From positions 1-61,742 of IMG/VR virus record IMGVR_UViG_3300042503_000814: a stretch of DNA of 61,742 nt; one strand, given 5' to 3'. A model generated the notes under the pieces. The model worked only from the letters and a program-made list of their open reading frames with translations. It made no database searches and was not told where the DNA came from. This document shows positions 1-61,742 of this stretch, piece by piece (the first letter of the stretch is position 1; the number at the start of each line of letters is the position of its first letter). The stretch is from a virus. Its lineage: Duplodnaviria > Caudoviricetes. The translations under genes were made by a program, and so were the position numbers.

Positions 1-124
1 GCCACAGCTTAAACGGCGGCGAGGGTGCATAGCGACTCCCAAAAATCTGAGAGTCGCTATCTGCCCAAACGGCGGTTTCGGGTTGCAGAGAGCGGGCGTG
101 CGTGTTGTTTTCGGGGTTCACGGC
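1..124. repeat. Terminal direct repeat / circular assembly overlap, copy 1
   Basis: Identical to 61619-61742. Confidence 0.97.
29..60. repeat. Perfect 10-bp inverted repeat (ATAGCGACTC/GAGTCGCTAT) in non-coding region
   Basis: Arms 29-38 and 51-60; flanked by AAACGGCGG direct repeats at 11-19 and 67-75. Confidence 0.85.
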
Positions 125-304
125 CTTGCGTCCTACGCCCCGTGCGGATCAGCACCTAGTGCCTTTACTGTCCCGGGTGGAGTCGTCAGCGCGCCGGGGT
201 TATTCCGCAATCTGCCCCCTCTTGGTGCGTCCATTCCATGGACCGTTAGGCGGGGGGCCGAACTTCAGACCTGTTGCCCATCCTGGGGCTATGTGTGTGC
301 GGAG

Positions 305-451
305 TTATTTACTAGCCATCATCCAGAGTCCAACATTGGCAGCGGCGTAGGCAGCGTAAGTGATTGCCATGCCTACGTTTCCGTGAAGCCCCTGCTCAAA
401 GGACACATACAAGTAGATCACACCCGTCATTATGATTAGTGTCCCGCTCAT
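305..451 (-). CDS. Small membrane protein (2 hydrophobic segments)
   Basis: MSGTLIIMTGVIYLYV...; ATGA overlap with upstream gene stop at 448. Confidence 0.7.
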   Translation of the reverse strand: MSGTLIIMTGVIYLYVSFEQGLHGNVGMAITYAAYAAANVGLWMMASK

Positions 452-729
452 CGCTTCTCCAATGCGGCCTTCAGTCGGGCGATGATATTCGATTGAACCT
501 GGATTTTCCAAAGCAGTGCGGCGGATTTTTCTGACCACTCCTGGCCGTCAATGGCACGCCCCAGCATGGCTTGGCACTCACCCACCAATACGCCGATGGA
601 CTCACCGTCCAGCTTCCGCCCCCCTCGCAGCTGTTCGATCTCATCCGCTGCCTCCACCACCAGCCCCCTGGCCGCATCCATCAGTGCGTAGTGTGAGGCT
701 TCTCGCAGCCGGTCAACGATGTCGCTCAT
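448..729 (-). CDS. Hypothetical phage protein (DIVDRLR...EAADEIEQLR type)
   Basis: ATGA-coupled; motif common in small phage proteins. Confidence 0.75.
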   Translation of the reverse strand: MSDIVDRLREASHYALMDAARGLVVEAADEIEQLRGGRKLDGESIGVLVGECQAMLGRAIDGQEWSEKSAALLWKIQVQSNIIARLKAALEKR

Positions 730-809
730 GCCAATCGCTCCCATAGGACATAGGCCAGCATGGCGGCGCAGCCCAGATAGAACAGCGTGTGCATCTGGCG
801 TTCAGTCAT
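726..809 (-). CDS. 27-aa hydrophobic peptide MTERQMHTLFYLGCAAMLAYVLWERLA
   Basis: Not in ORF track; ATGA overlaps at both ends fill the gap exactly. Confidence 0.65.
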   Translation of the reverse strand: MTERQMHTLFYLGCAAMLAYVLWERLA

Positions 810-1021
810 TTGGTTCTCTCCAGTAGATTGCGGAGGGTGGTGCTGTATTTTTCCACCTTACTCCACCGATGGTTCGTCCATTCCGCCTTGGCAAAACATT
901 CAATCGCCTCCCGCTCCTCGGCGGTGAGCGCCCAACTCATATGCGAAACACATCGTTTTCGATATGTTTTCCCATATGATTCGGCGGCGTACTCGCTCGC
1001 CTGCATGTCTCGCTTTGTCAT
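806..1021 (-). CDS. Hypothetical protein (LTAEEREAI...TLRNLLER)
   Basis: AGGAA SD, coupled to downstream peptide. Confidence 0.7.
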   Translation of the reverse strand: MTKRDMQASEYAAESYGKTYRKRCVSHMSWALTAEEREAIECFAKAEWTNHRWSKVEKYSTTLRNLLERTK

Positions 1022-1086
1022 GGCTGTTCCTGTGTGTTGGAGGCAGGGTTTTTGGTAGACCGGAACCCTGCGGAAACCGGGATGAA

Positions 1087-1377
1087 TTACCAGTAGCGGA
1101 CGCAGGCGAACCATCCGCGCGGGCCGCGGGACACGGCGACTTCCTTCACGCGGCGCTGGCCCCAGTAGCAGGAGGCGCGGCAGGCGGCGTCCCCGCTGAC
1201 GGTGGAGAAGCCGATCCCTTCGTATCCCTGGCCACCCCGGTGTCGGAGGATGCCGGTGCGGGCCATCTCGTTGGCATCGTCCTGAGCGGAGCGGGTGACG
1301 GTCACCGTCCGCGTGCGGGTGTCGGCTTGGGCTACGCTGGCCACACACAAGATGAAGCAAACTGTAAGAAAACGCAT
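1087..1377 (-). CDS. Secreted small protein, minimal CAP/SCP-like fold
   Basis: N-terminal signal peptide; MA-x-G-x-LRH, EGIG, G-W-FAC motifs. Confidence 0.65.
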   Translation of the reverse strand: MRFLTVCFILCVASVAQADTRTRTVTVTRSAQDDANEMARTGILRHRGGQGYEGIGFSTVSGDAACRASCYWGQRRVKEVAVSRGPRGWFACVRYW

Positions 1378-1429
1378 AGTCGAATCCTTTCGTTACGAAC
1401 CATCCATGACCAACACCGTGCTGGTCGTA

Positions 1430-1657
1430 CTATTCGGGAGACGCCTCCCGTTTGGCAAAGTCCCGGGCAGCGTCGGGATCGAACTGCCCAGGGAATGTGA
1501 AGTCCAACCAGCTTGGGTAATGACGCAAAAGCCGCCTCGCCTCGGCCCTGACATCCTTGGGTATCCGCTTCAGCCCGCCGCCGTATGGGGTGGCGAGCCG
1601 TAGCAGGAACCGCTGGGCAGACAGGACGCTGCGAGTGCGTTCGTTGGGTAGGGTCAT
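1430..1657 (-). CDS. BPSL0761-like family protein
   Basis: MTLPNERTRSV...FL...VRAEARRLLRHYP signature. Confidence 0.75.
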   Translation of the reverse strand: MTLPNERTRSVLSAQRFLLRLATPYGGGLKRIPKDVRAEARRLLRHYPSWLDFTFPGQFDPDAARDFAKREASPE

Positions 1658-1899
1658 TAGTTGTTGCTGAAACCAGGGAGCGCCCGCTCGCAGGCGTGTC
1701 GAATGCAGGTGTCGATGTACCCGATGAGGCGACGGCAGTTTGCCGCTTCTGTGAGGTGGCTATTCATCTCCTCTTCATAGTCGTCGTCATCTTCGTACTG
1801 AGCGGCCATGTCTTCGCAGCAGTCCGCAGACTCCTCTAGCAGAGCCACCAGCTTTTCCAGTTCTTCGCCATCAAGTTCAATGTTAATAATCATGTCCAC
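1657..1899 (-). CDS. Acidic hypothetical protein
   Basis: TAATG coupling; D/E-rich. Confidence 0.7.
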   Translation of the reverse strand: MDMIINIELDGEELEKLVALLEESADCCEDMAAQYEDDDDYEEEMNSHLTEAANCRRLIGYIDTCIRHACERALPGFSNN

Positions 1900-2186
1900 C
1901 TCGGGTAAATAATAACACCATTAGTACGACTGCCGTTCTGCACTTCCACCGCTACGATTCGGGGGAAGTCCTTCGTTAACATCTCTGCCGTGTCGATCAT
2001 CGCTTGGCTATCAATCACCTGCCGGTTGGTCTGCACGTAGGCGTTGATCTCCACGTAGTCTTCTTGGTCAATCGGCCCGCTCTTATCACGCTCCACCCAT
2101 GTACGGATGTTGGTGTGCAGCGTGCGGAACGAGAGGATGTTTTCGTACAGCCGCTGCGGCCGGGAGAACATTGGGAGAAAGCTCAT
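1890..2186 (-). CDS. Hypothetical protein
   Basis: GAGG SD, coupled to neighbours. Confidence 0.7.
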   Translation of the reverse strand: MSFLPMFSRPQRLYENILSFRTLHTNIRTWVERDKSGPIDQEDYVEINAYVQTNRQVIDSQAMIDTAEMLTKDFPRIVAVEVQNGSRTNGVIIYPRWT

Positions 2187-2308
2187 GCCTCACCCCACAT
2201 TCCGATCAGCTTTGCCTGGAGCCTTGCGACCTCGGCCTCTAGCAGACGGATCCGACTTATCAATTGTTTCACTGTCTCCTCCTCCTTGGATAAAGATTCC
2301 TGTGTCAC
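2183..2308 (-). CDS. Short coiled-coil peptide nested in 3' end of the upstream gene
   Basis: VTQESLSKEEETVKQLISRIRLLEAEVARLQAK; GGAG upstream; stop overlaps ATG of 1890-2186. Confidence 0.45.
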   Translation of the reverse strand: MTQESLSKEEETVKQLISRIRLLEAEVARLQAKLIGMWGEA

Positions 2309-2801
2309 CGTCAACCATCTCCAGTAATTGATGTGGGTACAAAAGTGTGACAAGTTCCTCCGCGGCGCGCAAATGACTTTTTGGTGCGACGAGGGTGGGC
2401 ACCTCATGCCCGCGGCCCCGGTCAAACACAACCTTCTCAGTCCATGTCTCATCCCTATCTAGCGCCGACAGCCACACCCATTTGCCGGTTGGCTTCGACT
2501 TATAGATGTAGGCAAAGTGCCGTAGGTTCTCCCGTGCCATACCATGCAGGTCATCAACGAACACCGTGTCATAGGGGTAGTCCTCTGGACAGGTGAACGA
2601 GATGGACCGCTCCTTGATCTCCAGGCTCAGCAGCACCACTGCGTCTGGTGTCTCGCAGTGATCCTTGTTCTTGTTGTGACCCGTGATCACCAGCTTGCGA
2701 CCATGAGCCGCCGACCGGCCAGCGGAGCGCAGGTCATCGACCCACGCCCGCTCGGCTCGGTGGCCATTAGTCAACGCGGATTTGAATGAACGATGCGCCA
2801 C
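2190..2801 (-). CDS. PD-(D/E)XK-like nuclease
   Basis: G-x-x-AE...TPD...LEIK motif; GGAGG SD before GTG. Confidence 0.6.
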   Translation of the reverse strand: MAHRSFKSALTNGHRAERAWVDDLRSAGRSAAHGRKLVITGHNKNKDHCETPDAVVLLSLEIKERSISFTCPEDYPYDTVFVDDLHGMARENLRHFAYIYKSKPTGKWVWLSALDRDETWTEKVVFDRGRGHEVPTLVAPKSHLRAAEELVTLLYPHQLLEMVDGDTGIFIQGGGDSETIDKSDPSARGRGRKAPGKADRNVG

Positions 2802-3285
2802 GCGGCCTCCATGCGAAAGCTCTGATGCCGGGGGAAGGTTTCCTTTCCAGCCCCCGATTGCTGCGAACCTCCAAGGCCCGCTGCAGGATCTCGTCTGGCG
2901 TGGGATCGAACGGCTTCAGACCGTCGTCGTACCACTCCAGGTTGGCGGCAATCGGCTCGGCCTCGCGGATCAACGCGGTGTGGCGGCGCACGCTGGCCGA
3001 CCATTCCGCGCTCTCCCCGAACACCTCACCGACATCGGCGTCGTCGTAGCCGGGATCCAACTGGCAGATGACAGCGAGACGCTCACGGCTGGGCACCTTG
3101 CCGACAGCCTTCAGCATCCGCAGCACACCGCGGCAGACCTCGGGACACAGGCCCAACTGCTTGGCCACCCGTGTCACCTGCTCATGGTTGATGATCACGC
3201 GGTGCCACAGCTGGCCTGCGAAAGCCAATGGGTGCGTTGAGCCAAGACCACAGTCGCCGCCAGAAACTAACTTTACGATGTTCAT
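2767..3285 (-). CDS. Hypothetical protein, possible HTH
   Basis: AAGGAGG SD; VTRVAKQLGL. Confidence 0.6.
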   Translation of the reverse strand: MNIVKLVSGGDCGLGSTHPLAFAGQLWHRVIINHEQVTRVAKQLGLCPEVCRGVLRMLKAVGKVPSRERLAVICQLDPGYDDADVGEVFGESAEWSASVRRHTALIREAEPIAANLEWYDDGLKPFDPTPDEILQRALEVRSNRGLERKPSPGIRAFAWRPRGASFIQIRVD

Positions 3286-3397
3286 CCGAACCTCCTTGTG
3301 TAAACGCATGCTCCGGTGGGAACGCATGCGGGACATCGAACCTCCAGAGAATCTCCGATACCGTCTCGTCAACTAACAAATCTTTCTGATCGTCCAT
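3182..3397 (-). CDS. Hypothetical protein (MDDQKDLL...)
   Basis: GGAG SD; overlaps both neighbours. Confidence 0.4.
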   Translation of the reverse strand: MDDQKDLLVDETVSEILWRFDVPHAFPPEHAFTQGGSDEHRKVSFWRRLWSWLNAPIGFRRPAVAPRDHQP

Positions 3398-4427
3398 GGC
3401 GTCTCCCCAATTCCTTGCGAAACATTGACTTGATCCAGCCGTTGAGCTTGTCGTTGTGAGCAGCCCACTGAACGTAGTGATCGGGCAACTCGCTGAGTTT
3501 GAAACCGGCGTACTTCCCCTTGAGCGGGTTGTTGTAAGTACCAACGGAGCGAACACCCTTCCATGTAATATCAACGTCCTTGCCGTGGATGCGGCCCTCG
3601 CCGCGACCTTGGGTGTTGCGGCGCATCTCTTCGATCAGCTTGGCACTGGCGATCCGCTCGGCCTTCTTTGCCGCCTCTGCCAACGCCAGTGCGTCTATCT
3701 CTTCCTGCGAGAGTGGAGACTGCGCCGCTGCTTTACGGACTTGCTCTTTGACTTCCTCGTCGTCGGAGGTGCAGAACATGTCCACGGCTGTGATGACTGT
3801 GTGGTCAAGCGTTCCTGCTGTGCAATCAACAATCTTGAAATGAGGTTTATCTGAACGCGCGATTGCAGCAATTCTGTCGGCAGGTGTGAGAAGATCCTCG
3901 CCGTCAACGACACCGGGGAGAGGGCGAGTGGCTCGTCCAACGCACTGCAACCAAAAACTTCTGGATCGGGTTGGTCGGGCAAGGATGAGGGTTGCGGTCG
4001 GTGGGTAATCGAATCCCACGGCGACGACTTGGCAGTTGACAAGGACCCTGGCTTGTCGGGACTTAAAGGCTGCAAGTGCATCGGCTCGCTCCTCATCGGG
4101 CATGGTGCCCCAGACACAGACGGCTGGGATTCCGTAGTTCCTGGTCAGGTACTCAGTCGCACCCTTGGCTGCGAACACACTGCCCGTGAACAGGACGGTC
4201 TGTCCCATCATCTCCTCGGCGGTGATCATGCAGGCGCGGTGCAGATTGGCTTCCTTGTTCAGTTCCGCGGCGAGCTTCGTCTGGTTGAAGTCGCCGCCGA
4301 CAATGTTGACCTTGCTCAGATCCAGTGACTCAACCTTGCTCAGCTTGCAAACAGGGGGAACTGACCATCCGTTGGCGATGGCCCACTGGAGGTCGTAGTT
4401 ACAGACTGACTCTTCGTAGAACTGCAT
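3369..4427 (-). CDS. SF2 helicase, C-terminal (RecA2) half
   Basis: Motifs V/VI: GFDYP, QCVGRATR; own TAAGGAG SD. Confidence 0.85.
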   Translation of the reverse strand: MQFYEESVCNYDLQWAIANGWSVPPVCKLSKVESLDLSKVNIVGGDFNQTKLAAELNKEANLHRACMITAEEMMGQTVLFTGSVFAAKGATEYLTRNYGIPAVCVWGTMPDEERADALAAFKSRQARVLVNCQVVAVGFDYPPTATLILARPTRSRSFWLQCVGRATRPLPGVVDGEDLLTPADRIAAIARSDKPHFKIVDCTAGTLDHTVITAVDMFCTSDDEEVKEQVRKAAAQSPLSQEEIDALALAEAAKKAERIASAKLIEEMRRNTQGRGEGRIHGKDVDITWKGVRSVGTYNNPLKGKYAGFKLSELPDHYVQWAAHNDKLNGWIKSMFRKELGRRHGRSERFVS

Positions 4428-4930
4428 GCGTTACTCCTTAGCATTGGCTTGCCATCCATCCGAAATGGCGTAGCCGTGAACCCAGCAACCATTGCTCCCT
4501 GTTGCTGGAAGAACTCCAACATCTCAATGACCGGCTCGCTGCACTGCATGTGTGCTTCGTCCACAATGACGAGCGAGAACCCGCTGAACCGCTTGTATCT
4601 CTTCTCGCCCTGGCGGCTGGACAGCAGCGTCTGCTTCGATGCGACCACCACCTTGGCTGGCCAGTAGTCCCGCTCCGCAACGAAGTCGGCCATCTCAATG
4701 TCGGGATCGGAGTCGGTGACCTGACGCACCTTGTCAGCGGCCTGCCAGACAAGCTCACGCATGGGGGCGATGATCAGCGTGCGGCCCGGGATGCGATCCG
4801 CGAGCGCCGTGAAGATGACAGTCTTGCCAGCGCCAGTGAACAGGCCAACGAGCGTGGACTTCACACCGCGGCGCATTGCGTCCAGCAGCGATTCGATCAC
4901 TTCAGTTTGGTAGGCGCGCAGTCTGAGCAT
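4340..4930 (-). CDS. SF2 helicase, N-terminal (RecA1) half
   Basis: LRAYQ Q-motif, TGAGKT, DEAH, TATP. Confidence 0.88.
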   Translation of the reverse strand: MLRLRAYQTEVIESLLDAMRRGVKSTLVGLFTGAGKTVIFTALADRIPGRTLIIAPMRELVWQAADKVRQVTDSDPDIEMADFVAERDYWPAKVVVASKQTLLSSRQGEKRYKRFSGFSLVIVDEAHMQCSEPVIEMLEFFQQQGAMVAGFTATPFRMDGKPMLRSNACSSTKSQSVTTTSSGPSPTDGQFPLFAS

Positions 4931-4961
4931 GAAACGTCCTTGTGTATGAAGAAGCCCGGGG

Positions 4962-4988
4962 GAGGGCGGGTCGGAGGTTCCCGCCCTC
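4962..4988. other. GC-rich hairpin between ssb and helicase
   Basis: GAGGGCGGG/CCCGCCCTC perfect 9-bp stem. Confidence 0.5.
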
Positions 4989-5018
4989 AACCCCAGGCGG
5001 CGCGGAGCAGCGCGCCTT

Positions 5019-5363
5019 CTAGCGGAACTCTGAAACGAACTCTTCTTCGCGGGCACTGTCCTTCTTCCCGCCAACAAGCTGGATGCCATTGACGTTGAGG
5101 ACAACCTTGCTCCTCTTCTGGCCGTCACGCTCCCAGACCTGCTGATCAAGCTCCCCTTCGACAAGGACAGAGGTGCCCTTGTTCAGGTAGTTGACGACAG
5201 CGCCACCCTTCCAGTATTCGCAATCCATGAACAAGACCTTGCCCTCGCGGTAAGGGTTGTTCACGGCCACGCTGAACTTCACAACATCCTTCTCGCCAAC
5301 GCGACGAATGTCGGGGTCAGCAGTGATGTTGCCCATGAGAATCGTCCTGTTGTAACTAGCCAT
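5019..5363 (-). CDS. ssb: Single-stranded DNA-binding protein
   Basis: N..ILMGN.TADP, KG..VLVEGEL, acidic tail. Confidence 0.93.
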   Translation of the reverse strand: MASYNRTILMGNITADPDIRRVGEKDVVKFSVAVNNPYREGKVLFMDCEYWKGGAVVNYLNKGTSVLVEGELDQQVWERDGQKRSKVVLNVNGIQLVGGKKDSAREEEFVSEFR

Positions 5364-6015
5364 TGGTCACTACCTCCTTGGTTTCCCAGCATCGAACAAA
5401 CTCAGCCTTGCAACGGTCGTACACATCCCGTGCAATCGCCTTCTCCCGAAGACGCAACTCCACTGTCTTCATCACGTTCACCGCAGTGCCACGGTCTTCC
5501 GCGTCTGCGATGGTCTTCTTCCACTCCTGCTCCCACTGCAGGTTGCGAGCGGAAGCAGTCGGCTTCTGCGGGGCGCGTTGCGGAGCGGACTCCACCTTCA
5601 CGCTGTCGCCGTCGTCGTCAGCCTCACCAGAGAAGCCTCCCGTGAGAGCCATCAGCAGGGTCCGCTTGGCGTAGGTGCAAGCCGCGCCGAACCCCTGCAT
5701 GTCACCTTTGGGGTTCACCAGAGGTGCGATGCCCGTGAGGTATTGCCCCGTCTTGTGACGCAAGGTTCCAACCAGCACCCACTGACCGGCCACCAGCCCC
5801 GGCCGGAAGTCCGGCAGAGCAAGGCCGTGCTTGGTCAGCGGGCCACGCAGCGAGTCGCAGCAAGTGGCGTAGGACGAGAACCTGCTTTTGAAGTGCGGGT
5901 TCGCAGCATCCAACTCAACGTGCTTGTACTCAGCCTGTGCCTTTGCCAGTGCCTCAGTGAGTGCGCTGGTATCGGGCGACGATGACGGTCCCAAAATGTC
6001 ATGGCTATCAGTCAT
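5356..6015 (-). CDS. erf: ERF-family single-strand annealing protein
   Basis: NPHFKSRF, QGFGAACTYAKR, DDDG motifs. Confidence 0.9.
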   Translation of the reverse strand: MTDSHDILGPSSSPDTSALTEALAKAQAEYKHVELDAANPHFKSRFSSYATCCDSLRGPLTKHGLALPDFRPGLVAGQWVLVGTLRHKTGQYLTGIAPLVNPKGDMQGFGAACTYAKRTLLMALTGGFSGEADDDGDSVKVESAPQRAPQKPTASARNLQWEQEWKKTIADAEDRGTAVNVMKTVELRLREKAIARDVYDRCKAEFVRCWETKEVVTNG

Positions 6016-6866
6016 ACTGTGATTACCTCCTCCTCCTGACGCTTCGCCCACTGGGGAAACTGAAGCTCCGTGATCTCACCGGCATCGGCCGATTCGTACA
6101 CGCCAGTCTCCCTGCGAAGGCGAACCTCCTCCATCACGCGGGTCATACGCAGGCCCGCCTCCTCAACGATCTCTGTCGGCAGATAGAAAACGTGGACACC
6201 GTACGGGGCCATCGTCTGGACGAAGACGAACGGCATGCGGAAGTGCGGCAAGCCCACAGCCTTGGCACCCTGGCAGTACAGCCATTCCTGCTCCGCGTAC
6301 CCGAAGTCCATCGCACTGCGGTAGACCTTGTCCCAAGTGGACGAGGTCGTCTTCAGATCCCACCACAGCGTTGGAGTGCAGCCGTCCGGTCGCACCTTGC
6401 AGCGGTGGCCGTTCAGTTCAAAGAACACCGACACCTGAGTCTCAGTGGTCTGCTCCACCAGAGCCTTGGCGGCAGGGTTCTCAAGGAGATGCGTCAGCAT
6501 CACCTCCAGCTGCCATCCCTCTTCCGCGTTGCAGTCGATCAACCCCTTGGCCTCGGCCTGCGACTTCCACTCGTCGTAGGCTTTCCCCCGGCGGTGGCCG
6601 TTGCTGGCCAGCACCTCGGCGGGAGGGATGGCGAGAACGTCACTCAACTTCTTTCCCTCACAGACAGCCGTGACGATGGTGTCAAACTTGCTGCCCGTGC
6701 GGGTTCCGGCGTTCCCCCCAAAGAGGGAGTAGCCTTGATCCATCCACCGCTGCGCCTCGCCGCCGTACTTGGCGACAGAGTGCAGGTAGGACCGGCCAAG
6801 AAAATCGTTCTGCGAGTGGTAGTCGGCATTGCTCATGCCCACCACCTTCCGTGGCAAAGTAGTCAT
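6012..6866 (-). CDS. RecE/ExoVIII-like PD-(D/E)XK exonuclease (DUF3799-like)
   Basis: MSNADYH, CKVRPD, DLKT, Y-x-x-Q-x-x-x-Y; GGAGGT SD. Confidence 0.88.
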   Translation of the reverse strand: MTTLPRKVVGMSNADYHSQNDFLGRSYLHSVAKYGGEAQRWMDQGYSLFGGNAGTRTGSKFDTIVTAVCEGKKLSDVLAIPPAEVLASNGHRRGKAYDEWKSQAEAKGLIDCNAEEGWQLEVMLTHLLENPAAKALVEQTTETQVSVFFELNGHRCKVRPDGCTPTLWWDLKTTSSTWDKVYRSAMDFGYAEQEWLYCQGAKAVGLPHFRMPFVFVQTMAPYGVHVFYLPTEIVEEAGLRMTRVMEEVRLRRETGVYESADAGEITELQFPQWAKRQEEEVITV

Positions 6867-6883
6867 CCGTACACCTCCTAGTG

Positions 6884-6903
6884 AAAAGCCCCATCCGTGG
6901 GGC
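6884..6903 (-). terminator. Short hairpin plus U-tract just before the recE-like RBS (possible attenuator)
   Basis: GCCCCA-cgga-TGGGGC-TTTTC. Confidence 0.4.
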
Positions 6904-7085
6904 GAACCGAATCCCTCCGAAGAGAACGGCGGAACAAAACCGCCGCTCGGCCCAACTGTCCGAGAGCGAGAAGGGTGAGCAGAGTGCCCACGCCGTGGAG
7001 AAAAATGACGACCACTAGCAAAGCTAGGACCGCCCCCCTTAGAATTCGGGAGAGCCACCCACTTGGGGGGCCGCTTCGACCGATC

Positions 7086-7108
7086 CTATCCAATTGAGCT
7101 AGGGGTGC
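7086..7108 (-). other. 5' fragment of a tRNA-Arg-like gene; candidate attP core
   Basis: GCACCCCTAGCTCAATTGGATAG reads as acceptor strand plus D-arm; similarity stops abruptly; next to integrase. Confidence 0.75.
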
Positions 7109-7121
7109 CTTGTGCGAGCCG

Positions 7122-7149
7122 AGTATAGCAGAGGGCTTGTGGATTCCAA
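7122..7149 (-). promoter_or_regulatory. Sigma70-type promoter with extended -10
   Basis: TTGGAA-N16-TATACT with TG-n immediately before the -10; points into the tRNA fragment. Confidence 0.65.
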
Positions 7150-7204
7150 CGGAGGGGGTAGTCTCACCCCCCTCACCCAGATCCACAAAATTTCCGATAA
7201 CAAC

Positions 7205-8026
7205 ATGACTGTGCGACAGTTCGCGGAGGCTTACGCCCTCCAGTCGGGGGCTAGCCCCGGATACCGTGAGCAACTCGTTGTGATGGCAAAGCGGCTCCCT
7301 TGGGGGGTGGCCGACTTGACCGTCGCCAACATCGATGCGTACCTGACGAATGCTCTCGGTCATCTCGCCGCCTCCACGGTTCACAACCATCGCCGGATGC
7401 TGTCCACCCTGCGACGAGCCGCCCTGCGCGACGGCCTGCTGGTGGACGATTGTACACGCCCGATCCGCCGTGTCAAGCACACGCTTCCGATGGTCCGCGC
7501 TTGGACCCATGACGAGATGAGAACACTGCTTGCGGTGGCCTCTGAGATGCCGGGGGGTACGCTGTACTGCCCGCACAGAATCCTGCTGCCCGCATGGATT
7601 CTTGTGGGCTACAGCAGCGGGCTGCGGCTCGGGGATCTGCTGGCCATTACCTACGATTCCCTTCGCGGGGATCGCTTGGCTACGGTGCTGCAGAAAACTC
7701 GCCAGCCGCATGTCGTCGTCCTTGACGCTAATGCCTTGGAATCCATTCGCTCCCTACCTCGTCGCGGCCCGAAGATTTTCGGGGGACTGGTTGGAAGGAG
7801 CCGGATCATAGTGGCCATGCGCGCACTTGTCAAAAGTGCAGGTCTGACTGGCTCAGGCAAATACCTGCGTAGAAGCAGTGCAACTTACGCCCAATTAGCG
7901 GGAATGGACGCAACTGGACACCTGGGTCATTTGACCCCGGGCATGAAACGGCACTACCTAGATCCCGTGATTCTGTCGGATCTGAAGCGGGCGGTGCCCA
8001 GCCTAGAACTGGCTGGGCAACCCTAG
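7205..8026 (+). CDS. int: Tyrosine recombinase/integrase
   Basis: GLRLGDL (R), QKT (K), YLRR (H-x-x-R variant), LGH, RHY (Y). Confidence 0.9.
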   Translation: MTVRQFAEAYALQSGASPGYREQLVVMAKRLPWGVADLTVANIDAYLTNALGHLAASTVHNHRRMLSTLRRAALRDGLLVDDCTRPIRRVKHTLPMVRAWTHDEMRTLLAVASEMPGGTLYCPHRILLPAWILVGYSSGLRLGDLLAITYDSLRGDRLATVLQKTRQPHVVVLDANALESIRSLPRRGPKIFGGLVGRSRIIVAMRALVKSAGLTGSGKYLRRSSATYAQLAGMDATGHLGHLTPGMKRHYLDPVILSDLKRAVPSLELAGQP

Positions 8027-11000
8027 CATCTGCATCGGGTCCATCCCGGCCTGCGCTTTTTTCTTGTCCCGGGCGCGCTTGGCGGCTTCGTTCTGGATGA
8101 TCTTGTAGAGCAGGTACATGTCACGCTGTTCCTTCGGCATGGACCGCAGGACATCGTCTGGGACAGTTATGTTTTCGTAGGTGCGGACGCCGGGGGTGGT
8201 GGACAGGAGTTTGTTCAGCATGTCCCGGGCGGCGAGTTGCTTGGTCCGTTCGCTATCAACGTCCGTGAGCTTCAGCCCTGCCAAGAGGTTGAATGCTGCC
8301 TTGGAGTATCTGTCTGCTGGATCAAGCCGGTCGTCACGCAACTGCCGGTAGGTTCCGATGGCACGGGCACCGAACGGCAGCAGGTTGGTCGCAAGCTGCT
8401 CCAGCGGCCTGCCCATTGGGCCAATGTCTTGCTCTAGGACTGAGTAGAGGTCTGACAACTGTCTGCCGGAATACAACTGCCGGTTGGTGATGTACTCCAG
8501 TGGGGCTTTGATCAGCGGGTTAGCCATGCCCAAGATGTTGGAGCCAGTGCGCTGAACGGCGTCGGCCACCCTTGCGGAGGCCGTGGCCCCAACACCAAGT
8601 GATGGCAAGCCAAACGTCGATTCCCACGGCAAGTCTACGTTGGTCAGATACCGGCGCAGCCCCGGCTTTGGGGAGCCGCCAAGCAGCGAAGTCCACTCCG
8701 CTGGGAGCGGGATGGCTGCGGATTGCCGAAGATGCTCGGGCACCATGTTGCCTTCGGTAGGCTCGGTGCCACGGGTCACCGCCCGTATCGACTGGCCCTG
8801 CAGTCCGCCAGGGTTGTAGACTAGTCGGTCGAAAATGCTTGGCATGATGTTTTTCTGGAAACTCCAGAACGGCATCGCGCGCTTCATAAACGTCCGGTCG
8901 AAGCCAGTGAAAGCCTCCGGCCGATAGTCCACGTTCACCATGCGGTTGAGGTCACCAGCCACGCCAGGATCGACACCCTTGCGTAGCTGATTGATGAACG
9001 TGCCGTTTCGCAGCATGTCCTCAACGGTCGAACCAATTGCGTCATTAGCAACTAGTAGCGGGTTGGTGTTGCGAGAAGGTGCCTCGCGAGTCCAGCCGAC
9101 TCCTCGCATGCTGGTAAAGTCGTCTACAAACTGCCCCCACGTTCGCTCGGGATTGTAGAACGAGCGAGCCACGGAACCCCCGGTAGAAGCTCCTGGGTAG
9201 TTGCCGCGAATCTCCTGCTCAGGACGACCAGACACGTCATCAATGAGGTTGCCAGTGGAGACTTGTTGCGCACCAGACAGCCGGATGTATCGCTCTAGGA
9301 TCTGATCGTCGGTCAGGCCCTCAAAGGCAGGAGTGCCTCGCAGTCGATTCACTAGCGCGTCGTAGTTTCCGCGGCTGGCCTGAAACGCCGCCCAATAGTC
9401 AGAAGGACTGAAAGCCCCGTGTGCCGCAGCATTGATCATGCCGCTGTAGGAGTTACGGACATGGAACGCGGGCGATGCAAGTGCCCCAACCTTAAAGGCA
9501 TTGGTCAGGTTATCGATGCCCTTCAGCAATCCCTGCTCGGGGAGCGCGGCCCGCGTTTGCGGGGCGAGCGTGGCGAGGGCATTGATGTATCGCTCATTGA
9601 TAGAAAAGTTGGTGGGGTCTTGGCCTGTGCGCGCCTGCCACATCTGACGGAAGTTCCGCTCGTCATAGCCAAGGCGCTGAGCGGCCTCGGGCAACGCAAT
9701 GTTTACACCACCAGCGGAAGCTCCTGCCGGGACATTCTCCACCAGCTGCATCATGCGATTGGTGAGAACGTCCGAGTTAGCCTGGGTGCGCGCCTGCCCC
9801 CGGCGATACTGCCGCACGTTCTCCCAAGCGGGCGTGTCGTAGATGCCAGTGCCAGTCTCAGCGAACTGCGTGTCCGCAGATCGAATGATGTCTGCAAGGT
9901 CGCGGTAGTTACGCCCAACGCGAGCGGTCAAGGCAGTATCCATTGCGGCCCGCTCAGCAGGAGTGGCAGCAATGTACTCAGGGGATTGACGAACGGAATC
10001 TTCAATGCCTTGGTACACCGACTGCCCAGGCTGTTTCCGGCCGATGGCATCAAATGCTGAGTCCAAGATCATGCGAGCCTGCCGCTCGTTGGCACCAATG
10101 AGAGACTGTTGCAATCCGCGGGAATCAATCACGCCCCGCCTGCCGTTAGCGATGGCATCGGCAAAGTCCTGCGGAGTCGTTCCGGTAAGCGCGTTGAACG
10201 TGTCCTGCCCGCCAACAACGTCTGTGTATTCGGGGCGGCTGCGGCCAAAGTTGTCGGCCGTGTTGATGAAACGCGCATCTCGCCCCCACGGCCGCTGGGT
10301 GGCAACGCCTCCACCCGGGATGTCGGGCGGAGCAGGACGCTCAAACCATTTTGTCTGGCGCGGTATCCAACCCGTGTCTGAGTTGGCGCTCGCCCACTGC
10401 GGCGCAGGCAGTCCCCGCGATGCAGACTCTGCTTGCGCCTGCGGACCAAGGTTAGTCATGGAGTCACGGATGATCCGAAACTCTGGGGTGTTCTCCATGA
10501 CCCAGTCGGCTACCGCATCGCCGCTAGTGCGGGGGAGGCTCGGGCCAAAAACGGTGGGCTGAGACTCTACCCAGTTGTTTAGCGCACGCTGGAGATCGGA
10601 GCTTTGGAACTGTCGAAGCGTTCTCGGGATAGCCTCGCCCGCCAGAGGCCCAGAAGAGACAACCTCGGGAACCTGGGCGCGCTGGGCGTTAAACACCGCC
10701 ACGGCATCCTCGCCATCGACCCGTTCTACAGCATCACGCGCAGCCCGATGGGCCATGCGGTGATCCATCTGGAGCGCATTGGTCAACTCCAGGTCGTTGC
10801 TGACCACTCCAAGAGGCCCAGCCGCGGGGCTAGTAAGCGAAGCGGCTGTGCGAGTGATGTTGCCAATGACTGGAGCAGTCTTTGTCCAGTTCCCCAGCGC
10901 ATCGGCGTTTCTGGCAACCGCATCGCCAAACGCGCCGCCGTCAACGCTGAAGCCGATGTTTGTGCCCGGGACGCGGAAGTCGTCCAAGACACCAACGGCT

Positions 11001-11671
11001 TCGGTCATCCCGTTGGGGCCGACTCCAAACCGTTGAAATTGCTGATTCAGCCTTGTCTCTGCGGCCTGTCTGGCAGCGGGGTCAGCGATCTGGGCGAGGA
11101 GAGTGTTGGGCGTGGACAGCCTGTTGTATTCTCGCACCCTCGGCAGATCGTCGGCGTACGCTGGCAACCCGCGAGCAAGACGCAAAGCGCCAAGGTTGTC
11201 CACGGAATCCAAGGCCGCATCCCGCATCAAGCCTGCCGCTTGGGCAGCGCGACCGGCCGGACCTAGCGCACCTTTTCCTAGCACAGCACTCAGGCCCAGC
11301 GTGCCGTAGGTCAGTGGGTCTAGGAGAATCTCAGCCGCCAAGCCACCACCGAAGTTGCCCCAAGTATCTTGGGTGCCAGCCATGCCGTACTGGCGCAGAA
11401 GTTCCCGGCCCGTTACGCGGTCGTCGGATGATCCAAGAAAACTAAGGGGCTTGCCTGCCAGAACGCCTCGCACAAGCGCGCCAGGGGTGTCCAGCAGCCA
11501 ACCGGCCGTAGACAGAGTGGACGTTCCAGCCTCCGCAAGAGAGCGGAGCATGCTGCTCTTCTCTTCCTGCGGCATAAGGTCCGCAAGAGTCGGATCATCG
11601 TTGGGGATCCCCTCCTGCCCATTCAGCAGGCCATAGGGATCGTATAGATCAAAGAGCGGGGAGCGAGCCAT
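8003..11671 (-). CDS. Large internal virion/ejection protein
   Basis: 1222 aa, last of late operon; FHVRN, MPFWSF, NPLIKAPLE...G motifs typical of podovirus ejection proteins. Confidence 0.7.
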   Translation of the reverse strand: MARSPLFDLYDPYGLLNGQEGIPNDDPTLADLMPQEEKSSMLRSLAEAGTSTLSTAGWLLDTPGALVRGVLAGKPLSFLGSSDDRVTGRELLRQYGMAGTQDTWGNFGGGLAAEILLDPLTYGTLGLSAVLGKGALGPAGRAAQAAGLMRDAALDSVDNLGALRLARGLPAYADDLPRVREYNRLSTPNTLLAQIADPAARQAAETRLNQQFQRFGVGPNGMTEAVGVLDDFRVPGTNIGFSVDGGAFGDAVARNADALGNWTKTAPVIGNITRTAASLTSPAAGPLGVVSNDLELTNALQMDHRMAHRAARDAVERVDGEDAVAVFNAQRAQVPEVVSSGPLAGEAIPRTLRQFQSSDLQRALNNWVESQPTVFGPSLPRTSGDAVADWVMENTPEFRIIRDSMTNLGPQAQAESASRGLPAPQWASANSDTGWIPRQTKWFERPAPPDIPGGGVATQRPWGRDARFINTADNFGRSRPEYTDVVGGQDTFNALTGTTPQDFADAIANGRRGVIDSRGLQQSLIGANERQARMILDSAFDAIGRKQPGQSVYQGIEDSVRQSPEYIAATPAERAAMDTALTARVGRNYRDLADIIRSADTQFAETGTGIYDTPAWENVRQYRRGQARTQANSDVLTNRMMQLVENVPAGASAGGVNIALPEAAQRLGYDERNFRQMWQARTGQDPTNFSINERYINALATLAPQTRAALPEQGLLKGIDNLTNAFKVGALASPAFHVRNSYSGMINAAAHGAFSPSDYWAAFQASRGNYDALVNRLRGTPAFEGLTDDQILERYIRLSGAQQVSTGNLIDDVSGRPEQEIRGNYPGASTGGSVARSFYNPERTWGQFVDDFTSMRGVGWTREAPSRNTNPLLVANDAIGSTVEDMLRNGTFINQLRKGVDPGVAGDLNRMVNVDYRPEAFTGFDRTFMKRAMPFWSFQKNIMPSIFDRLVYNPGGLQGQSIRAVTRGTEPTEGNMVPEHLRQSAAIPLPAEWTSLLGGSPKPGLRRYLTNVDLPWESTFGLPSLGVGATASARVADAVQRTGSNILGMANPLIKAPLEYITNRQLYSGRQLSDLYSVLEQDIGPMGRPLEQLATNLLPFGARAIGTYRQLRDDRLDPADRYSKAAFNLLAGLKLTDVDSERTKQLAARDMLNKLLSTTPGVRTYENITVPDDVLRSMPKEQRDMYLLYKIIQNEAAKRARDKKKAQAGMDPMQMLGLPSQF

Positions 11672-12975
11672 TACTCAGCCGTGGGGACTGGGGCGTATTC
11701 TGGATGCGGATACCACATGCGTGAGTGTGCAGAACCTCTGGCGCGCTGGCCAGGAGATTCGACGCCCATGCCATGGCGCGTAACAAGCTCCTTGCGCACC
11801 GCGGGGTCGGTGATTCCAAGACGGATCAAAACAGCGTCCATGCGCTTGGCATCGTCCGTAGTGAAGCCAAGCCAAGACTTGTCAGAGCGTGCCGCAATAG
11901 CGTCAAGAGACTCTTGGGCATTCGGCGTGCCATACTGGCCTTGCACCAGATCGACGCCGCCAGGACCAGCAAGAGCAATCGCTTCTGCCTCGCGCTGCTT
12001 TTGCTGCATTATCTTCATGCCAGTTTCGCGCGCCGTCGTCTCGGCACCGAGCTTCGCCTGAGTGGCTGCAGCAGCGACCTCTGCTTCCTTGAGTCGCTGA
12101 TCCGCAACGTACTTGTCAGTCTCTGAGCGAGACTGCGTAGCCGCCGTGGCGGTTGCCAACTGCACCTCCAGGCCCTTAATCTTTAGTGCCGTGTCTCGGG
12201 CTGCGTCTGTTTGGCCGTTCTCCAGCTGCTTTACTAGCAATGCCTGCTGCTGATCCATCTTCTTTATCATGATCTCATTCTGCTGCTGTGACTGCTGCTG
12301 CTGAGCGGTGAACCTGCGTTCTTCAGAAGCCCGTGCAGTCTCACGCTCTTCTCGGGCTGCAACCCTGTTGGCTTCAGCAATCTCAGCAGCAGAAGCCCGT
12401 GCGTCCTGCCCTTCGGCACGGCGAGTCTCCGCTTCCAACTGAGCGATGGCCATGCGAGGATCGTTGTTGTTGTTGTAGCGATTGCCTGTCAGCCGTGATT
12501 CGATGACGCGCTGCTGTTGCTCTGGGCTAAGCATGCCAAAAGCGTTGGACATGTTGGCCCGGGAGTTGGAGCTAGCCAACAGCATCTGCGACTTCCACTG
12601 CGCCATCCGCGCGTTCTCATCATCCATGCGCTTCTGGGCCATGGCGGCGCGGGCCTGCATCGGCATCACGTTGTCGTCGGATCGGGCTTCCCCCACACCG
12701 CTCCACTCTGGCTGCTGCATCAGTTCCTCAACCGGAGTGCCAGTAGCCTTGGCCGCACGGTACAGCATCCGCTCCCGCCGGTAGTCGTCGGTCTTAATCC
12801 GATTGGCCTGCCTCTGGAACATTGCCTCTTTGTCTTCGTCCGACATTACCGGATCTTCCGCAATCGGAGTGTCGGCCCCCTCCAAGCCATCAGACAGCGA
12901 CTCTGGCCCAACGGGAATGCCGGAACGTCGAAGAGCTTCTAGGCGTGAAAGCCTTGCACTGGGATCGATTTCCAT
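11671..12975 (-). CDS. Coiled-coil internal virion/ejection protein
   Basis: A/Q/E-rich helical sequence; position. Confidence 0.65.
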   Translation of the reverse strand: MEIDPSARLSRLEALRRSGIPVGPESLSDGLEGADTPIAEDPVMSDEDKEAMFQRQANRIKTDDYRRERMLYRAAKATGTPVEELMQQPEWSGVGEARSDDNVMPMQARAAMAQKRMDDENARMAQWKSQMLLASSNSRANMSNAFGMLSPEQQQRVIESRLTGNRYNNNNDPRMAIAQLEAETRRAEGQDARASAAEIAEANRVAAREERETARASEERRFTAQQQQSQQQNEIMIKKMDQQQALLVKQLENGQTDAARDTALKIKGLEVQLATATAATQSRSETDKYVADQRLKEAEVAAAATQAKLGAETTARETGMKIMQQKQREAEAIALAGPGGVDLVQGQYGTPNAQESLDAIAARSDKSWLGFTTDDAKRMDAVLIRLGITDPAVRKELVTRHGMGVESPGQRARGSAHSRMWYPHPEYAPVPTAE

Positions 12976-12983
12976 CTTCTCTC

Positions 12984-14543
12984 CTACCGGGTCTGGGCGT
13001 AGTTGCGCTGCTGATCACCCATGGCTTGGAGCCTGCGGACTTCCGCCATCATCTGCTGGGCCTGCGGGACTTCACCGCCAGCCTGCTGACGCATCTGGTT
13101 CAACTGGGCGATGAGAGCCTGAGCCTTGATGTGAGGATCACTGGACCCCTGCGCCTGTTGCGGAGTCATGGCGTTACGGCTCTGATTGCTCATCGCCATC
13201 AGACGATTGATCTCCTTCATCATCTGAGGAGCCTCGGGCACTTCGCCACCCGCATCACGCCGCATCTTGTTCAGCTTTGCAATCAGAGCCTGGGCTTGGT
13301 CGCGCGGGCTGACCGGGGGTGCTTCTACCTTCGGAGCAGGGCGGCTCTCTTCAACGAGATCCGCGGTGCCATCGGTGCTGTCTAGCTCGCCAACGGCCTC
13401 CGACTCCGTGGATCGCATTCCCTTGGGCATCATGTTGTAAGCAGTAGCCCCGGCACCGATTAGGCCAGCACCCGCAGCGGCCTTGGCCCACGCGGGCATA
13501 CCGCCGGGAGCAGGAGCGGCAGAGGCGGCTCGCGAGCCGCTATAGCCGTATGGAGCAAGTTGAAGATCCTCAGTGGGGGCGCGCCCACCCATCATGTTGT
13601 CGAACTGGCTAGCAATCCCATCGACTGCCTGCTGATCACGCATCGCCGTAGAGGCAGGGGCAGGGAGAGCTTTCTGAGCCGGGGCCGGGAGAGCCTTGCG
13701 CCCGCCTCGGGCAAGCTCCAAGCCGCGGGGCGACATGGTCAGCTGGCCATTGCGATCAAAAGTAAACGGACGCTCTTGGTCCCACTGGCGTACCATGTCA
13801 TTCCAAGACTGCTGGTCAGCTGCGCTCAGCGGCTCGTCCAAGCTGCTCTCTGACATGCCGAACATATTCACATCGTCGCCGGGGTTTCGATCAACAGGAA
13901 CGCCAGCCGTGGTTCCGATGCGAGGCTGTGCCGGGGCCGGGAGTCCGCGCATGGGTGCGGGAATCATAGCGCCGCCTTGGGCTGGCATTGCAACTCCGGG
14001 GCCGCGCAGGCGACTGTTCATCAGCGACTGCCGTGCGGCCACTAGGTCGGGCGACATTTCCCAGCGGCTCGCCGCATTCGGAGAGGCCAAGCCTGCAGAA
14101 GCGGCCTGTGAAGGATAGTCAAAGCCCAGCCAGTCGTTTGACTGCAACGCCTGCAGGTACTGCCTTTGCTCGGGCGAGAACTCCGACATGGCGTCCAGCA
14201 CCTCCGACTCGTCGGCGTCGTACGCAACAGGCCAAGAGTCCCGCAGTTCATTGTGCGCGGCAACGCGGTCGCCGGACATGCCAGTGCCGCGCGGCTGACC
14301 AACTGGAACCCCAGGTCCGCGTCCCCCATATGGGATTAACGCCCGGATCTCGTCTTCCGGTGCTTGGAGGGGCAGCTGCATCTGACGGACCGGGGCAGGG
14401 GATGCCATGCCAGCGACAGCGCGATGAATCTCGTCGGCCGACATTCCCGGCTTAATTAGGCCAGCATCAGCGGCGCGCTTGAGCCAGACCGAGTTAACGC
14501 CGCTTGCGCCGGTGGCAATGAGGTTGTCTAGCCAATTAGCCAT
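12984..14543 (-). CDS. Putative internal virion protein with duplicated C-terminal helical unit
   Basis: Start MANWLDNL; AQALIA.LN.MR..AGGEVP twice; PEDEIRALI. Confidence 0.7.
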   Translation of the reverse strand: MANWLDNLIATGASGVNSVWLKRAADAGLIKPGMSADEIHRAVAGMASPAPVRQMQLPLQAPEDEIRALIPYGGRGPGVPVGQPRGTGMSGDRVAAHNELRDSWPVAYDADESEVLDAMSEFSPEQRQYLQALQSNDWLGFDYPSQAASAGLASPNAASRWEMSPDLVAARQSLMNSRLRGPGVAMPAQGGAMIPAPMRGLPAPAQPRIGTTAGVPVDRNPGDDVNMFGMSESSLDEPLSAADQQSWNDMVRQWDQERPFTFDRNGQLTMSPRGLELARGGRKALPAPAQKALPAPASTAMRDQQAVDGIASQFDNMMGGRAPTEDLQLAPYGYSGSRAASAAPAPGGMPAWAKAAAGAGLIGAGATAYNMMPKGMRSTESEAVGELDSTDGTADLVEESRPAPKVEAPPVSPRDQAQALIAKLNKMRRDAGGEVPEAPQMMKEINRLMAMSNQSRNAMTPQQAQGSSDPHIKAQALIAQLNQMRQQAGGEVPQAQQMMAEVRRLQAMGDQQRNYAQTR

Positions 14544-14814
14544 TGTGCTTCTTCCCCTTCTTCGGAATGTCAGGCATCTCTTCCCCGTCCTTCGGCCCGT
14601 CGTCGTCTTCGACCATCGGGGTGTTGGGCTTGCCGTGCATCTCTTCGTCCAGATCGGCAAGGTCGTTCTTCGGCTGCTTGTCGGACTTCTCGCCCTTGCC
14701 CAGCTTGGCGATGATCTTCTTTTCCTCTTCGTCGCTGGCGGATAGCAGCTGCTTGACCAGTCGCTTCAGTCCGGCCTGCGTCAGATCGTCTAGGTCAAAG
14801 TCAATGCGTGCCAT
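14536..14814 (-). CDS. Small charged late protein
   Basis: TAATG coupling. Confidence 0.7.
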   Translation of the reverse strand: MARIDFDLDDLTQAGLKRLVKQLLSASDEEEKKIIAKLGKGEKSDKQPKNDLADLDEEMHGKPNTPMVEDDDGPKDGEEMPDIPKKGKKHNG

Positions 14815-15191
14815 TACTGAAGCAAGCCTCCAAGGATCGAAGTCGCAAAGTTCATCGCAGAGTTCTGCCGCTGCTGTGCGGCCATCTGGTTGTTGTATTG
14901 CTGCTGCATCAGCAGAGACTGAATCGACTGGTGCTGCGAAGCGTCGGACTGCTGGTTCTGCATGGAGTAGGCGTTGTTGTAGTCCTGTGCCTTCTGCTTG
15001 GTGCCGTACGCCTCCGCGATGCCTTGGGCCATCTTCTGCGCACCCATCATGCCAGCGTTGCTCATCTGCCCTGCGCCGCGAGACATGCCGCCACGGTCCA
15101 TCTGCTTCATCGTCAGGCGCGGATCGCCCAGCGAGATCGCACTGGCGTAGTCGTTGTTGAAGTTGGCGTTAACCCGCTGCTGTGGGATCAA
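14814..15191 (-). CDS. Q/M-rich putative ejection protein
   Basis: Composition and coupling. Confidence 0.65.
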   Translation of the reverse strand: MIPQQRVNANFNNDYASAISLGDPRLTMKQMDRGGMSRGAGQMSNAGMMGAQKMAQGIAEAYGTKQKAQDYNNAYSMQNQQSDASQHQSIQSLLMQQQYNNQMAAQQRQNSAMNFATSILGGLLQ

Positions 15192-15454
15192 TTAAATAGC
15201 CCTCGCAAGATGTTGCCAGCAGGCCCAAAGACGCCATCCATTCGCGACTGCATCAAGTTGTTTCGCTGCCCCTGCTCCGAGATGTCGTTCTGCAAACCTT
15301 GCAGCGCGTACCTCTGGGCAAACTCCTTACTCTGCTTGCCAAGCTCCGACTGGCGGCGGGCGGCGTCCATGTCGTTGCTGGCCTGCGCCCCTTGGAGGAG
15401 CGAGGCGAAAACGTCTTGGTGGCCTTGCGGATAGGTGGAGTAGGGTGATGGCAC
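15188..15454 (-). CDS. Q-rich putative ejection protein
   Basis: Composition and coupling. Confidence 0.6.
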   Translation of the reverse strand: MPSPYSTYPQGHQDVFASLLQGAQASNDMDAARRQSELGKQSKEFAQRYALQGLQNDISEQGQRNNLMQSRMDGVFGPAGNILRGLFN

Positions 15455-15469
15455 TGTTAGTAGTCGCCT

Positions 15470-16669
15470 CTACATGAAATTTCTGAACGTGGACTGACGA
15501 CGCTGAACCCCGGCGTAAGGAGAGTTGGCGACCTCGGCAAGCGCCCGCTCTCTCTCGCGCTTGCTACGCTCCCTAGCCGCGTCCTCCATTGACCACTGCT
15601 CCTGCTGGACTTGGGGCTTGCTGCGGAACATGCCCATGTTGCCAATGGAGCGGTTGAACAGATCGTTCACCCCGGCCACGGACGAGTTGTACATGCCCTT
15701 GTTGTCCGACCAGCCAGAGTTCATATCCGTCTGGACGGTCCCGATCCGATTGGCCGAATCGGAATAACCACCAGCCAGGGCTTCCAAGAGCGAGCCGGTC
15801 GGGATCGCTTGGCCGGGGCGGTTGTTGTTTTCCTGCGACTCACGCGCGAAGTCATAGAACTGATTCATGCCGCCGGATGACGCGCCGAGATTCATCCGGT
15901 TAAAGTCCATCAGTGCGCCATAGGCATCGCTCACCATCGTACGGGGCATGTTGCGGGCGAGGGCTTGATCTGCATTGAGGGAGCCAACGTCAGCGTCATG
16001 CGTGCGCGCCAAGGCGTTTAGCTCAGCGCCGTTGTTGATGTCACCGCGCAAGCCTTCCAGCATGCTGTAGCCTTCGCCACCGCTAGCAGGAGAGCTACCA
16101 GTGGCATTGCCTGCCAGACCGGGAAGGGAAGCGGAGACATCGCGGCCGACCTGCATCGCCGCGCCAGACTTGCCCAGGCCAGCCAAGGCGTTGTACCGAC
16201 CAATGCCAAGCTGGCTGACAGCGTTCTGGTTGCCGACATTCATGTCAGCCAGAGACTTCTGGTAGCCGTTCTGGTTCTGCGCCCACGCTTGCAGACCTTG
16301 GCCAGCCACGTTGCCGTAGTTCGCCATAGCTGCGGTGCCGAGATTCGACACTGCCGCCTGACGCGCAGCCTCGGCAGCGGAAGCAGCTTGGTTGTTGGCC
16401 TGGGCGTTGTTCCACGTATTGCCAAGAGCGTTGGCCACGCCGCCGATACCACCAGCCATGGCGGCATAGTTCTGGGCGTAGCTGTTTCCAAGGCTTGCAA
16501 GCCCTTGGTTGTACGTGCCATACCCCTTGTTGTAGGAGTCGTACATCCCGCCCAGCGTCTGGCCAAACTGGGTTGGTGCCCCAGCAACCTGACCACCAAC
16601 AGCCGTGGCGTATTCCTTGGCGGTGTTCGCCCCCCACGGGGCCAGAAAGGTTCCATCAAATGCAGCCAT
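15470..16669 (-). CDS. G/A/N-rich putative DNA-pilot/ejection protein
   Basis: AGGAG SD; low-complexity helical sequence. Confidence 0.7.
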   Translation of the reverse strand: MAAFDGTFLAPWGANTAKEYATAVGGQVAGAPTQFGQTLGGMYDSYNKGYGTYNQGLASLGNSYAQNYAAMAGGIGGVANALGNTWNNAQANNQAASAAEAARQAAVSNLGTAAMANYGNVAGQGLQAWAQNQNGYQKSLADMNVGNQNAVSQLGIGRYNALAGLGKSGAAMQVGRDVSASLPGLAGNATGSSPASGGEGYSMLEGLRGDINNGAELNALARTHDADVGSLNADQALARNMPRTMVSDAYGALMDFNRMNLGASSGGMNQFYDFARESQENNNRPGQAIPTGSLLEALAGGYSDSANRIGTVQTDMNSGWSDNKGMYNSSVAGVNDLFNRSIGNMGMFRSKPQVQQEQWSMEDAARERSKRERERALAEVANSPYAGVQRRQSTFRNFM

Positions 16670-16677
16670 GCGTGTCT

Positions 16678-16694
16678 CCTATTTGCTATTGCCC
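16678..16694 (-). promoter_or_regulatory. Late-promoter-like motif GGGCAATAGCAAATAGG
   Basis: Member of GGRCAMT-N6/7-TAGR family. Confidence 0.55.
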
Positions 16695-17914
16695 CGAATG
16701 GCTCGTTTCAGTGCCGACAGGGAAATAGCGGCCAAAACCAAGGCGTACCCAGCGGGTTGGAAAAACCACAAATCCCGCTTTTCGGCCTCTTCCTTGAGCC
16801 AGCCGATGATCTCAGGCAGGCGCGTCAGGCACTCCCATTCCCCCCAAGCGTCCATCTGTGCAGCCCGCGCGTTACAGCTGCAGGTGGGGGATGCCACAAT
16901 TCCCGCGAGGCTCAGGAGCCTTTTGACTTCCGCCCCAGGCCCGGGTGGCGGTGGCGGTTCCTCCCCGGCTGCGTAAACGATTGGATCACCAATGGCTGCG
17001 GGCGTGTAGCCGGGGCAGGGGTCCGGTGTGATGGTCCCGGTGAAAGTTCCGCGGTTGTCTCCAGTATTTGAATCGTTCTGGCGCAGGTACAACAGGCCCG
17101 CCCCAGGCGACCCGGAGTAACTTGAGCCAACCAAGAAGGGGGTGCCTGTTAGGCCAATCCTGCCAATGAGAGCCATGTGGCAAATAGCAAACACCACGCT
17201 GTTCGCATTGGAGCAGTCAGCAGCAGGCACGCCATTGGGCGTGGCAGTCGAACCGGCTCCCGCCCACTCCACTGTCCCTGCGGCGCAGCGGTCGCAACTC
17301 GCCGTGGCCGAGATCGCCACGGCTGAACCCGCCGTAAGCGTCACTCCAGTGTTCAGCCACTCGTTTGTGTTGACATTGACGGTGAAGCTGGTGGTCGATG
17401 CAGGAAGACATCCAGATGACCCGCAGCACTTCTGTCCAGATGTGCAGCAGTTGTAGGCCGAACCAGTTCCAGCGCAGAACGTGCCGGTCGTACACTTGTT
17501 CACACAGTTCCCGCTGGCATTATCGCATCTCTGCGACAGCGGACAGCACGTTCCGGCACAGCAGGAACGAGGAGCAGGGCAGGTGAGAACGCAGAAACCC
17601 GTGGCGGTGTCGCATGCGTTGCAGTAGTAGCTTGGGCACCCGCCGTTAAAGACACCGCCCGAAGTCAGCGTGACACAATTGCATGTAGTGTAGGGGGCGT
17701 GCAGAATCTTACCTGCATTGCTGCACTGGCACGCATCCGCAAGAGTGCATTGCGGGGAGACTGAAGGCTGGTTTACGGGGGCGGTGCATGCGTACTGCGT
17801 GCAATTCCCGCCCGCTGTAAACGTGCCGGAAGTGGCAGCGCACTGAGAGGCTCCCGTAGCAGTGCAAGTGGCCCCGTTGCAGCACCGGCCTGTCTCGCAA
17901 CATGAACACGCCAT
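16679..17914 (-). CDS. Cys-rich virion protein with PA-IL/LecA-like lectin domain
   Basis: Many CC/CxC; W.NTGV.L..G, ALIGRIG..PF.VG, G.LYL..ND...DN.G; C-terminal GPG.E.K.LL...CSC domain. Confidence 0.7.
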   Translation of the reverse strand: MACSCCETGRCCNGATCTATGASQCAATSGTFTAGGNCTQYACTAPVNQPSVSPQCTLADACQCSNAGKILHAPYTTCNCVTLTSGGVFNGGCPSYYCNACDTATGFCVLTCPAPRSCCAGTCCPLSQRCDNASGNCVNKCTTGTFCAGTGSAYNCCTSGQKCCGSSGCLPASTTSFTVNVNTNEWLNTGVTLTAGSAVAISATASCDRCAAGTVEWAGAGSTATPNGVPAADCSNANSVVFAICHMALIGRIGLTGTPFLVGSSYSGSPGAGLLYLRQNDSNTGDNRGTFTGTITPDPCPGYTPAAIGDPIVYAAGEEPPPPPGPGAEVKRLLSLAGIVASPTCSCNARAAQMDAWGEWECLTRLPEIIGWLKEEAEKRDLWFFQPAGYALVLAAISLSALKRAIRGNSK

Positions 17915-19803
17915 CAGAATCGCGGCCTCAAGTAAACGAGTATGTCTGCCTTGGGCGCTACTGTTATGTCCAGTTTCTTTGTCTCCTGCTCTTCATCCAG
18001 TGACACCTCGTCGTCCTTCAGAGTCCCTTCGCCCGTAGGCTCCTTGACTGCTATTGAACCACTTAAGGACGCGGGCACATCAATGGTGCCCGCCGTTAGC
18101 GTGACGGTGGCTCCAGTAGCACTGACCGTAACTGTCGATGTGGTGCTGCCGCTCGTTGGAGTGAACGTGCCGCCATTCACCGTGAGCGAGGCAGATGCGG
18201 ACCCAGAGGACTTTGTGAGTGTGACGGTGGGCGTGGTGATGGAGACGGCGGTGGCTGTAGAGCCAGTCAGCGAAACAACACCACCGGAAACTGGAGCAGA
18301 AAACGCGGCGGTGGCAGCTGTCTTGGTGAGCGAGATGGTTGGCGTTGTGATTGACAACGCGCGAGATGTGGAGCCAGACAGGGTGACCGTACCACCTGCG
18401 ACCGTGAACGTCGGCGTGACGGTTGCGGTGGACTTGTTCAGAGTTACGGATGGGCCAAAGATAGTAAGGCTACGGCTCGTTATACCGCCCAGCAAAACAC
18501 TGCCCGCAACACTTCCCTGCGAGCTAATGGTCACCCCGGGCGTGCCCGTGAAGGTCACGTTGTAGGTCTGGTTGGTGGTTGTAAGCACTAACTTGCAGGA
18601 GGCGTCCAAGTAACCTCCGGTCGGAATCGGGATGGTGACCGTTCCTGCCAGAGAACCCAGTGAAGCGTCTGCTTTGATGCCCTCTGGCGTTGCGGTAAAA
18701 GATCCCGTCGTCGGCACCGAGCACAATCCAGTCACGGATCCCACGTTGACGGTCGGGTATATGTCGTACGTGATTGTGCCGCTGGCCGTTGCGCCAGCGA
18801 GTGCCCCAGTGGTTGGGAGCGAGACGGTTCCTGACACAGTGCCACAGGTCGCTGTTGGGTAGGTGTCGTAGGAAATGGTGCCGCCAGCCGTCGCTCCTGA
18901 CAGCGACCCGCCAGTAGGAAGAGATACCGTGCCAGTGATGGTGCTGCACGTAGCGGTCGGGTACGTGTCGTAGGAAATGTTGCCGCTCGCTGTGGCACCC
19001 GATAACGAACCGCCCGTGACGGTCGGAAGGGTTACCGTCCCGGAGGCGCTGATGGCACTGATGCTTGCGCTTTCGACAGTCGGAACTTCCACGGTTCCCG
19101 TGACCGTAAACTCCTTGTTTCTGTCCGTGGTGCCAACCGTCACCGCTTTGTCGAACACGTAGGCGTTGGTCGCGTGCGGCACACCTACCGTGCCGCTGAC
19201 AAGCACGCTCTTCAGAATGCGCGTGCGGCCGTTAGTGAAAGGCAGCTGCATCGGAACGAAACCACCGCCGCCAAAAAGGACGGTGGTTATGCCATCGCGC
19301 CCGTCGCGCCCGCTCGCGCCATCGCGACCGGCTTGACCAACGTAGGTGTTGTTGATGTAGTCAACATTAAGGTTGGTGGTGTTGAGGTTCTCGGTGGTTG
19401 TGTTGTTGATGGTGGTGTTTTCAAACGTGCTGTTGCCTGCGACGTTGAACGTGTCGCCACCGAAGTAGTTGTTGTAGTTGAAGTCTTGGTTGATCGGGAA
19501 ATTGAACTGGTGACCGTCGTAGTTGTTGGTGTTGTTGGTGTTGTTATATGTGTCGCCAGCGACATCAACGAAGGTGTCTTGGCCAGCGGTAGGCAGCAGA
19601 TCGCGGTAGTCGGATGTCCTCCACACTCCTGGCCGCGCCAGACCACCAGCGCCTGTGGTGTTTGGGGGCTGGATATTGACCGCACCGCGGTGCGAGAGCG
19701 GCTGCTGGCAGTTGCCGAGAGCCTGCATCAGCTGCCGCAGCGCGGCCTCTGGGAGAGCGCCGGACAGAGCCTGCGCCAGTTGCGGCATGCTTTGCGTAAA
19801 CAC
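17914..19803 (-). CDS. T/S/G-rich tail fibre/needle with 34-aa and 37-aa repeats
   Basis: Short collagen-like GRDG stretch; tandem repeats. Confidence 0.7.
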   Translation of the reverse strand: MFTQSMPQLAQALSGALPEAALRQLMQALGNCQQPLSHRGAVNIQPPNTTGAGGLARPGVWRTSDYRDLLPTAGQDTFVDVAGDTYNNTNNTNNYDGHQFNFPINQDFNYNNYFGGDTFNVAGNSTFENTTINNTTTENLNTTNLNVDYINNTYVGQAGRDGASGRDGRDGITTVLFGGGGFVPMQLPFTNGRTRILKSVLVSGTVGVPHATNAYVFDKAVTVGTTDRNKEFTVTGTVEVPTVESASISAISASGTVTLPTVTGGSLSGATASGNISYDTYPTATCSTITGTVSLPTGGSLSGATAGGTISYDTYPTATCGTVSGTVSLPTTGALAGATASGTITYDIYPTVNVGSVTGLCSVPTTGSFTATPEGIKADASLGSLAGTVTIPIPTGGYLDASCKLVLTTTNQTYNVTFTGTPGVTISSQGSVAGSVLLGGITSRSLTIFGPSVTLNKSTATVTPTFTVAGGTVTLSGSTSRALSITTPTISLTKTAATAAFSAPVSGGVVSLTGSTATAVSITTPTVTLTKSSGSASASLTVNGGTFTPTSGSTTSTVTVSATGATVTLTAGTIDVPASLSGSIAVKEPTGEGTLKDDEVSLDEEQETKKLDITVAPKADILVYLRPRF

Positions 19804-22388
19804 TACTTCACACCCTCCACAACGACCGTGTGTATGGAAGGCGTGTTGCCGGACGACGACTGAGTACCGGCAAACGCTACGGCGACATGCCTGTCGGCCC
19901 CAGCAGAACGCTCTTCATTGCCGCCGCTAAACATGGCGCGTGCAACACCGCTCGCCTCACCGAGAGTAGAGCGGGTGCGTTTCATGTTCAAAACAGACTC
20001 CGCGCCCGGGACGACCGGGACAAACCCATCCCCCCGATCACTGGCAACGGCATTCGGACGCGGGGTATCGGAGCCGTTGAAGTAGCGAGACAGCGAGAGC
20101 GGGGCATCGCCAGTAGTCGGCGTGTACAGCACGCTCACGGCCTGCCTGCTTTCTTCATTCACTAGCTCCATGTTGCCGGAACGGAAGCTGTACGGGATGG
20201 CCGTGCCGTTGTCTGAGTAACCCGCCATGCGTACGAAGCCAGACGCGGCGTACGCAACCCCCTGCTGCCCGCCAACTGCATAGGGTGCCGCTGCCGTCAG
20301 TGGCACTGCGTACTGCTCGTCCCACCAAGACTTGGTAGTTACCGAGTAGCACAGCGCGCGGGCGGGCGAGGAGTCTGTGGAGTTGCAGTAGAAGAATCGG
20401 ACAACCTTGGTGGCCAAGTCGGCACGCACAAAAAACAGCGCGGACTTGGAGAAGTCGATGATGCCGTCACGCCAGTAGTTGTCCACCGGCACGGAGATAG
20501 GCTGGTCGCCCTGGCCGTCAAAGACATACATCCCGTAGCTATCCGCAATGAAAGCCACGCCGCCCATCACATCCCAGCAGCGGCTGTTCAGCACGCCGCG
20601 GTAGGCCACCAGCATGATGCTGGCATCCAGCACTGGCTGGGCCACGTAGTTCAGCTTGTATAGGTGCCGGGACTGGGCGGCGACTAGAAATGAGCCAAGA
20701 GGGATGAGGGCCACCACTGCATCGGAGTCGCCAGCGTTCTCCTGGACAACAAGCTCATTTTCCAAGGGGATGGATTCTGGCTCATCCACCTCTGAGAAGT
20801 AGAGGCTGTTGGGTTTCTCGCCGGTCGTATCCACGGCCAGCCAGCAGCGGTCTTGGAACATGCACGCCACTGAGAAATTCCCGGGAGGCACTCCAAACCG
20901 GCGGGCGTTCAGCTGGCCGCTAGGCAGCGTCACAGGCAGCAAGCCGTAGCCATCGCGCTCCGCATCAGACAGCTGCTCGTCAGTGAACGTATCGGTGAAC
21001 GTGCCAGTAAAATTCCCGGCCGACCGCAGGATCTTCGCCACGCGGAACAGCAGGACGCTCTGGTCGGAGGTGGTGCGCCACAACTCCACGGCAGTGACAC
21101 GGTCGTCCAGCCCCGCGTGCGCAAGCGTCCAGGTCAAAGAGGACGCACCGTTTTGAACGTCAACCTCAACCAGTTCCGAAATCGAAGAACTGATCGGGCC
21201 GCGGAACTTCTCTGGCGTGGAGTCGATGTATCGGATCGCGCACTTATACTTGCCGCGCAGGACGTTGGAGACAGTCGCGGTGGCAGTGGCGTTGTAGTCG
21301 CCAAGCGCCACAGTCGGCGGCAAGGCGTAGCTGCCAGCGCCATAGACAGATACCTTCGTTATGCTTCCGCCGGACACCGCCGCAGTGGCCGCGGCTGCAG
21401 AGGCTGTATCGTCGGTGGGGTCGGGCTGAAATGAGATGGTGGGCGGCGAGAGAAAGCCGGTCCCGCCGTTGGTGACCGTCACCGCCGCTACCCCGTACTG
21501 CATGCCGACAGACAGGACGGCACCCGCACCACCGCCTCCAGTCAGCGAAGCAGTCACAGCGCCAGTCGCCCCCTTGCCGCCAGAGCGAAGGTCTACGGCC
21601 GAGATAACGCCAGTGTCCGATACGGTGACGACAGCGTTCGCGCCGGTCAGACCCTGCGCACTGGAGAACACCACGGTGGGAGTGGAGGTATAGCCCGTGC
21701 CGCCATTGACCACAGTTACGGCCTGCACAGATCCAGAGACGCCAACAGAGAACGTCGCGCCCGCAGCATTGCTGACGCTCAGGGACACGGCTGGAGCAGA
21801 TGTGTAGCCCGCCCCAGGCTCCGAGATGGTGATGCCGACAACCCTTCCGCCAGCGACATCCGCACGCGCCACTGCAGTGGTGGTTGGGGAGCCGCCAGAG
21901 AACGTGACTGTCGGAGCGACCGAGTAGCCGTTGCCAGGGCTGACGACATTGACCGCATCCACATAGCCAGCCATTGATGAACTGGCGATAGCGACTGCCG
22001 GTCCCTTGTAGGGCTTCTGCAACCCGATTGGCTGCATGGTGCCTGCGGAGCCATCCCAGCGCAGACCGCGGCCCATGCCATCGAACACGTACAGATCATT
22101 GAAGCGGGAGCGGACAAACGACGCCGGGATGATAGATCCCGCGTAGACGCGCGCGGACGCCAAGGCATTGCCAGAGAGAGTGACCGTGGGTGCGGATGTG
22201 TAGCCTGTTCCACCATTGGTGATAACAACAGACTCAACCTGCGTACCGGCCATGTGGGCAAGTCCGACAGCGCCCGTGCCGCCGCCGCCAGAAAAGCTCA
22301 CTGAAGGTGGAGCGGTGTACCCGGAACCGCCAGTGGTTATTGAGATTGAGACGACTTGGCCGGATCGACGCTGGGCCAGATAGGTCAT
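19803..22388 (-). CDS. Tail nozzle/stabilisation (tubular-B/gp10-like) protein with G(S/T)GYT repeats
   Basis: FQDRCW, LYFSE..EPES propeller motifs; repeated G.GYT.AP.V.FSGG. Confidence 0.7.
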   Translation of the reverse strand: MTYLAQRRSGQVVSISITTGGSGYTAPPSVSFSGGGGTGAVGLAHMAGTQVESVVITNGGTGYTSAPTVTLSGNALASARVYAGSIIPASFVRSRFNDLYVFDGMGRGLRWDGSAGTMQPIGLQKPYKGPAVAIASSSMAGYVDAVNVVSPGNGYSVAPTVTFSGGSPTTTAVARADVAGGRVVGITISEPGAGYTSAPAVSLSVSNAAGATFSVGVSGSVQAVTVVNGGTGYTSTPTVVFSSAQGLTGANAVVTVSDTGVISAVDLRSGGKGATGAVTASLTGGGGAGAVLSVGMQYGVAAVTVTNGGTGFLSPPTISFQPDPTDDTASAAAATAAVSGGSITKVSVYGAGSYALPPTVALGDYNATATATVSNVLRGKYKCAIRYIDSTPEKFRGPISSSISELVEVDVQNGASSLTWTLAHAGLDDRVTAVELWRTTSDQSVLLFRVAKILRSAGNFTGTFTDTFTDEQLSDAERDGYGLLPVTLPSGQLNARRFGVPPGNFSVACMFQDRCWLAVDTTGEKPNSLYFSEVDEPESIPLENELVVQENAGDSDAVVALIPLGSFLVAAQSRHLYKLNYVAQPVLDASIMLVAYRGVLNSRCWDVMGGVAFIADSYGMYVFDGQGDQPISVPVDNYWRDGIIDFSKSALFFVRADLATKVVRFFYCNSTDSSPARALCYSVTTKSWWDEQYAVPLTAAAPYAVGGQQGVAYAASGFVRMAGYSDNGTAIPYSFRSGNMELVNEESRQAVSVLYTPTTGDAPLSLSRYFNGSDTPRPNAVASDRGDGFVPVVPGAESVLNMKRTRSTLGEASGVARAMFSGGNEERSAGADRHVAVAFAGTQSSSGNTPSIHTVVVEGVK

Positions 22389-22663
22389 TAGGCGCTGCCT
22401 GTCTTCACGGAGGAGTAGATGCGTCCGGCCGAGTCTTGGTAGACGAGATGCTCTTGTGTGCCGCTCTGGTATCGGAAGGCTGACACAACAGGAGATGCCG
22501 TGGAGTCGGCAGAAGTAAACGTGATGGGCGACAGGCCAGCGCGCACAGTGAGCTTCCCCGGCACCAAGCACTGCAGGTTGACTTGCTGTACCGTTGAGCC
22601 GGGAGGTATGGAATACGGCGAGGCGTTTGTGACCAGCCCAGCCCACTTGTCGATGACGATCAT
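22388..22663 (-). CDS. Small protein resembling the N-terminus of tail nozzle proteins
   Basis: W.GL.TNASP..IPPG....VNL...G.L.VR.G; coupled on both sides. Confidence 0.65.
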   Translation of the reverse strand: MIVIDKWAGLVTNASPYSIPPGSTVQQVNLQCLVPGKLTVRAGLSPITFTSADSTASPVVSAFRYQSGTQEHLVYQDSAGRIYSSVKTGSA

Positions 22664-23796
22664 GGATTACCTCCATCGAAGTTGTCGGCCTGCAGCGGCG
22701 TCCTCCACGCCATAGCATCGAAGATCACTCGCTGCGGCTGCTGGAACGGAGTGAGGGCATCCGACTCCATGGCCAGACGCAAGTCCCGCTGGTACATGGC
22801 GAAGGCGTTGTCCGGCTTGGTGTTGCGTGTGCGGGCCAGCCAGTACGCCGCACAGGACAAGAATCCGTTATTCATCCCAGGCGACATGTCCACTATGTCG
22901 GTGACGAGGTACTTCGCCCCCGTTGCAGTAAGGGAGGTGGCCAAGGTGCAAGAGGTGGCGCTGGCGACTGATGCGATAACTGCCTCTCCTTGGTAGGGGA
23001 GAAGCGATCCATCGCTGCCTGGGAAATCAGTGGCGGTGCCCACTCGCATGACCGAACCAACCATGGCGGCTGTGAAGGCAGTGCCCGTGCCAGTGACGGC
23101 CGTGCCAGCGATGGTCACCGTGCCCTGACGCGAGCTAGCCTCATGGCCCGAGATCCGCAGGCGGCGCGGCAGGCGGCGATACGTGAAGTCCAGGTTGGAG
23201 TTGGCGACCGGATACCCAACGACCTTAATCGCCCACCCAGTGCCATGCGGATCCTTGATGACCGTCCACGCATGCGGCGGTCCTGCAAGGTTGTTGGCGT
23301 TCTCCAGCTTCATCGCTTGGTCGGCCGACACGTAGATGAACCGCGTCCATGCCACATGGTCGATTGGAGAGTCCAACGACCGGAAGTCGGACGGCAGGGG
23401 AAAGGTGTCTTGGTACAGCGTGGCTGCTGTGGGATTGAGGAAATCACTGGATGGAGTCAGGATCGGGTCGCACAGCAGTCGGGTGCTGCTGACGCGGGTG
23501 GCGATCTTAGCGACCGTGTTGTTGAGTCGCATGCGCGACAGCACCGAGTTGGTCGGGAATGCGTCCCCAGACGACAGGTCGAAGAACCTTGTGTCTTGGC
23601 TGTAGGTAACCGAGCCGTACCAGTTGATGGAGAACCGGATCCGGCCGTGAGTCTGGTAGTAGTTCCAGTCGCGGATCGTTGAGAGTTCGCTGTAGGCGCG
23701 CTGGATGGATGTGCGGATGTCGGTCTGTTCAGCATCCTGCGGGCCACCCGAACTGCTGGTGATGAGATGTTCGACCGCGTCGTAGTAAGTCAGCAT
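22660..23796 (-). CDS. Head-tail adaptor (tubular-A/gp4-like)
   Basis: IQRAYSEL...WNY, FPLPSDF; position. Confidence 0.7.
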   Translation of the reverse strand: MLTYYDAVEHLITSSSGGPQDAEQTDIRTSIQRAYSELSTIRDWNYYQTHGRIRFSINWYGSVTYSQDTRFFDLSSGDAFPTNSVLSRMRLNNTVAKIATRVSSTRLLCDPILTPSSDFLNPTAATLYQDTFPLPSDFRSLDSPIDHVAWTRFIYVSADQAMKLENANNLAGPPHAWTVIKDPHGTGWAIKVVGYPVANSNLDFTYRRLPRRLRISGHEASSRQGTVTIAGTAVTGTGTAFTAAMVGSVMRVGTATDFPGSDGSLLPYQGEAVIASVASATSCTLATSLTATGAKYLVTDIVDMSPGMNNGFLSCAAYWLARTRNTKPDNAFAMYQRDLRLAMESDALTPFQQPQRVIFDAMAWRTPLQADNFDGGNP

Positions 23797-24107
23797 TAGG
23801 AAGCCTCGCTTGCGATCACGCCCTGCTCGCGGCCAATCTTCGCCACGTATGCCATGAGGCTCGCAACTACTGCACCGAGTTCAGCGTCGGCTGCGGAGCC
23901 TGTTAAGACATCACGCACTTCCAGCCACTGGCCTTGCGCTGGCTCCAGAGTGCCATCGGACTGGCAAAACCTCCGCAGTCGCACGCGGGCCGTAACCTCC
24001 GCGAGCGGGTCGGGCGCAGATACAACAACCTCCTCCACCCAGACCGCATCGTAAGCCTTGGCAGGGATCAGAATCGGATCAGCAGACAACAGTGTTTCTA
24101 GGGGCAT
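23796..24107 (-). CDS. Hypothetical tail-associated protein
   Basis: AAGGAGG SD; TAATG coupling. Confidence 0.65.
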   Translation of the reverse strand: MPLETLLSADPILIPAKAYDAVWVEEVVVSAPDPLAEVTARVRLRRFCQSDGTLEPAQGQWLEVRDVLTGSAADAELGAVVASLMAYVAKIGREQGVIASEAS

Positions 24108-24120
24108 GTGCCCTCCTTTG

Positions 24121-25377
24121 TTACCAAGTCGCGTGTGCAATGCGCCGCCATGTATTGGTGGCCGTGCATATGTACAGATGCGTAGCGTCCCAACAGACCT
24201 CGCCCACTGCGCCAGTCGCCGTGGCTGATGCTGGCGTCCGAGCAGTGCGGATGCGGACTGTGCTGCCAGCCACATCGATAGGCACGGTCGGGCTTGTAAC
24301 GCCCACGCCGATGCTTCCAGCGAAGTAGCTCTGTGCCGTGGCGTCCGAGTAGATTGCATAGTTGCCGCCTGCGGCGGGTGGATTGACGATGCGCACGCCA
24401 TAGTTAGTGCTGGCATTAAGCGCATTCACGTAGACGCCGGTATTTGCAGTCCCTGCGCCCGTAGCCTGCCCCATGAGGGCATAATTAACTGTTCCGGCAC
24501 CTGCGTTAATGACGCTATTTACGCCTGTCCCGCTAGAGTGGGTGACATACAAAGCCGCTCCCGTACTCGCCGCGCCGATGCCTACCTTGCCCGAAGAATC
24601 AATCCGCATCCTCTCCACGCCACCAGTGCTGACGGCGAGTGTGTCTGCAGCCGGAAATAGTAGCCCAGTGTTCGCGTCCGAATACACGCTAATCGAAGGC
24701 GCAGCCGCCGAGCCGGACGAATAAACGGCAAAGCCAACATTGTCGAATCGTCCAACATCGATCCCGCTAACTAGGAATCTGTGAGCGCCTGCTCCGACTT
24801 GGTTGTAGATGATCTGCGAGCCGGTCACGTAGTTGGACAGGTACAGAAGGCCAGCTGTTGTTTCTGCAAGCTGGCCCGTGCCTGCTGTCGCTGTCAGGTT
24901 GAGCGTAGCACCAGCCGCCACTGAGACAGTGAAGGTGCCAGACACCGTTCCGCCAGTCAGCGGCAGATAGGAAGATGCGGCGGCTGTGGCCATCGTCCCG
25001 AGGCCGAGCGTGGCACGGGCCGCGGAGGCATCCGCGTCATCAATGATGGATCGCCCGAACGCTGTGCAGGTGATCTCTTCCACCACCCCGGCCCCAGCCG
25101 TTGACCGGCCAAGCACGCGGTCGGTGGCAGACACGTTCTGGACTTTGGCGTATGTGACGGCAGAGTTTGCTATGCCTGCCGTTATTACCGCCCCGCCCGC
25201 AATCTTCGCTGCGGTGACGCTGCCATCCGCGGGCGTGGCGACGAACGTCGAAACCCCACCGGCAGCAGTCTGGTAGAAGAGTTTCCCATCCGCTTGGTTG
25301 ATGGCAATTTCGCCGTCAGCCAGCGAGGCTGGGACTTGTCCGGCGGTGTTGCTGCGCTTTAGGCGTGGAGGGGGCAT
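24121..25377 (-). CDS. Tail fibre / RBP
   Basis: GEIAIN.ADGKLFY; ERMRIDSSGKVGIG; TPASATATG..GE..WD. Confidence 0.8.
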   Translation of the reverse strand: MPPPRLKRSNTAGQVPASLADGEIAINQADGKLFYQTAAGGVSTFVATPADGSVTAAKIAGGAVITAGIANSAVTYAKVQNVSATDRVLGRSTAGAGVVEEITCTAFGRSIIDDADASAARATLGLGTMATAAASSYLPLTGGTVSGTFTVSVAAGATLNLTATAGTGQLAETTAGLLYLSNYVTGSQIIYNQVGAGAHRFLVSGIDVGRFDNVGFAVYSSGSAAAPSISVYSDANTGLLFPAADTLAVSTGGVERMRIDSSGKVGIGAASTGAALYVTHSSGTGVNSVINAGAGTVNYALMGQATGAGTANTGVYVNALNASTNYGVRIVNPPAAGGNYAIYSDATAQSYFAGSIGVGVTSPTVPIDVAGSTVRIRTARTPASATATGAVGEVCWDATHLYICTATNTWRRIAHATW

Positions 25378-25397
25378 GGAAAACCTAAGAAAGTGGG

Positions 25398-25414
25398 CCT
25401 AAAGACTATTGTCC
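25398..25414 (-). promoter_or_regulatory. Late-promoter-like motif GGACAATAGTCTTTAGG
   Basis: Intergenic member of the motif family. Confidence 0.6.
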
Positions 25415-25417
25415 CCG

Positions 25418-25768
25418 CTAGATCGTCGCCGCCTCAATGAACGCCTGATCGACCTGCGCCTCGCTCATTCCCAGAGCCGCCGCGAGCGGCACAAGCATGG
25501 GGTGCGTCCGCTCCACGTAACCTGAGTAGTCCCACTCCACCCTCACAGAGTCTCGCTGTAGCTGGTCGGGGATCGCATCGATGGCTGCATCAACCTGTGC
25601 GAGGCTAATGCCCTGACGCAGTAGCCAGAGGCGTATCTGGCGAGCGGAGACGCTCGCCGGTACAGATTCTTCCACGGCCTGTTGGTTCATGCCGATGACG
25701 TTGCCGCTCTCGTCACGCACTTCCCAAGTGCGAATGCCGTCGATCACGCCGAGGTAGGTGGTCGTCAT
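25418..25768 (-). CDS. Tail fibre assembly-like protein
   Basis: SVSARQIRLWL...EWDY...RTHP...D..F. Confidence 0.7.
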   Translation of the reverse strand: MTTTYLGVIDGIRTWEVRDESGNVIGMNQQAVEESVPASVSARQIRLWLLRQGISLAQVDAAIDAIPDQLQRDSVRVEWDYSGYVERTHPMLVPLAAALGMSEAQVDQAFIEAATI

Positions 25769-26553
25769 GAAATCCGCCCATAGATGATGAAGTTGCCATT
25801 TGATACGGTCGTCGCCGCAGTCGGCATATCAGACAAACCAGTGACAGCACCCGCAGCCATTGGCGGCAGTCGCGTGATCGCGCCTGTTGTAACCGTGCCC
25901 GCTTGCCATGTTCCGGCCGTGCCGCCGACAACCAGCACGCCAGCGGCATATCGCGTTCCAGCGACAATGCTGTACGAGGCTGGGTATCCGTCAGTTGCAA
26001 ACGCGCGAGAATAAATCGTCTGGGAGACGTTTCCGATTGTTGTGTCGTTTGCCGTCCGTGCAACCATCGTAATTATCGGTGACGTGCCCGTGACAGAGTC
26101 GACAATCGTCTCGTTCACGGTAAAAAGCGCAAACCTACACAGCGACAGCGAGGCAGTGGCAGTGCCGCCCGTTATAAATGTCAGTGTGGTGGCGGTAAAC
26201 GAGTACGGGGCTGTAAAAAACGCCAGCATCAGACTTCCCGAGGATGCCGCCGCGTTGCCGATAGTGCCGTGCCCGCGAGGCAACCAGTCAATTGATGTAT
26301 TGGTCGTCTGCATCGCCCATCGCAGGTTTTGGTTGACTGTGACGTTGCTGCTCAACCTCGCATCGCTCAGCGTGCCAGAGGTGACCTGCGAGGCTGCGAG
26401 CGACAGGGCATCGACACCGCCCGCAGCATGGCTGGAGGCGTGACCAGGGACGTTGGCCACCAAGTTCCAGGTGTAGCCGTCCCAAGAGTAGGTACGGCCG
26501 TTGACTGCGGCAGTTTGGCCGGACGTTGGCGATGCTGGGAATGTTATGCTCAT
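25765..26553 (-). CDS. Tail fibre / RBP
   Basis: FPASPTSGQ...NGRTY.WDG..W; HASSHA.GG.D. Confidence 0.75.
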   Translation of the reverse strand: MSITFPASPTSGQTAAVNGRTYSWDGYTWNLVANVPGHASSHAAGGVDALSLAASQVTSGTLSDARLSSNVTVNQNLRWAMQTTNTSIDWLPRGHGTIGNAAASSGSLMLAFFTAPYSFTATTLTFITGGTATASLSLCRFALFTVNETIVDSVTGTSPIITMVARTANDTTIGNVSQTIYSRAFATDGYPASYSIVAGTRYAAGVLVVGGTAGTWQAGTVTTGAITRLPPMAAGAVTGLSDMPTAATTVSNGNFIIYGRIS

Positions 26554-26602
26554 GTGTTACATACCTACCGTCAGGAGAGCGGCGAGGTGGTGGGGGCGCG
26601 GG

Positions 26603-27556
26603 TCATGAGTTCACAAAGGCAGACGCGGCTGGCGTAAACGTGGTGCCGCTTGGGTAGCGGGCCGCCTTGGTAATCCGCACTTCGTCAATGTTGCCCGGAA
26701 ACCAGTATTTGTAGGTGACGTCATAATCTAGCGCGCCGACTTTTAGCGTTGCGGTATTGTTTGCAAGCGCGGATGTATATGAAGTGCCGCCGCTATTCAA
26801 GAGCACGCCATCCTTGTACAGATACACGGTATTCCCGCTTCGCACCGCCGCAACGTGATACCACGTATTCAGCGCGAAATTGGCTGTGCCCGATATCAAC
26901 GTTCTAGCTCCAGAGGTGCTTGTCAGTCCAAGATTGAGCAACTGAGCACTAGACCCTGCGACACCAAAGTTCCATCCCAGTGATGATGGCGTGCTGCTTC
27001 CGTCATCGCGGGTAATAAAATACGCACCGTAATCACCTTCGTACGAAGATGGATATGCCGACAACCTTATCCATGCCTCAACCGTAAAATCTCCGCTGAA
27101 ATAAAAGTTGTCGCTGGAAGCAAATCGCACGTAATCGGTGGTGCCGTTCAGCAGCAAACTTGCGCCACCAAACTTACTCTGCGATGTGCTGGTCTGCGCA
27201 GAGCCAATGCGAGTAGCCGCCTGCGCGTACGCGCTGCTGTCGGCAAACGTGGTGCCGCCATCCGCCCCGTCACAATGCAGCAGCAAGGTCACGGACGAAA
27301 ACAGCGGATCCCAAGAACTCAGGGCCGCCCGCGCCCAAGTGTTGCTTGCCGATGCAACATAGAAATACGAACCGTCATACGCAATCTGCCCAGCCGTGCC
27401 GGTCGCCGTCGCAGATGCTGGTACGCTTGACCATGACAGGCCAGAGCCACCACTCGCCGCGACCAGTTCCCAAGCCGCGCCGGTCCATGACCAAGTGCGT
27501 CCGTTGGCAGTATAGGTTTGACCTACAGTGGGTGATGCTGGGGGGGAGAGTGGCAT
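26603..27556 (-). CDS. Tail fibre with LamG/ConA-like lectin domain
   Basis: DFTVEAW, WYHVAAVRSG, IDEVRITK. Confidence 0.85.
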   Translation of the reverse strand: MPLSPPASPTVGQTYTANGRTWSWTGAAWELVAASGGSGLSWSSVPASATATGTAGQIAYDGSYFYVASASNTWARAALSSWDPLFSSVTLLLHCDGADGGTTFADSSAYAQAATRIGSAQTSTSQSKFGGASLLLNGTTDYVRFASSDNFYFSGDFTVEAWIRLSAYPSSYEGDYGAYFITRDDGSSTPSSLGWNFGVAGSSAQLLNLGLTSTSGARTLISGTANFALNTWYHVAAVRSGNTVYLYKDGVLLNSGGTSYTSALANNTATLKVGALDYDVTYKYWFPGNIDEVRITKAARYPSGTTFTPAASAFVNS

Positions 27557-27566
27557 GTGCTAACTC

Positions 27567-27665
27567 CTATGCGATGCTCAGTGTGGCAGTGACGCGGTCG
27601 CTTGGTGTATACGAGGGCAGGGTGCCGATTGTGCCGCAGATTAGGAATTCGATTAAGTGTTTCAT
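27567..27665 (-). pseudogene. 32-aa ORF, probable remnant of gene exchange
   Basis: MKHLIEFLICGTIGTLPSYTPSDRVTATLSIA; ATGA-coupled. Confidence 0.35.
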
Positions 27666-28204
27666 GTCGCACTCCAAGCAGCCGGATCGACCATGAATCG
27701 CCAAGACCAGACGACTCGCCTGACGTTGCCATTGACTTGGGAAACGCCGTGAATCTGTTCCGACAGAAGATAGGCCAGCGCGTCTCCTTCCCGCTGCTCT
27801 CGCTCCACGCCGTCAACGCTCACTACGCCTCCTGACGCTGGAGCGGAAAGCAATGTGTTCACGCCGACACACACCAGACCATCCTGCCGGAAATGATGAT
27901 CAACGTGTTCTGCAAACTCGCCGCCGGGAAGTAGAACACCAACCGTCATGCCGTCTAGGAATCGCGGCAGCGAGACCCCCAGCATCGGGAATCTATCCCT
28001 GATACGGCTCTGCACCTGATAGGCGACTTCGGGGAATCCGCCAGCCTCCACCACCGCGTTGCTGTTTGAGATTTTACGCAACAAATACGACTCGCCGTCC
28101 GCAGTTCTTGCGTCTCCGAGGCACGCCGCATTGGTGTCGCACCAAGCCAGCAGTGAGGCTCGTTCGCTCTCGCTAACAAAATTGCTTAGAAGAATAACGC
28201 TCAT
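27662..28204 (-). CDS. 2OG-Fe(II) oxygenase
   Basis: H-x-D (HVD), GG, H (IHGV), R-x-V. Confidence 0.8.
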   Translation of the reverse strand: MSVILLSNFVSESERASLLAWCDTNAACLGDARTADGESYLLRKISNSNAVVEAGGFPEVAYQVQSRIRDRFPMLGVSLPRFLDGMTVGVLLPGGEFAEHVDHHFRQDGLVCVGVNTLLSAPASGGVVSVDGVEREQREGDALAYLLSEQIHGVSQVNGNVRRVVWSWRFMVDPAAWSAT

Positions 28205-29265
28205 TAGTTGCAGTCCTGTTGCAGAGTGAATGACGCAAACGGCCCCGTCCCAACGGCATTGACGGCAGCAACTTGGAACGAGCCGGTGGGCGCGTGGCTG
28301 CTGACGAACCCGCCGGTATAAGAACCTGCTGGTCGCGAGCCGCTAGACGGAGCAACACTGGTCGTCGCGCCGCTGCCGATTCGCCAAACGTATCCGGTGA
28401 TTACCGAACCGCCGTTAGAAGCCGGCGCGTTCCACATAGTTGAGTTAGTCGAACATCCCCAGTAGTTGTCGGCATTTCGCAGTGAAGTCGGTGCATCAGG
28501 AACGCTCGCCGAATTCGGCGTCACGGCACTGCTCGCCGCCGAGTAGCTGCCCGTTCCGATGGCATTCGTTGCTGAGACGCGGAAGACATACGGCGTGCCG
28601 TTGGTGAGCGAAGTCACAACCACACCACTCGTCGCGGTCGATGCCGCCCGAGTGAACGTCGTCCACGTTGAGCCGCTGTTGGAACTGAACTGAACGGTGT
28701 AGTCCGTTATTGGAGTGACAGAAAGAACGGTTGGCGCAGTCCACGCGAGCGAAACCTGTGCGTTGCCCGCTGTGGGGGTCACGCTTGTTGGCGCAGGTGG
28801 AGTAAGCAACGCCCGCAACTCAGTGTCAGTGCCGCCGCCACCACTCACACCTAACTCAATGTAAGCACCCTGCCACATGTATGTCCGCGCCGTGTCCGTC
28901 GCAAGATAAATCACGCCAGCCGATGATCCGATTGCTGGAAACCCTGCGACCGTCGCGGCGGTGAATATGCTGCCCGATCCACCGACCGGACCGACCTCCG
29001 CGTACACGCTGCCGTTCCATTGAAATAAGCGGCCGGAAGAAATGCTGAGATAGAGGGCCGTTGTTGAGCCGGTGCCGGGGAAGCTAGCTGTATTGGCGTA
29101 TGCGAATAGCTCCGTGCCACCCCCGGTAGCCAGCTGCGTGACGGCACCCGAGCCGTTCCTATAGAACAGCTTGCCGTCTGCCTCATTGATGGCGATCTGC
29201 CCAGAGACGAGCGAAGACGGCACCGCAGCGGCCGTCGTTGATCGGAGGATCCGAACGGTAGCCAA
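28204..29265 (-). CDS. Tail fibre with FN3 domains
   Basis: GQIAINEADGKLFY; L.W.AP, Y.FRVSA.NA.G.G. Confidence 0.8.
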   Translation of the reverse strand: MATVRILRSTTAAAVPSSLVSGQIAINEADGKLFYRNGSGAVTQLATGGGTELFAYANTASFPGTGSTTALYLSISSGRLFQWNGSVYAEVGPVGGSGSIFTAATVAGFPAIGSSAGVIYLATDTARTYMWQGAYIELGVSGGGGTDTELRALLTPPAPTSVTPTAGNAQVSLAWTAPTVLSVTPITDYTVQFSSNSGSTWTTFTRAASTATSGVVVTSLTNGTPYVFRVSATNAIGTGSYSAASSAVTPNSASVPDAPTSLRNADNYWGCSTNSTMWNAPASNGGSVITGYVWRIGSGATTSVAPSSGSRPAGSYTGGFVSSHAPTGSFQVAAVNAVGTGPFASFTLQQDCN

Positions 29266-30033
29266 CTAGAACGAACCTCCATCGATGTCGGAGCTAGGCG
29301 CGAGGTAATCAGTTCCAGCAGACGCTACGGAATACGCGGAGCCATTTCCTTTGAGAAGTCCGTTAACGGCCGCGGTCAGGCCCGTGCCGCCATAGCCAAC
29401 GGCTACCGCGGTGCCCTGCCAGACACCCGTGGAAAGCGTGCCAACGCTCGTCAGGCTGGAAGCGGTGACACCAGAACCGAGGGTTGTGGCCGAGAGGACG
29501 GTCGATCCGTTGATCTCATACACCTTGCCAGTCAGCAGGTTGAAGTCTTGGTTGCTCGTCCAAGCTGCAGTGGCGCTGACCCAATTCAGCGTCTTGTCAC
29601 TGTTCCCCTTGAGCGTAATGCCACCACCGTCGGCTGTGGCGTCTGAGGGCGAGGCGGTATCGCCCAGAATGACGTTGATGTCATCCACGCTGACCGCGGT
29701 GCTATTGATGGTGGTCGTCGTACCGTTGACGGTTAAGTTGCCGCCGACAGTGACGTTGCCAGAAAAATTAGCCCCAGCCAGCTGGGCGTACCCGGATAGA
29801 TCGACGTTGCCGCCGCCCGCCGCGACAGCCGAATCGACATAGGCCAGCGTGGCAAACGCCCCGGATCCACCGATGGCGATAACGCTAGTGGCCAGCCCAC
29901 CCGCGCCGCCAGTGCCAGTCCCGTAATAGAGGATATTTGTCTGCTCATTGAATGCCAACTCTGCGTTGGCCATGCTGCTTGGTGCGCCAGCCCCGCCTCC
30001 GCTCGCCCGTCGCTTGATCCGTAATGTCGCCAT
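29266..30033 (-). CDS. Tail fibre-like protein
   Basis: IKRR..GAPSS..ELAFNE; GNLTVNGTTTTINS; IDGGSF end. Confidence 0.8.
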   Translation of the reverse strand: MATLRIKRRASGGGAGAPSSMANAELAFNEQTNILYYGTGTGGAGGLATSVIAIGGSGAFATLAYVDSAVAAGGGNVDLSGYAQLAGANFSGNVTVGGNLTVNGTTTTINSTAVSVDDINVILGDTASPSDATADGGGITLKGNSDKTLNWVSATAAWTSNQDFNLLTGKVYEINGSTVLSATTLGSGVTASSLTSVGTLSTGVWQGTAVAVGYGGTGLTAAVNGLLKGNGSAYSVASAGTDYLAPSSDIDGGSF

Positions 30034-30392
30034 CAGAAGTTACCCCCGTCTACAACCGAACTCTCTGGATAATTACGCCACTTGCCGCTTGACCACCGCA
30101 GCACATCACCTGTTCTGATGTCTGTCATCTCCACATCGCTAGACGACGGCAACGAGAACCGCAACGCAGACAGCAGATACGGCAAATCGTTCCACCGCGT
30201 CACACCGTCACCGATCTTGATCGCGCCCGAGCCGAACGCTGGGTCTGTGTAGTCGTACGTGTCTGCCGATGGTTCCGTGGTAAGCGGGACATCTCGCTCA
30301 TAGCCCACCTCGCCTGCAAGAAGGATCGGATTCGCGGCCGACCATTCCGCAGCCGTACCGCGTCGAAGCTGCGAGTATTTGATGTAGCTCAT
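30033..30392 (-). CDS. Mtd_N/hyaluronidase-N-like fibre anchor protein
   Basis: QLRRGTAAEW..NP.L..GE.GYE, KIGDG...WNDLPY; VDGGNF end. Confidence 0.8.
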   Translation of the reverse strand: MSYIKYSQLRRGTAAEWSAANPILLAGEVGYERDVPLTTEPSADTYDYTDPAFGSGAIKIGDGVTRWNDLPYLLSALRFSLPSSSDVEMTDIRTGDVLRWSSGKWRNYPESSVVDGGNF

Positions 30393-30931
30393 ACGCCGCG
30401 CCCTTTGGCCCGATAGGCATGCTTGGCAATCACTTGCTCGCGGAGGTCCGAGTTCTTTGCGGAGGGGTTCAGCTTCTTGGCCTTCGCCACTTCCTCTCGC
30501 ACAATCGTCTCGCTGATGAGCTTCCGCTTGGGATCGGCCACGCCCGGGTCGTAGTTCACCGTTCCGCTCACGGCCAATCGCCGCTTGTGGGCGACTTTGA
30601 GGACATCGTCATTGTTGGAAACCCACGCTTCGGGATCGCGCCAGCCTCGCTTGTCAGCCAGCCCTCCCACGTAGTGCTTGCCCGAGATGTTGATCCCGGC
30701 GCTCTTGGCTTCCGCGGCCACGTACTTGGCCTGTCGGACGGGCATGTCGTCCAGCTGCTGGTTGTTCATGCGGCCCTCCATGAACGCACGGTCAGTGCCC
30801 TTGGTGCCGGGGGGCGCCTGGAGGGCACACATCTCTGCGAATAGCACAGACTGGCCGTCCGCAATCATCTTGCGGTAATGGGACTGAACAGACTGCGAAG
30901 CGCGGGCGATTGAGAACGGAAGGTCGGTCAT
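30389..30931 (-). CDS. Hypothetical structural-region protein
   Basis: ATGA coupling on both sides. Confidence 0.75.
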   Translation of the reverse strand: MTDLPFSIARASQSVQSHYRKMIADGQSVLFAEMCALQAPPGTKGTDRAFMEGRMNNQQLDDMPVRQAKYVAAEAKSAGINISGKHYVGGLADKRGWRDPEAWVSNNDDVLKVAHKRRLAVSGTVNYDPGVADPKRKLISETIVREEVAKAKKLNPSAKNSDLREQVIAKHAYRAKGRGV

Positions 30932-31143
30932 TGGTTGTAGGTCACTCTGTGGCCACGGGATTTCAGAAACTCACCCAGCTGTTGCGGGTTCACGTTAGGC
31001 CCATTGGCGCGGGCGAAGTCCAACGTCTCGCTAGTGGAACGGGCCACCTCCGGGTTGACCCCATGCGCCAGCAGCTGACGAATGCGGTCTTCTGGCGAAA
31101 AATTCCCGAAACTCTCGTCCACGTTTACATTTTTTTTAAACAT
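30928..31143 (-). CDS. 71-aa protein containing SPEDRIRQLL
   Basis: GAGG SD; fills gap between portal and next gene. Confidence 0.65.
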   Translation of the reverse strand: MFKKNVNVDESFGNFSPEDRIRQLLAHGVNPEVARSTSETLDFARANGPNVNPQQLGEFLKSRGHRVTYNQ

Positions 31144-33118
31144 TCGGCGTCCTCTCAGAAGGTGAATCAGCGGGCGGTGGAGGGGGTGGGGGAGGTGGCG
31201 GCGGAACCATGTACCGCGACACATCGGTGTTCATCGCCTTGCCCCAGTCCTCCAAGAGCGCGTTGAACAGTTCCGGCTTACCGGCCTGCAACAGACCCTG
31301 ACTGATCGGCGCGAGGATCTGCATCGCGTTGGTGATGTTCTCAATGCGAGTGGCGACGTTGGGCTTCTTCACAGACCCAGCCTCAACGCGGTACGAATAC
31401 TCCCGCACAACGGAATCCGGGTCTTCGCCTTGAACGTGCATCTGCCACGCCTGCGCAGCCATGGGGCCAAGCAGAGGAGCAACGTCCTGCGGGCCAATCA
31501 ACCATCGGGCGAGGAGGGCTTCCTTGCGAGCGACCAGCGACAGAGCGTCTTCCAAAATATTTGCGTAATCGTCCGGCCTGACCGAAATCTGCTCAGCCTT
31601 CACCTGCGCTTCTGCAGCTGATCTGAAGGAATTCCTGGTCATGCCATAGATGAGTTCTGTCAAACCAACGCGACGGTCGAACAGCGCGGTGACCTCAGAG
31701 ATGATCTGGTACATGTCCGAGGTGACACCCGGCATCTGGAAGACCGAGATCACATCGTTGACCGACCGGCCGATGGCTTCAGATATCTCTACGATCTTGA
31801 ACCCGCCCTCATCCTTCTCCAGGATCTTGGCCTTCAGATCCGGGTCTGCGGACTTGGCCACGCCGATCAGCACCTGCGCGCTGGTTGCAATGCGCGTGGC
31901 GAGGAACGACATCGCCCAGTTGATGAATCGAAGCTCACCGATACCGGGACGAATGATAGAGATGGGCCAGCTGTACCCCGGCTTGCCGTGCCAAGCGAGC
32001 GGCGTGAACGGCCAGCCTCCTGGTTCTGCCCAGAATGGGATGGGCCACTGAGCCGCCATGAACATCGACGGCGCAACCCCAGTCTCGTCCACTTCCTCCT
32101 GCAACATCGCTTCGGGCATGTTCAGTGGGAAATCAATTCCCTCTGCCACGGCGATGTAGCAGTTGGGTCCGAACGCATCGAACTTGCCGCGGAGGTCTTT
32201 GTCGGCGTTCTTAAGCCGGTCGCCAAACCCCGTCTTGGAGTACACCTCCCAGTAGACGATGAGGTCGTTGGTCTTCCCCATCTTCTTCTTGTACTCAAAG
32301 CCGCGCTCGTTGTTGTCGCCGCGGGACGAGTAGCTTTCCATGTGCCCGCTCAGATCCTCGCGAGACAGGCCGAACTTCGCCGCCACTTCATCCACTGGCT
32401 GGACCCGTTTGCGCGCGGCCCAGCGGATGTCCTCAAACTCATCGGCATCGGGATCCCAGACGAGGTTGTCTATGGAGTCGTAGAAGCTCCCGGCCATCTT
32501 CAGCTGCGATCCCGGCGGCGAATAAAGCTCATGCCACCAGACGCCTGCACCCTTAATGAACGCTTCCTCCACCACCTTCCGCGAGTGCTTCTTGAGATCC
32601 AACTCGTTGGGCGTGTAGTTGAGGTAGTCTTCCAGGAGCCTGGAGACGAGCTTGCGCCGCTCCAGCATCATCTGCTGCTCCTGCAAGCCCTGCTGGTACA
32701 TCTGCATGCCGGGGTCTGGCATCATCACCGGCTGGCCATCGGGTCCAATGATTGGCTGACCGTCCGGCCCCATGGCTGGCACTGGGGGCTGGGGCTGGAT
32801 GCCAAGGAGTGCTGGCCCGATGATGGGATACTCCTTGGGGGTCACCGCGCGGTTGGGGTTCCGGTGGTGGATCACCGCGGTAAAGAGGCGCACGGCCTCC
32901 CACACACGGTTGACCTGCATGCGGAATGCAGGAGGAGTCATGCCCTTGTTGTAGCCACGCTCCCCACGGGCGTACCCATCTTTCCACATGAAATCTGGGT
33001 CGCCAGCAAAGAAGTTCATCGCCTCGTCACCGTCCTCTGTGAACGGACGCTTATGGGCGGTGGCCTGCTTAATGCACTCAAGCCAGCGGGCGACGATTGG
33101 ACGAAGCGGTTTATCCAT
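31136..33118 (-). CDS. Portal protein
   Basis: ~660 aa downstream of TerL; WDPDA, SAAEA motif; AGGAG SD. Confidence 0.8.
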   Translation of the reverse strand: MDKPLRPIVARWLECIKQATAHKRPFTEDGDEAMNFFAGDPDFMWKDGYARGERGYNKGMTPPAFRMQVNRVWEAVRLFTAVIHHRNPNRAVTPKEYPIIGPALLGIQPQPPVPAMGPDGQPIIGPDGQPVMMPDPGMQMYQQGLQEQQMMLERRKLVSRLLEDYLNYTPNELDLKKHSRKVVEEAFIKGAGVWWHELYSPPGSQLKMAGSFYDSIDNLVWDPDADEFEDIRWAARKRVQPVDEVAAKFGLSREDLSGHMESYSSRGDNNERGFEYKKKMGKTNDLIVYWEVYSKTGFGDRLKNADKDLRGKFDAFGPNCYIAVAEGIDFPLNMPEAMLQEEVDETGVAPSMFMAAQWPIPFWAEPGGWPFTPLAWHGKPGYSWPISIIRPGIGELRFINWAMSFLATRIATSAQVLIGVAKSADPDLKAKILEKDEGGFKIVEISEAIGRSVNDVISVFQMPGVTSDMYQIISEVTALFDRRVGLTELIYGMTRNSFRSAAEAQVKAEQISVRPDDYANILEDALSLVARKEALLARWLIGPQDVAPLLGPMAAQAWQMHVQGEDPDSVVREYSYRVEAGSVKKPNVATRIENITNAMQILAPISQGLLQAGKPELFNALLEDWGKAMNTDVSRYMVPPPPPPPPPPPADSPSERTPNV

Positions 33119-33125
33119 GGGCACT

Positions 33126-33142
33126 CCTATTAGCTAGTGTCC
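33126..33142 (-). promoter_or_regulatory. Late-promoter-like motif GGACACTAGCTAATAGG
   Basis: 16/17 identical to 60078-60094. Confidence 0.7.
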
Positions 33143-33460
33143 TTACTTGCCCCTGCGGGCTTCCAAGTCGGCTACCTTCCGCTCCAAAAGCGCCACTTTC
33201 TCGGCCAGAATCGCATTCTTCTGAGGCTTGTGTTCCCAGAAGCCGTAGTCCTTCCACGCCTGGAACTCGTTCACGCCGGGGTCGGTGACATGGTGGACCG
33301 ACTGCTTCTCATTCCCGCCGTAGCCGGGGGCCAAGGCCCACAGGGTCAGGGTCCGCTGGCTCACCTTGGTAACCAAGGCCGGGATGCACTCAGCGCCCTC
33401 ATGGGCACGGAAGAACACCCAGTCACCAAGCTCAGCGGTCGGCATTACGTAATCGCTCAT
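33143..33460 (-). CDS. Hypothetical protein
   Basis: ATGA coupling to terL; C-terminal coiled coil. Confidence 0.75.
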   Translation of the reverse strand: MSDYVMPTAELGDWVFFRAHEGAECIPALVTKVSQRTLTLWALAPGYGGNEKQSVHHVTDPGVNEFQAWKDYGFWEHKPQKNAILAEKVALLERKVADLEARRGK

Positions 33461-35142
33461 CTTTGTCTACTCCCCATTGGCCCGAGAACAATGCAGTTGT
33501 CTTCGGACGACTGCTGCCTGCGGCGTTTGTCCGCGAGGTAACGCACCCACCATGGATCGGGGCCATAGGTCTTTGGCGGTGCGTGGTATTTTGGTTCGTA
33601 CGCGCAGAGGTACTCCACGCTCTGGATGGCGTGGACTTCCCCGCGGCTCTGCGGCTCGTCGGTCACGTAGACCTGTCCGTTGACGCTCGTCGTCTTTTTC
33701 CGGTAGCGGCGGATCTCGCGCATCAGATTCGGACACGCACCATCCAAGAACTTCAGCTTGGTCGAACCGTCTCCCCGGATGTGGAGCATCTGCCGGACGA
33801 GCGCCGTGCGGGCCGGGATGTCGTCGGAGCCGGGGATGAAGCCGTACCCGCTCATCTGCGACTTGATGCCGCGCTTCTTCAGTTCCTCTGAGTACAGTTC
33901 ATGGGGAAGACGGCCCGAGCCTAAGTCTCTGAGCATGCCGCCGTGCATGTCGATGATGAATGTACGGTAGTTCTGGCCATCGGCCTTCTGTGCGAACTGG
34001 TCGCCAAAGATGAGCGCATTGGCTTGGCGGATATACAGTTCGTCGTAGATCAGCAGGAACTTCTCGTCTGGCGGAACTGCGCCAAAGACACACGCCAAGA
34101 CCGTATGCCCCGGGTCGATTGCAACATACCGCGTCCAGTCCTGTGGAACCCGCCCATCGGGTAGATCCTCTCGCCGCAGAACATGCACGCCAGGATTGAA
34201 CGACGGGTACATGAGCGTGCTTTCCGTGGTGAACTCGCCCTCCGCTCGCATGCGAAGCTCGTCCATCCCCAAGGCAGACCACCGCTCAATATTTTTCTTC
34301 TTTTCCTCCTGGTCGATGTGGGCGTTATCCAAGAAGCGCAGGGTGAACTTCTTAATAATCGGGTTCTCTTTGCCCTCTTCTTCAGCCTTGTCCGCACGTT
34401 CACACAACCCCAGCAGCGCATCGTTTTTACTATGGGGCATAGCCGACCATACAAACCGGCCTTTGCGGTCGGCAAGCCGCGCCTGCATCTCCCCAACCCA
34501 TCGTTCATTATTAATATCCTCATCAATGTGAACTAAGTCAGCTTGAAAGCCCTGCGGAGGTTCGCCTTCTGAGGAGAAGCAATTAATAGTCCAACCGTTA
34601 GTAAGCTCTGCCTTGTTGAGGTAGCCTGCGTTCTTCAGTACCCAACTCATCTCTTTGATCATGCGGGGCGGGATGAGGGGCGGTGCTGGCTTTGCTTTGG
34701 TAGGGTCATCAACCCCGGGCTTAAATGCCCGCCACTGGCCCGTTGTCTCGTCCTTGATCATCTTGAACGCACCGGCACGGAACAGCATCGGTACAATTAC
34801 AAGACCTACGTGGGGCCAGTTCCGCCCGATTATCACAAGGTTCCCGCCCTCTTTGGGGTACTTCCCGTACGGGTCTTGTCCGGTGGCCGCGCGTGCGTCC
34901 TCTACGAAACTTGCTGCCGATTTTCCTGACCGATTGCCGCCGATCAGCAGGCGTTCGCTCGCCATGCACTTGTGAAACTCCTCCTGCCTGGGCATGGGGG
35001 AATACAGACGCAGAGCTTCGATCCGGCGTTCAGCCAGTTCGATCTGCACATCGCGCAGCTGGTTGAGGGCATGCTGCGTGATGCCTTGGACCGCCGGTTC
35101 GTCAGGTGGCGGCGGCGGGGGGATCTGTGGGTGCTTGCGCAT
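33457..35142 (-). CDS. terL: Terminase large subunit
   Basis: Walker A GGNRSGKS, Walker B VHIDED, RNase H-like AIDPG. Confidence 0.92.
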   Translation of the reverse strand: MRKHPQIPPPPPPDEPAVQGITQHALNQLRDVQIELAERRIEALRLYSPMPRQEEFHKCMASERLLIGGNRSGKSAASFVEDARAATGQDPYGKYPKEGGNLVIIGRNWPHVGLVIVPMLFRAGAFKMIKDETTGQWRAFKPGVDDPTKAKPAPPLIPPRMIKEMSWVLKNAGYLNKAELTNGWTINCFSSEGEPPQGFQADLVHIDEDINNERWVGEMQARLADRKGRFVWSAMPHSKNDALLGLCERADKAEEEGKENPIIKKFTLRFLDNAHIDQEEKKKNIERWSALGMDELRMRAEGEFTTESTLMYPSFNPGVHVLRREDLPDGRVPQDWTRYVAIDPGHTVLACVFGAVPPDEKFLLIYDELYIRQANALIFGDQFAQKADGQNYRTFIIDMHGGMLRDLGSGRLPHELYSEELKKRGIKSQMSGYGFIPGSDDIPARTALVRQMLHIRGDGSTKLKFLDGACPNLMREIRRYRKKTTSVNGQVYVTDEPQSRGEVHAIQSVEYLCAYEPKYHAPPKTYGPDPWWVRYLADKRRRQQSSEDNCIVLGPMGSRQR

Positions 35143-35281
35143 ATTCTCCGCAGTAGTCGTCCTGCTCGCTTACGGGCTGTACGTCCTCCTCACTGGTGAC
35201 TATCACCTGCGGCGGGAACCTGCGACACAGTCCGTGCCTCATCGTTTTCCGCTCCCACCACCGGCACGTTTGACACTCCAT
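35102..35281 (-). CDS. 59-aa Cys-rich protein (CQTCRWW...GLCRRFPP...YCGE)
   Basis: Not in ORF track; AAGGAG SD; recognisable 4-Cys phage motif. Confidence 0.7.
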   Translation of the reverse strand: MECQTCRWWERKTMRHGLCRRFPPQVIVTSEEDVQPVSEQDDYCGEYAQAPTDPPAAAT

Positions 35282-35792
35282 GTTGCATCTCCTTCAAAGG
35301 GATTCCTTGAACCGTAATCGTTGTCGCCGCCTCCAGGATCCGCTGGCGAAGCTCGTCTTCCAGTTCCTCTTCGCTCCACGCGGTGAGAGGTTTCTTGGCT
35401 CCACCCATCGCGGTGTTTGCTGACACCAAGCGGACGACGGTATCCAGCATCTTGGTGCGGAACGCGCCGCCGGAAGGGGAGTCGAACAGCTGCTTCATGT
35501 AGCAGTTGGCGAAACCTCGCACCCCACCGAAATACTCCATCAGAACTTCTAGCAGTTCAGACGAGTGGGGAATGTTCGCGCCGCCGATCCTGGCCGAGGC
35601 TACGAACAGATCGACCGCGCCCTTCTCAATCTCCGCGAGCTTCTTGTTGCCCTTCTTCTTGCGGGCCTTCTTCTCATGGGCGTTGCGGCACTTGCGGCAC
35701 CGCGCGTGAAACCCGTCCTTGCTCTTATGCCAGTACGTTGGGGTTAGCTCATAGCTAGTCCCGCACTGGATGCACGCCTTGTACTCAGACAG
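35190..35792 (-). CDS. Zn-finger protein, TerS candidate, with probable CTG start
   Basis: Frame open 84 codons upstream of first ATG, encoding CxxC...CxxC and a K-rich helix; GGAG 8 nt before CTG. Confidence 0.65.
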   Translation of the reverse strand: MSEYKACIQCGTSYELTPTYWHKSKDGFHARCRKCRNAHEKKARKKKGNKKLAEIEKGAVDLFVASARIGGANIPHSSELLEVLMEYFGGVRGFANCYMKQLFDSPSGGAFRTKMLDTVVRLVSANTAMGGAKKPLTAWSEEELEDELRQRILEAATTITVQGIPLKEMQHGVSNVPVVGAENDEARTVSQVPAAGDSHQ

Positions 35793-36651
35793 GTTTCACG
35801 CTCCACTTAGGGCGAAGATCCATCAGCTTCACGCTCGCATCGTAGTTGGCTTCCCAGCACTGCTTGAGCTTCGCGCTGATGTCCACAGCCTGGACGACCT
35901 GGGGCTTGCCCACGCACTTCGGTTTCCAGTGCCCAGCCCACGCATCCCAGTTGCAGAAGACAGGGTTGTAGCCCAGCTTCTGCGTGCCTGCGAGCGACAG
36001 GTCGCGGGTCATCGTCACATCCTCAGTCGATGACTTCTCGGACTGATACTTGTCTGGATATTCGTAGTAGAACCATGGGTTGTCAGATGAGGTCTGTGGC
36101 TCAGTCACCTCAAACGCCCGCATGTCGTACATGATCAATCCCGTGGGCAGGGCGGCGCACTCTTGGATGCCCGCCATCTTTGCCCCGGTGTCGCGGTCGT
36201 ACATCTCCAGCTTAAAGTCTGGGTTGGCGTTCTCTGACTGGTGGGCCTGCCATCGGAACACGTAGACGTTCTCATGCGGCGGCGGGCCGCAGTAGGGCGC
36301 GCCGATGACTACCGGACCCTTGGGGTAGTGGTCTACCAAGAAGTCAAACGACGACGACAGGAACGGCTTGGCATCGGCCTGCCCCGCGTACAGATCGGGC
36401 TTCATGTCCGAGTCCACCATCACAAGCACATCGACACCGTACTGGCGCGCCATGAGGACGGCCCGATTGCGGGTCATTGTGATGGGCGTATCAGACAGAT
36501 TCCAAACTTGGATCCGCGAGACGCGAGGGTCTTGGGAAAGACTAGAGGTGGCCGGAAGCATCCACTCCCGAATGTCAGGCACCTCAGAGGAGATGCCGCC
36601 ATTGCCACCATAAGAGAACGTGCAGAAACCGACGGAGAACTTTTGTTGCAT
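35785..36651 (-). CDS. GT-A fold glycosyltransferase
   Basis: RN..V, VMVDSD (DxD), TGL, ED..., GH motifs. Confidence 0.75.
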   Translation of the reverse strand: MQQKFSVGFCTFSYGGNGGISSEVPDIREWMLPATSSLSQDPRVSRIQVWNLSDTPITMTRNRAVLMARQYGVDVLVMVDSDMKPDLYAGQADAKPFLSSSFDFLVDHYPKGPVVIGAPYCGPPPHENVYVFRWQAHQSENANPDFKLEMYDRDTGAKMAGIQECAALPTGLIMYDMRAFEVTEPQTSSDNPWFYYEYPDKYQSEKSSTEDVTMTRDLSLAGTQKLGYNPVFCNWDAWAGHWKPKCVGKPQVVQAVDISAKLKQCWEANYDASVKLMDLRPKWSVKPV

Positions 36652-36701
36652 TTCACACCCCGGGGATAGGTGTACAGTTTTACAGTATTACGCTGCGAGC
36701 G

Positions 36702-38069
36702 TCAACTGAGATTGTCGCCGTTCTGACGCACGCTGCCGAAGCGCGCGGCGTTACCGCGGCGGTTCATTGTCACGGTCGGAGTAGCGTTGGCTGAAGGCAC
36801 TTGCATCTTTGGACTCCACGCCAACGCAGCTGGATCACCGGCCTCTGCCTTGGCTCGCAGACGCTTGAGGGCTTGGATGTGCGAACGCCATTCTGCTGGC
36901 GGGCCACCACCCTGCCGCGTGCCGTAGGTCGCACGCTCCCACTTGTTGATCTCGTTGTTAATCTTGTCTATCTGCGCCCTCTGGGGAGCGGCCGGTGCTA
37001 CAGGGTTCGCCTGCGCACTTCCCCGCGGCGTCGATGGCGGTGCCGCGCTTGGGACATCCGGCATGCCTTGGACTGCTGCCTGTGGGTTGTATGGAGTGCC
37101 TTGTGATGGCGGCTCAATGGGGCGGGCGGCACTTGGGGCTGGAGCAGGAGACTGGCGCTGCGGAGATGCTGGTCGGGGCGGGACGTTGACTACGGGGGCG
37201 AGCCGGATGGGTTCGCCAGGGGCGGAAGGGGCGTTGTAGTCTGGGCGAGCCGGGACGTTGACTGTCGGAGCCAGCCGGATTGGTTCTTCCTGCTGCTGAG
37301 CGCGCGGATCGTAGCTCTGCTGATTGAACGAAGGCTGCGGGACGTTCGCCTGCGGGCCAAAAGGATTCTGGAAGTCGCCCTGCATGTACTGCGTGGCGTT
37401 GCCCATCGCCCGCTGGACATCGGGGTTCTGCATGGCGTTCTGCTGCGAGAACGGGTTGTAGAACGAGCCGTTGGCAAGCTGGTCGTTAGCCTGCTGCATC
37501 AGCTGGCCTTGATCGAATGTCACTGGACCGGTTAGCTGGCCACCGCTGTACTGCCCGAGCCGCTGTGAGAGGTTGCCGACAAACGCCTCGCCTTGCCGCA
37601 GCGTGTCCTGCCACGGCATCTGGCTTCCATCAACGCCGGTTGCGCTAGCTTGGATCGGACCTGGGCGCTGATCGATGGCGTTGTATGCCATGTTGCCAGC
37701 GTTGCTCTGCCCGCCAGTCATCTGGCCGTACTGGCCGGTCGTCGGGTTATAGCCCTGAGAGGTGAACGTCCCGGGCATCGTAAACGACTGGGCCTGCGTG
37801 TTGCCGCCGTACTGCTTGGAGGCTTGGTTGTACGCCTGCGCCCAAATCTGGTTGGACGGCACCTGCCCCGAAAGGTCGTTCTGCTGCGCACCCTTGGGAG
37901 GAGTGCGAGGCACGTTGGACGAGTTGTACGCGGGCTGTGCGTACACGGACATGTCAGGAGCCTTGGTCGGGGATGGCTGCTGTGTTGGCTGAGTGCTAGC
38001 CTGCATGCTCGCTTGCGGCTTCGCTTGCTGCGAGGTCGGGTTGGACTGCGCGCGGTAGTTGAACGCCAT
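36702..38069 (-). CDS. Q/P-rich low-complexity late protein
   Basis: AGGAGG SD; EPIRLAP.VNVP twice. Confidence 0.7.
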   Translation of the reverse strand: MAFNYRAQSNPTSQQAKPQASMQASTQPTQQPSPTKAPDMSVYAQPAYNSSNVPRTPPKGAQQNDLSGQVPSNQIWAQAYNQASKQYGGNTQAQSFTMPGTFTSQGYNPTTGQYGQMTGGQSNAGNMAYNAIDQRPGPIQASATGVDGSQMPWQDTLRQGEAFVGNLSQRLGQYSGGQLTGPVTFDQGQLMQQANDQLANGSFYNPFSQQNAMQNPDVQRAMGNATQYMQGDFQNPFGPQANVPQPSFNQQSYDPRAQQQEEPIRLAPTVNVPARPDYNAPSAPGEPIRLAPVVNVPPRPASPQRQSPAPAPSAARPIEPPSQGTPYNPQAAVQGMPDVPSAAPPSTPRGSAQANPVAPAAPQRAQIDKINNEINKWERATYGTRQGGGPPAEWRSHIQALKRLRAKAEAGDPAALAWSPKMQVPSANATPTVTMNRRGNAARFGSVRQNGDNLS

Positions 38070-38224
38070 TACCGATCCTCCTGCTGAGTGGTCATGCCGT
38101 CCGTGCCCACGCCCGTGCCGTAGTACATGCGAAGGCGTTCAGCATCGTCCTGCGGGAGATTGCGGATCTCAGCGATTAGCTGGCGCAGGAAGTCCAGGTT
38201 CTGGATTGCTGGTGGTTGATCCAT
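38069..38224 (-). CDS. 51-aa protein MDQPPAIQNLDFLRQLIAEIR...
   Basis: Not in ORF track; TAATG coupling to next gene. Confidence 0.6.
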   Translation of the reverse strand: MDQPPAIQNLDFLRQLIAEIRNLPQDDAERLRMYYGTGVGTDGMTTQQEDR

Positions 38225-38228
38225 CTAG

Positions 38229-38262
38229 AAAACGGGGCCAGGATGTTTCCACCCTGGCCCCG
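38229..38262 (-). terminator. Intrinsic terminator after capsid/decoration genes
   Basis: CGGGGCCAGG/CCTGGCCCCG stem followed by TTTTCT. Confidence 0.7.
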
Positions 38263-38288
38263 CCCCCGAAAGCCCGTGAAGGGCAGTA

Positions 38289-38906
38289 TTACGAAGCCCG
38301 AGTCCGAATCAGAGCGAGAACGGCCGAGCCGGTCGTCGCACCGGCACTCGCCGCATAACCGATGACACCGATGCCGTTGTCGTTGGCACCAGCGGTGCTG
38401 GACGACAGCGGGGACACCGTGACGCGGCCAGCCGTGGTTGATGTGCTGGCTGCAGCAGTCACCACCGACAGAGCCGAGCGGACGGCAACGTCCGAACCGG
38501 AGAGAGCAACCGACACTTCGGTCGGGCCATCAACCGTCACCCAGAACACATCGTTGTTGGCAACGCCACCGGCCGGGAGGAACTCGTCCACCACACCAAC
38601 GAGCGCCTCGTTGGTCACCGAAGCGTAGCCATCAGCCGCGCCGTAAAGCGCCTTGCCCGTGCCCGCCAGACGAACAACTCGCTTGGGCAGCAAGGCCGCA
38701 CCCGAGGTGTTACGAACAGCGATGCAGACCTTGCGACGATTGCTGCGGACCTGACCGTTGACGGGGTTCACATCCGTGAACTCCTTCACACAGCCCACCC
38801 AGTTGTCGCCGTACGAGCCAGACGAGAGGCCGTACAAACTATCATTGACACCATCCAGGCCAAGCGTCTGGCCCAGACCGAACGGAGGATCAGCTTGCAG
38901 TCCCAT
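38289..38906 (-). CDS. Capsid decoration/cement-like protein
   Basis: Directly after MCP; GVVDE, FWV.V.GP. Confidence 0.65.
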   Translation of the reverse strand: MGLQADPPFGLGQTLGLDGVNDSLYGLSSGSYGDNWVGCVKEFTDVNPVNGQVRSNRRKVCIAVRNTSGAALLPKRVVRLAGTGKALYGAADGYASVTNEALVGVVDEFLPAGGVANNDVFWVTVDGPTEVSVALSGSDVAVRSALSVVTAAASTSTTAGRVTVSPLSSSTAGANDNGIGVIGYAASAGATTGSAVLALIRTRAS

Positions 38907-38924
38907 TTTGACTATAGTCCTTTC

Positions 38925-40046
38925 TCAGGCGGTGATGATTTTGAAGAAGTTACGCGGCGACTTGAACTTCAAGTTGCCGAGCGTCGAAACAACGTAGCGA
39001 TACTGCTGGGTGATTTCGTCATAGAACGGACCTTCTGAATTCATCAGCTGGCCTTCCATGCAGAGCAGTTCAATGTTGCCCACAGACAGGCCATAGCCGG
39101 TGCCCGCAGGAACAGAACCTTCGCTCGCGATTTCCACCCCGTCCAGTTCAAACACATCGGTGAAACCATAGGATCGCAGGCCGTTAGTACGGCTGACAAT
39201 CACACGCTCCTTGGAGTCCAGCGTGTTGAGGAAGTCGATGTAGCTGCGTCGATCAAACAGCAGCATGTCAACTTGATCGTCCTTGCTATCGTTCCGGCGG
39301 GTCTGATGAATCGCCTCGCGAACAGCCTTCACGCAGTTGGCGGACCAAGTGTTCCCGGTCGCATTGAAGTAGGTGCTAAGACCCTGGACAATCACAGGCG
39401 TGAAGAAATCAAACTCAGGATCGGCCGAGCCGTTGGGCCAGACGCCCGTCGTCTGCGAACCGCCGTACGCACCCAGGACGGTCGAAAGACCGGCGTAGGT
39501 ATCGGACGGTGCGTAGAACGGGTCAGCATCGTTGCGAGCGCGAGCCGCGCCGGTGGAGATGTTGATCGTCTGCGGCGTAGCGGCCAAGCCCATGAAACTT
39601 TCGATGCCGTGGAAGCGGAGTTCGTTGCCCGCAGCATAGCCGTCGATTGTCCATTCCTTTGCAAGGTACTGCTCCATGCTAGTAAGCAGGCGGCTCGCCA
39701 TCTTACCAGCCACGTTTACAAGCGCCTGAGCCGAACGGTTCTCAAGCATCTCCTTCTTGTAAATCGCGTCGGAAGCCTGCGCACCGCGGAATTCAAGCTC
39801 CGCTCGCTTCCAGAGGTTCTGGCGAGCGAAGGTCCGCGGCGTCTCACCATTGTTGCCCGATGGCGTGTGATTTCTGTACTGGATTTCCCAATCGAAACCC
39901 CTGCCTGACATGTTGGTGCGGATCTGGCCCGAGCCTTCCAGAGCGGCAAACAACTTGTACTTACGAAGCGATGCTACTTCTTCTTCCCGAAGATGGTTTA
40001 CAATGGTCGTAGCAATAGACCTTGCCCAGTCAGTCGAACTGCTCAT
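38925..40046 (-). CDS. Major capsid protein
   Basis: 373 aa after scaffold; sequence pattern consistent with podovirus MCP. Confidence 0.8.
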   Translation of the reverse strand: MSSSTDWARSIATTIVNHLREEEVASLRKYKLFAALEGSGQIRTNMSGRGFDWEIQYRNHTPSGNNGETPRTFARQNLWKRAELEFRGAQASDAIYKKEMLENRSAQALVNVAGKMASRLLTSMEQYLAKEWTIDGYAAGNELRFHGIESFMGLAATPQTINISTGAARARNDADPFYAPSDTYAGLSTVLGAYGGSQTTGVWPNGSADPEFDFFTPVIVQGLSTYFNATGNTWSANCVKAVREAIHQTRRNDSKDDQVDMLLFDRRSYIDFLNTLDSKERVIVSRTNGLRSYGFTDVFELDGVEIASEGSVPAGTGYGLSVGNIELLCMEGQLMNSEGPFYDEITQQYRYVVSTLGNLKFKSPRNFFKIITA

Positions 40047-41062
40047 CAGATAACTCCATCGTTAGCGAGTTGGCTTTTCAGCCGGTCCTCAAAACTCATC
40101 CGCGCGCGCGGTGCCCGCGGTTCCGTAGTTCCTGCACTTCGATTCGGAGTGCGTGTTGCGCGCTCGCGAAGGAACTGCATGTTCTGTTCTGCAACGGGGT
40201 CGGCCTGGGGGACAGGAGGGGCAGGGGGGGCCATCTGAGGCTGAGCCTGCATCTGCTGCATCTGCTGATAGCGCATGTTCAACAGGTCGCGCTGCAGCAT
40301 GCCGGTCGCGTACTTCCAGCGGTCATTGGCCGACTGGATGCCAAGCTGCTGTGCTTGGGCGATGTACTGCGAGATCGCCTGACCTTCCCGGGTGGGATTG
40401 CCCTGCTGGTCGTAGAGCCAGTCGGCGTTCTGACGCTCCAGATCCTGCACGTAGTTCTGCGTCTGGTACTGGCTGAGATGGTTCTGCACCATCTCCTGAG
40501 CCTTCTGGATCGCGACCTGCTCAACGAAGGGCTTGAGCGTGTTCTCGGGATCGGTCACCAGCTTGCGGGCGAAGTCCGCCGTGTAGCTCTGGTATTCCCT
40601 GAGAGCCTGCTGGGCCTCATAGGGAGCGTCCTGCGAGATCACTTCCTTGCCCGTGGCCGGGTCGCGGACGATGTAGCTCTTCCACGTATCCTTGACCTGC
40701 GGCGGCGACCACCACTTCGGAGCTTCGGGTTCCTTCGGCTTGGCAGCTTCGGCCTGAGACTTCTGCCACTGCTGGTATGCCGCCTTGTTGCGGATGTAGT
40801 CAGTGGTGTCAGGAATCAACGACTGGAACTGCTGCAGCTGCCGCTGGGTTTCCCCGTAGCCGTTGTAGGCCCGATAGAGGTTCTGGGCGATTGAGAGATC
40901 GTCCTGACCCTGGAAGTCCGGCAGGTGCCGGAAAGCAGAGTAGGGGGTATCAAAGCCGGGAGTAGAAGTCTCGGAACCGGCCGTATCCTGCGAGGGCGCA
41001 TCGTAGCTTGTCTCAGCTACGGGAGCTTCCTGCGTCTGGATGTCTGGTGTTTCGTCTGACAT
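40046..41062 (-). CDS. Scaffolding protein
   Basis: Acidic N-terminus, Q-rich helices, directly upstream of MCP; ends SFEDRLKSQLANDGVI. Confidence 0.7.
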   Translation of the reverse strand: MSDETPDIQTQEAPVAETSYDAPSQDTAGSETSTPGFDTPYSAFRHLPDFQGQDDLSIAQNLYRAYNGYGETQRQLQQFQSLIPDTTDYIRNKAAYQQWQKSQAEAAKPKEPEAPKWWSPPQVKDTWKSYIVRDPATGKEVISQDAPYEAQQALREYQSYTADFARKLVTDPENTLKPFVEQVAIQKAQEMVQNHLSQYQTQNYVQDLERQNADWLYDQQGNPTREGQAISQYIAQAQQLGIQSANDRWKYATGMLQRDLLNMRYQQMQQMQAQPQMAPPAPPVPQADPVAEQNMQFLRERATRTPNRSAGTTEPRAPRARMSFEDRLKSQLANDGVI

Positions 41063-41083
41063 GTATTTCCTTTCGGGGGAGGG

Positions 41084-41101
41084 TCTACATAGTCAGTGTC
41101 C
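41084..41101 (-). promoter_or_regulatory. Late-promoter-like motif GGACACTGACTATGTAGA
   Basis: Intergenic, upstream of scaffold. Confidence 0.6.
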
Positions 41102-41138
41102 TGTTTCTCCTATTTTGTTACGGGGTAGGGACTTATTG

Positions 41139-41384
41139 TTAGCGCGGTGCAGCCGGGATGTACATCCAGTGCGTGAAACTGCTCAGAGATTGGTTGAGGT
41201 CACCGCCCCAGTCCACCGATTGCCCGTCACGCTTGCCGACCACAAACGGGTGCAACTCGTCGGCATCGTCGTACCACAACACCAACTTGCCATTGGGTGG
41301 AAGTTCTTGGCCCACCTTAACCCATTGCTCTTCTTCGCACCTGCAATCGTCCGTACCAGCAGAGTCGCAGCATCTGTTTTGCAT
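41139..41384 (-). CDS. DUF551-like protein
   Basis: W.KV..ELP...VL...THWM..P. Confidence 0.7.
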   Translation of the reverse strand: MQNRCCDSAGTDDCRCEEEQWVKVGQELPPNGKLVLWYDDADELHPFVVGKRDGQSVDWGGDLNQSLSSFTHWMYIPAAPR

Positions 41385-41439
41385 AGCAATAGGCTCCTTA
41401 GTGGGGCGCCATTCTATCTGCGCTGCCGCGGGGGCGCAA

Positions 41440-42306
41440 TTAGTTATTTTGCCCGGGAGCAGTTTGCCCGCTTGCGGCACCAGCGGCAAGCGGGGCCATC
41501 AACCCGTACTTGCGCAGGATGCGGATCTGGTCTTCGGTGCCGGGGAACATCACGTAGTTGCGAGAACCAGAGCCAGCGGAACGGGACACGCCGTCCAGGT
41601 ATTTCAGTCCTGGAATTCCAGCATCTCTTAACTCCGCTGCCCCGGCAGGATCTTGCGCTAGCTTTTGTAATGCCCTTTCAACGCGGTCGATGTCGGTGCC
41701 ATACGCTGGCTTAGCGTATTCGCCTGGTCGCACGCGGCGAATGAAGTCTAGGGAGCTTTGGTCGATGTCCCTTGGGCTGACCGCACGCAGAACTTCAGCC
41801 GCTTTAGCTCCGACACCACCCGCGGGGGCGGTCGGTCGGTCCCAATTGAGTAGGGCTTCTTCTGGATGCGCTATCTCCACTTCGTACACCTTGCCGGGGA
41901 CTTTTGTTGCCTCGTCGGCGCGGCGGCGAACATCAGAGAACGCTGCAGAGGCTTTCTCTAGTTGACTTTGGAAAGGGTTGTCCTCTAGCAACCGACCCGG
42001 ATTCAGCCGCCTCCATTCGCCTTCCTTTGTTGAGGTCGTCAGAAAGTCTTGGTACACCTGGGCGTATTCGTCTGAGAGCGGCCACGGAAGCGGTATTTCC
42101 TCGTCGGCAGACAAGATATCTCTGTAGTGTTGGGCAACGCCCTCGTCGCCTGCAAAGTACAATCCATGCCCGTACGCCTGCAGCCCCTCGCCAGTGCCGA
42201 TCTTGCTGGCATCGAACTTGTTGAAGTCATACGGGCTACCGTGATAGGCGCGGATGACTTGGCGGATCGCATCGCCGGATGCGTCTAGCTGGCTGGGCGT
42301 GGGCAT
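41440..42306 (-). CDS. Stand-alone ADP-ribosyltransferase-like protein (ART-PolyVal-like)
   Basis: AYHGSP.DF.KFD..KIGTGEG.QAYG.GLYFA, VYEV, GI.G.KYLD...RNYV.F. Confidence 0.65.
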   Translation of the reverse strand: MPTPSQLDASGDAIRQVIRAYHGSPYDFNKFDASKIGTGEGLQAYGHGLYFAGDEGVAQHYRDILSADEEIPLPWPLSDEYAQVYQDFLTTSTKEGEWRRLNPGRLLEDNPFQSQLEKASAAFSDVRRRADEATKVPGKVYEVEIAHPEEALLNWDRPTAPAGGVGAKAAEVLRAVSPRDIDQSSLDFIRRVRPGEYAKPAYGTDIDRVERALQKLAQDPAGAAELRDAGIPGLKYLDGVSRSAGSGSRNYVMFPGTEDQIRILRKYGLMAPLAAGAASGQTAPGQNN

Positions 42307-43181
42307 CAGTATTGCCTTATGTAGTCGCCGGGGCGGGTGTTGTAGTCGGCCTGTGGTGACGGAGCGAGTTCTGGGATCAGATTCGATAGCAGGGGGATGC
42401 CGTAAGCAGGCGAGATCAGTGCTTGGCCAGTGCCGAACTCAGTGAGCAGTGCCCCGAGAGCGCTCTTGCCTGCACGGGCCGCGCGGACTGCGTGCCCCAA
42501 GCCGTTCAACGGATCCAGAACAGAATCCATCCCAGTGCCCAGAATCATCGCAGCGGTCTTCGGCACACCGGCAGCATGGAGAGAATCAGAAGCTGACAGC
42601 TGGAGATCCGCGGCCTGTTGCTGGGAGACTCCTGAGACGATGTCATCCCAGGCTGCGGGGGCGATGTTCGCAGGTCGCTGGCCGCGCATCTGCCTCGCTT
42701 GTTCCGCCACATCCACAACTGTCGGAGTTCCCTTGGGGACCATCCCCGCCGCCTCGGCTCCATAGAGGGTGGCAGTGTTGAGGGCGCTGTCGAACTGCTT
42801 CTTAGCGTTGGGGTAGGGATTGCCTTCGGGATCTACCCAGTTAGCGAGACGTTGACTGCTCGCCACGGCCATCTGGGGCACGGCGCTGAACGCTGCCGCC
42901 GCGTTGTACAAGGGTGCGCCGGGAGCCAATACTCCTCGCCAATGGTAGGGCGACTTGAGCGAATCCAACTCACCGCGCTCATAGCTACCTATCTCTGACG
43001 CTATCCGCGGATCGATCTTGGCTCTGTCTGCTGGCGTGGGGTGGAGAGTAGCAAGACGCTGAAGCAACTTCTCCTGGCGTTGCTTGTCGGCCCACTCCTT
43101 CTGCGAGTCCATTTCGTAGCCAGCTACGCTACGCGCCAACCGGCCGGGAAGGTTGTAGAGGGAGTCTAATGGCTCAGCCAT
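42306..43181 (-). CDS. Hypothetical late protein (possible internal protein)
   Basis: AAGGA SD; LDPL motif as in ejection proteins. Confidence 0.7.
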   Translation of the reverse strand: MAEPLDSLYNLPGRLARSVAGYEMDSQKEWADKQRQEKLLQRLATLHPTPADRAKIDPRIASEIGSYERGELDSLKSPYHWRGVLAPGAPLYNAAAAFSAVPQMAVASSQRLANWVDPEGNPYPNAKKQFDSALNTATLYGAEAAGMVPKGTPTVVDVAEQARQMRGQRPANIAPAAWDDIVSGVSQQQAADLQLSASDSLHAAGVPKTAAMILGTGMDSVLDPLNGLGHAVRAARAGKSALGALLTEFGTGQALISPAYGIPLLSNLIPELAPSPQADYNTRPGDYIRQY

Positions 43182-43190
43182 GCGTATCCT

Positions 43191-43445
43191 TTACCACTTA
43201 ACTTTGTCAGCCCAGTACGCCGCAGACATCTTGCCCTTGGCGATGTTGCTGGCATGGCGGGCTTTGAACGCCTCGTTCCGCGCAGACCCATCCGGGGAAC
43301 CCTGCACACCCTGCTGGCCGAAGCGGATCAACCGCTCCTCGTCACCTGACTTGGCCAATACCATGTGCGACTTATCCGGGTGATTGGGAGTCCGCACAGG
43401 ACGATTGGGCAGTAACTGCCGCACGCGGTCGCCGTCGCTATCCAT
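43191..43445 (-). CDS. DUF5754-like small basic protein
   Basis: KSH.V, IRFG, FKARH, SAAYW...W; begins MDSDGDRVRQLL. Confidence 0.75.
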   Translation of the reverse strand: MDSDGDRVRQLLPNRPVRTPNHPDKSHMVLAKSGDEERLIRFGQQGVQGSPDGSARNEAFKARHASNIAKGKMSAAYWADKVKW

Positions 43446-43483
43446 CATTCGCACCAGTCGTCGTCAAAGAGGAAGTCAAACAT
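43445..43483 (-). CDS. 12-aa linker mini-ORF MFDFLFDDDWCE
   Basis: Overlaps upstream stop and TGATG-couples to downstream start. Confidence 0.35.
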   Translation of the reverse strand: MFDFLFDDDWCE

Positions 43484-44129
43484 CTTCCCACCGGCCGTTG
43501 ACAAGCCTGCGAGTAGTAACACCCGTTTGTAACTGCTTCTGGAGGATGCGATCCTTCTCCCGCTCCCTTTGTTCCATGGCCAGCCGCTGAAGGAGAGCCT
43601 CTTGGCGCATAGCTTCCATTTCCATCTCATGTGCCATCCGGCGCTGCTCGCGCATCTGCGCCACGCGGGAGTCGTTCTCGTCTTGGATGGCACCCGTGAC
43701 ATCGCTGATCATGCCGCCCAGGTGCCTTGCCTGCGCGGAGGACACCTGTTGCGCCATAAGGGCTGGATTCATAGGTTGGCTCTGGGAGTAGGGCTGCATG
43801 TTGAACGGGCGTCTAGCGTCCTGCTGGGGGGCTTCTTGGGCATTTGGCTGCGCGGCAGGTTGTGGTGCAGCTTGGGACTGGAAGGGATTGCGCCCTTGGC
43901 TCTTGCGGGCGTTGCGAGCGATGAGGAGTCTTTGAGCCTCGGCGCGCACTGCTGGGTCTGAGCTTTTCAGACGCTCTTGGATGTCAGCATCAAACTCAGC
44001 TTCTTCGCCCCACCAACTAGCATCTGCTGACAGGCCATCGCTGGCCGTCCGCCCTTTGCCAAATGCCCCTGGTGCGGAGCGGCGAAACAGCCGCTGCTGT
44101 TCTCCAAACCATCCTGGTAAGTCGGCCAT
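43476..44129 (-). CDS. First late gene, coiled-coil hypothetical protein
   Basis: AGGAGG SD; MADLPGWFG start. Confidence 0.7.
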   Translation of the reverse strand: MADLPGWFGEQQRLFRRSAPGAFGKGRTASDGLSADASWWGEEAEFDADIQERLKSSDPAVRAEAQRLLIARNARKSQGRNPFQSQAAPQPAAQPNAQEAPQQDARRPFNMQPYSQSQPMNPALMAQQVSSAQARHLGGMISDVTGAIQDENDSRVAQMREQRRMAHEMEMEAMRQEALLQRLAMEQREREKDRILQKQLQTGVTTRRLVNGRWEDV

Positions 44130-44138
44130 CGATGCCCT

Positions 44139-44156
44139 CCTACTAGGCAAGTGCCC
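44139..44156 (-). promoter_or_regulatory. Late-promoter-like motif GGGCACTTGCCTAGTAGG
   Basis: At head of the morphogenesis operon. Confidence 0.55.
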
Positions 44157-44430
44157 CGCGGCGACAGCGGACACGCAGAGGGCTGGAAAACAGGGCAGGC
44201 TGGCTGGCGACACGCGGCGTTTTCGGGTTTCGCGAAACTGGGATGTGTCGTCGGAGAGGGGAAAAAGCGACATGTGGGGGCTAGGGGAGGGAAAAAATCC
44301 AGGGGTGGATATGACAATAATCCGCTCTCGGCCTGGGGGGGAACGGGGGGTCTTCGGCTTGTCGCCTACCCTTTCCCCCTCGTTCTAAACCGTTGCCCCG
44401 CCAGCACTTAGGGCATTCGCTCCGATTACG

Positions 44431-44577
44431 CACGGGAATCACGGGAATCATCACCAAGTTGATCAACATTGTTTTTCTCCGGGGCCGGTCTGGCATGCAT
44501 CGCCCCTATCCACCCGTACACTATCCCTCTCTTGCAATCCCGTTGCATATCATCCTGGCTGTTCACCCGTACACTAT
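44431..44577. repeat. Direct repeats CACGGGAAT x2 and CACCCGTACACTAT x2
   Basis: 44431-44448; 44511-44524 and 44564-44577. Confidence 0.8.
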
Positions 44578-44588
44578 TCCGGCGGTTC

Positions 44589-44628
44589 AACAAAATAGCC
44601 CCCGGGGAAACTACTCCCCGGGGGCTAT
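44589..44628 (-). terminator. Strong intrinsic terminator
   Basis: Perfect 14-bp stem ATAGCCCCCGGGGA/TCCCCGGGGGCTAT followed by TTTGTT on minus strand. Confidence 0.8.
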
Positions 44629-44654
44629 ACGCTTGTCCGCTACTGTACGGCGGT

Positions 44655-45656
44655 CTACCTTCCCGCGTAGTATTCCCGCAACGCTTCGCGGTACGCTTCA
44701 ACGTCGCCCGCTACCGCCTGCCCCCGTACCGTTTCCCGTAGGGTGGTGATGTGCCCCCGCTGCTCTGGTGTCCACGGTTCCGGGTTTGGAGTCTGGGCCG
44801 GTGTGAAGCGGTCCCGCTCCGTTCCAGCGTCTAGTGCCCCCGCGACGAATGTCCGGGGGTATTCCACGCGGCTGGTGCTGGACACCATACGGTAGGCCGT
44901 TTCAGTCTCTGCCAGTTCCTCACACCCGCCATCCGGCACCCACCTACCGTCTACCCTCTTGCCAGTGTAGAAGAGAAAGTTAGTGGTGGACACCGGTACA
45001 CTTTTCATCCGTCCATCCGTTTCAACGTGTGCCACGCCCCCGGACACTGCCACGCCTTCCATCACTACCTCTGCCATCGGCTCACCCACAATGGCGGCTC
45101 TGGCGGTAGCGTGTGAGACTGTACGGGTTTCCAGCGTCGGCCTACCCGCCCCCGGACGACGGCCCCGGATGCCGTTCCGGCTAGCCTCTTCCACTGCCAT
45201 TGCCAGCGTAGCGGGGGAAGGGGCCGATAGGCTCATACTGGCGACGTAAGAGCGGTAGCGGCGCGTTGCTTTGCGTGATCCCGTGGCGGTCTGGCGGTCC
45301 CTCCAATGCATCTTCTTCAAACGGCCCCGGACGATATGCAACGCTCGCATCCGATCGCCATATCCTACGCCCATTTCCTGCCACTGGGCGGGTGTGATCG
45401 TCCAAAGTAGCCAACGGAACAAGGCTACCGCCTCTTCAATCTCCCCGGGGCCGAAAGTACGGCCATCCTGCCCCCCCATATCCCAGCGGAATGATCGCTC
45501 AGCGTACCCGTCCACCGCCTGCCAGACTTCCAATGTATCCCCGAAACACTTTGGGGAGAACGGTTCAACCGGTCCGGGCTTCCCCGGAATGATGGGGCAA
45601 GACTGTGCATAGGTGGAACGGATATCACGGCGGGTGGTTTTCAGACTCTTGATCAT
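44655..45656 (-). CDS. Orphan protein divergent from early array
   Basis: GGAG SD, 333 aa, own terminator. Confidence 0.65.
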   Translation of the reverse strand: MIKSLKTTRRDIRSTYAQSCPIIPGKPGPVEPFSPKCFGDTLEVWQAVDGYAERSFRWDMGGQDGRTFGPGEIEEAVALFRWLLWTITPAQWQEMGVGYGDRMRALHIVRGRLKKMHWRDRQTATGSRKATRRYRSYVASMSLSAPSPATLAMAVEEASRNGIRGRRPGAGRPTLETRTVSHATARAAIVGEPMAEVVMEGVAVSGGVAHVETDGRMKSVPVSTTNFLFYTGKRVDGRWVPDGGCEELAETETAYRMVSSTSRVEYPRTFVAGALDAGTERDRFTPAQTPNPEPWTPEQRGHITTLRETVRGQAVAGDVEAYREALREYYAGR

Positions 45657-45740
45657 GACTGTCTCTCCGTTGGTTACGTTGGCCAGTATCTGCTGGCCAC
45701 GGTTGAAATGTATCACTTACTATCGGCCGGGGGAAGGGTG

Positions 45741-45810
45741 TAACCAAAATTCTTTTTGGTTATTAACCGCTGCCAGTGTCTAGGTGGTGTAATCGCGGCC
45801 AACGCCGCGA
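45741..45810 (+). promoter_or_regulatory. Hairpin-box-hairpin unit 1
   Basis: TAACCAAAA/TTTTGGTTA stem + TTAACCGCTGCCAgtGTCTAG + TCGCGGC/GCCGCG. Confidence 0.55.
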
Positions 45811-45923
45811 CAACTCAAAACGACAACGATTCTACTATCTGTCATAACTGGCAGATGGCAGCAGCAGTTGTCACATTTTCGATTCGCCCAGGTTACACTG
45901 GGCCGTACTAGGTTGGCGGGCAG

Positions 45924-45990
45924 TAAAATCGATTCGATTCGATTTTATTAACCGCTGCCAACGTCTAGTATCGTCGCGGCACTTGCCGCG
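45924..45990 (+). promoter_or_regulatory. Hairpin-box-hairpin unit 2
   Basis: TAAAATCGA/TCGATTTTA stem + TTAACCGCTGCCAacGTCTAG + TCGCGGC/GCCGCG. Confidence 0.55.
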
Positions 45991-46002
45991 TTTCACCCGT
46001 CA

Positions 46003-46227
46003 CCCGCGTGTTAGCTACTGCGCATGCGGGCAGCAAAACCATCAGATACGCGGACGACTCCGCATGCTGTCCTATGGGCAGCTACCGTGCTTTGCGCGGT
46101 GCCTATTGCAGGCGGATTCGGACAACGCTGGGAGAAGGCATACGAAGCCCGGAGCCGTTTGACTCCCGCCACCAGAAGACCGGCAATAGCTAGTACACCA
46201 GCCGGGTCCGCGTATCTGATTGTTTTG
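46003..46227 (+). ncRNA. Candidate structured RNA closed by a 22-bp stem
   Basis: 46034-46055 pairs with 46206-46227 (1 mismatch); internal hairpins. Confidence 0.5.
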
Positions 46228-46249
46228 TTTCCTTCAATGGAGTTAATCC

Positions 46250-46600
46250 ATGTCAAAGGCCCAGGCTGGTGCTACGGCCATCATGGAGGCTCTGAGGATT
46301 CCTTTGGACAAGTTAAGGCAGGCGGGCAATGTTGCCGTGCCAGCTGATGACTTGTGCGAACGGGCCATCCTTGGGTGTCTCAATTCCCGTGATGGCAGTT
46401 GGCGTAAGACTCGCCCGTCGAATGAGGAATCCGAAACGCTTTGGGCGTTGGTGAAGTTTCACCGTTCGGGTGGTTCCTTGTACGGGTGGCCGTGGTTTGC
46501 ACCCAAGGATCTGATCGACCCGCTGGATACCCTCGCGGTAGTCCTGCTGGGTGGTCATTCCAATGCGGCAAACGCATGGCAACGTGCGATGCACGGTTAA
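46250..46600 (+). CDS. Early hypothetical protein
   Basis: GGAG SD. Confidence 0.75.
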   Translation: MSKAQAGATAIMEALRIPLDKLRQAGNVAVPADDLCERAILGCLNSRDGSWRKTRPSNEESETLWALVKFHRSGGSLYGWPWFAPKDLIDPLDTLAVVLLGGHSNAANAWQRAMHG

Positions 46601-46726
46601 CGGGATTCGATCCCGGGCAGGTGGTGGTGAGGGTGCGATATGACTGCACCCAATAAGGCCAAACAAGCTGCCTGCCCGGGTTCGGTTGCCGCTTCCGGTA
46701 ATCGGTTTCTTTCCATGGAGGTGCGT

Positions 46727-47554
46727 ATGGCAATTCGCCGTATACGTGCCGCCAAGCCTCTGGGTGTCATTCTGCACCGGGGCGTGTCTCCTTATGACGG
46801 TTCTCCGTACGTGGTGATCATGCCACTGCGGAATTCCAAGAATAAGAAGACCGGCTCAATGCTTCAGACCTATATTCTTAGGGCTGATATGCATCCAGTG
46901 GTGGCGGTACGCGAAGAACAAGATGGGGCCATCTGTTTCAACTGCCCCATGCGTGGTCTGGTCGGCTTTCCTAAGCGGACACCGGCCAACGCAAAGCGTA
47001 ATCCAAAGCGTTGGCGTGCGTGTTATGTCAACGTCGGGCAGGGGCCAGCAATGGTCTACGGTGCCTACATGCGTGGTCGGTACGTTGAATACGATCCGAT
47101 CATGCATGATCAGTACATCCGTGATCGCAAGATCCGGTTCGGTACATACGGGGAGCCGGTGCTGATACCGCTTGCCCTGGTGCAGCATCTGGCCGGTCTT
47201 TCAGACGGCTGGACGGGCTACACCCATGCGTGGAGCAACCTGACCTACGCTCCATACAAGCAGTTCTTCATGGCCAGTGTCCATGGTCTTACGGGGCCAT
47301 GGTCACGGGAACATGCGAAGTCTCTTGGCTGGCGTACCTTCCGCACTATGCGGGGAGGTGAGCCTGCTGCTGATGAAGTCTTGTGCCCAGCGTCTTTGGA
47401 GGCTGGCCATCGTCTTAGCTGCCTGACTTGCAGGCTGTGCGACGGTGCCGGTGTCCGCAAGATCGGCTTGGCTATGCGTGATGTGTACATCCCCGGGCAT
47501 GGTGGCAAGGCGATTATGACCGCTGTCGCCAACCTGCCCATTCTCCAAGCGTAA
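46727..47554 (+). CDS. GP88-like Cys-rich (possibly Fe-S) protein
   Basis: N.KTG.M.QTYIL, C..CP, CYV, R.G.YG.P, GYTH.W, CPAS..C..C.LC. Confidence 0.65.
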   Translation: MAIRRIRAAKPLGVILHRGVSPYDGSPYVVIMPLRNSKNKKTGSMLQTYILRADMHPVVAVREEQDGAICFNCPMRGLVGFPKRTPANAKRNPKRWRACYVNVGQGPAMVYGAYMRGRYVEYDPIMHDQYIRDRKIRFGTYGEPVLIPLALVQHLAGLSDGWTGYTHAWSNLTYAPYKQFFMASVHGLTGPWSREHAKSLGWRTFRTMRGGEPAADEVLCPASLEAGHRLSCLTCRLCDGAGVRKIGLAMRDVYIPGHGGKAIMTAVANLPILQA

Positions 47555-47563
47555 AGGCGCAGC

Positions 47564-47755
47564 ATGGAAACGATGAATGCGGAGACGATTGGACGCAAGG
47601 CCACAGTGGTCGGCCCAAACCGGCGATCGTTGTCGGACAAGAAACTGCTGTCCGAAATCAAACGGCTGAAGCGTGACTGCGCCAGTTTTGGCGGGGCCAT
47701 GCTGCTGGCCGCTTACCAAGCCGATGCCGAGCGGCGTGGCTTAAAGGAGGTATGA
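47564..47755 (+). CDS. Early hypothetical protein
   Basis: Coupled to next gene. Confidence 0.6.
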   Translation: METMNAETIGRKATVVGPNRRSLSDKKLLSEIKRLKRDCASFGGAMLLAAYQADAERRGLKEV

Positions 47756-47985
47756 GCGTGGAATACACACTGACAGACGCCAGGTTGCGGTCGCTGAAGG
47801 CAGCTGTGACCCGTGCCCAGAACAAGCAGGATTGGCGGGCCGTGATCGCGGCATGCGAGAAGGCAGACCGGACGTTCCGAGAGCAAGGATACCCGGACTG
47901 CTGGTCAGACTTTGAGCGACACAAGGGTGACGCAGAGTTGTCCCTGAAGTTCAACTACCTGCTCATAGATAAGGGGTGCTGGTGA
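47752..47985 (+). CDS. Early hypothetical protein
   Basis: AAGGAGG SD; GYPD.W..FER. Confidence 0.7.
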   Translation: MSVEYTLTDARLRSLKAAVTRAQNKQDWRAVIAACEKADRTFREQGYPDCWSDFERHKGDAELSLKFNYLLIDKGCW

Positions 47986-47986
47986 C

Positions 47987-48196
47987 ATGGGCAAACCAGC
48001 CAGATGGACGGCACCCAACGGCAACGTGTGGGAATTCGTACGCACAGAGAAGACCATTGGCGCGGAAGGGTTTACGCCGGGGCATCAAAGGACAATGTGG
48101 TATCTGGATCGCATCCACAAAGTGACGCGGCCAGACGGCACGGTGTACTACGACTACGAGATGATCGATTGTGGGCAACATCACGGAGACAAGTGA
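47987..48196 (+). CDS. Early hypothetical protein
   Basis: Operon spacing. Confidence 0.65.
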   Translation: MGKPARWTAPNGNVWEFVRTEKTIGAEGFTPGHQRTMWYLDRIHKVTRPDGTVYYDYEMIDCGQHHGDK

Positions 48197-48198
48197 CC

Positions 48199-48375
48199 AT
48201 GTTTATTAAGTATGTGGCCGAGGTGAGGTTTGATGAACTGGGGTGGGTGACTATCCCAGAAGAGTTCGCAACCCGCGAGCAGGCGGATACGCGGGCCTTT
48301 GGCATGGCGTTGACGATGGGCGGGAAGGAAACCCGCGTGATCGAAGTGCCAGACGGCGAGAAGGTGGAGGCGTGA
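48199..48375 (+). CDS. Early hypothetical protein
   Basis: GGAG SD; MFIKYVAEV. Confidence 0.65.
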   Translation: MFIKYVAEVRFDELGWVTIPEEFATREQADTRAFGMALTMGGKETRVIEVPDGEKVEA

Positions 48376-48377
48376 CC

Positions 48378-48506
48378 ATGGAATGTGATCAGTGTGGGTG
48401 CGGCGAGCAGGCGTGGAGCGGTGTCTTAGGTGACCTGTTCCATGCCTGCTGCCGTGCGTGTGGTTGGGTATACTCTTGTCCACTAGAGGAGGTGAGTGAT
48501 GAGTGA
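48378..48506 (+). CDS. Small Zn-ribbon protein
   Basis: CDQC...CRACG; GGAGG SD. Confidence 0.65.
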   Translation: MECDQCGCGEQAWSGVLGDLFHACCRACGWVYSCPLEEVSDE

Positions 48507-48711
48507 TGTGCGACTGCCGCTCAATGTGCGGCTCAGTGATCTGAGGACTTTGTTGACATGGAAGGATGGCGATTGCGATCCCGAGATGTATGTGCGGATC
48601 GAATCGGGCCGAGCGTTTCTGTATGCCGTGAAGCGTATGCATGGGCAGAACGGTATCGGCAAGATGGTGTGGAGCCGTGAGATTCCGGTGCTACCGGGGG
48701 AGGATGACTGA
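48499..48711 (+). CDS. Early hypothetical protein
   Basis: GGAGGTGAGTGATG junction. Confidence 0.7.
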   Translation: MSDVRLPLNVRLSDLRTLLTWKDGDCDPEMYVRIESGRAFLYAVKRMHGQNGIGKMVWSREIPVLPGEDD

Positions 48712-48720
48712 TGGCTAAGA
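48691..48720 (+). repeat. 30-bp gene-junction repeat, copy 1
   Basis: 29/30 identical to 52774-52803. Confidence 0.85.
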
Positions 48721-48908
48721 CTGTTGCGGTCCACCTGACCGCTGACGAGATCGATGGTTTGTTCGATGCGTTGGATGACCAAGTTCGCCACTGGGAGAAC
48801 TGCGGTGGCAACGATGAGGAGAACGCACGTTATGCCCGCATCATCGCTGGCCTGACTGCGACCGCTCGCAAGTTGGAGAACGCCCGTGACCAGATGGAGG
48901 ACGAGTGA
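48711..48908 (+). CDS. Early hypothetical protein
   Basis: TGATG coupling. Confidence 0.7.
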   Translation: MAKTVAVHLTADEIDGLFDALDDQVRHWENCGGNDEENARYARIIAGLTATARKLENARDQMEDE

Positions 48909-49150
48909 TGCCACGCATTGCCGTGTGTCTGAACTATGAGGACAGGGATAACCCTCGCTTCTCAGGCGAGAACGATTACCCGGACTACTGCCGACAGTGC
49001 TACGCGGAAGCAGACGAGGCAGAGATTGCCGCTGAGTACGGCGTATCCGTGGATGCGGTGGACAAGATCGGTGACGAACACCCGGGGTATGAGGGTGAGG
49101 ACTACACCTGCACCGAGTGTGGCAAGACCCTGACAAGGAGGGATGACTGA
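48908..49150 (+). CDS. Acidic Zn-binding protein
   Basis: CRQC, HP.Y..Y.C..CG. Confidence 0.7.
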   Translation: MPRIAVCLNYEDRDNPRFSGENDYPDYCRQCYAEADEAEIAAEYGVSVDAVDKIGDEHPGYEGEDYTCTECGKTLTRRDD

Positions 49151-49425
49151 TGCACCAGATAGCACCAGTGCCCAACCACAATGGCTCACCAGCCGATGCG
49201 CTGGCCGAGCAGATGATGGAGGTGTGCCATGCCTTGGAGGCAGCGGTAGGTGCCATGTGCCAGTGGCAACCGCATGGCAGGGACTACCAGATTGGTGGTG
49301 ACTACCAGGCTGACAGGATTGAGTTCCTGAGACGGGTTGGTTTGTTGGAGGCAATGGCCAAGCAGTACGAACAGGAAGCGATTGCTGTGATGGAATACTA
49401 CAACTGGAAAGAGAGGGTCGGATGA
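49150..49425 (+). CDS. Early hypothetical protein
   Basis: P....NG.., PHGRDY motif. Confidence 0.75.
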   Translation: MHQIAPVPNHNGSPADALAEQMMEVCHALEAAVGAMCQWQPHGRDYQIGGDYQADRIEFLRRVGLLEAMAKQYEQEAIAVMEYYNWKERVG

Positions 49426-49670
49426 GCAGATACCATGTGAAGGTGGGTGATGCGACGTTCGCCTACGGGTATGACCGTCCGTTGCAGGAATACTTCTTGC
49501 AGAAGCACACGCCGGGGGAGGGTGACTACCCAGACGTTGAGGATTTGGTGGGCAGCTTCACCGGCAAGGGCTACGGCACTGCCGGTGAACTGTTGGAAGC
49601 GGTGGCTAAGCATGGCCTGCCGTTGCCGGAAGCGCATATGACTCTGATCAGTTTGGATCTACCCTTCTAA
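49422..49670 (+). CDS. Early hypothetical protein
   Basis: YGYDRPLQEYFLQ. Confidence 0.75.
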   Translation: MSRYHVKVGDATFAYGYDRPLQEYFLQKHTPGEGDYPDVEDLVGSFTGKGYGTAGELLEAVAKHGLPLPEAHMTLISLDLPF

Positions 49671-49680
49671 GGAGACAGCT

Positions 49681-50124
49681 ATGAACCGTGAAGATTGCAA
49701 GGTCGGTATGACGGTGTCGTTCGGGCGTGGGCGTGGTGCCCATACCAAGGGCAGGGTGCTGAAGGTCAACGAGAAGAAGGCCAAGGTGGAAACGCTGGAG
49801 CAACGCAACAGCAATGCCGCTGGCACCATCTGGAACGTGCCCTACTCCATGCTGACAGCGTGCGAGTTCGTCGCCCCGCAGGCACAGCCCTATCCCAATG
49901 GGCTGACGATCACCGGGGTGCGGTATCTTACAGGCAACGAGTGCCTCAATGAGGGGTGGGACATCGGGCTGTACGACTTCGCGGTCGCACTCACCCTGTC
50001 CGATGGCTCCATGATCTTTGCGTCTGCGGACTATGAGGGTAACGGGCCTGGTGCCCTGTTCGGTCGGATGCGTACCGGCGAGCAGTTCATCCTGTCCCCA
50101 GCACAGAAGGAGGTGGCGGTATGA
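49681..50124 (+). CDS. Two-domain early protein (SH3-like plus EGNGPGALF domain)
   Basis: TAAGGAG SD. Confidence 0.75.
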   Translation: MNREDCKVGMTVSFGRGRGAHTKGRVLKVNEKKAKVETLEQRNSNAAGTIWNVPYSMLTACEFVAPQAQPYPNGLTITGVRYLTGNECLNEGWDIGLYDFAVALTLSDGSMIFASADYEGNGPGALFGRMRTGEQFILSPAQKEVAV

Positions 50125-50384
50125 ATCGCAAGCGCAAGTGGGCCAAGTGCGACGAGTGCGGCGGCGAGGTGTGGTTCGATGCGTGGGTTGACCTCAATGG
50201 AGAGGTGGCTGGCGGTCCATACCAGAACACGTTTTGCGAAACCTGCGAGGGCGAAGCCACCTATACCGAGGTTGAGGGCGAGCCTGTCACCTGCGAAGAC
50301 GACGGGGATGACGAGCTAGACAACTTGGACGACGATGACGATGAAGACCTAGACGACTGGGAGGTAGACGATGACTGTGAGTGA
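50121..50384 (+). CDS. Zn-ribbon protein with extremely acidic tail
   Basis: CDECG...CETC; poly-D/E. Confidence 0.75.
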   Translation: MNRKRKWAKCDECGGEVWFDAWVDLNGEVAGGPYQNTFCETCEGEATYTEVEGEPVTCEDDGDDELDNLDDDDDEDLDDWEVDDDCE

Positions 50385-50568
50385 TCGACTGAAGTGCGAC
50401 GATCTTTTGCGACGGGCGTTGGACTTAATGAACGATGCCATGTGGTCGCATATCTACGACGCGCAGAATGGCGAACGGCCCGAGCCGAATTGCCAGTTCT
50501 CTGCGTGGATCGCGGATTGCGAATCGTTTCTTACGGAGGAAAGCCATGAAGGTACTGGTAGCGTGTGA
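50371..50568 (+). CDS. Early hypothetical protein
   Basis: GGAGG SD. Confidence 0.6.
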   Translation: MTVSDRLKCDDLLRRALDLMNDAMWSHIYDAQNGERPEPNCQFSAWIADCESFLTEESHEGTGSV

Positions 50569-51121
50569 GTTCACCGGCACGGTGCGCCGTGCGTTCCGTG
50601 AGCTAGGGCATGAGGCATGGAGTTGCGATCTCCTGCCTGCCGAGGATGGCGGGCCGCACATACAGGGTGATGTTCGCCAGGTTTTGGGTGACGGGTGGGA
50701 TCTGATGGTTGCCCACCCACCATGCACCCACCTTGCGGTCAGTGGTGCCCGCCATTTCCATCGCAAGCAGGTCGAACAGGCCGAGGCTTTGGAGTTTGTG
50801 CGGACGCTGATGGATGCACCCATCCCACGCATAGCACTGGAGAACCCAGTGTCTGTGATCAGCAGTCGGATTCGTAGGCCGGACCAGATCATCCAGCCAT
50901 ACCAGTTCGGCCATCCCGAATCCAAGAAGACATGCCTCTGGTTGAAGGGACTCAACCCCCTGCAACCAACGGCTGTGATGCAGATGCGTGGACGGTGGGA
51001 GAACCAGACTCCCAGTGGACAGAACAAGTTAGGGCCATCGCCGGATCGGTGGAAGATCCGCAGCAAGACCTACCCCGGTATTGCACATGCGATGGCTACA
51101 CAGTGGGGCGTGGAGGAATGA
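50546..51121 (+). CDS. Minimal DNA (cytosine-5) methyltransferase
   Basis: VLVACEFTG, HPPC, ENP. Confidence 0.85.
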   Translation: MKVLVACEFTGTVRRAFRELGHEAWSCDLLPAEDGGPHIQGDVRQVLGDGWDLMVAHPPCTHLAVSGARHFHRKQVEQAEALEFVRTLMDAPIPRIALENPVSVISSRIRRPDQIIQPYQFGHPESKKTCLWLKGLNPLQPTAVMQMRGRWENQTPSGQNKLGPSPDRWKIRSKTYPGIAHAMATQWGVEE

Positions 51122-51474
51122 TGGCACATACACCAGGGCGGTGGGAGTTGGTGTGGTTTCGCGGCAAAGGCAGCGTAGCCCGTATTCGGCTGAACGGATC
51201 GACGGTCTACCAAGTGAGCGATGTGACTGACCCGGAGTTCCCATCCGGCACGCCCCGCTACAACTTGGATGACCTGCGATTGATGTCAGCTGCACCTGAG
51301 TTGCTGGCTGCGCTGAAGGCTATCGAAGACGATCTGTTGATGCTGGATGGCGGTGACTTTGGGCACAGCGTGAAGGGGTGGAGGGACATGGATGCCACTT
51401 CAGTGGACAGTCTTGTCTCCTCATCCTTCCGACTGGCTTCAGACGCTATTGCCAAGGCAGAAGGGAGTGCGTGA
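51121..51474 (+). CDS. Early protein (HTPG.W...AAPELLAALK family)
   Basis: Motif and coupling. Confidence 0.75.
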   Translation: MAHTPGRWELVWFRGKGSVARIRLNGSTVYQVSDVTDPEFPSGTPRYNLDDLRLMSAAPELLAALKAIEDDLLMLDGGDFGHSVKGWRDMDATSVDSLVSSSFRLASDAIAKAEGSA

Positions 51475-51671
51475 TGAGCCGGTTCATTGTGGAGTTCGAC
51501 CGCATCGACTGGAAGGAACTAAGCACGCAGAAGGAGCAGCTGTTCCTGCATGGTGGCGAGGACTGGGCCGAGGGATTGATCAACTTAATTGACTACATCC
51601 AAGACTCTGCGTCGGAGCAGGGTCAACCAGTGGTGTGGCTAGATGAGGGAGACACGGATGTCTATGATTGA
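51474..51671 (+). CDS. Early hypothetical protein
   Basis: IDW.EL..QK..L...G.INLID.IQD. Confidence 0.7.
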   Translation: MSRFIVEFDRIDWKELSTQKEQLFLHGGEDWAEGLINLIDYIQDSASEQGQPVVWLDEGDTDVYD

Positions 51672-51813
51672 CGCTTGGAAAGACGAGCAGATTGAGACTG
51701 CCATTCGCCTGTTGGTCTGCGCTGAGCGGTTGTTGGAACCGTTCCGTGACCAGGAGGGGGACTGGGGTAGGGTGTACGAGCAGATCAATAAGTTTCTGAA
51801 GGAGGAGTGCTGA
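51664..51813 (+). CDS. 49-aa early protein
   Basis: Not in track; fills gap, TGATG coupling. Confidence 0.6.
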   Translation: MIDAWKDEQIETAIRLLVCAERLLEPFRDQEGDWGRVYEQINKFLKEEC

Positions 51814-52127
51814 TGAACACGCTGTCTGAGAAGATGGTGTACGACACGCCGATTGAGATGCTACGTCATATGGTTGGGTCGTTTGACCGCTGCAACGAAT
51901 CCTTTATGGATGACAAGACGATCCCGCAGTTGCTGACTATCTACAACTGCTGGATGCGGTGCGGCTGGGACTTCTACCCTGACGAATGGACGACCAAGCA
52001 GGTGAAGGAAGCGATGGAGGGCATCGCCCCTGACTGGGATGAGAATGAGCGTCCCGTGTACCACAAGGATCGCAGCGAGACGCGGTTCGTTGGGGCGTTT
52101 GAGATTGTCTGGAAAGGAGAACGCTGA
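51813..52127 (+). CDS. Early hypothetical protein
   Basis: GGAGG SD. Confidence 0.7.
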   Translation: MNTLSEKMVYDTPIEMLRHMVGSFDRCNESFMDDKTIPQLLTIYNCWMRCGWDFYPDEWTTKQVKEAMEGIAPDWDENERPVYHKDRSETRFVGAFEIVWKGER

Positions 52128-52393
52128 TGGTTGCAGTGATCGGCTATCCGGGTGAGCAGAAGCATGTGTGGATGCGCTTCACCCGCAAGGACAATGCGTT
52201 GCGTTGGCTCACGGCGACAGGCACACAACTGCATGCCCTGCATCCGGCGTGGCCTGCCGCCTTGTACAGCCAGCGGATTGTGACAGAGAAGGAGGCGGCG
52301 CGGTGCCGGTATCGGGACGGTCGGCTGGTGTATCCGCGCAGCGTGAACAACGGCGACAACTGGTGGACTATACCCGGATGGGGAGGTGAGTGA
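52127..52393 (+). CDS. Early hypothetical protein
   Basis: TGATG coupling. Confidence 0.7.
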   Translation: MVAVIGYPGEQKHVWMRFTRKDNALRWLTATGTQLHALHPAWPAALYSQRIVTEKEAARCRYRDGRLVYPRSVNNGDNWWTIPGWGGE

Positions 52394-52656
52394 TGGCTAG
52401 GAAGAAAGTTACGTATCGCAAGATCCATATGAGCGGGCCAGGCTTCGCAGCTGACCGCTTGCAGGATGGCCCCGAGATCGACGGCATCCCGGGGCGGGTG
52501 GGCGATCTGGTTTTTATGTTCTACACATCTGTCCCGTTCTGGATTTGCGAGTGGCAACCAGACAACGGGCCAGTGTTCGATGTTGTCAACGCGCTTGGGG
52601 AACACTCGCTTGTTGGGCCGGAAGACCTGACACGCAACAGCCGGAACAGGATTTAG
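52393..52656 (+). CDS. Early hypothetical protein
   Basis: GGAGGTGAGTGATG junction. Confidence 0.7.
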   Translation: MARKKVTYRKIHMSGPGFAADRLQDGPEIDGIPGRVGDLVFMFYTSVPFWICEWQPDNGPVFDVVNALGEHSLVGPEDLTRNSRNRI

Positions 52657-52680
52657 AACACAACCAATAGGAGGTGCGTG

Positions 52681-52794
52681 ATGCTGTGTGAGCGATGCCA
52701 GTGGGAGTTGATGGAGGAGGACGAGGATGAGGGCGTGTGTGGCCCGTGCCAGACAACGCTGGAAGTTCTGGAACTACTGGGGGAGGATGACTGA
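52681..52794 (+). CDS. 37-aa CxxC-CxxC peptide
   Basis: MLCERC...CGPC; GGAGGT SD. Confidence 0.6.
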   Translation: MLCERCQWELMEEDEDEGVCGPCQTTLEVLELLGEDD

Positions 52795-52803
52795 TGGCTA
52801 AGA
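52774..52803 (+). repeat. 30-bp gene-junction repeat, copy 2
   Basis: 29/30 identical to 48691-48720. Confidence 0.85.
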
Positions 52804-53066
52804 AGATTGAGTTGCGATACATCACAGATCCCGGTCACGGGTGGGCAGAGGTGTCCGACACCCTCGCCAGAGGGATTGGTCTGGGCACCGACTTCACCTA
52901 CCGGAACGGGATGCTGTACCTGGAGGAGGACTGCGAGATGGGCGACCTAGAACGCGCGCTCAAGAGCAAGGGTTACGCCCCGTCCTTTGTCGAATGCTAT
53001 GTGGATGACTTCGATGCGTGGCTGGATGGAGATGCGTGGCCCAATATTCCCAAGGGAGAAGAGTGA
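52794..53066 (+). CDS. Conserved phage protein (DPGHGW...YLEEDC)
   Basis: Motif. Confidence 0.75.
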   Translation: MAKKIELRYITDPGHGWAEVSDTLARGIGLGTDFTYRNGMLYLEEDCEMGDLERALKSKGYAPSFVECYVDDFDAWLDGDAWPNIPKGEE

Positions 53067-53455
53067 TGGCTAAGAAGAAAGCAACGACCAAGCACAAGCG
53101 GCAGGACGATGAGGCGGTGACGTTCCTGAGCTACGTGAAGAAGCAGGCACCCAACCTGTACGAACGGTACGCATCGCTTCAGCCCTTTGAGGATGTGATC
53201 AACGAGTGCTGGGTGAATACCGAAGATGGGTACGTTGGCATCGGGATTGAAACCGGCGCTGGCGTGTGGGCTAGTGGCGACAGGCCGATGCACTACGCGG
53301 AGATCCACTTCGATGAGGTGGTTCTTCAGTTCGACATTGAGTCTGGCGACGAGACGTTCCGCGAGAGCTACTCAACAGACATGGCTGGGCTGTGGTCTTT
53401 CCTGCGTCAGATCCCCAGGCCAATGCATTCCTTCGGTAAGTGGAGGCCCAACTGA
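53066..53455 (+). CDS. Early hypothetical protein
   Basis: TGATG coupling. Confidence 0.7.
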   Translation: MAKKKATTKHKRQDDEAVTFLSYVKKQAPNLYERYASLQPFEDVINECWVNTEDGYVGIGIETGAGVWASGDRPMHYAEIHFDEVVLQFDIESGDETFRESYSTDMAGLWSFLRQIPRPMHSFGKWRPN

Positions 53456-53736
53456 TGGCAGCGCCGAGGCGTAAGATTTCCAAGGAGGAACGCAAGGGGC
53501 GTGATGCTCTGATGCGTGTCAACAACTGGGTGCAAGTCCTGGTTGTGAAGCGTCTGTTCGATGAGGGCTGGACTACTGAGCAGGTGGTGCTGGCCTACGA
53601 CCCTATCCAGCGGGAGACGGGACGCCTCTGCATAGCGCATGCCATGCCGGACTGGCACTGGGTAGATGAGAAACAGGTAGCGGACGAGGTGTACGATGCG
53701 GTAACCAAGGGGGCTGGGAATGGACAAGCTAGTTGA
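53455..53736 (+). CDS. Early hypothetical protein
   Basis: TGATG coupling. Confidence 0.7.
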   Translation: MAAPRRKISKEERKGRDALMRVNNWVQVLVVKRLFDEGWTTEQVVLAYDPIQRETGRLCIAHAMPDWHWVDEKQVADEVYDAVTKGAGNGQAS

Positions 53737-53902
53737 GTTGCGGGATGGGCTGCAGGAATACTCCTGCACCTGCATCGCCACTGCGTATGCAGAGATGGGG
53801 CAGTACGGTGCTGAGTGGGGAGCGATCAAACATCTGTTCCGCGTACTGTGTGCGTGGGATGTTCTGGATCGGGAAGTAACTAGGCTAGCGGAGGAAGAGT
53901 GA
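53720..53902 (+). CDS. Early hypothetical protein
   Basis: Operon continuity. Confidence 0.6.
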   Translation: MDKLVELRDGLQEYSCTCIATAYAEMGQYGAEWGAIKHLFRVLCAWDVLDREVTRLAEEE

Positions 53903-54291
53903 TGAGCGACATTGATGTGATCCAAGCCCTGTTCGACACCAAGGTGATGAGCCTTGCGATGAACTGGCCGGTCGATGTGGCCCGCTTTGTCGGTGCCATT
54001 AAGGAACTGCGGGCACTGTGCCAAGATGACCTTGCTTCCCCGGAGGAGATCGCCAAGCAGTGGCGCATTGCTACCGGTGCGCTTGGCCTGGAGGGCATGG
54101 GTTCCCTGTTGCTAGAGCGTGGAGAGTGGCAGCGTCTTGTCTATGAGACTGCCGCAGACCGCAAGCCGTGGCGTGAGCATGACGATTACGTTGTGGTCTG
54201 GGACCAGCCGACCGGCTGTGTCGTTGCCACCGTGAAAGAGCATGGCGATACGGTTGATGGCGTGGAGTTCGATGTACGCAAGGAGGCGTGA
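53902..54291 (+). CDS. Early hypothetical protein
   Basis: GGAGG SD. Confidence 0.7.
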   Translation: MSDIDVIQALFDTKVMSLAMNWPVDVARFVGAIKELRALCQDDLASPEEIAKQWRIATGALGLEGMGSLLLERGEWQRLVYETAADRKPWREHDDYVVVWDQPTGCVVATVKEHGDTVDGVEFDVRKEA

Positions 54292-54299
54292 GGCTTGCA

Positions 54300-54407
54300 A
54301 TGTACAAGGATGTACTGAACGTGCTGCATGTTCTGGCGACCGCTATACTTATGTTGTTAGCGGGCCAGTTGAAGGAGATGTGTCTCAAGATACTGGGAGG
54401 TGAGTGA
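54300..54407 (+). CDS. 35-aa membrane peptide
   Basis: MYKDVLNVLHVLATAILMLLAGQLKEMCLKILGGE; coupled. Confidence 0.55.
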   Translation: MYKDVLNVLHVLATAILMLLAGQLKEMCLKILGGE

Positions 54408-54625
54408 TGGCTTGGCAACAGATGCCCGCCGATGCAGGGCAGATCGTTGATGTGCGGTACGACTGCGACTGGGAGACACGCACGCTGTACAAGCGTGTTG
54501 CCGACCGCAACGAGGGCAGTGTCGAACTGCTGCTTGGCAGGATCGTTGACGGTGAGGATAGGTACGAACCACAGAATGGCGTACTGCCCAAGGTGGAGCG
54601 GTGGATTTCAGAAGGAGGTGAGTGA
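54407..54625 (+). CDS. Early hypothetical protein
   Basis: GGAGGTGAGTGATG junction. Confidence 0.7.
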   Translation: MAWQQMPADAGQIVDVRYDCDWETRTLYKRVADRNEGSVELLLGRIVDGEDRYEPQNGVLPKVERWISEGGE

Positions 54626-54828
54626 TGGCCAAGATGCTGTGCGAGTGCAAGGCTGGTCAGTTCCAGGGCGAGCCTATCGATGAGCAGTTCGCTGTGTTCG
54701 ATGCGCTCGCTCGTCAGTGCGGGTATGCGTCTGGCATAGCTGCCGCCAATGAGTGTGTGTTGTGGGGGGATACGGTCGAACAGGCCGTTGCGTTTATGTC
54801 CAAGCAACTGGAGGTGAGCGATGGGTAG
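54625..54828 (+). CDS. Early hypothetical protein
   Basis: GGAGGTGAGTGATG junction. Confidence 0.7.
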   Translation: MAKMLCECKAGQFQGEPIDEQFAVFDALARQCGYASGIAAANECVLWGDTVEQAVAFMSKQLEVSDG

Positions 54829-55048
54829 GAACTATGACGGCACTGGTGAACTGGATCACCTGCATGCCACCATCGTTAAACTGCGTGACGGGTGGCAGTG
54901 CGAGGTGCTGGAAGAGAACGAAGATCGCACGCGCGCAGTGGCGTACACCTACGGAGAGACGCTGCCGCTGACAGAGAAGATGGCCCGAGAGATTGCCAGC
55001 CGGTTCGTTGCCGGTCGGAAGATTCCTAAGCGATTGGACTGGAGGTAG
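54821..55048 (+). CDS. Early hypothetical protein
   Basis: GGAGGT SD. Confidence 0.7.
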   Translation: MGRNYDGTGELDHLHATIVKLRDGWQCEVLEENEDRTRAVAYTYGETLPLTEKMAREIASRFVAGRKIPKRLDWR

Positions 55049-55051
55049 CTG

Positions 55052-55138
55052 ATGTTTGCGATGAGTGAGACGATGGACTTTCTGATCGGTGGCACCGGAG
55101 TGCTGCTGCTGTTGTGGTGGAGTTCTGGGAGCCACTGA
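55052..55138 (+). CDS. 28-aa hydrophobic peptide
   Basis: GGAGGT SD; fills gap. Confidence 0.45.
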   Translation: MFAMSETMDFLIGGTGVLLLLWWSSGSH

Positions 55139-55140
55139 CC

Positions 55141-55914
55141 ATGCTGTACGGATATGCCCGTGTTTCTACGGACAAGCAGGAGAACAGTGCTGATGCCCAA
55201 GCTATCCGTCTTAGGGCATACGCTGAGCAGTCAGGCTTGGAGTTCGGGGGCGTGTTCGTAGACGAGGATCAGTCGGCGTACAAGATCCCACTGAACAAGC
55301 GAAGGCAGGGCAAGGTACTGTGGGACAAGTTGCAGGAAGGCGACATCGTTGTCTTCTGTACGTTCGACCGTGTCTTCCGGTCGGTGCTGGATGCGGCGCA
55401 GACCCTAGCCAAGTGCAAGGAACTTGGGTTTCAGCTGCGGTTTCTGGACGACAGCATCGATGTGACGACCATCCAGGGCGAGTTGTCGTTCAACCTCCAG
55501 TCTGCTGTCGCCCAGTTTGGCAGCCAGATTGCAGGCCAGAGGCAGCGTGAGAACCAGGCATACCTTATCGCAGCCGGTCGCCCGTGCGGGAAGTTCCGGC
55601 CGTTCGGATGGGTTGCCAAGGACAAAGCGTTCGTTGTCTACCGTCCCGAGCGAGAGATCGGTGACATGGTGGTGGCTATGCGCAAGGCGGGCCGGTCCTT
55701 CACGGACATCTGCCTGCACCTGTGCAAGAAGGAACTGCGCAAGCCAGCCAACAAGCATGGTGTCAGGGGGTACTACGGCCTGTCAGACACAGTTGCTCTG
55801 CATCGGGCAGCGTCAGCTGGATACCCAAAGATCCGGCCAAGACTTTCGCAAGCGCAGTGGCGCGACGAGATGCAGCGCGTAGAGAAATCTCATGCGACTC
55901 AGCCAGCGCTCTGA
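55141..55914 (+). CDS. Serine recombinase (resolvase catalytic domain plus partial recombinase domain)
   Basis: YGYARVST..Q, DRVFRS, PFGW. Confidence 0.9.
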   Translation: MLYGYARVSTDKQENSADAQAIRLRAYAEQSGLEFGGVFVDEDQSAYKIPLNKRRQGKVLWDKLQEGDIVVFCTFDRVFRSVLDAAQTLAKCKELGFQLRFLDDSIDVTTIQGELSFNLQSAVAQFGSQIAGQRQRENQAYLIAAGRPCGKFRPFGWVAKDKAFVVYRPEREIGDMVVAMRKAGRSFTDICLHLCKKELRKPANKHGVRGYYGLSDTVALHRAASAGYPKIRPRLSQAQWRDEMQRVEKSHATQPAL

Positions 55915-56329
55915 GTGTCTTGCCGTTGATGAACCTGTCGGTGGCTAGCTCCTGCTCCCACTCTGGGAGATCAGCGATGGCCAGACGGATGTGGTCAACG
56001 TGATCGAACTCTGGCAGCAGGTCGGCTGCTTCCTCCAGTGTGATGCGAATCTCCCCTGGCTGGCGGGCTAGCTTCTTAATCGCCTTGTACATGGCGTTGA
56101 GTACAGCCCTGGCGAAGTATGCCTTGGGGTAGGGCAACCGCTTGGGGTCATAGGTTCGGGCAGCTTTGACCAGCGCCAGATACCCTTCGCTCTGCAGGTC
56201 TTCGACCAGCACAGACCGCTGCCACCCGGGCCGGTTCTGTAAGAAATACTTTGCGAGTATCGCCGCGAGCGGCATGTACTCAACGACTAGGCGTTGACGC
56301 TTGGCTGAGAGCTTCAATCGTTTTGTCAT
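55763..56329 (-). CDS. Sigma-70 family factor (regions 2 and 4)
   Basis: LV..YMPLA, EDL.SEG.LALVKAARTYDP, LP..EQ...TLR.LA. Confidence 0.85.
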   Translation of the reverse strand: MTKRLKLSAKRQRLVVEYMPLAAILAKYFLQNRPGWQRSVLVEDLQSEGYLALVKAARTYDPKRLPYPKAYFARAVLNAMYKAIKKLARQPGEIRITLEEAADLLPEFDHVDHIRLAIADLPEWEQELATDRFINGKTLRALAESHEISLRAASRRATALAKVLAGSLGIQLTLPDAEQLCLTGRSTP

Positions 56330-56507
56330 GCGCGTTCAGACGAACCTCATGTTCCTCTATGGTCTGGCGCAGTTCGTCCAGCATGCGGGGCAATGACTCC
56401 ACGCTACTGGCTATTACCGCAACCTTGGCATGCAGGCTAAATGCCCACGGGACTACCGCTGCGGCAACCGAAATGCCCAGCATCCACAACTCTGTCTCAG
56501 GCGACAT
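56280..56507 (-). CDS. Holin-like/XhlA-like protein (TM plus coiled coil)
   Basis: N-terminal TM, ...HEVRL. Confidence 0.6.
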   Translation of the reverse strand: MSPETELWMLGISVAAAVVPWAFSLHAKVAVIASSVESLPRMLDELRQTIEEHEVRLNAHDKTIEALSQASTPSR

Positions 56508-56724
56508 CTGTTCCCCTCACCATGGCGATTAACATGAGTCCCGCGTACGGGTGTAGTTGCCCTTCCTCAACGTGGAGTTTGATCATCCGCGTTGCTTTGA
56601 AGGCGTCGGCTTCGGGGTATCTGTACATGTGGGTGTGCCCGTTGTATCGGGCTAAGACTTCAAAGCTGATGTCGCTTCCAGTCTCAGATGCTCTAGGCTT
56701 GTTGGGTGTTCGCTGAAAATCCAT
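56497..56724 (-). CDS. Hypothetical protein (start uncertain)
   Basis: Fills gap in operon. Confidence 0.45.
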   Translation of the reverse strand: MDFQRTPNKPRASETGSDISFEVLARYNGHTHMYRYPEADAFKATRMIKLHVEEGQLHPYAGLMLIAMVRGTDVA

Positions 56725-56957
56725 TTGGCTAGCCATGCACTGATGAGGTTGATGATGATGGGCAGGACGATCAGCAGCAGGACCGATCCGCATTCCTGGT
56801 GACGCGCGCGGAACTCACTGCGGATCTGCTTCTTCCATTCGCGCCGGTCGGGGTTGGCCGTGGCGATTGCGATCAGCGCCACCTCCTCGCCGTGCTTCGA
56901 CATGCGAGCAGCACCCGTCTCTTCCGCACACCGCACTGCTATTTGCTGGGCAAGCAT
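56652..56957 (-). CDS. Membrane protein
   Basis: CGSVLLLIVLPIIINLISAW. Confidence 0.65.
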   Translation of the reverse strand: MLAQQIAVRCAEETGAARMSKHGEEVALIAIATANPDRREWKKQIRSEFRARHQECGSVLLLIVLPIIINLISAWLAKWIFSEHPTSLEHLRLEATSALKS

Positions 56958-57190
56958 GTCTTGCATTCCTTGGAGGGGACAAGCACAGACTTGGTCTTGC
57001 AGAGGCACCCTGGCGGGCACGCGCAGTCGGTCACATGCCCATCGCCGTGCGTGATCTTGCCGTTCTTGCACAGCCCGCAGCACTTGGACTTTGGTGCCGT
57101 GTAGGTGGTAACAACGTACGCTGCCTCCACTGCGACCCGCTCAGGGAATGTGGGCACCGGGAACAGCAGCGAGAAGATGAGACTGATCAT
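56939..57190 (-). CDS. Secreted/anchored Cys-rich small protein
   Basis: Hydrophobic N-terminus; CCGLC.NG.I..GDG...C.C. Confidence 0.7.
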   Translation of the reverse strand: MISLIFSLLFPVPTFPERVAVEAAYVVTTYTAPKSKCCGLCKNGKITHGDGHVTDCACPPGCLCKTKSVLVPSKECKTCLPSK

Positions 57191-58131
57191 GTCTGCAGTA
57201 GTCCTATGGTGCCGTAGTCGGGCAGCTTCTGAGGGGGGAAGCCATCCACATTTCCGTATGCCCAGGCATCACCATCGGTGACGCACACTGCCCAGTCGTC
57301 TGCCTTGGTGACGATCATCCCCGGCACCTGCTCCGGGTAGGACGATGGCCAGTCCTTCACAGGCTGGTTCCACGGACCCCAAGAATTGGCGATGAAGAAC
57401 ACAGTGAACGGCCAGAACTCTTTGGTGTCGTCAAAACCTACCGTCGCCATGTCATGCGCCCAGCCGCCAGCCTGACGAGGGTGGATGTTCTGTGAGTTGG
57501 GTGAGCTTGCCCACTTGGCGTACTGCCCCGAGTGGATTCCGTACCCGTTGGCCAGTGCGTCCATCGCATCGCGCACAGTGTTGATCTGTCGGATGATGCC
57601 GACCTTCTGCTCCCGGCACAGCGCAGCCACCTCGCCGGGCACTCCGCTGCCGCCCCACCTTGCGCCGATTGACCCGTTGTATTTTGAAAGATCAACTGGG
57701 TCGTACTTCTTACGGATCAGAAACCCAACGTCCCGCTCAAACGTCGATGCTCTGGCAGGGATCATGCCCTCACCGCTGTGGCCGCGGGCACCGTACGTTG
57801 GCTCCGTTGCTCCGCGTAGGATGAATGACTCAGGGCGTTGCTCAATCAGAACTTGTACCGCGCGCGTGCAGTCACGGGCATTCCGACTTCCATGGGACAC
57901 GCAGTCTCCGACCGTCTGAACTTCTGTGAAGGACAGTGGGTCCAGCTTGCGAACGTACTGCCACAGAAGAGCGCGCTTGCCTGCGCCTGACCCTACGTTG
58001 TTGGGTTCCGAGTAGATCGGGCGGGGCTGCGACTCCTGCCACAGCACCCGATCCCGGGGGCTGTTGATCCAGCCGGTCAGCCCATCGTCGTATGCTTTGA
58101 GGGGGGCGAAGTCACTCACTTTGCTTTGCAA
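57187..58131 (-). CDS. Papain-like (C1) cysteine peptidase
   Basis: Q..GDC, WAHDM, IANSWG. Confidence 0.85.
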   Translation of the reverse strand: MQSKVSDFAPLKAYDDGLTGWINSPRDRVLWQESQPRPIYSEPNNVGSGAGKRALLWQYVRKLDPLSFTEVQTVGDCVSHGSRNARDCTRAVQVLIEQRPESFILRGATEPTYGARGHSGEGMIPARASTFERDVGFLIRKKYDPVDLSKYNGSIGARWGGSGVPGEVAALCREQKVGIIRQINTVRDAMDALANGYGIHSGQYAKWASSPNSQNIHPRQAGGWAHDMATVGFDDTKEFWPFTVFFIANSWGPWNQPVKDWPSSYPEQVPGMIVTKADDWAVCVTDGDAWAYGNVDGFPPQKLPDYGTIGLLQT

Positions 58132-58501
58132 CCTCCCGGCATGCGGCTGCGATCTGGTTCACTAGCGAGGTGCTAAGTGGTGCATCATCCAGTGGGAACT
58201 TGTCGGCCATCACCTTCTCAACAGCAACGTCCAGGCCAGCGTACTTGCCGCGCATATCGGCAGCAGCCAGCTTCAACGTGTTGATATGCAGCTGCCGCCA
58301 CATGCCCACGGTGCTGATGAGGTTGCCGTTGTCCTTCTCGGTCACATCGGCAAGGGACAGGTAGATGCCCTTGAGGTGTGAGCGGTCTGATCGGCTGGCC
58401 CCGGCCATCGCAGTAGCGACTGGGCCTTCGGCTTTCTTGGGAGAGGGGATGAACGTCAGGGCAGCGACAACGATGGCGACGATCACGGGGATGTTCTTCA
58501 T
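58112..58501 (-). CDS. Membrane-anchored periplasmic protein
   Basis: N-terminal TM/signal. Confidence 0.7.
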   Translation of the reverse strand: MKNIPVIVAIVVAALTFIPSPKKAEGPVATAMAGASRSDRSHLKGIYLSLADVTEKDNGNLISTVGMWRQLHINTLKLAAADMRGKYAGLDVAVEKVMADKFPLDDAPLSTSLVNQIAAACREVAKQSE

Positions 58502-58719
58502 GCCTTCACCTTCAGCAGTGCTTGGAGGAGGGCGTTGCATGCGTTGACGACAGCGGCGTCGGTGCTTGCCTCCTTCACGGAGACGATGGATTCGATCTGC
58601 TTGAGGATCGACGGCTTGCTCTTGTTGCTGACGGGCAGCTTGATTGAATTAAGCGGGAGGTAGGTGAGTACCACTGCCACTGCCACTGCAACGAGGGCGA
58701 GAATCTGTACAGTCGTCAT
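58498..58719 (-). CDS. Small membrane-anchored protein
   Basis: N-terminal TM; ATGA coupling. Confidence 0.7.
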   Translation of the reverse strand: MTTVQILALVAVAVAVVLTYLPLNSIKLPVSNKSKPSILKQIESIVSVKEASTDAAVVNACNALLQALLKVKA

Positions 58720-59654
58720 AGGATCTTGGCTCCGGGGATGAAGATGGTTACGCCACCAATGTTGGCCTGCATGGTGTAGTTCAGCAGCTTGTGCGGATCG
58801 ACCAAGCCCCAGCCGTAGACGTTGTCACGGCCTTGCTCGCCAACGTCCTTGCAGGTGGTGGCCAGTGCCTTCATCACATCGGCATGGTTCACCGTGCGAT
58901 CTAGCTTGTGCTGCGCGCTGATGTACAAGGCCAGCACACCCGCAACGAACGGTGCGGCCATGCTTGTGCCACTCACCGTGGCATAGCCGTCGCTCAGCCA
59001 GCAGCTGGTGATGTCCTGCCCTGGTGCGGCTACAGCAATCTCTTTCCCCCTGCTAGAAAACTCGCAGGCATTGCCGTGGCTATCGACTGCACCCACTGCA
59101 ATCGTCTCTTGGTAGGCAGCAGGGTAGTTGACTGAACCCCCATCGTTCCCGGCCGCGCACACCACAATGATCCCGGCAGCAGCTGCCTCGCGGATCGCAC
59201 TGTGTACCCCGTCGTCCGTGCGGCTTGATCCCAAGGACATGGAGATGATCTGAACCTTGGCTTCGATGGCGTGGCGCACCGCTTGTGTCACCCAGTCGTT
59301 GCTGCCCATCCCGCTGTGGCCAAGGACTTTGAGGGAGAGGATCTTGGCGGCGGGAGCAATGCCCTTGGCCAGCCCATCACGGGCGGCGATGATGCCACTC
59401 ACATGGGTGCCGTGGCCCAGCGTGTCATGCGGGTCCGAGTCAGATGTGAAGTTCCGGTAGTCAACCACCGCCTCGTCCAAGGCAGGGTGCTTGGCTACAC
59501 CACTGTCGATGACCGCGACAGTCACCCCTTCGCCCTTGGACTTCTGCCACAGGGAAGGGATCCCGTACGAACAGACACCCCAATCAACTCCGTGCTGGAG
59601 TGCGCGAGGTGCGTCTAGGTTGACCCGATACGGGGGGAGGTGGACTACGCTCAC
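58716..59654 (-). CDS. Subtilisin-like S8 serine peptidase without signal or propeptide
   Basis: VIDSG, HGTHV, AAGN, GTSMAAP. Confidence 0.95.
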   Translation of the reverse strand: MSVVHLPPYRVNLDAPRALQHGVDWGVCSYGIPSLWQKSKGEGVTVAVIDSGVAKHPALDEAVVDYRNFTSDSDPHDTLGHGTHVSGIIAARDGLAKGIAPAAKILSLKVLGHSGMGSNDWVTQAVRHAIEAKVQIISMSLGSSRTDDGVHSAIREAAAAGIIVVCAAGNDGGSVNYPAAYQETIAVGAVDSHGNACEFSSRGKEIAVAAPGQDITSCWLSDGYATVSGTSMAAPFVAGVLALYISAQHKLDRTVNHADVMKALATTCKDVGEQGRDNVYGWGLVDPHKLLNYTMQANIGGVTIFIPGAKIL

Positions 59655-60007
59655 TCGTCCTTGCCTGTCGCCAGTAGCTTCAGAACATAGATCACCAGCG
59701 GGATGATCACATCGATGAACGTCTTCCAGTCCACGCCAAGCGCAGAGAACTCAACGCCAGCCGTGAAGGCGAGGGCTTCAAAGTCCTGCTCTTCGTAGTC
59801 CTCGTCCGTGAAGCGACTCTTGGTCAACGCCTTGGGCGAGACGGCCTGGGCCTCCAAGACAGGGATGATTACCTTGGCAGCTTGGTTGACGAGTTCCCAC
59901 TGGTCAGCGTAAGGCAGATCCTTCCGCCACTTCTTGGCAATCTCAACCAGCGCAAGCAGCGCAGTCTGGTTGGCAAGCAGGAACTTAACTACCTTGATGT
60001 TCAGCAT
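59651..60007 (-). CDS. Membrane protein
   Basis: GGGAGAGG SD; C-terminal DW..FI..IIPLVI..L. Confidence 0.7.
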   Translation of the reverse strand: MLNIKVVKFLLANQTALLALVEIAKKWRKDLPYADQWELVNQAAKVIIPVLEAQAVSPKALTKSRFTDEDYEEQDFEALAFTAGVEFSALGVDWKTFIDVIIPLVIYVLKLLATGKDE

Positions 60008-60395
60008 GAGCCTCTCCCGTAGTGTCATTGATTGCGATTGCCACAATGGCGTGGCCCGCGATGTCGGCCAGCGTTTCCCTAATAGCTAGTGTCCGATCCG
60101 TGCCGATCATGCCCCGGAGGCGGCGGCACTTCTCCCCGATCCTGGCAAGCTGGTAGACCCACGGTTCGATACCGTCCTCTGCAACGCCTAGCGCGTTCTC
60201 TAACGGGCTTTCCTCCGCACACCCGTAGTACCCCCGCTTCCGGCTCAGAAGCCGCCATAGCTCAACGCAGATGGGCAGATAGGGATCGTCGGGGGAGACG
60301 GACAGAGCCTCACCAAGTGCGCTCTCGGCAAGCCTTAACGAGTCGGCCGTATTCGGCCCAGAAACTGGCATGGTGGTAGGGGTCATCGTTATCAA
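59985..60395 (-). CDS. DUF1599/Nmad1-like (MazG-like fold) protein
   Basis: K..YYG..P..N, R..EK..RL, ETLAD.AGHA. Confidence 0.65.
   Translation of the reverse strand: MITMTPTTMPVSGPNTADSLRLAESALGEALSVSPDDPYLPICVELWRLLSRKRGYYGCAEESPLENALGVAEDGIEPWVYQLARIGEKCRRLRGMIGTDRTLAIRETLADIAGHAIVAIAINDTTGEAHAEHQGS
60078..60094 (-). promoter_or_regulatory. Late-promoter-like motif GGACACTAGCTATTAGG upstream of lysis block
   Basis: 16/17 identical to 33126-33142. Confidence 0.7.
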
Positions 60396-60663
60396 TCTCC
60401 TCCTCGTCTAGCAGGAATGCGGTGCGGGCATGCGCCCACTCCTCCATAAAAGTCTCAACCAGTGCGTCCCGATCCAGGCTGTCGCGCAGAGCGATCACCC
60501 CGCGGTCGCCGTCTTCGTTCAGCAGGAAGTACCCCAGCAGATCCGGCATCGTTTCCGTTGGCCGGATGCACACCCGGATCGGGAACGTGCATGGGAAGCG
60601 GTCCTCTGCCCACCTCTTCAGCTTGCGGGCCAGCGCCCGCCTCCAGCAGGAACTTCGGGGCAT
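60310..60663 (-). CDS. Zincin-like protein with degenerate HExxH
   Basis: ETFMEEWAHA ... HHASFW. Confidence 0.6.
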   Translation of the reverse strand: MPRSSCWRRALARKLKRWAEDRFPCTFPIRVCIRPTETMPDLLGYFLLNEDGDRGVIALRDSLDRDALVETFMEEWAHARTAFLLDEEEIDNDDPYHHASFWAEYGRLVKACRERTW

Positions 60664-60949
60664 CGGACAACTCCATGATCAGTAGCCAGGGCTGGTTGTT
60701 ACGCCGGTGCAGGACGACAGGGCATTTCCCCCGTGCATCCCGGCGGGCTTGCGCCAACCAGTCGTATGGGTTCCCCCGCTCAGTTCGCTTCACCTCAAGA
60801 TGAATGCCCGGGTAGTCACTGATCACATCCGGGGAGTCAGTTCCCCCGGCAAATTGCTGGCCCCGGCGAGCCTTGCCGCCCATCACATGCGCCCAAACCT
60901 TGGACGCCTCAAGCTCCCCTCTGCAACCTTTGGCACGGGACTGGGTCAC
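60455..60949 (-). CDS. Holliday junction resolvase-like nuclease
   Basis: SRAKG.RGE.E, PD, EVKR; GTGA coupling. Confidence 0.8.
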   Translation of the reverse strand: MTQSRAKGCRGELEASKVWAHVMGGKARRGQQFAGGTDSPDVISDYPGIHLEVKRTERGNPYDWLAQARRDARGKCPVVLHRRNNQPWLLIMELSDAPKFLLEAGAGPQAEEVGRGPLPMHVPDPGVHPANGNDAGSAGVLPAERRRRPRGDRSARQPGSGRTG

Positions 60950-61191
60950 TTCTGCCACCTCGCCAGCAGGCCGTTGGAATGACGGGACTCCACCAGCGTG
61001 AGGCTGGGGAACTGTTCTGTCAGTAGCTTGATGGCATCCATGCCAACCTTCAGCTTGTCGATGGACTTCTCGTTCTGACTGATCCACCGGCCCAGCCTGC
61101 CACCCATGTTCAAATCGGTGGTGGCACCGGCTGGCTCCCAGTAAATGAGGAACGTGTAGCTGGCAGTGCGGATCATTGTGCCTGTGTTCAT
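60946..61191 (-). CDS. Hypothetical protein
   Basis: ATGA/GTGA coupling. Confidence 0.65.
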   Translation of the reverse strand: MNTGTMIRTASYTFLIYWEPAGATTDLNMGGRLGRWISQNEKSIDKLKVGMDAIKLLTEQFPSLTLVESRHSNGLLARWQK

Positions 61192-61586
61192 GGTGACCTT
61201 GCCGTCCATGATGTAATGTTCTGCTGGCGTTCGCGGGTGTAGTAATCCGGCAGCGATTCCGGGTCGTAGCCCAAGTGTTGCTTGTGCTTTAGAGATGCAA
61301 GAAACGCAGGGTCGTAGTTATCGGGATCACACTCTTGCTTAACGCCTAGAAGTGTAGCTTTGTTCAGGTCGGGCTGTCCACTGAAAATCTTGCCGCTGTG
61401 ATACACCCCGTGGCAGCGTGAGCAGAGGCGCAGGTAATTGCGGATGTCATGCTTGCGACCGGCACCACCAATAATGTGGTGAACCTCCAAGCTGCGGCGA
61501 CCATCGGACTCAGGCCACCAGCACACAGCGCAACTGCGGTGTAACTCCACCCACTCTAGTAGCGCGGCCTGCTCGGTCTTATTCAT
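61188..61586 (-). CDS. HNH endonuclease
   Basis: CAVC, EVHHI, N...LCSRCH. Confidence 0.85.
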   Translation of the reverse strand: MNKTEQAALLEWVELHRSCAVCWWPESDGRRSLEVHHIIGGAGRKHDIRNYLRLCSRCHGVYHSGKIFSGQPDLNKATLLGVKQECDPDNYDPAFLASLKHKQHLGYDPESLPDYYTRERQQNITSWTARSP

Positions 61587-61618
61587 GTGCGGTAGTGTAC
61601 CGGCTTACACCGCAGCGC

Positions 61619-61742
61619 GCCACAGCTTAAACGGCGGCGAGGGTGCATAGCGACTCCCAAAAATCTGAGAGTCGCTATCTGCCCAAACGGCGGTTTCGGG
61701 TTGCAGAGAGCGGGCGTGCGTGTTGTTTTCGGGGTTCACGGC
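61619..61742. repeat. Terminal direct repeat / assembly overlap, copy 2
   Basis: Identical to 1-124. Confidence 0.97.

Follow-up and report, generated by a model that had tools for sequence, protein, structure and literature searches.

The phage studied here probably integrates into its host through the 5' part of a tRNA gene. The window, i.e. the whole stretch of DNA that was analysed, corresponds to a complete virus record in IMG/VR; it is 61,742 bp long, has about 60% G+C and carries direct terminal repeats. The minus strand at positions 7086-7108 reads GCACCCCTAGCTCAATTGGATAG, a 23-mer identical to bases 1-23 of tRNA-Arg(ACG) and proposed, on the grounds of this exact match and of its conservation, as the core of attP. 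Crossover is likely to take place in the D-loop, the prophage thereby supplying both the promoter and the start of the host tRNA.

The first-pass annotation had read this segment as the acceptor strand and D-arm of a tRNA-Arg that stops abruptly. This observation is confirmed, and the coordinates and genes given with it proved correct. The match extends over 23 of 23 bases and identity ends at base 23, past which the window reads GATCGGTCGAAGC where the host tRNA has AGCATCGGTCTACGG; the TCGGTC that persists after this point is a remnant of the anticodon stem. The 23-mer covers the 5' part of the tRNA and bases 24 onward differ, so that a block of the 3'-part type is absent. It is unique in the window even when up to three mismatches are tolerated, and with the same tolerance none of 100 dinucleotide shuffles gave a match. 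ARAGORN found no tRNA gene across the window, and Rfam (E<=10, positions 6000-8200) returned four weak unrelated matches and no tRNA. A complete cloverleaf, and with it a functional tRNA gene, is thus absent at the 23-mer.

Comparison with bacterial tRNA genes, from which a host had been expected to emerge, gave matches, and the refuting outcome named in the first-pass annotation, a 23-mer unmatched by any host tRNA, did not occur. The scan for the exact 23-mer used one genome per species and yielded at least 120 loci. The 23-mer opens a tRNA-Arg recognised by ARAGORN in 115 of the 120 genome loci listed (114 with the ACG anticodon, one with TCG); the other five comprise two tRNAs cut by the locus end, one broken tRNA and two isolated 5' fragments. 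Planctomycetota lineages account for 77 of 80 record titles among the matches listed, the three others being Opitutales, Acidobacteriota and one bacterium without lineage. Each of the four complete chromosomes among these matches holds a single copy. Judging from the 23-mer matches, the host is probably a planctomycete and a member of the Pirellulales. The site thus yields a host prediction for an uncultured group of phages encountered repeatedly in lake metagenomes: 20 of the lake-water runs listed contain half or more of the words sampled from the phage stretch. One tRNA-Arg-like gene, in locus L105 (G003:C210, about 6281-6303), combines the 23-mer with a TCG anticodon loop and stops after the variable region; it receives no ARAGORN call and looks like a pseudo-tRNA or another junction.

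The tyrosine integrase that had been placed about 100 nt from the segment is encoded at 7205-8026 (plus strand, 273 aa), and its start lies 96 nt from the 23-mer in divergent orientation. It matches PHROG 1 'integrase' with an E-value of 3.4e-16, and Pfam PF00589 under the cut-off (E 2e-4). The catalytic residues R141, K164, R222, H242 and Y251 are kept in 10 family members, and the first His of the HxxR box is replaced by K, R or G. The protein is devoid of an extra N-terminal arm-binding domain; among solved structures it has six weak sequence matches, the nearest being lambda Int and Brujita gp33. The window also encodes, at 55114-55914 (plus strand), a 266-aa small serine recombinase with a Pfam Resolvase N-terminal domain (E 4.7e-29), a second phage recombinase that could resolve multimers or invert a segment.

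The TG-n-TATACT promoter reported 13 nt upstream of the tRNA start was recovered by motif scan as a predicted sigma-70-like promoter, TTGGAA-16 nt-TGcTATACT, at 7149-7122 on the minus strand, its -10 box ending 13 nt before tRNA base 1. The scan retrieved two such sites per 1.1 kb against 0.2 expected. Of 16 distinct contexts of the Arg type, 15 have a promoter-like site with a -10 box ending 9-13 nt ahead of base 1, the site of L038 being poor, and several relatives with another site type (type B, below) carry a promoter-like site at a comparable place. A promoter scan of the host loci was too noisy to be of use, with scores of at least 9 in 22 of 102 loci and no consistent distance. An inverted repeat, GGGGGT-AGTCTC-ACCCCC, occupies positions 7154-7171, where it separates the integrase start from the -35 box; a G-run/TACCC motif recurs at this position in relatives, and the repeat may be an operator or part of the integrase leader.

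Conservation was assessed among relatives of the Arg type. Nineteen relatives of the integrase were found in IMG/VR, at 49-98% identity, and 19 virus contigs hold the exact 23-mer, 17 of them as a fragment and two within a whole tRNA. Region 6700-8100 had no blastn match among 50,697 deposited phages. An alignment of the window and 17 virus contigs, anchored on the 23-mer and amounting to 17 distinct contexts, has as its invariant columns from -60 to +60 solely the 23 bases. The invariant block begins at the mature 5' end of the tRNA, the preceding base being variable, and ends at base 23, the next base being G, A or T. Ungapped comparison with the window gives 15-33% identity for either flank in L021, L022, L025, L030 and L038, five contigs with integrases at 54-72% identity. 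Within the 23-mer even the third-codon positions of an overlapping ORF are frozen; invariance at these synonymous positions implies that the constraint acts on the DNA.

The overlapping ORF is small, hydrophobic and conserved, runs in frame with the 23-mer on the minus strand (6878-7093) and has an uncertain start, which in the window is an in-frame TTG inside the 23-mer, with no ATG. Its motif W-x-I-[LIV]-R ... LGQ[LF] is conserved, and in 20 of 21 contigs the frame from tRNA base 1 runs into it without interruption. Immediately before the 23-mer, 12 of 18 contigs have an ATG, which extends the ORF (6878-7111 in window coordinates, minus strand) to a product beginning MAPLAQLDR; the window has AAG there, and the ATG is missing from five other contigs as well. 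A leaderless or near-leaderless gene may thus begin near the predicted transcript start, with its first part overlapped by the attP core. Further downstream on the same strand, a GC hairpin followed by TTTTC (6903-6888) represents a weak terminator or attenuator, predicted by scan and conservation, before the exonuclease gene. On its own the hairpin, the small terminator of the first-pass annotation, is not above chance (one found against 0.8 expected), but it is kept in relatives with one compensatory change, CCCC/GGGG to CCGC/GCGG, and its nucleotides are conserved though the ORF frame across it differs between families. The T-run is absent in L016 and L018. The recE-erf-ssb-helicase operon is present as described, starting with a PDDEXK (DUF3799) exonuclease as its first large gene (6012-6866, minus strand, relatives 55-63% identical). 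An ERF annealing protein, an SSB (5022-5363) and a helicase in two ORFs, recognised with Pfam and PHROGs, follow on the same strand within 3369-6051.

The same arrangement extends to the wider integrase family. A profile search with the integrase gave 32 virus loci, and in 20 of 20 family loci inspected an element resembling a tRNA start lies 49-105 nt from the integrase start in divergent orientation. Five of these elements are the Arg 23-mer, 14 are tRNA-Val-like and one, which reads GCGCCCGTAGCTCAATTGGATAC, is a different Arg-like start. The Val-like or type-B element consists of GGGCA(A/G)CTAGCTCAGTTG followed by a variable 5-mer (n=14). Site types track integrase clades in the tree: the window clade comprises 12 Arg-type integrases with 98/100 support, and two Val-type clades are present in the same tree. 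In metagenomes, 112 of 121 matches of the Val-like 26-mer, in 120 loci, open tRNAs, 84 of which are Val-CAC; read from sequence, the Val-like element is a genuine tRNA start when the D-stem continues normally. None of 401 sampled Planctomycetota genomes contains the Val-like 18-mer, hence Val-type phages probably have other hosts. Two oddities were seen among tRNA-Val genes of metagenome contigs. In L289, L327 and L333 a tRNA-Val(CAC) is normal up to the anticodon loop (...TTCACAC) and then gives way to at least about 150 nt of conserved non-tRNA sequence, which could represent an intron, or else an insertion into the anticodon loop. In L225, L306 and L329 a complete tRNA-Val(GAC) is nested between the 5' and 3' parts of a second tRNA-like gene, the 3' part being the T-arm and acceptor, in the setting of an AT-rich tRNA cluster.

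The structure of the sites suggests a place for the strand exchange. The type-B element is an inverted repeat around a 7-bp spacer: in L198 it reads GGGCAGCTAGC / TCAGTTG / GTTAGCTGCCC, and 10 of 11 bases agree between the arms. Right arms vary between phages while the left part and the spacer are constant, so that exchange is expected in the spacer or to its left. The window site follows the same plan, CTAGC / TCAATTG / GATAG, with weakly symmetric arms (6 of 10 bases; inner arms 4 of 5), and its conserved block stops with the last base of the right inner arm, 5 nt past the spacer. From this symmetry, the 7-bp overlap proposed for the window is TCAATTG at 7091-7097 (minus strand), corresponding to tRNA bases 12-18.

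We infer the following reaction. The small tyrosine integrase would recombine the phage 23-mer with the host tRNA-Arg(ACG) gene by strand exchange in the D-loop at TCAATTG. Because the phage carries the 5' part of the gene, the tRNA body would end up downstream of the prophage. On the integrase side, the junction would connect the phage promoter and phage bases 1 to about 15 with the host remainder, giving a whole tRNA gene to be transcribed from the phage promoter. The other junction would place the host tRNA promoter and a 23-nt stub in front of the small ORF, the hairpin and the exo-erf-ssb-helicase operon. If attP restores the tRNA gene from the phage end, an exchange of promoters follows by geometry. 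The D-arm crossover of the first-pass annotation fits the 7-bp spacer with its inverted arms, and the rebuilding of the tRNA under a phage promoter fits the exact start, the divergent recombinase, the promoter and the invariance of the segment. Against both stands that no attL, attR or other junction of the window's subfamily was found in the genomes or metagenome contigs searched.

The search for integrated states covered several sources. An attR pattern (-10 box, 13 N, 23-mer, host continuation) had no match in metagenome contigs. Contigs of four lake-water runs over positions 6000-8200 bridge the site in each run, with neither a joint nor a loose end at 7086-7108; these contigs drop rare variants, and the bridging says nothing about lysogens. 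Used as a single protein at E<=1e-10, the window integrase found nothing in 401 Planctomycetota genomes, an insensitive search in which six candidates were scored per genome. The tblastn queries, i.e. the integrase, exonuclease, ERF, small ORF and a 1222-aa protein of the window together with the integrase of phage L032, gave no match in 120 tRNA-Arg loci, nor in nine further loci of G001-G003. The 23-mer followed by a base other than A does not occur in 400 Planctomycetota genomes besides G001, the centre of that search. Profile searches reached further. In the order of G409, which holds a MAG titled Pirellulales, homologues were detected in 84 of 381 genomes, the best relatives being about 35% identical to the window integrase; in the order of G406 (Planctomicrobium), none of 371 genomes gave a match at E<=1e-40. 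A tRNA is absent beside the chromosomal homologue at 10 of the 12 top loci. In several genomes of the Pirellulales-titled order (G440:C92, G413:C36 and G476:C347) the homologues occur as two or three adjacent same-strand copies, an arrangement reminiscent of recombinase-in-trio elements.

Indirect cases were nevertheless collected. In G001, the two copies of a 25-nt direct repeat (TT plus the 23-mer) lie at a distance of 5953 bp from each other. The one upstream breaks off at base 23, just where the phage elements do, and is a mere stub; the one downstream opens a whole tRNA-Arg. This is, at the level of sequence, the footprint expected of an element entering on the 5' side of a tRNA. The 5.95-kb island between the copies (L166, G001:C31, 2291-8268) encodes two RAMP-superfamily proteins and a DUF7689 protein and holds no integrase; it may be defence-type cargo left at the tRNA-Arg. 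A lone stub like that of G001 is found in G002 beside a sulfatase-like ORF, named by eye from its translation. The G002 ORF upstream of the tRNA-Arg (L168) was considered as an integrase relative and showed no similarity. A 5'-side stub also occurs in an AT-rich unrelated organism (L264, 3650-3770), where a direct repeat of about 35 nt, made of 6 upstream nt and the first 29 nt of tRNA-Lys(CTT), lies 80 nt before the whole tRNA-Lys(CTT).

The metagenome contig L252 encodes an integrase of the family (39-46% identity, E 1e-42 to 1e-60), which clusters with a Val-type clade (84/74 support) and starts 49 nt from a whole, divergent tRNA-Val(CAC). The first 23 nt of this tRNA are those of the L198 phage element, and on its 3' side lie an ordinary 467-aa integrase and a DUF3987 gene; the tRNA may thus be chromosomal and occupied from either side. 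The contig extends only 340 nt past the family integrase, and these match none of the phages, and no promoter was recognised on the contig. L252 could alternatively be an element carrying a whole tRNA, as is the case of phage L032.

In L032, a whole tRNA-Arg(ACG) lies 105 nt from a divergent homologous integrase that is 33% identical to that of the window; a search for relatives with the L032 integrase returned L032 itself only. The genome G471 holds an integrase 43% identical to that of L032, at the end of a region with phage-like genes and 150 nt from a piece of tRNA-Arg(ACG) without bases 1-23. Its intact tRNA-Arg is on another contig and is followed by an XRE-type regulator homologous to the post-tRNA regulator of L032 (31% identity, E 7e-8). 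G471 is thus lysogenic for an L032-like phage, a distant member of the family, which integrated with the usual polarity and supplied the 3' part. Its junctions share bases 24-50, which span the anticodon loop and not the D-loop. The junction flanks matched nothing among 120 host loci, and three relatives of G471 have the homologous flank gene with no neighbouring tRNA, so the empty site is not reconstructable. That a distant family member is a prophage at tRNA-Arg(ACG) speaks for the proposed attachment site; the usual polarity of this lysogen and the failure to find an attL or attR of the window's subfamily in the genomes and contigs searched count against integration on the 5' side. Three layouts are thus found beside homologous integrases: a whole tRNA in L032, the 3' two-thirds in the G471 phage (bases 24-76 with a decayed D-arm) and the 5' third in the window. 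Selection presumably acts on whichever part of the tRNA remains perfect, which in the window lineage means bases 1-23 together with the promoter. This series offers a testable route for a change of integration polarity and sublocation.

Two other origins of the 23-mer were considered. It is quite improbable that it is a private lox-like or dif-like site for multimer resolution or circularisation, its likeness to a tRNA being a matter of ancestry only. Such a site would agree with the small recombinase devoid of an arm-binding domain, with the direct terminal repeats of the genome, with the failure to find a lysogen in the genomes and contigs searched, and with the nearly palindromic 11-7-11 layout of type-B sites, which adjoin the gene as loxP adjoins cre. 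However, it needs neither exact host identity over bases 1-23 amid randomised flanks nor a promoter 9-13 nt upstream, and the identity of the 23-mer to the start of a single-copy host tRNA means that a host counterpart exists. Moreover, relatives in the family are chromosomally integrated (G471, and the homologues in 84 of 381 genomes), and resolution could be left to the serine resolvase of the window. A decaying phage tRNA-Arg, whose first 23 bases were retained as a leader, as ORF codons or as a promoter-proximal element, also appears unlikely. The whole tRNA-Arg of L032, at the same place beside a homologous integrase, the TCGGTC kept by the window and the reading frame, open from base 1 in nearly all contigs and often preceded by ATG, speak for it. 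Yet protein coding leaves the invariant synonymous positions unexplained, and the ATG is missing from the window and five other contigs. As a leader, the RNA has an unremarkable fold (z = -1.31, not significant), and this function would not maintain identity to the host tRNA. Furthermore, other integrase clades carry different tRNA starts.

The first-pass annotation had gone further and proposed that integration itself acts as a regulatory switch, the uncoupling of the operon from the phage promoter taking the place of a repressor. Integration on the 5' side, as preferred here, would by geometry part the phage promoter from the early operon, and the same promoter would have to stay active in the lysogen to serve a single-copy tRNA. 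The lack of a cI-like repressor, on which the proposal leaned, was reproduced in that Pfam and PHROGs recognise none in the 20 ORFs scanned; this is weak evidence of absence, as most small ORFs are unannotatable and a repressor may simply go unrecognised. The relatives L032 and G471 do have an XRE-type regulator next to the site. The operon would pass from one presumably constitutive promoter to another, that of the host tRNA; in both states it would be preceded by the same hairpin, which lacks its T-run in L016 and L018, and no off state is evident. The switch is consequently not upheld, and a combination of integration with such a switch is given little credence. Elsewhere in the window, a divergent pair of ORFs at 47245-47985 (a minus-strand ORF of 151 aa and a plus-strand ORF of 77 aa) coincides with a switch in gene orientation and GC skew; its layout is repressor/cro-like, and Pfam and PHROGs recognise nothing there.

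Integration through the 5' part of the tRNA would define a mirror-image phage family, obliged to bring a promoter for an essential single-copy tRNA. Expression of the host tRNA-Arg would be tied to an early promoter of the prophage, and the host tRNA promoter would pass to an operon for recombination and replication. A compact integrase without arm-binding domain, acting on a site of about 30 bp, would in addition become available for the Planctomycetota, a phylum with few genetic tools. A broader proposal is that a family of lake Planctomycetota phages integrates through the D-loop upstream of single-copy tRNA genes and takes over their transcription, and that one ancestral tRNA borne by these phages decayed in opposite directions within a single integrase family. 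This is put forward tentatively and is rather doubtful; if true, the polarity of tRNA integration would be an evolvable trait and not a rule.

In the textbook case, an element that targets a tRNA gene contains the 3' part of it and leaves the gene under its host promoter, and the sublocations distinguished by Williams in 2002 (anticodon loop, T-loop and 3' end) reportedly all keep the 3' part of the tRNA. The window site resembles a classical tRNA attP in that a tyrosine integrase adjoins a tRNA-identical segment that runs from a symmetric loop to an end of the gene and allows the gene to be rebuilt. The classical block reaches the 3' end, whereas that of the window reaches the 5' end and its loop is the D-loop, so that the element must bring a promoter. 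The layouts of L032 and G471 share with the window a homologous integrase and, in the same place and divergent from it, a segment derived from tRNA-Arg(ACG); they retain the whole tRNA and bases 24-76, respectively, whereas the window retains bases 1-23 only, its 3' part having decayed. Brujita gp33 is a small tyrosine integrase that reportedly lacks an arm-binding domain and uses a simple site. The window integrase matches it marginally (PDB 5vfz, E 0.004), and target and layout are unrelated.

Other systems replace a gene start or preserve a tRNA by unusual means. The dusA-specific integrases reportedly target the 5' end of their host gene (Farrugia et al. 2015, PMC4482086); the element likewise has to replace the gene start, but the target is protein-coding and the integrase family and hosts are others. 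In the tRNA-dependent lysogeny of mycobacteriophages, the attB site lies over a tRNA gene that is complemented by another tRNA gene, encoded by the phage (Guerrero-Bustamante and Hatfull 2024, PMC10865867). The likeness lies in an attB over a tRNA gene and an unusual way of keeping tRNA function; there the tRNA is not rebuilt, whereas the window has no tRNA gene and its geometry would rebuild that of the host.

The closest precedent is found in Klebsiella pneumoniae, where islands with integrases of clade I.d integrate upstream of the tRNA gene arg2. In the passages available of the preprint describing them (10.1101/2020.11.02.365908), this 'D-loop sublocation' is termed novel, next to the classical anticodon loop, T-loop and 3' end, all of which keep the 3' part. 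The general rule on the 3' part invoked in the first-pass annotation is thus correct and has these islands as its exception. The literature searched contained this preprint alone on islands upstream of a tRNA D-loop, no paper on attachment sites of planctomycete phages and nothing on a tRNA 5' half in attP with a promoter. The window site resembles the arg2 type, as presented in those passages, in its composition of acceptor 5' strand, D-stem and D-loop, and by geometry the element would come to lie upstream of the tRNA. The Klebsiella elements are islands of Gammaproteobacteria with integrases of the usual N- and C-terminal domains, and the same passages make no mention of a promoter supplied by the element; here a lake phage of Planctomycetota has a 273-aa integrase and a promoter-like site of its own. 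As far as the literature was searched, this would be the first case for a phage family and for the Planctomycetota. What would be new beside the known D-loop islands is the conserved promoter borne by the element and the occurrence of both polarities in one family.
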